Source of the DNA: Promethearchaeati archaeon
Lineage (GTDB): Archaea; Asgardarchaeota; Heimdallarchaeia; JABLTI01
Assembly (NCBI GenBank): GCA_013166835.1
Contig: JABLTI010000059.1
Coordinates: forward strand, 1-16,867
DNA length: 16,867 nt
Direction of reading: 5' to 3'
How positions within the stretch are numbered: the stretch's first letter is position 1; the number at the start of each line of letters is the position of its first letter. The notes under the pieces were generated by a model. It searched no databases, was not told the DNA's origin, and worked only from the letters and a program-made list of their open reading frames with translations. Position numbers and translations under genes: made by a program. Positions 1 through 16,867 of the stretch are shown here, piece by piece.

Positions 1-1296
1 AATCCACTAACAAATGATTCTGATTTTGACTTATTGGATGATTATTACGAGGTAATGATAGATCCACTAGATGATCAATATCTCCAGAATAATACATTTC
101 AAACAGATCCGAATTTATGGGATACAGATGGAGATCAACTATCAGATTATGATGAAATAGCATTATATGGAACGAATCCAATAATGAATGATACAGATGG
201 AGACCTTATGTTAGACGGTTATGAAGTCTTTTACAATTTGGATCCATTCTTTGATGATGCTTCTTTAAACTATGATGATGATGAATTGACAAATTACCAA
301 GAATTCCTCTATAATGGTGACCCTTTTGATTCTGACACGGATGATGATCGATTACTAGATTCTGAAGAAGTCTTCTGGGGTACAAATTTAACTTCAGATG
401 ATACAGATGGTGATTACTTAACGGATTACTTAGAAGTAGTTTATTATGGAACAAATGCTACAAACTGGGATACTGATTATGATGGTTTAAGTGATTTATT
501 AGAATTGTACATTTTCGGGTCCAGTCCATTTCTTCCAGATAGCGATAATGATGGCTTGACCGATGGGGATGAAGTTTTCATTTATGGTTCACATCCATTA
601 AGAGTGGATTCCGATTATGATGGCTTAATTGATCCCCTAGAAATAGTATTTGGTTCTGCTCCTTATTTAGCTGATACCGATGGAGATGGTATGGATGATT
701 ATTTCGAATACATCTATAATTTCAATCCTCGATTTGATGATTCTATGGGCGATTTAGATGGTGATGGTTTAGTTAATGTTGCAGAGTACTGGTATTTTTC
801 AGATCCGACTCTAAATGATACAGATGGGGACTTACTTAATGATGGAGATGAAGTCTATCTTTACCTCTCCTCTCCAATAAGAGTTGATACAGATGGCGAT
901 GGACTGACAGATTATCAGGAAGCAATTATATACAACACATCTCCAACCGATCCGGACATGGATGATGATGGTCTTTTAGATGGTGAAGAAATTTTAATTT
1001 ATAATACTGATCCTGATAGTTTTGACACTGATAATGATGGTTATAGTGATTACGAGGAGATTGAGGAAGGGACTAATCCTTTAAGTTCAACCAGTAATCC
1101 CGGCAAGAGACTTCTTACTATTTTAGCTTCAGTTTTCTCTGGTACAGTTGGCATTCTATTTGTTTACTATGTTATTCCTTATCTTTTCAACTTACGAAAG
1201 AAGAATGAGGAACAGAAATGGATTAGAATTGGATTAGAAAAGCGTCAAGAAAAAAGTGATGAGATCCTTAATACCATTGAAATGTCTTCTAAATAA
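1..1296 (+). CDS. 5'-truncated membrane-anchored surface protein with tandem DxDxDG Ca2+-binding (bacterial/archaeal TSP3-like) repeats, a C-terminal TM helix and a short cytoplasmic tail
   Basis: The frame is open from base 1 (NPLTNDSDFDLLDDYYE), so TTG at 34 is not the true start. About 15 units of D[TS]DxDGLxDxxE..[YF]g[TS]xP are visible. The hydrophobic segment LLTILASVFSGTVGILFVYYVIPYLF (~1111-1188) is followed by basic NLRKK, consistent with the positive-inside rule. Confidence 0.9.
   Translation, partial: NPLTNDSDFDLLDDYYEVMIDPLDDQYLQNNTFQTDPNLWDTDGDQLSDYDEIALYGTNPIMNDTDGDLMLDGYEVFYNLDPFFDDASLNYDDDELTNYQEFLYNGDPFDSDTDDDRLLDSEEVFWGTNLTSDDTDGDYLTDYLEVVYYGTNATNWDTDYDGLSDLLELYIFGSSPFLPDSDNDGLTDGDEVFIYGSHPLRVDSDYDGLIDPLEIVFGSAPYLADTDGDGMDDYFEYIYNFNPRFDDSMGDLDGDGLVNVAEYWYFSDPTLNDTDGDLLNDGDEVYLYLSSPIRVDTDGDGLTDYQEAIIYNTSPTDPDMDDDGLLDGEEILIYNTDPDSFDTDNDGYSDYEEIEEGTNPLSSTSNPGKRLLTILASVFSGTVGILFVYYVIPYLFNLRKKNEEQKWIRIGLEKRQEKSDEILNTIEMSSK
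16..1065 (+). repeat. Protein-level tandem repeat of ~15 units of 22-26 aa (DxDxDG...E...NP)
   Basis: Units include DTDGDQLSDYDEIALYGTNPIMN, DSDNDGLTDGDEVFIYGSHPLRV and DTDGDGLTDYQEAIIYNTSPTDP. The DNA is diverged, but gatacagatgg recurs. Confidence 0.9.
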
Positions 1297-1334
1297 TCGA
1301 TTGTTATCACGTTATTTCCTTAACTCGATTTTTT

Positions 1335-1643
1335 TCATTGATTTTCTTTTGCTAAATGTTTTATTGTTGCCATGAGAACGTTAGCGTTCTTCTGCAAAAC
1401 ATAAGTAGAGCCAGGTATTCCTTTCTTGGATTTAGTTTGAACTCTTTTCACAACATCAGCTTCTAAAAGAATACGTAAATGGTTTTCGACGGTTGAACGA
1501 TGCTTGTTAAGCGTTATTGCTATATCTCCTGGATTTGTTATTCCAAGCTGAATGCAATCTATAATCCCTAGTCGAGTTGAGGAAGCAAATGCCTTCATAA
1601 GCTTCTCCAGTTTGCTGAAATCCATCATCTTATTTTCTCTCAT
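1335..1643 (-). CDS. ArsR/SmtB-like winged helix-turn-helix transcriptional regulator
   Basis: MKAFASSTRLGII matches the ArsR helix-1 pattern (xKALxxxxRxxIL), and PGDIAITLNKHRSTVENHLRILLEADVV is the HTH. The true start may be ATG at 1628 or 1625. Confidence 0.85.
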   Translation of the reverse strand: MRENKMMDFSKLEKLMKAFASSTRLGIIDCIQLGITNPGDIAITLNKHRSTVENHLRILLEADVVKRVQTKSKKGIPGSTYVLQKNANVLMATIKHLAKENQ

Positions 1644-1706
1644 CTTACACTTTTATTTCTCGATAATAAAAAAAATTGCTTCTTTTTTAAAACTAACAAA
1701 AAGTAG

Positions 1707-2477
1707 TTAACTAAGATTTTCCTTTACTTGAGAAACTATCTTAGTTATTACACCACCAATTTTCTCTTCGATCTTTATATCAACCAATTCATCATATGGC
1801 GTTTGACCCATGTTGATTAAGATTGTTTTTGCGTTATTTTTTCTTGCTAATTCTGGCAAATCTGCTGCAGGGGTAACAACCAAGGATGAACCAATGATCA
1901 AGTAAACGTCAGCTTGATCGGAATGCTCCTGAGATTTCAAAAAATCATCCTCTGGCATTGGATCCCCGAAATTCACTACTGAAGAAATAATTCTTCCATC
2001 ACAATTTAGACAGGTTGGTTGGAATTCATTAACTGAGCTTGTTCTATAGCCTGGACCCCATCTACTTTTATCCCAATCTGCTTCTTCGTAAGTCATTTTT
2101 TTGTTACAGGATAAACAAACCATAAAATTACTATTACCATGCAATTCTGCTAAAAGATCAGGTTTTATTCCTGAAATTAAGTGTAATCCATCGGTATTCT
2201 GTGTGATTAAGAATTTCAATAAACCCATATTTTGTAGTTCCACTAATGCAAGATGGCCACTATTTGGTTGTATTTCACTCCATGATTTTTTCATTTTCGG
2301 AGGAGGAAGGCCTTTATCTCTTCTAGTCCACATACCGTCTGGTCCTCGGAAATCAGGAATCCCGGATTCTGTACTTATTCCTGCTCCAGTGAATGCTACT
2401 AAATGTTTAGAATTAGCAACCCATTCTGCAATTTGGATTATTTTTTCATCTAAACTTAATTCATTATATTTACTCAT
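1707..2477 (-). CDS. Sir2-family NAD+-dependent protein deacylase, compact SIRT6/7-like architecture
   Basis: Sirtuin motifs GAGISTESGIPDFRG, TQNTDGLH, catalytic ELHGN, Zn-binding CLSC...CLNC, VVNFGD, GSSLVVTPAA and LIN. Confidence 0.96.
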   Translation of the reverse strand: MSKYNELSLDEKIIQIAEWVANSKHLVAFTGAGISTESGIPDFRGPDGMWTRRDKGLPPPKMKKSWSEIQPNSGHLALVELQNMGLLKFLITQNTDGLHLISGIKPDLLAELHGNSNFMVCLSCNKKMTYEEADWDKSRWGPGYRTSSVNEFQPTCLNCDGRIISSVVNFGDPMPEDDFLKSQEHSDQADVYLIIGSSLVVTPAADLPELARKNNAKTILINMGQTPYDELVDIKIEEKIGGVITKIVSQVKENLS

Positions 2478-2553
2478 AGTAGTTTAGCTCTTTCATTCAG
2501 CTAATTAAATATTCTTAAATCCAAAAAAAAAGCTACAAAACTATGATTATGAG

Positions 2554-2569
2554 GGAAATAGTTTATATG
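2554..2569 (+). promoter_or_regulatory. Putative archaeal BRE/TATA box for the HAD gene
   Basis: Purine-rich ggaaatag followed by TTTATATG (2562-2569). An SD-like GAGGAG at 2608-2613 precedes TTG 2622. Confidence 0.5.
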
Positions 2570-2621
2570 CTTAAATTCCAAAAAATAGAAATAAATTGGT
2601 AAAGAGTGAGGAGATTAGCAT

Positions 2622-3386
2622 TTGACTAGACCAAAAATAGGTTTTCTTTTTGATGTGGATGGAACTTTAACCACCTATCATGCGAATGATTCAGTCATTG
2701 ATTTGCTAATAATTAATGATTTAGAGATGATTCGAAAAATGAATTTTCCTATTGGTCTAATAACTGGGAGAAGTGTTCAATGGGTTCGCAATTACTTTTT
2801 CAACAATGTAAATGATACTTTGAAAGAATATATTCCAGTATTCGGAGAATTTGGACTCGTTAATTGGTACCGAGGGAAAAAAGTTCGTAAACGTATCAAA
2901 AAAGAACTTCGAGAATTACTGAGAAACGTTAAGAAAGAATGCTCAGAAGCAATATGCGAATATCGTGAACTCGAACCCTATGAAAACTACGTTCAACCTA
3001 ATCAAAGAAAACTTTGGATTGAACCAAAAGAAATTATGATAACATTTCGCACTTTGCCACTCTATGGTTTAACGACTGAAAAATTATTGAGGAATATTGA
3101 ACCAATTGTTAAAGAGTATGCAAATGAGCTAAAAATTGTTCCTAATCCTTATGCTATTGATATTCTACCTATTGAAACTAGCAAAAAAACTGGTGCAGAA
3201 AAAGCCATTAGAACGCTAGATAAGGAGAAAACTGTAACCAAATGGTATGCCTTTGGCGATTCGGAGACAGATCGTGAAATGAGTTATGCAAAAAATGCTG
3301 AAGTAAAATTCTACAAAATACCACGGGGAGTAACTCGAGAAGCTCATTTAATTATACAAAGATTATTAGCAGGAAGTCCAGAATAA
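2622..3386 (+). CDS. HAD superfamily subfamily IIB (Cof-type, C2 cap) sugar/small-molecule phosphatase
   Basis: Motif I FDVDGTL, motif II ITGRS, DILP..TSK and motif IV FGDSETD. TTG start with GAGGAG 8 nt upstream. Substrate is not assignable. Confidence 0.9.
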   Translation: MTRPKIGFLFDVDGTLTTYHANDSVIDLLIINDLEMIRKMNFPIGLITGRSVQWVRNYFFNNVNDTLKEYIPVFGEFGLVNWYRGKKVRKRIKKELRELLRNVKKECSEAICEYRELEPYENYVQPNQRKLWIEPKEIMITFRTLPLYGLTTEKLLRNIEPIVKEYANELKIVPNPYAIDILPIETSKKTGAEKAIRTLDKEKTVTKWYAFGDSETDREMSYAKNAEVKFYKIPRGVTREAHLIIQRLLAGSPE

Positions 3387-3392
3387 TTCAGT

Positions 3393-3560
3393 TTATATTC
3401 CTAAAAAAAGAATTACGCCAATTAATAATGAAATAAAAACCCCTATAATAATGAGCGATTTAACTGATGAAGTCCGTATATTTTGTTTTGCTACTATTTC
3501 TGGGTATTTTTCATCAGCTTCAGCGGCAATTAAACGTCCGGTTCTTTGATCATAAGCCAT
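3393..3560 (-). CDS. Small (55 aa) tail-anchored membrane protein, absent from the supplied ORF track
   Basis: My translation: MAYDQRTGRLIAAEADEKYPEIVAKQNIRTSSVKSLIIIGVFISLLIGVILFLGI*. SD-like GAGGGA lies 5 nt before the ATG, the last ~20 aa are purely hydrophobic, and the stop sits 6 nt from the convergent HAD stop. Confidence 0.75.
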   Translation of the reverse strand: MAYDQRTGRLIAAEADEKYPEIVAKQNIRTSSVKSLIIIGVFISLLIGVILFLGI

Positions 3561-3636
3561 CTAAATCCCTCATATTATATTAGGCGAACTAATTATCTAA
3601 ACATGAGTCGATTTTACAATAAAATGAACCAGTATT

Positions 3637-4605
3637 TTATGAACGAAAGATACTCAGCATACTTATAATAAAAGCCATTACAGAAATTAGGAATGAAAGG
3701 CTGGCGATGAAAAAGCTAATGAATCTTTGTTTTTCAGCTATACGTGCAGCATCAATGTTTGTTTTAATCATATCTCTTATATGATCTGCTAATTTCATAA
3801 GAATATCATCATCAATTGCTCTCATTCGTTGTCTTGATAATGGTTTTTGTATATTTCTTGTTCGACGCATTTGTTCATGAATTCCACCGGTGTAAATAGC
3901 ATTTATGAGTGTCTGTTTAAACTCTAAAGGTATCCAACCATCACAGAAAACCATAACACTCCTTACACTGAGTCTAATATAGTGTTCCTTAAAACTGAAC
4001 ATGCTAAACCATTTTCCTCTCTCTGGAAGAGTATAGGTCAATGAGGTACTCGGAATGGAGAAAATAGGGTCAACAGAGAGTTCTTTAGAAGCTCTGATTT
4101 CTTCTCTAATCATTTTAGCACCGTTACGAACGATAATTAGTGGATAATAGAAAATTTCGTTTATTTCCCAAGGTTTCTCTCCAATACCCTCAGGATCCTT
4201 AACACTTACTTTTGTTCCTTTTAGATCTTCAAAAACAAATTTCAAATCACGTAAAATATCATCTCTATGTGTTTTGAGTTCAAAGAATTCCTCGAGACCA
4301 ATAGTTAATCTAATGATCAAACGTCTATTATAGAAGCCAATAAGAGGGGATCTTCGTAAATCAACATATGATTTGCAGGAATCAATTTCTGCGAGTTTAA
4401 AGGATTCATCTAAATGAGGCTTATCTAATTCTTTAATTTCCCCTTTAACAAAGAAGTCTTCTTTCGGAATGAATTTCTTAAAAGACTCGAGTATTTTTGA
4501 CCAAAGTTCATTTAATTGTCTCTGGGAAAGATTCGAAATTGGCAAACCATAATCAAATAAAGCTAAAATATACCATGCAACATAATCATTTTCGTTTTTT
4601 TTCAA
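3637..4605 (-). CDS. Hypothetical protein with a single C-terminal transmembrane helix (tail-anchored)
   Basis: 322-aa ORF with TTG start preceded by AAGGTTGA and an upstream TATA box. It ends in FISFFIASLSFLISVMAFIISMLSIFRS and has no obvious signal peptide. No family recognised. Confidence 0.8.
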   Translation of the reverse strand: MKKNENDYVAWYILALFDYGLPISNLSQRQLNELWSKILESFKKFIPKEDFFVKGEIKELDKPHLDESFKLAEIDSCKSYVDLRRSPLIGFYNRRLIIRLTIGLEEFFELKTHRDDILRDLKFVFEDLKGTKVSVKDPEGIGEKPWEINEIFYYPLIIVRNGAKMIREEIRASKELSVDPIFSIPSTSLTYTLPERGKWFSMFSFKEHYIRLSVRSVMVFCDGWIPLEFKQTLINAIYTGGIHEQMRRTRNIQKPLSRQRMRAIDDDILMKLADHIRDMIKTNIDAARIAEKQRFISFFIASLSFLISVMAFIISMLSIFRS

Positions 4606-4652
4606 ATTCTGGTCAACCTTGAACTTTGTAATACTATTACTCTTTATTCAAC

Positions 4653-4660
4653 TATTTAAA
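4653..4660 (-). promoter_or_regulatory. Putative TATA box (TTTAAATA) for the 3637-4605 gene
   Basis: TTTAAATA on the minus strand ~48 nt upstream of the start. The same octamer occurs upstream of three other genes. Confidence 0.5.
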
Positions 4661-4675
4661 ATTATTAGGAAATCG

Positions 4676-5287
4676 CTATTCCGTGATGTTCTTTTTCATA
4701 TAATATAGTAGTATACTCTCTTTCCCCTCTACAACCTTATCTTTAATTAAGCAATTAAATCCTTGATACTCTATCATATTCTCCAATAATGCTAAATTCG
4801 TTTTTGATGAAACTACAAGATAACAGCAGCCATTATTCTTTAAGAAAAAGGGTAATGCTTTGAGAAATGGTTTTACAACGTCTAAACCATCAATTCCCCC
4901 TGACCATGCTTGTTCTAACAGACCAAAATCCTTTACAGGCAAATATGGGGAATTAAACAACACAATATCAAAAAATTGCAAATTGTTTTCTTTTGCAAGA
5001 AGGGAGTTAAACAAATCCGAACATATAACTTCAAGATTTATGGAGTTTTGTTTTGCGTTCTTCTTAATTGTATTCGCAGCTATTTGGTTTATCTCTACAC
5101 AGAAGAAATCAGCTCTTGGAAATTTCTTTGCTAGATAGAGTGAAACATAACCAGAACCTGAACCCACTTCCAAAACTTTTTCATTAGTTAAATCATGAAC
5201 ATTTTCTGCTAAAAGAAAGGAATCCTCTGCAGGATCATAGACATCGCTTGGAATGTCTAATGATAAACCATCAACCACCTTACGCAT
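4676..5287 (-). CDS. hemK: HemK2/Mtq2/N6AMT1-type SAM-dependent methyltransferase (putative aRF1 Gln N5-methyltransferase)
   Basis: VYDPAEDSFLL family signature, VLEVGSGSG SAM motif, SDLF, FNSPY (NPPY variant) and AWSGGIDG. It lies directly downstream of ksgA, as is common in archaea. Confidence 0.9.
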   Translation of the reverse strand: MRKVVDGLSLDIPSDVYDPAEDSFLLAENVHDLTNEKVLEVGSGSGYVSLYLAKKFPRADFFCVEINQIAANTIKKNAKQNSINLEVICSDLFNSLLAKENNLQFFDIVLFNSPYLPVKDFGLLEQAWSGGIDGLDVVKPFLKALPFFLKNNGCCYLVVSSKTNLALLENMIEYQGFNCLIKDKVVEGKESILLYYMKKNITE

Positions 5288-5309
5288 AAAACATCATATC
5301 CATTTCACT

Positions 5310-6170
5310 TTATTTTAGCAGATTTAGTTGGTTTGATGCTTGTAGAAATTCCATGATTTCCCCTGTTGTTTTTACTAAATCTTCAACTGAGAGTTCTCTT
5401 ACTCGACTATTTGCAAAGCTCAGACTTTCATCTAATTGTTTTTTAAATGCAAATCTTTCCTCTTTAGGAATGATTCTTTTGAAATAATCATATAGGACTG
5501 AACAAACGAGTTTGTTTTTCGTGTTGAATAGAATTCTTGAGGTAATTCTATAGTACTTCTTTGAAATAGGCAATTCCTCTTGTTTTAGTTTAATTTGAAC
5601 TATTGCACTATCGACTTTTGGCATTGGGAGGAAGCAATTACGAGGAACCCTCTCGAGTATCTCAACTTCAGCTTGAAATTGCAGATTAGCTGATAATCGA
5701 GAATAATCATCTGTTCTTGGTTTTGCAACCATTCTTCGAGCAAATTCATATTGATACATTAAAATTGCTAGCTCAAAATCATAATCAAGTAATTTAAATG
5801 TTATCGGAGATGAAATATGATAAGGAAGATTTGCAATGAATTTGGTTGCTTCTGGGAAATCAAGTTTTAAGGCATCACCAGATAAAATCGTTATATTTTT
5901 TTGTGATTGGAATTTTCTCTTTAGATATTGAGCAAGTTTTCTATCATATTCAATGGAGTACACTTTCCCTGCAACTTTAGCTAATTGCTCAGTTAGTAAT
6001 CCAGTTCCTCCACCAATCTCTAAAACAATATCCTCTTCTGTAAGATTAGCATATTTGATTTGTCGATTTAGAACATTTTTGTTAATCAGAAAATTCTGAC
6101 TTAAACTTTTTCTTGGAGAAATTCCGGCTTGAATTAAAGCATCTCGAGTCTTTATTATTAATTCACTCAT
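5310..6170 (-). CDS. rsmA: 16S rRNA adenine dimethyltransferase RsmA/KsgA/Dim1
   Basis: KSLSQNFL, VLEIGGGTG, IEYD, GDAL, ANLPYHISSP, MYQYEFARRMVA..YSRLS and FLPMPKVDSA. Confidence 0.96.
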   Translation of the reverse strand: MSELIIKTRDALIQAGISPRKSLSQNFLINKNVLNRQIKYANLTEEDIVLEIGGGTGLLTEQLAKVAGKVYSIEYDRKLAQYLKRKFQSQKNITILSGDALKLDFPEATKFIANLPYHISSPITFKLLDYDFELAILMYQYEFARRMVAKPRTDDYSRLSANLQFQAEVEILERVPRNCFLPMPKVDSAIVQIKLKQEELPISKKYYRITSRILFNTKNKLVCSVLYDYFKRIIPKEERFAFKKQLDESLSFANSRVRELSVEDLVKTTGEIMEFLQASNQLNLLK

Positions 6171-6243
6171 ATCAAATAATCATAAAACGGTAACTCATTA
6201 TAAGACCTTTGAACAATCAGCAAATCAAAAGCGAATTATCAAT

Positions 6244-6286
6244 AAAAAAACAAAAGATGGTAAGTAAAGAATTACTTACCTTTTTT
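6244..6286 (-). terminator. Hairpin plus T-tract terminator candidate downstream of the acyl-CoA ligase
   Basis: Perfect 9-bp inverted repeat ggtaagtaa (6259-6267) / ttacttacc (6272-6280) with a 4-nt loop. It lies 11 nt after the stop and has T-tracts on both strands. Confidence 0.65.
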
Positions 6287-6291
6287 GAGAT

Positions 6292-8004
6292 TTATTTTAA
6301 TTGTGCTTTGATCTTTTCAGCTGCTTCTTCTCTGAGTGGTCTACGCAAGACTTTTCCTACTGGACTTAGTGGTAATTCTTTGCGATATTCAAATTCTTTT
6401 GGCACTTTATATGGTGCTAAAACAGATTTGCAATATGCTTTGAGTGTTTCATAGTCGTGTTCAGGTGCTCCTTCAGCAGCAATTATTACAGCTTTTATAA
6501 CCTCATTTAGACTTTCGTCTTTGAATGGGATTACAGCAGCGACTGCGATATCTGGATGATCAATTAATGCTGATTCAACATCTAGTGGCCAAACTTGATA
6601 ACCAGAAGTAAAAATACAATCTTTCAAACGATCAACGATTGTGAAGAATCCTTTTTCATTCATTTTTACAACATCTCCGGTTTTCAGCCAACCATCAGGT
6701 AACAGAACATTCGCAGTTTCCTCAGGTTTCTTCCAGTAACCTTTCATTACTTGTGGACCTTTAACTAAAAGCTCCCCTTCTCTTGTTAAACCATCGTCAT
6801 CGAATTCCTCGGGAATGTCCTCACCAGTTTTTATGTCAATTATTTTAGCCTGTGTGTTTGTTATTGGTAGACCTATTCCGAATTTTCGCAATTTGATATC
6901 TATGGGATTAACATGAGTAACAGGTGAAGCTTCTGATAATCCGTAACCTTCAACTAGTAAGGCACCAGATTTTTGTTCAAAATTTTCCATGACACTTAAA
7001 TGAAGTGCACTTCCACCAGATATACCACATCTTAATGATGACCAATCATAGTCAGAGACTTTAGGATGTTCTGCAATTTTTTGATACAATGTTGGAACAG
7101 CCATGAAGAAATGTATCTTGTGGTCTTGGATAGTTTTCATAACTACTTCTAGTTTTCTTGGATCAGGAATGAGGGATATACTGCCAGCAATACTTATAGG
7201 CCAGAGGAATGAAGTTGTTAAGCCGAAAATATGTGAAAGCGGTAATGCTGCAATAAAAGTGCTTTGAACTCCAGGAATTGTACCACCAATCCATTCCATC
7301 CAATAGTCTAGAACGATTGTTTGGGATATTAGATTGTAGTGAGTTAGCATTGCAGCTTTTGGTGTTCCTGTTGTTCCGCCAGTATATTGTAAAGCAGCTA
7401 TGTCTTCTTTTGGATTTAATTTAATCTTAATGTCCTTCTCAGTTCCATTTTTCACAAGATCTTTATAAATTATATCCTCTTCGTTTGGTTTTGGATTCTT
7501 CCTAGCAATTACGTTTTTGTAAAGGAATCCCTTTATTGGGCTTAATCCATCTGCAACTGAAGAAACAATTACATGCTTTAATTTTGTCTTATTTTGAATT
7601 GGTCGAATTCTTTCTAAGAACAAATCATGTGTTATCAAAGCTTTTGATCCACTATCTTTCAATTGAAATAATATTTCTTTTGAAGAAGCAAGAGAGCTTA
7701 AAGCTACAACAACCCCACCTAGGGAGAGGATACTTATGTAACTATGAGCATATTGAGGACAATTAGCCATCAATATTGCTACACGATCACCTTTTTTAAT
7801 TCCGAGTTCTGAAAGTGAATTAGCCAATTTTTTGATTATTCTGGCTGATTCTTCATATGTAAACATTCTACCCTCGAAATAAAGAAAGGGTGATTTGCCT
7901 GCTTTTTCGGCTGAATCGAAAAACATGGAAGCTAAATCTTTGTCTGCTGGAATATCAATCTCAGCGGGTATTTTTGAATGATATAATGATTGCCAACGAG
8001 TCAT
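6292..8004 (-). CDS. fadD: Long-chain fatty-acid--CoA ligase (FadD/LcfB-like, ANL superfamily)
   Basis: QYTGGTTGTPK P-loop, LPLSHIFG, EGYGLSEASP, GELLVKGPQVMKGYW, WLKTGD, DRLKD and the A10 motif LPLSPVGKVLRR. AGGAG RBS at 8014-8018. Confidence 0.93.
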   Translation of the reverse strand: MTRWQSLYHSKIPAEIDIPADKDLASMFFDSAEKAGKSPFLYFEGRMFTYEESARIIKKLANSLSELGIKKGDRVAILMANCPQYAHSYISILSLGGVVVALSSLASSKEILFQLKDSGSKALITHDLFLERIRPIQNKTKLKHVIVSSVADGLSPIKGFLYKNVIARKNPKPNEEDIIYKDLVKNGTEKDIKIKLNPKEDIAALQYTGGTTGTPKAAMLTHYNLISQTIVLDYWMEWIGGTIPGVQSTFIAALPLSHIFGLTTSFLWPISIAGSISLIPDPRKLEVVMKTIQDHKIHFFMAVPTLYQKIAEHPKVSDYDWSSLRCGISGGSALHLSVMENFEQKSGALLVEGYGLSEASPVTHVNPIDIKLRKFGIGLPITNTQAKIIDIKTGEDIPEEFDDDGLTREGELLVKGPQVMKGYWKKPEETANVLLPDGWLKTGDVVKMNEKGFFTIVDRLKDCIFTSGYQVWPLDVESALIDHPDIAVAAVIPFKDESLNEVIKAVIIAAEGAPEHDYETLKAYCKSVLAPYKVPKEFEYRKELPLSPVGKVLRRPLREEAAEKIKAQLK

Positions 8005-8082
8005 AAAACTGTACTCCTATTTTCTTAAAGTATGTTATAGATGATGAGCTATCTTATATTTCTATCCTTCTTTGAATAGGGA

Positions 8083-8098
8083 TATTTAAAGATTTTTC
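8083..8098 (-). promoter_or_regulatory. Putative BRE-TATA promoter of the acyl-CoA ligase
   Basis: The minus strand reads gaaaaatc-TTTAAATA, a good archaeal BRE+TATA match. Confidence 0.6.
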
Positions 8099-8224
8099 AG
8101 AAAAAATGATTAAATCTATACTCAAAATTAGGTGAAATTATGATTGAAAATCGATAAATAACTTTAATTCTATACTATGGTCAGAAATAAATGTGAATTA
8201 GATTATTCGTTGAAGGATGCTAAT

Positions 8225-9100
8225 TTGACAAAGAAATCAACTAGAAATCCCAAAATACTTGTAATAATTCCTGCAAGAAATGAAGAACAATTCATAGGAA
8301 AAACAGTTGAAGCACTTGGTATGCAAAAACCCAAACCTACAAAAGTCATTTTAGTAGATGATGGATCAACCGATAAAACAAGTGAGATATCAAAACGTGC
8401 AGCAGAAAAAGTTAAATTAGATTTTAAAATTCTTAATAGGAAAGATCGAGGATTTACAGCATTAGGAATGGCTACTCTTGCAGAGGTCTATAATGATGGA
8501 TTTAATTCTGTGGATCTAAGAAAATTTGATTATCTTGTGATTAATGGAGCTGATTCTCTTCTTGCGCCAGATTATTTTGAAAAGATTCTTGAGTATTTTT
8601 CAGACAATTCTAATCTTGTAATTGCGAGTGGTCATTGTCCTGGTGAAGGAATTAATGTAGGTCATGTGCATGGCTCTGCTGGAAGAATTTATCAGATGGA
8701 TTTCTTCATAGAAGATTGCAAAGGAAGATATGAAATTAGCTATGCTTGGGAATCTATTCCAATATTTATTGCAAATATAAATGGAAAGCAGGTAAAAAGC
8801 TATAAAGAACCTATAGTCTATCATTTGCGTCCAAGAAGCACACGCGCACCAGATAGAATCCATGTTTATCGAGGAGCAGCTATGCGGGAAGTCGGATATT
8901 GGACTCCTTATGCATTGGGTCGATGTTTTCTAACCAGTTTTCGTAGAAGACAAATTAAAGCAGGAATTCTGATGTTTATCGGATATCTAAAGGGAAATGT
9001 AAGTAAGAAGAGGAAAATCATGGCACGTGAATATAGAAAATATCAAATTAATTTAGTTAGGAACAAAATACTGTTGAAAAAAAGAAACTATTTGGTTTAG
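8225..9100 (+). CDS. Glycosyltransferase family 2 (GT-A fold)
   Basis: ILVIIPARNEE, VDDGSTDKT and NGADS (degenerate DxD). The start is moved from ATG 8177 to in-frame TTG 8225 because GAAGGATG lies 5 nt upstream. Confidence 0.9.
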   Translation: MTKKSTRNPKILVIIPARNEEQFIGKTVEALGMQKPKPTKVILVDDGSTDKTSEISKRAAEKVKLDFKILNRKDRGFTALGMATLAEVYNDGFNSVDLRKFDYLVINGADSLLAPDYFEKILEYFSDNSNLVIASGHCPGEGINVGHVHGSAGRIYQMDFFIEDCKGRYEISYAWESIPIFIANINGKQVKSYKEPIVYHLRPRSTRAPDRIHVYRGAAMREVGYWTPYALGRCFLTSFRRRQIKAGILMFIGYLKGNVSKKRKIMAREYRKYQINLVRNKILLKKRNYLV

Positions 9101-9116
9101 TTCGAATATTTCCGTT

Positions 9117-10484
9117 TTATTTATGTGAAATTCCTGAGCCTAGCTGAATAAGTAAATAATGCCCCTTAACATTTTTAGCTTTAATTCTTCTTCTACCATC
9201 TATTAAAACTACTTTTTTCGCTAATTGCTTTCTGATATCAACTAATAATTCATCAGTAAAAACATTATGTGAGGTCATCATCGCAATTGCATCAGCATCT
9301 TTTATTGGTGCATCATTAATTGATTTATATAATTTGCAACCCCAAATTGTATCTGTATCCAAAACATAGGGATCAATTAGAATTACCTTTGCACCTTTAT
9401 TAAGAAGATTCTTAACAACAATTTCCGAAGGAGCTGATCGTAAATCCCCAGTGTTTTCTTTATATGATACTCCAAAGATGATTATTTTTGACCCTTTAAC
9501 TGATTTCTCAATCTTATTTAATCCATCTTGAATTAATTCTGTCATATGATAAGGCATCCAATCATTAAGACGTCTACCAGCTAAAATGATTTCAGGATTG
9601 TAACCTAATTCTTTAGCTTTTGAAGTTAAATAATAAGGATCATGTGGTAAACAATGCCCACCAACACCTGGTCCAGGCATATATTTAATAAAATTCCATT
9701 TTGTTGAAGCTGCTTCAATTACTTCTATAGCATCTATTTCTAGCAACTCACAAATAAGTGCTATTTCATTCATTAAGCCAATGTTAAGATCTCTTTGAGT
9801 GTTTTCAATAACCTTTGCAGCTTCTGCTGTTTTAGTGTTCCTAACAAGTAAGATGCCATCTTCAATTTCAGTTATTGCTTCATATAGACTTTTTAATATA
9901 ACAGCAGTTTCTGGAGTATCTGCACCTATAACTCGATTTAGTTTTGAAATCGTATGTTTTTCATCTCCTGGATTATATCTTTCAGGAACATAGGCAAGAT
10001 GAAAATCAATTCCAGCTTTTTTCTTAGAAACTTTAGCAATTGTAGCACCAAGGATTTCTTCTGTAACTCCTGGATAAACAGTTGATTCAAGAACAATTAT
10101 CTGATTTTGCTTTAAATTCTTGCCAACAAACTCACCTGCTGATATTATATAACTTAAATCAGGGACTTTTTGAGCATTCACTGGTGTAGGTACAATTACT
10201 AAAACAAAATCGCACTCATTAATACATTCAGGTGAATCATGAAAAGTAATATTCTTGGTTGAAAGAGCTTTCTCTAAATTTTCTTCAAGACCAACATCAT
10301 AGAATGGAAGTTTATTTTCGTTTAAAACAGCGATTTTTTTCTTATCAGTATCAAACCCAAAAACTCGGAATCCAGATGATGCAAAATGTAAAGATGTAGG
10401 TAATCCTACATAACCTAATCCCATAACACAAATTTTAGCCTTTTTATCAGCCACTAATTTTTTTAAATCTTCAATGAAAGACAA
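9117..10484 (-). CDS. UDP-N-acetylhexosamine 6-dehydrogenase (WbpO/TviB/WbpA/WecC-like), producing UDP-HexNAcA
   Basis: GLGYVGLP, VPTP, LESTVYPG, PERYNPG, AEAAKVIENTQRDLNI, TKWNF, catalytic GGHCLPHDP and YKENTGDLR. Probable start is TTG 10484 with GGAGG at 10492-10496, whereas the track starts at 10544. Confidence 0.94.
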   Translation of the reverse strand: MSFIEDLKKLVADKKAKICVMGLGYVGLPTSLHFASSGFRVFGFDTDKKKIAVLNENKLPFYDVGLEENLEKALSTKNITFHDSPECINECDFVLVIVPTPVNAQKVPDLSYIISAGEFVGKNLKQNQIIVLESTVYPGVTEEILGATIAKVSKKKAGIDFHLAYVPERYNPGDEKHTISKLNRVIGADTPETAVILKSLYEAITEIEDGILLVRNTKTAEAAKVIENTQRDLNIGLMNEIALICELLEIDAIEVIEAASTKWNFIKYMPGPGVGGHCLPHDPYYLTSKAKELGYNPEIILAGRRLNDWMPYHMTELIQDGLNKIEKSVKGSKIIIFGVSYKENTGDLRSAPSEIVVKNLLNKGAKVILIDPYVLDTDTIWGCKLYKSINDAPIKDADAIAMMTSHNVFTDELLVDIRKQLAKKVVLIDGRRRIKAKNVKGHYLLIQLGSGISHK

Positions 10485-10638
10485 AACCTTTCCTCCAGAA
10501 TAATTAAAATACTTATGATTGCATTCGTGAGCATTAATTGGCAACTTATTAATAATAAAGTTTTTTTCCGACCAGTGTATTTAAAAATTATATTTTAAAA
10601 ATTACGTCATTTTCTATTATTGGTTATATGATATGATA

Positions 10639-11133
10639 TCATATACTTAATTTTCTAATTTCTACAAAATTGTTTTCCAAGATAAAAGACAAAATTGTTT
10701 TGAGATTATAAGGAGGTTGTTTGTTATAAATAATTGAATAAATTGGTGTTTTGACTTCTTTCTTTAGATTATCTACATGACGACAATTTTCTTGGAAATC
10801 ATCAATAAAGACTATAGCATCAATAGTGATGTTTTGAGTTTTTAGATCAAAAAGAGCTTCTTTTACATGATAGTTTTTCTTTCGAAAGTCTGCTATTATA
10901 TCAACAAAAAAATGTGATAATTCTAATTCATTTAGTGTTCGTTTAACTACATATGGTGGATTCCTACTAGTAATGTATAACAAAACACCTTGTGTGTTAA
11001 GTTTTTCTAGAAGTGATGGTAAGCTATTTTCAATTAGTTCAATTTCTTTTCTATTTGTTACTAAAGTCTCATCAAAATCAAGAAAAACAGCTATCTTTGA
11101 TTTTGAATTTTTGCTGTTATGATTAATCATCAT
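10639..11133 (-). CDS. Capless HAD phosphatase (subfamily III, MDP-1-like)
   Basis: FLDFDETL, ITSRNP, K in FRKK and FIDDFQEN. It is short with no cap domain, and its start overlaps the ATP-grasp stop. Confidence 0.8.
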   Translation of the reverse strand: MMINHNSKNSKSKIAVFLDFDETLVTNRKEIELIENSLPSLLEKLNTQGVLLYITSRNPPYVVKRTLNELELSHFFVDIIADFRKKNYHVKEALFDLKTQNITIDAIVFIDDFQENCRHVDNLKKEVKTPIYSIIYNKQPPYNLKTILSFILENNFVEIRKLSI

Positions 11134-12253
11134 CTTCACTTGAAGCTAATTTTTCTAACTGAAAAATATTGTTGTTATAATTGAAGAATTCTATAAAACT
11201 GCGTTCAAGTTTCAAATTATATTTTATCTTAGGTTTAAAATTGAAATCAAATTGTTTTAAAGCCATTTCAATTACTATTTCAGGGATATTAATTCCTGCA
11301 GCAACAGACATAACAGTTGTTCCTTGTAATCTAGGATTGATTTCAATAACATGATATTCACCTTTATTTTTTGCTGATTGTCGTATTTGTATTCCAACAG
11401 AATAAGAGAATCCATATGATTCAACCATTTTTTCAAGGTAAGTATTCATAGACGAAGGTAGTTTTTCAATTACTCCTTTTGTTGTTATCCCACCAACCAT
11501 CTTTGTTCTTCTTCGAGGTAAAATAGCAAATGTTTTTCCTTTGTAGCAAAGAATATCAATAGTATATTCTGGATCTACTAAATATTCCATTAAAAGCATT
11601 TGAGGAAATTCATCACTTAGAATATTCAGTACCTCTTCTTTCGTTGAATAAGTATTATTTGGTTTTTCGTCAAAAAAGATTTGACGTCTGTCTTTTGTTG
11701 GATCTAATATTCGAAAACCACGACTACCACTAGCATGACAAGGTTTTATTGCAATTGGTTTTTCAGGATAACCCAGTTGATCTAATGCATTCTCAAACTC
11801 AATTCTTGTTTTGGCAATGCGATAATCCATCGTAGGTAAACCAGCAACTTCCCTCAAGTAATCTAACATATAATGCTTATTAATTGCCTTTTTCATAATC
11901 TCAGGGTTAGGTGTTACTATAGTAGGTATAGTGTTTATTGAATTGAATTCCTCTAAATTCTCACAAATAGAAAGTTGATCATCTGTTCGAATTGGAATTA
12001 CTACATCAACTTTCTCTTTTTGGCAAATTCGCAATAACTCCCCAACAAAATCTGATGAACGATTATCTGGTAGAATAAATGATTTTTTTGCTAAATGTTT
12101 CGCAATAAAACTGGTTTTCCAATCCGTGGCAATGAGTTTTATATTAAATTTTTTACTTAAAAATAAAGATCTAGCAATACTAGAAAAACCAGGAGCATCA
12201 GCACCAGTAACAAGAACTGTTATTTTTTTTTGTTTTGTCAGGATAATATCCAC
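11123..12253 (-). CDS. ATP-grasp ligase (CPS-like/PylC-like stand-alone type found in polysaccharide loci)
   Basis: VLVTGADAPG pre-grasp domain, NK, IKPCHASGSRGF, MEYL..PEYTID and IEINPRLQG. Confidence 0.9.
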   Translation of the reverse strand: MDIILTKQKKITVLVTGADAPGFSSIARSLFLSKKFNIKLIATDWKTSFIAKHLAKKSFILPDNRSSDFVGELLRICQKEKVDVVIPIRTDDQLSICENLEEFNSINTIPTIVTPNPEIMKKAINKHYMLDYLREVAGLPTMDYRIAKTRIEFENALDQLGYPEKPIAIKPCHASGSRGFRILDPTKDRRQIFFDEKPNNTYSTKEEVLNILSDEFPQMLLMEYLVDPEYTIDILCYKGKTFAILPRRRTKMVGGITTKGVIEKLPSSMNTYLEKMVESYGFSYSVGIQIRQSAKNKGEYHVIEINPRLQGTTVMSVAAGINIPEIVIEMALKQFDFNFKPKIKYNLKLERSFIEFFNYNNNIFQLEKLASSEDDD

Positions 12254-12879
12254 CTTATTATTTCAAAAGCTTCAGCGTATTTTACTTGAATTTGAGTTCC
12301 ACGAGTGATTGCAAGTGATTGGATGAATTCCGGATTTAAATACGAACGATATTTTTGTGTTTGATAACAAGAAAGTGCTTCAATTTTCTTATCTATATGC
12401 TTTCTTTCTAAGATGTGAAAACAGTTTGTTGGAAATGAAATATTATTCCAAGGAAGTTCGTAACCTAGTAAACATCTTGTTTTGAAGGCACGTAAACCTT
12501 CATTACTTATCACTTGATGGTCTTGATGAATATCTTTTGTTGAAGGGAGAAATACTAAATCTGGGTTAATACTTTTTCTTAATTCTATCATTTTATCGAG
12601 AATCTCTTGACGGTGATATGTGAAAGTTCGCACTTCATGATTACCGATAAAAGCATTATTTTTTTTAATTCCAAGAACTTTCATTGCTTTTCGAAATTCT
12701 ATTTCAAGGGTATTTTCTGGCAAATCTTTTGATAAAGATCTACTAGCATTAGAGAATGCATAAATATAAACATCAACATCTTGATCAATTAATGATGCTA
12801 TAGTGCCACCCATTCCAAGTTCCCCATCATCTGTATGTGGTGATAAAATTAAAACTCGTTTAAAACCAATATTTTTCAT
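12238..12879 (-). CDS. PIG-L/LmbE-family Zn-dependent N-acetyl sugar deacetylase
   Basis: SPHTDDGELGMGG and DIHQDH metal motifs, plus AEAF near the C-terminus. Likely start is ATG 12879, because the track's GTG 12894 lies inside an AAGGTGA RBS. Confidence 0.92.
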   Translation of the reverse strand: MKNIGFKRVLILSPHTDDGELGMGGTIASLIDQDVDVYIYAFSNASRSLSKDLPENTLEIEFRKAMKVLGIKKNNAFIGNHEVRTFTYHRQEILDKMIELRKSINPDLVFLPSTKDIHQDHQVISNEGLRAFKTRCLLGYELPWNNISFPTNCFHILERKHIDKKIEALSCYQTQKYRSYLNPEFIQSLAITRGTQIQVKYAEAFEIIRWILS

Positions 12880-13162
12880 ATTAATGATAATCACCTTCTT
12901 TGTATTTGAAATTTTGTTTGTTGTTTTTTGATTACTATTTTTTTTATATTAATATTTGGTTTTTAATTACTTATTTGCAAATTTTGAGAAAAGTAATAAC
13001 TGTCTAATGTGAAAAATAATATTCAGAATCAATTATTTACTATCAATAATTGGAGCAATTTAAATCATGAATTATAATTGTATTTTATATGAGATAAAAA
13101 TTAATTTAAATATTAACAAAAAAATTAATTATCCAAGAATCTCTCATTAATCAATCTTAAGC

Positions 13163-13170
13163 TTTAAATA
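13163..13170 (+). promoter_or_regulatory. Putative TATA box (TTTAAATA) for GT4
   Basis: TTTAAATA ends 26 nt before ATG 13197, the spacing expected for a leaderless or short-leader archaeal transcript. Confidence 0.55.
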
Positions 13171-13196
13171 AATTCACATTCAGGGACTTTTTGATA

Positions 13197-14342
13197 ATGG
13201 CAAGAATTGTAATGGTTTCTCATTCAGTTTCACCTGACAAAAGAGTAGACCAGGAAGCAGAAAGCTTAGCTAAACAAGGTCATAAACTCTACCTTATTTG
13301 CGGAAGAAAAAGGAAAGCTGAATCATCTCCCAAAGTATATGAAGAAATTTTCCTTATTCCCTTAAATCGAATGCAACAGGCTTTCTACTATTTCCCAGTT
13401 AGAGTTGCTATAAAGAAATATGCAAAAATCTTTGCCAAAATAAAACCCGATGTTGTTCATGCACATGACTTGATGGCAGCATATATTGCATCCTTTTCAA
13501 TTAATAAAAACATGAAATTTGTTTATGATGATCATGAAGTTTGGGAATTAACTAAAAAGCAAAAATCTGAAAATATCAAAAATCCAATTAAATTTTTGAT
13601 TCGAAAAAAATTATATTTTGATAGTAAAAGAATAAGTAAAAAAGTCATGAAAAAAGCAGATCTAATTATTGTTGTTAATGATTATTGGATAAAGTTCTAT
13701 GAAAAAAGAGGAGTAAATCCGAAAAAGATTATAACAATCGAGAATTTTCCTAAAAAAGAGCTTATTGATGAAGCTCTCAGCAGAGAAGATTTGATAGATG
13801 ACTTTTTTATTAAGGATCCTAGAAGTAAAGTTGTTGTTTCATCCTCAGGTGCAAAAGTTACTGCCGATGTTAGTCGAAATGTGATAAATTATGCTGAAGC
13901 TATTTTTGAGCTTGATAATTGGGTTTTAGTAATTTTTGGACCAAAAGATGAAAGATTAGAAAAATTAGATGCTCATTTCATATCATATAAGCCATTAATA
14001 GAATATCTTTCTTACTGTTCAAAATGTAATGTAACTATACATCCAGCATTACTAAATGAGAGGTCTCATTATGGTTCACCAAACAGAATTTTTGAATCAG
14101 CTTTATTAGGATTAAGAATTATTTCTAGTAGAGCAAAAACATTAGTGGACAAATTCAATAACTACCTTATCTGGGCAGGCCCTGAAACTTCAAAAGAAGA
14201 CTTGATTAAAATATTTATGAATATTGATGATTATCCAACAGGAAAGGAACTTATGGAATACGGAAAGAGATTCATCTGGGAAGATCAAGTAAAGAAACTA
14301 ATTTATCGATATGAAGAGATACTTAAGAATCCTAAAAATTAA
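13197..14342 (+). CDS. Glycosyltransferase family 4 (GT-B fold)
   Basis: RIVMV...DKRVDQEAESLAKQGH, KPDVVHAHDL, VYDDHE, ADLIIVVN and SPNRIFE (SPNKxFEY-like). Confidence 0.88.
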   Translation: MARIVMVSHSVSPDKRVDQEAESLAKQGHKLYLICGRKRKAESSPKVYEEIFLIPLNRMQQAFYYFPVRVAIKKYAKIFAKIKPDVVHAHDLMAAYIASFSINKNMKFVYDDHEVWELTKKQKSENIKNPIKFLIRKKLYFDSKRISKKVMKKADLIIVVNDYWIKFYEKRGVNPKKIITIENFPKKELIDEALSREDLIDDFFIKDPRSKVVVSSSGAKVTADVSRNVINYAEAIFELDNWVLVIFGPKDERLEKLDAHFISYKPLIEYLSYCSKCNVTIHPALLNERSHYGSPNRIFESALLGLRIISSRAKTLVDKFNNYLIWAGPETSKEDLIKIFMNIDDYPTGKELMEYGKRFIWEDQVKKLIYRYEEILKNPKN

Positions 14343-14529
14343 ATCTTGAAACAAATTTCTTTGAAAACTAGTAGAATTGTCTTTCAATAAAAATCCTCAT
14401 AATTCTCTAAAACAGCTTTTTTTACTTCACTAAATTCTTTATATTTTCCTTTTTTTCATGATAGAATTTTTCAAGTTCATTCATGTTAAACACTCTTACG
14501 TTCATGCAATATTTCTTATTTCTAATACT

Positions 14530-15543
14530 CTATTTTATTTTTCTGTCCCAATTCTTTGGATCTATTGGATCACTTGGGAATCTTTCATAACCTTCACCAG
14601 TTAATAGGAAGTAAAGGATACCATCTGTAACCAATTTACTAGATTGTACTTCTTTTATAATCTTCTGAATTAAAGAAGTAGTTTGTTTTATTTCCATTTT
14701 CTTATAATTGAACTTCTCCATGTATTCACCAATGACAAAATCAGCTAACCAAATCTCCCATTCTTCCAATTTTGTTTTCCATATATCAACCATTTTCGAA
14801 GATATACCATTGATTTTTTCCTTAAACATAGAATTCCCTGTCCATTTTTCACCTGATTTGTCAGTAAAGGTTTTAGAATCTAACATCTTTTCATCGGGCT
14901 CCAAATCCAAAGTGTTACAAATTTCGCTTAGGACTTTTTCTGAGTTGTTTACTAAATCCTCATATCTAATTGGAGCATATCGTTTATTTTTGAAACGAAT
15001 TTTGTATTCTTCCATTAAAGCCATTGAATCACGACAATTCAGAATCGCATCTAAGTAATCATTACCTGGAGCATTAGTCATTTTTTTCCATGATAGCAAA
15101 ATTGCTCTAGGATCTCTTATAATGTGAATAACTCGACCATTTGGAAACATTTCAAAAAAAGCTGGTATTTTTGTCCATACGAGAGTTGTTTTTTCACCCC
15201 AAAGTTCTGCTTCCGAATTCACAAACAATAATTCTCTCATTAAATTATCATAAATTAATCCATAAGTCACATTTTGATTCTGTAGCTTTTCGATTACTTT
15301 TTTATCATCAAAATGCATGTCCCACCTATCTGCAATTCTCTCTTTAATATCTTTAACAAGAGCTTTTACATTATCAAAATTAGATATTGGATTGTATCTT
15401 TCATAACTAAAACGCATGAAATTTACAGAATCATAAATAAATTCGATTTTTGGATGGTTCTTAATTATTTGTGCGATTAGAGTAGTTCCAGACCTAAATG
15501 CACCTGTTATTAGAATTGGTCCATCCGTTTTCATTTTAATCAA
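14530..15543 (-). CDS. PAPS-dependent sulfotransferase (Sulfotransfer_3-like)
   Basis: 5'-PSB loop GAFRSGTTL, WGEKT, 3'-PB IRDPRAILLS and RYEDLV. The start is TTG 15543 (overlapping the upstream TGA) or ATG 15534. Confidence 0.93.
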   Translation of the reverse strand: MIKMKTDGPILITGAFRSGTTLIAQIIKNHPKIEFIYDSVNFMRFSYERYNPISNFDNVKALVKDIKERIADRWDMHFDDKKVIEKLQNQNVTYGLIYDNLMRELLFVNSEAELWGEKTTLVWTKIPAFFEMFPNGRVIHIIRDPRAILLSWKKMTNAPGNDYLDAILNCRDSMALMEEYKIRFKNKRYAPIRYEDLVNNSEKVLSEICNTLDLEPDEKMLDSKTFTDKSGEKWTGNSMFKEKINGISSKMVDIWKTKLEEWEIWLADFVIGEYMEKFNYKKMEIKQTTSLIQKIIKEVQSSKLVTDGILYFLLTGEGYERFPSDPIDPKNWDRKIK

Positions 15544-16867
15544 TCCATATTCAAAATTTTGTGTGTTGTTTCATTGGTATCCACATTATATACAACGATT
15601 TCTGTAACACCGCTTTCTGTATTCGCTGCAAAACCAATTTTTTCTATTGCATCGATTTCAAGTGTATTAAAATCAAAAGTAAAGCTCCATTCATTTTTAC
15701 CTTGGAAATCAAGATTCTCCCAAAAATACTGATTTGTTTTTGTTTTAATAGCAAAGAAAGGTTGTGGACCGAATATTTTGTTCTTTGATGAGATTTTAAA
15801 CACAGAAGTATTGTTTCTTTTCTCCAATTGAACTTTGAAATCAGGTTTGATAAGCTTCTTTATTCCAAGAACACCTCTCATGGCTTCTATTGCATTACAA
15901 AACTTATATTTTACATCAGGATATTCTTCTGAAACTTTCTTTATCATTTTTCTTATTTTATTTATCTCAGATTTCATATCTCTGAAATCATGATTTGCGA
16001 AAGAAATTAAAGTATTTTTTCCAGAGGATTTCACCCTATTGAAACCATCTCGAAAATCATCAATTGATATTTCTCTAAGTCGAGCATGCATGTTCAAGCA
16101 TCTAGCTATCCATCGTCTACAATTTCCTTCCTTCTGATAATCATCATGATCTGGATGATAAACCGTCCATTCAACTGGAGCTCTTCTCCAATCACCAAAT
16201 CGACCATCAGCTAAATCTGGTTGATCAGTTGGTTTCCCTTTTACAGCTTGATTTGCGTAATCAAATGGTATCCATTGTTCTAGAAACCAATTTGAATCAG
16301 GTCTTTCAGTGTGAAATCCAGGTCTATAAGCAGATGGAAACCACATTCTTTCAATAATTTTTCTTGCTAATATTTCAAAAGGCATTGATGAACTTACATA
16401 AGCTGTACCAGAGCGATGTGCATCCTTTATAAAAGATAATGGGTGAAAGTGCCACTGGATCATATCTTGAGTAATATTGTGTAATTTGTTATACAACCAA
16501 TAGTGATCAGAAACATTGTGATGACCTAAATCTCTTCTCCGAGGATTTATTCCTGTAAAACCTACATGATCTAAGCAGAACCAGTTAAATATCCATCCAC
16601 CACCAAAGGAATCTTGTAATTCATCTCTGAATTTCACTGATGTGATTTCATCTAGCATTTCATCAATTTTATCCCAACTATCTTTGTAATTCAATCTAGT
16701 TGAAGAAACAAGATTTGCTATAGCGTCTTCTTTGCCGGAAAGCGGGATTGCTTTTTTTTGCAATTTTTTTAGATTATCGAATGATGGTTCTATTTTAACT
16801 CCAAAAGCACTATTTATTCTTTCAAAAGTTGCTTCTAGTGATTCGTATAGAGGTCCTTCTGTATCAA
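15540..16867 (-). CDS. 5'-truncated protein with CE4/NodB-like (WalW/WbmS-type) deacetylase motifs and a beta-rich C-terminal domain
   Basis: The frame stays open to the window edge and adds DTEGPLYESLEATFERINSAFGVKIEPSFDNLKKL before the track's TTG. Ordered motifs are DTE, IQWHFHP, PSAYRPG and ISFANHD. The CDS is secure; the function is inferred. Confidence 0.7.
   Translation of the reverse strand, partial: DTEGPLYESLEATFERINSAFGVKIEPSFDNLKKLQKKAIPLSGKEDAIANLVSSTRLNYKDSWDKIDEMLDEITSVKFRDELQDSFGGGWIFNWFCLDHVGFTGINPRRRDLGHHNVSDHYWLYNKLHNITQDMIQWHFHPLSFIKDAHRSGTAYVSSSMPFEILARKIIERMWFPSAYRPGFHTERPDSNWFLEQWIPFDYANQAVKGKPTDQPDLADGRFGDWRRAPVEWTVYHPDHDDYQKEGNCRRWIARCLNMHARLREISIDDFRDGFNRVKSSGKNTLISFANHDFRDMKSEINKIRKMIKKVSEEYPDVKYKFCNAIEAMRGVLGIKKLIKPDFKVQLEKRNNTSVFKISSKNKIFGPQPFFAIKTKTNQYFWENLDFQGKNEWSFTFDFNTLEIDAIEKIGFAANTESGVTEIVVYNVDTNETTHKILNMD

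Follow-up and report, generated by a model that had tools for sequence, protein, structure and literature searches.

A large, unnamed family of enzymes that, according to structure prediction, has a deacetylase-type fold was found to accompany gene clusters for nonulosonic acids, the sialic-acid-like sugars of bacteria and archaea such as pseudaminic and legionaminic acid, in which its members are accessory (tailoring) genes. One member of this family, hereafter FAM, is encoded at the end of the window (i.e., the whole 16,867-nt stretch of DNA that was analysed), directly upstream of a gene for a sulfotransferase, hereafter ST. FAM may be a tailoring hydrolase of nonulosonic-acid pathways, probably an N-deacylase, whose product is sulfated here by ST; we consider the chances that this reading is right or wrong to be evenly balanced. 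FAM probably helps to decorate a sialic-acid-like sugar, and not a heparan-like polymer. In animal heparan-sulfate NDST, a CE4-like deacetylase is fused N-terminal to a sulfotransferase, and the sequence-only reading of the window had proposed that the gene pair could be a split version of such a module, as a functional analogue and not necessarily a homologue.

The window corresponds to the entire contig C146, so the FAM gene is truncated by the contig end. It occupies positions 15540..16865 of the reverse strand as a 5'-open ORF of 441 aa, which begins with DTEGPLYES at the window edge, as had been noticed before, and contains residues 12-452 plus the stop codon (TGA, 15542-15540). The full-length protein could be recovered as P0001 (452 aa, 100% identical to the window FAM), and it adds the 11 missing N-terminal residues (MEKILYIVHCI), whose codons lie beyond the contig end. 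The ST gene is located on the same strand and encodes 334 aa when read from the ATG at 15534 (14530..15534), or 337 aa (14530..15543) when read from a TTG at 15543-15541. The claimed overlap between the FAM stop codon and this possible TTG start exists as the sequence TTGA (15540..15543, reverse strand), but the true start is more likely the ATG at 15534, 5 nt past the FAM stop, because it gives an N-terminus (MKTDGPILITG) that matches that of the 63% identical ST homologue in L002, the closest related locus (MKKNGPILITG). Whichever start holds, the two genes share a strand and leave almost no space between them. A GT4-type glycosyltransferase gene (13191..14342, forward strand; Glyco_transf_4, 1.7e-15) is convergent with the pair, and a scan of the convergent gap (14250-14650) for sigma-70 promoters and intrinsic terminators returned nothing above shuffles. 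Among the genes of the window are a UDP-GlcNAc/ManNAc-type nucleotide-sugar 6-dehydrogenase (TIGR03026, 3.6e-122; 312.8 bits with the TviB model, under its cut-off of 592), a GT2 and a GT4, and positions 11123-12894 encode another deacetylase-ligase set, made up of PIG-L and ATP-grasp.

CE4 enzymes are characterized by five ordered motifs: TFDD, H-S/T-x-x-H, RxPY, DxxDW/Y and LxH. FAM contains, all on the reverse strand and in the order given in the sequence-only reading, DTE (D12, T13, E14; 16857..16865), WHFHP (H150, H152; 16440..16454), RPG (R192, P193, G194; 16317..16325), which is followed by H196, and NHD (N302, H303, D304; 15987..15995). The order D12-T-E14, H150-x-H152, R192-P-G and N-H303-D may correspond to that of the CE4 motifs, but neither the spacing nor the residues are the same. 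In an alignment of 60 homologues, which are 48-79% identical to P0001, no variation is seen at D12, E14, H150, H152, R192, G194 and H303, while E198 and D304 are each kept in at least 90%, short of invariant. P0121, a distant, T9SS-secreted, multidomain relative with 27% identity, retains HxH (as HYH), R192, G194, H196 and H303, and has D304 and E198 replaced. On the evidence of the 60-sequence alignment, the FAM motifs are more than chance.

The family has no name and no model in Pfam or NCBIfam. FAM has no Pfam family at E values up to 1 and no NCBIfam family; hhalign comparison of the 60-sequence FAM profile with four canonical PF01522 proteins from related loci gave a probability of 0.07%; and both the sequence and the profile gave chance-level matches only against PDB chains (coiled-coil peptides, keratin, PNPase). 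The family is large, comprising 1046 clusters at 50% identity at E values up to 1e-3, i.e., about a thousand, and its members sit in nonulosonic-acid clusters of organisms as different as Pelagibacteraceae, Nitrospinaceae, Helicobacter, Treponema, Bacteroides and gut Lachnospiraceae. In the ESM Atlas, FAM falls with unnamed clusters only, plus DUF3863 at 0.83, which is a lead only. FAM is predicted to be cytoplasmic, since strand 1 already begins at residue 4 and leaves no leader.

The AlphaFold2 model of FAM (pLDDT 94.5, pTM 0.92) consists of a deacetylase-type (beta/alpha)7 barrel (full-length numbering, residues 12-345; 15864..16865, reverse strand) and an all-beta C-terminal sandwich (residues 352-441; 15576..15845, reverse strand), with a long helical insert between strands 1 and 2 (residues 21-91). 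In the model, the motif residues sit at the C-terminal ends of barrel strands: DTE at the end of strand 1 (residues 4-13), WHFHP at the end of strand 146-151, RPG at strand 190-193, and NHD at the end of strand 296-303. D12, H150 and H152 are the proposed metal ligands, and H303 is the proposed catalytic acid/base. The sandwich has its own invariant residues among the 60 homologues (F376, G377, Q379, P380, N395, D397, W404 and D409) and matches CBM56-like structures over model residues 352-440 (5h9y, Z 8.6; 6a6c, Z 8.3). The top structural matches of the model are carbohydrate deacetylases, namely 3lm3 (Z 13.8), Agd3 (13.4) and HP0310 (13.4), with further matches to 3rxz (12.8), chitin deacetylase (12.7), ArnD (10.8) and NDST1 (10.8), and Foldseek gave a probability of 1.00 for 3lm3, 3qbu and 3rxz. 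HP0310, Agd3, 3rxz, the chitin deacetylases and 1z7a all lie in the range of Z 12.0-13.8, and many classical CE4 enzymes match at Z 8-9.4. The fold alone is no proof of a deacetylase, because glycosidases of families GH57 (Z 10.2-11.3) and GH38 (Z 8.2-9.5) have the same fold; the fold rank cannot tell a deacetylase from a glycosidase, nor N- from O-sulfation. Of the idea that FAM is a CE4/NodB-like barrel, the fold stood up and the family assignment did not: FAM is not CE4 by sequence, though it is deacetylase-type by fold.

The partner was correctly taken to be a PAPS sulfotransferase. ST matches Sulfotransfer_3 (PF13469) at 2.5e-27 and 97 bits, versus a cut-off of 27, and Sulfotransfer_1 at 8.4e-10 and 38.9 bits. 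It contains the loop TGAFRSGTT (15481..15507, reverse strand), which we take to be the N-terminal 5'-phosphosulfate-binding motif, and the segment RDPRAILLS (15091..15117, reverse strand), presumably the 3'-phosphate-binding motif; R14 and G16 of the former (ATG numbering) and R140, D141, R143 and S148 of the latter are invariant in 20 homologues. The sulfate donor can be supplied by an APS kinase encoded in the same genome (C2:5520-5975). Judged by its profile, its phosphate-binding residues and this PAPS supply, the downstream gene encodes a PAPS-dependent sulfotransferase. Like FAM, ST lacks a leader. Its nearest solved relatives are the CurM sulfotransferase (4gbm, 1.4e-6) and TPST (5wrj, 0.012-0.03), which sulfate hydroxyl groups, i.e., an acyl-carrier-bound hydroxyl and tyrosine, respectively. 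Among PDB sequence matches at E values up to 1, there was no NDST or OST, only CurM-type and polyketide-synthase sulfotransferases, TPST and Teg14. By these profile and sequence comparisons, ST is not of the heparan-sulfate type.

The genomic surroundings of FAM point to a sugar other than the HexNAc(A) glycan that had been suggested as the substrate. We surveyed 80 related FAM loci for neighbours within 6 kb, using ad hoc profiles for core genes, and found at least one nonulosonic-acid core gene, coding for a NeuB-type synthase, a NeuC/PseG-type hydrolase, a PglD/PseH-type acetyltransferase or a CMP-transferase, in 49 of them (NeuB in 42, a PglD-like acetyltransferase in 34 and NeuC in 25). 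In the remaining 31 loci, no such gene was found within 6 kb by these profiles, which miss some; for example, they overlooked three CTP_transf_3 genes of locus L020. What recurs around FAM are genes for NeuB, NeuC, PglD-like proteins and CMP-transferases, and not HexNAcA genes. A WbuX-like gene is present in 13 of the 80 loci, and WbuX-type amidotransferase and HisF/HisH-like genes adjoin FAM in several. In L002, whose FAM is 79% identical, genes for NeuB, a 659-aa transferase-like protein, PseB, PseC and a CMP-transferase run on one strand, followed on the opposite strand by FAM and ST, and then by a GT4 gene in the convergent orientation; the latter shares cluster c38 with the window GT4, which thus has the same place in the closest related locus. 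Contig C226 of the window's own genome starts inside the same CMP-transferase as in L002 (79% identical, residues 51-248) and then preserves the L002 gene order, forming a Pse-type operon with a CMP-transferase, an aminotransferase, a 4,6-dehydratase, a BFO_1060-like transferase and NeuB. Most likely, therefore, the FAM-ST pair lies head-to-head with this operon, the junction between C146 and C226 being deduced from synteny and not assembled.

The linkage between FAM and the ST family recurs, as the sequence-only reading would have it, but it is loose. ST is present within 6 kb in 23 of the 80 FAM loci, always on the FAM strand, and absent from the other 57; in 14 of 77 loci no gene separates the two, with spacers that are mostly between -29 and +21 nt, and up to 60 nt. 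ST lies upstream of FAM in eight of these 14 pairs and downstream in six, contrary to the constant domain order expected from NDST. The reverse survey, a metagenome scan with eight of the 20 ST sequences, found FAM in 21 of 50 orthologue-level ST loci, but in none of the 29 whose ST is distant. FAM is missing from at least 12 ST loci that have 1.4 kb or more on both sides. The neighbours of ST in the FAM-less loci are carbamoyltransferases, methyltransferases and APS kinase, the latter fused to a methyltransferase in three cases; such a combination is typical of hydroxyl decoration, and these loci contain no other deacetylase. Proteins of 520-570 aa and of 412 aa located beside ST in these loci were considered as possible FAM relatives and rejected (E 0.2 or worse, filters off). 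FAM and ST are, in short, not obligate partners. In the window's own FAM clade, however, ST is kept in all five loci with context, which belong to an archaeal MAG and four bacterial phyla, and the retention of the pair across such different phyla suggests that FAM and ST have been selected together. Partner type changes 19 times on the FAM tree, versus a shuffled mean of 34.8, although relatedness alone can yield such clustering. Complex prediction for FAM and ST, with alignments of 60 and 20 rows, respectively, and with a zinc ion added, scored 0.00 in two runs, which speaks neither for nor against binding.

ST is only one of several partners. A methyltransferase is directly paired with FAM in 20 of 77 loci, and is as common a partner as ST; in six loci (L042, L054, L060, L099, L107 and L117), the order is FAM, methyltransferase, ST. 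FAM is fused to a methyltransferase in P0135, P0218 and P0226, to a hexapeptide acyltransferase in P0046, and to a formyltransferase-like domain in P0221. The latter domain scores below the cut-offs of both NCBIfam (6e-10, 38.6 bits versus 316) and Pfam (24.9 versus 26.1 bits), and its PDB matches include ArnA and fmt (3e-5 to 7e-5). These fusions are hints that the target of FAM is an amine. A fusion of FAM with ST, another prediction of the NDST analogy, was not seen among the 120 listed near-length matches, the single longer match and the 150 best representatives, which cover lengths on either side of 772-792 aa; the search for longer, fused forms returned P0121 only and carries little weight.

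Based on these observations, we propose that FAM holds a metal ion through D12, H150 and H152 and uses H303 and H196 as acid/base, and that it would take an N-acyl group, most likely acetyl, off a nonulosonic acid or its nucleotide-sugar precursor. ST would then sulfate the FAM product, at either the freed amine or a nearby hydroxyl, and the surface glycan would thereby receive a nonulosonic acid that carries sulfate. Other lineages have, in place of ST, a methyltransferase, a formyltransferase-like domain or a hexapeptide acyltransferase as the partner of FAM. The more specific version, in which FAM is the N-deacylase long missing from nonulosonic-acid tailoring and removes the acetyl group at N5 or N7 of pseudaminic or legionaminic acid, leaving an amine to which such lineage-specific partners can attach another group, and ST yields an N-sulfated nonulosonic acid here, is in our view rather improbable. 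The main competitor, which we regard as a serious possibility while doubting it, is that the two enzymes act independently and are neighbours only through clustering: ST would O-sulfate either the nonulosonic acid, at its C4 or C8 hydroxyl, or a hydroxyl on another sugar of the glycan, and FAM would perform an unrelated step of the same pathway, such as O- or N-acyl removal for re-acylation by a different enzyme. Such independence would suit the well-flanked ST loci that lack FAM and their neighbour set, the FAM loci without ST, the direct methyltransferase pairs, the six loci in which ST does not adjoin FAM, the hydroxyl-directed relatives of ST, and the PIG-L plus ATP-grasp set already present in the window. 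It fits less well with the constancy of the pair in its own clade, with the short or overlapping spacers of most adjacent pairs, and, with the reservation about relatedness made above, with the clustering of partner types on the tree.

The split NDST-like module itself, i.e., N-deacetylation followed by N-sulfation of HexNAc or HexNAcA in a polymer, appears very unlikely. It is true that the NDST1 deacetylase domain (9f6z) matches FAM over 221 aligned residues, that the 6-dehydrogenase, GT2 and GT4 of the window make a HexNAcA-containing glycan plausible, and that the deacetylase-like gene precedes the ST gene here as in NDST. However, NDST1 is ninth in rank and no closer than bacterial deacetylases, ST belongs with Sulfotransfer_3 and not with the heparan-sulfate sulfotransferases, the conserved neighbours make nonulosonic acids, and neither a constant gene order nor, among the matches surveyed, a fusion is seen. 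Moreover, both proteins are leaderless and so probably cytoplasmic, which would place their action on activated or lipid-linked sugars and not on a finished polymer. Alternatively, FAM may not be a deacylase at all, but a GH57/GH38-like glycosidase or a transferase, for instance a nucleotide-sugar hydrolase or a nonulosonic-acid transferase. The Z scores of GH57 and GH38 favour this option, as does the position of E198 and D304 after strands 4 and 7, presumably like the nucleophile and acid/base of GH57. C-terminal beta-sandwiches are common in GH57/GH38-type glycosidases, and many nonulosonic clusters are without a recognised transferase, which may be counted in favour of the glycosidase and the transferase, respectively. 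We nevertheless consider this option unlikely: the deacetylases score higher, E198 and D304 fall short of invariance and have given way to other residues in P0121, while the histidines and D12-type residues persist, and the cluster of the window's own genome already has a candidate transferase, the BFO_1060-like one.

Comparison with known systems shows which features are particular to the pair. FAM has the (beta/alpha)7 barrel in common with the CE4-like deacetylases HP0310/PgdA (3qbu), Agd3 (6nwz), insect chitin deacetylases (5z34/5znt) and ArnD (8t0j), as well as the uncharacterised BDI_3119 (3lm3), with 209-242 residues aligned at Z 10.8-13.8, and its invariant Asp and His residues at the strand ends appear to follow the chain order of the CE4 motifs. 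It differs from these enzymes in having no detectable sequence relationship with them, in its HxH instead of H-x3-H spacing, in the helical insert and the conserved C-terminal sandwich, in being cytoplasmic, and in its tie to nonulosonic-acid clusters. With NDST, the pair shares a deacetylase-fold domain followed by a PAPS sulfotransferase; it differs in consisting of two genes instead of one chain, in the Sulfotransfer_3/CurM/TPST branch to which ST belongs, and in a context of nonulosonic acid and not of heparosan. Like the CurM-type sulfotransferase and TPST, ST has conserved phosphate-binding residues, but its similarity to them is low and its clade is embedded in glycan clusters. In lipid A modification, the amine-directed formyltransferase ArnA works with the CE4-like deacylase ArnD on an amino sugar; the ArnA/fmt-like domain of P0221 recalls this arrangement, although sugar and pathway are different. 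A further parallel is with the accessory genes of Campylobacter Pse/Leg clusters, i.e., the PseA and PtmG amidotransferases and the PtmH methyltransferase, which alter N5/N7 substituents; FAM is likewise accessory, but has a hydrolase-type fold and not the transferase fold of the known tailoring enzymes. PMC5378307 names pseA and ptmG, and describes knowledge of such nonulosonic-acid tailoring enzymes as scarce.

Our literature searches returned no relevant paper on a nonulosonic-acid deacetylase, deacylase or sulfotransferase, or on sulfated pseudaminic or legionaminic acid. The ST clade predicts that sulfated nonulosonic acids, of which these searches found no report, occur in prokaryotes. 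If the N-sulfation reading were true, prokaryotes would have a natural counterpart of NDST chemistry, encoded by two genes and acting on a sialic-acid-like sugar, and the sugar modification would be one not yet described. NDST expression is a bottleneck in microbial heparin production, as stated in the abstract of PMC13353177. If the sulfate is N-linked, the pair would be of interest for replacing animal NDST in this process, although it probably acts on a different substrate.

In many bacteria and archaea, flagellins, capsules, lipopolysaccharides and S-layers are capped with nonulosonic acids, whose N5/N7 and O-substituents decide recognition by phages, lectins and immune systems. To our knowledge, few of the enzymes responsible for these substituents have been identified. 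If FAM is a deacylase and frees a position to which methyl, formyl, acyl or sulfate groups are then attached, this would explain a good part of the diversity of nonulosonic acids.

The gene pair at the contig end was correctly described in the sequence-only reading. The outer ORF (15540..16865, minus strand) is open at its 5' end and encodes 441 aa beginning with DTEGPLYES; the motifs DTE (16865-16857), WHFHP (16454-16440), RPG (16325-16317) and NHD (15995-15987) are all present on the minus strand. Among 5.8 billion proteins searched, a 452-aa protein (P0001) is 100% identical to it, so the contig end cuts off only MEKILYIVHCI. The TGA of this gene overlaps, within TTGA, the TTG of the second ORF (14530..15543, minus strand; 337 aa from that TTG), which is a sulfotransferase (Pfam Sulfotransfer_3, 2.5e-27, 97 bits against a cut-off of 27). 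One nuance concerns its start: the closest homologue begins with MKKNGPILITG, and the ATG at 15534, 5 nt past the upstream stop, is therefore preferred to the overlapping TTG. A promoter and terminator scan of the convergent gap (14250-14650) gave nothing informative. The window makes up all of contig C146, which belongs to a metagenome-assembled genome (MAG) of 3.56 Mb in 260 contigs, 84.75% complete with 6.79% contamination.

The enzyme family of the contig-end ORF, here FAM, is large: among 7905 candidates of similar length, 3319 proteins matched at E <=1e-3, and its 50%-identity cluster representatives number 1046, 770 and 266 at E <=1e-3, 1e-10 and 1e-30, respectively. None of the 120 matches listed bears a functional name, Pfam and NCBIfam gave no match even at E = 1, no solved structure was matched by sequence with either a single sequence or a profile, and the ESM Atlas added nothing further. 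An alignment of 60 members contains 49 invariant columns, which include H9, D12, E14, D145, H150, H152, R192, G194, R199, E207 and H303, and the C-terminal part also holds invariant residues. The AlphaFold2 model made from this alignment (pLDDT 94.5, pTM 0.92) has strand-helix repeats that span residues 4 to about 345, followed by a domain built wholly of beta-strands (352-449). The invariant residues singled out from the sequence lie at the C-terminal ends of strands 1, 3, 4 and 7 of the model.

When compared with 48,161 representative chains, the model resembled 3lm3, an uncharacterised 'glycoside hydrolase/deacetylase' (Z 13.8), the galactosaminogalactan deacetylase Agd3 and Helicobacter HP0310 (both Z 13.4), 3rxz (Z 12.8), insect chitin deacetylases (Z 12.3-12.7), human NDST1 residues 308-573 and ArnD (both Z 10.8), and many classical CE4 enzymes (Z 7.6-9.4). 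Foldseek concurs, with 3lm3, 3qbu and 3rxz at probability 1.00, and the C-terminal domain is similar to CBM56-type beta-sandwiches (Z 8.3-8.6). The CE4/NodB-like barrel that had been proposed from the motif order is thus borne out at the superfamily level of the fold. It does not extend to CE4 membership by sequence, as a profile-profile comparison of FAM with four canonical PF01522 proteins from related loci gave a probability of 0.07%. In other words, FAM has its fold in common with CE4-type deacetylases and presumably works alike, but it fails the sequence test.

The same comparison also returned GH57 enzymes (Z 10.2-11.3) and GH38 mannosidases (Z 8.2-9.5), which would fit a glycosidase or transferase-type enzyme. 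The best discriminator at hand for this question is P0121, a 27%-identical relative of 910 aa that is T9SS-secreted and contains Golvesin_C and Ig-like domains. It retains HxH, R192, G194, H196 and H303, and substitutes E198 and D304, the sole candidates for a GH57-style carboxylate pair. This conservation pattern favours an active site of the His/Asp metal-hydrolase type, and we consider a glycosidase or transferase-type activity quite improbable. P0121 carries its FAM-like barrel at the N-terminal end and has a type IX secretion sorting signal, so the FAM fold is used outside the cell too.

When one genome of every prokaryotic species was scanned, 294 FAM loci were confirmed, and the best 80 (L002-L081) were kept. 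Their hosts are phylogenetically far apart and include a Heimdallarchaeota MAG (the closest, 79% identical), Pelagibacteraceae, Nitrospinaceae, Terriglobia, Helicobacter cinaedi, Treponema socranskii, Bacteroides fragilis and many gut Lachnospiraceae. Parablautia muri, Cohnella xylanilytica and a Roseovarius species are also represented, and Anaerovibrio lipolyticus and P. muri are cultivable organisms with both FAM and a methyltransferase. Neighbouring ORFs were clustered by single linkage, one large Rossmann-type cluster being a lump, and labelled with Pfam. The genes that recur beside FAM form the core of nonulosonic acid (NulO) synthesis: a NeuB-type synthase, a NeuC-type hydrolysing epimerase, a PglD-like N-acetyltransferase, DegT aminotransferases, Polysacc_synt_2 dehydratases, CTP_transf_3 cytidylyltransferases, nucleotidyltransferases and GFO/IDH/MocA oxidoreductases. 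At least one NulO core gene lies within 6 kb of FAM in 49 of the 80 loci (NeuB in 42, PglD-like in 34, NeuC in 25); these counts, made with ad hoc profiles at E <1e-10, are a lower bound. For example, locus L020 contains three CTP_transf_3 genes by Pfam that the narrow ad hoc profile missed. In the closest locus (L002) the order is NeuB< 659-aa PseG/BFO_1060-like< Polysacc_synt_2< DegT< CTP_transf_3< FAM> sulfotransferase> GT4<.

Several single loci show further arrangements. A Methyloversatilis MAG (L071) has two FAM genes in one locus (sulfotransferase> FAM> c7>.< c7> FAM> Wzy>, c7 being an ORF cluster). In three Pelagibacteraceae loci (L040, L052 and L053) a canonical CE4 gene (PF01522; TFDD, HSxxHP) is located two genes upstream of FAM, and in L060 one gene further upstream; as the two coexist in single clusters, they are presumably not redundant. 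Directly downstream of FAM, loci L025, L029 and L033 encode an aminopeptidase-like protein (DUF4910/DUF2172) that has a winged-helix domain, and a profile found its family in 5 of the 80 loci.

In the window's own genome, contig C226 opens within a CTP_transf_3 gene that is 79% identical to its L002 counterpart over residues 51-248. It continues with DegT, Polysacc_synt_2, a 660-aa BFO_1060-like protein, NeuB and a second cytidylyltransferase, followed on the opposite strand by PglD-like, NeuC and a second NeuB genes. Orientation and gene order would fit C146(+) running on into C226(+) across a gap of about 320 nt, and we infer from this synteny that the two contigs adjoin. A BFO_1060-type protein has reportedly been tied to Pse/Leg transfer, going by the title of one study. 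The 660-aa protein (L086 on C226, 3085-5067; L002:685-2661), encoded between PseB and NeuB, is a candidate nonulosonic-acid transferase; its C-terminal half matches models of the BFO_1060 family and of 'surface carbohydrate biosynthesis' with scores below the cut-offs. PMC5378307 describes BFO_1060 itself as hypothetical and places it at the border of the NulO locus in Tannerella forsythia.

The genome of the window carries a single FAM copy, and one of 40 relatives that were searched, a member of the same genus, has the gene too (79% identity); such patchiness is expected of a variable glycan island. At 10-16 kb, the G+C content of the window (28-30%) is slightly under that of the first 9 kb (31-35%). 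The island holds a second deacylase-ligase set of overlapping genes (10639-12894), all on the minus strand, that encode a PIG-L/LmbE-type deacetylase (12238-12894), an ATP-grasp ligase (11123-12253) and a small HAD-IIIC/FkbH-like phosphatase (10639-11139). Listed as upstream of it are a UDP-GlcNAc/ManNAc-type 6-dehydrogenase (9117-10544) and a GT2 (8177-9100), and together they look like a module for acetyl removal and acid or amino acid ligation onto an amino sugar. At the other end of the window, a 5'-open ORF (1-1296, plus strand) with four bacterial thrombospondin type-3 repeats (TSP3_bac, 2.9e-31) probably encodes a calcium-binding surface protein.

The family of the downstream sulfotransferase, here ST, occurs in 23 of the 80 FAM loci (phmmer E 1e-36 or better), always on the FAM strand. 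In the 77 loci with FAM in the greedy gene set (L031, L070 and L073, without a FAM gene there, were dropped), ST immediately adjoins FAM in 14 (downstream of it in 6, upstream in 8), and a class-I methyltransferase does so in 20 (downstream in 15, upstream in 5), with spacers mostly of -29 to +25 nt; one or the other is present in 43 of the 80 loci. Viewed from the ST side, 79 loci were kept from metagenomes scanned with a profile of 8 sequences, and their scores against the ST profile separate 50 of orthologue level (>=189 bits) from 29 that are distant (108-163 bits). FAM adjoins ST in 21 of the former and in none of the latter. Many of the 29 orthologue-level loci lacking FAM are short contigs, and at least 12 of them extend at least 1.4 kb on both sides and still show no FAM, nor any other deacetylase. 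There, ST is accompanied by APS kinase, NodU/CmcH-type carbamoyltransferases, methyltransferases, ABC exporters and unknown proteins. Thus, neither FAM nor ST is strictly dependent on the other.

Among FAM-less loci, APS-kinase-methyltransferase fusions lie directly upstream of ST in L125:1287-2435, L129:2788-3948 and L131:2808-3959, tying PAPS supply, methylation and sulfation within one operon. Others carry directly beside ST a family of about 520 aa without a Pfam match and with no sequence relationship to FAM (L103:2397-3953, L113:2379-3938, L114:1633-3192, L116:1318-2889 and L119:4106-5671; 52-60% identical, with one identical pair).

On a quick maximum-likelihood tree of 76 FAM proteins, for which a careful search was unfinished and from which 5 of the 81 loci L001-L081 were omitted (no gene call >380 aa), partner type is clustered: the labels change 19 times, compared with 34.8 times after shuffling, and 0 of 200 shuffles were as low. 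Relatedness alone can account for this. The window's clade comprises the window, the Heimdallarchaeota MAG and a single MAG from each of Gemmatimonadota, Omnitrophota and Gammaproteobacteria, all five with ST, and a sixth member on a 2.6-kb contig too short to show it. The co-occurrence counts and this clade indicate that the FAM-ST pair moves as a cassette across domains of life.

Fusions were sought among near-length matches and the best 150 representatives. FAM is fused to a hexapeptide acyltransferase in P0046 (583 aa), to a methyltransferase in P0135 (methyltransferase-FAM, 714 aa) and in P0218 and P0226 (FAM-methyltransferase, ~645 aa), and to a formyltransferase-like domain in P0221 (705 aa). 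The latter scores below the cut-offs of Formyl_trans_N (2e-5, 24.9 bits against 26.1) and of an NCBIfam formyltransferase model (6e-10), and matches methionyl-tRNA formyltransferase (3.2e-5) and ArnA (7.4e-5) in the PDB. The matches listed, which leave a length band of 772-792 aa outside the search, include no FAM-ST fusion. Formyltransferases of the P0221 type formylate amines, and ArnA/ArnD provide a precedent for coupling one with a CE4-like deacylase. This precedent and the formyltransferase and acyltransferase fusions are the main reason to regard FAM as an enzyme that uncovers an amino group or acts on one.

From the observed fold, conservation, cluster membership, recurrent pairing and fusions, we infer the following chemistry. 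FAM would be an N-deacylase that depends on a metal and has as its substrate a 5,7-diacetamido nonulosonic acid or its CMP-/NDP-linked precursor, and a lineage-specific partner would cap the product, with sulfate in the window and with methyl, formyl or other acyl groups elsewhere. Both proteins are cytoplasmic, since FAM begins at strand 1 and ST at its nucleotide-binding loop, and with an APS kinase in the genome PAPS is available. We put the chances at about even that FAM works as a deacylase of the NulO pathway with a functional link to ST; true N-sulfation, counted as a part of that estimate, is unlikely overall. The carbamoyl- and methyltransferases near ST in FAM-less loci, and its nearest solved relatives, the CurM sulfotransferase and TPST, lean towards O-sulfation, whereas a coupled reaction is favoured by the way the pair behaves as a cassette in the window's clade and by those fusion partners of FAM that are amine-directed. 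That FAM and ST tailor their targets independently is possible, though doubtful. The split NDST-like module acting on a HexNAc(A) glycan, as originally proposed, was not supported: the likeness to NDST lies solely in the fold and in the gene order of the window, and we regard that reading as most improbable.

The organism seems to sulfate several targets, as its genome contains four sulfotransferase genes over the cut-off. An APS kinase gene (C2:5520-5975) is followed by two further Sulfotransfer_3 genes (C2:5520-8397; loci L166, L167 and L169), and another is present on contig C201. O-sulfated sialic acids of vertebrates are known. Our literature search, a weak one as most subscription journals fell outside it, found no NulO deacylase, NulO sulfotransferase or sulfated Pse/Leg. 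The fold of FAM and the type of pathway are already known; what is new is a widespread uncharacterised family in such a pathway, and its pairing with a sulfotransferase, unreported in the literature searched.
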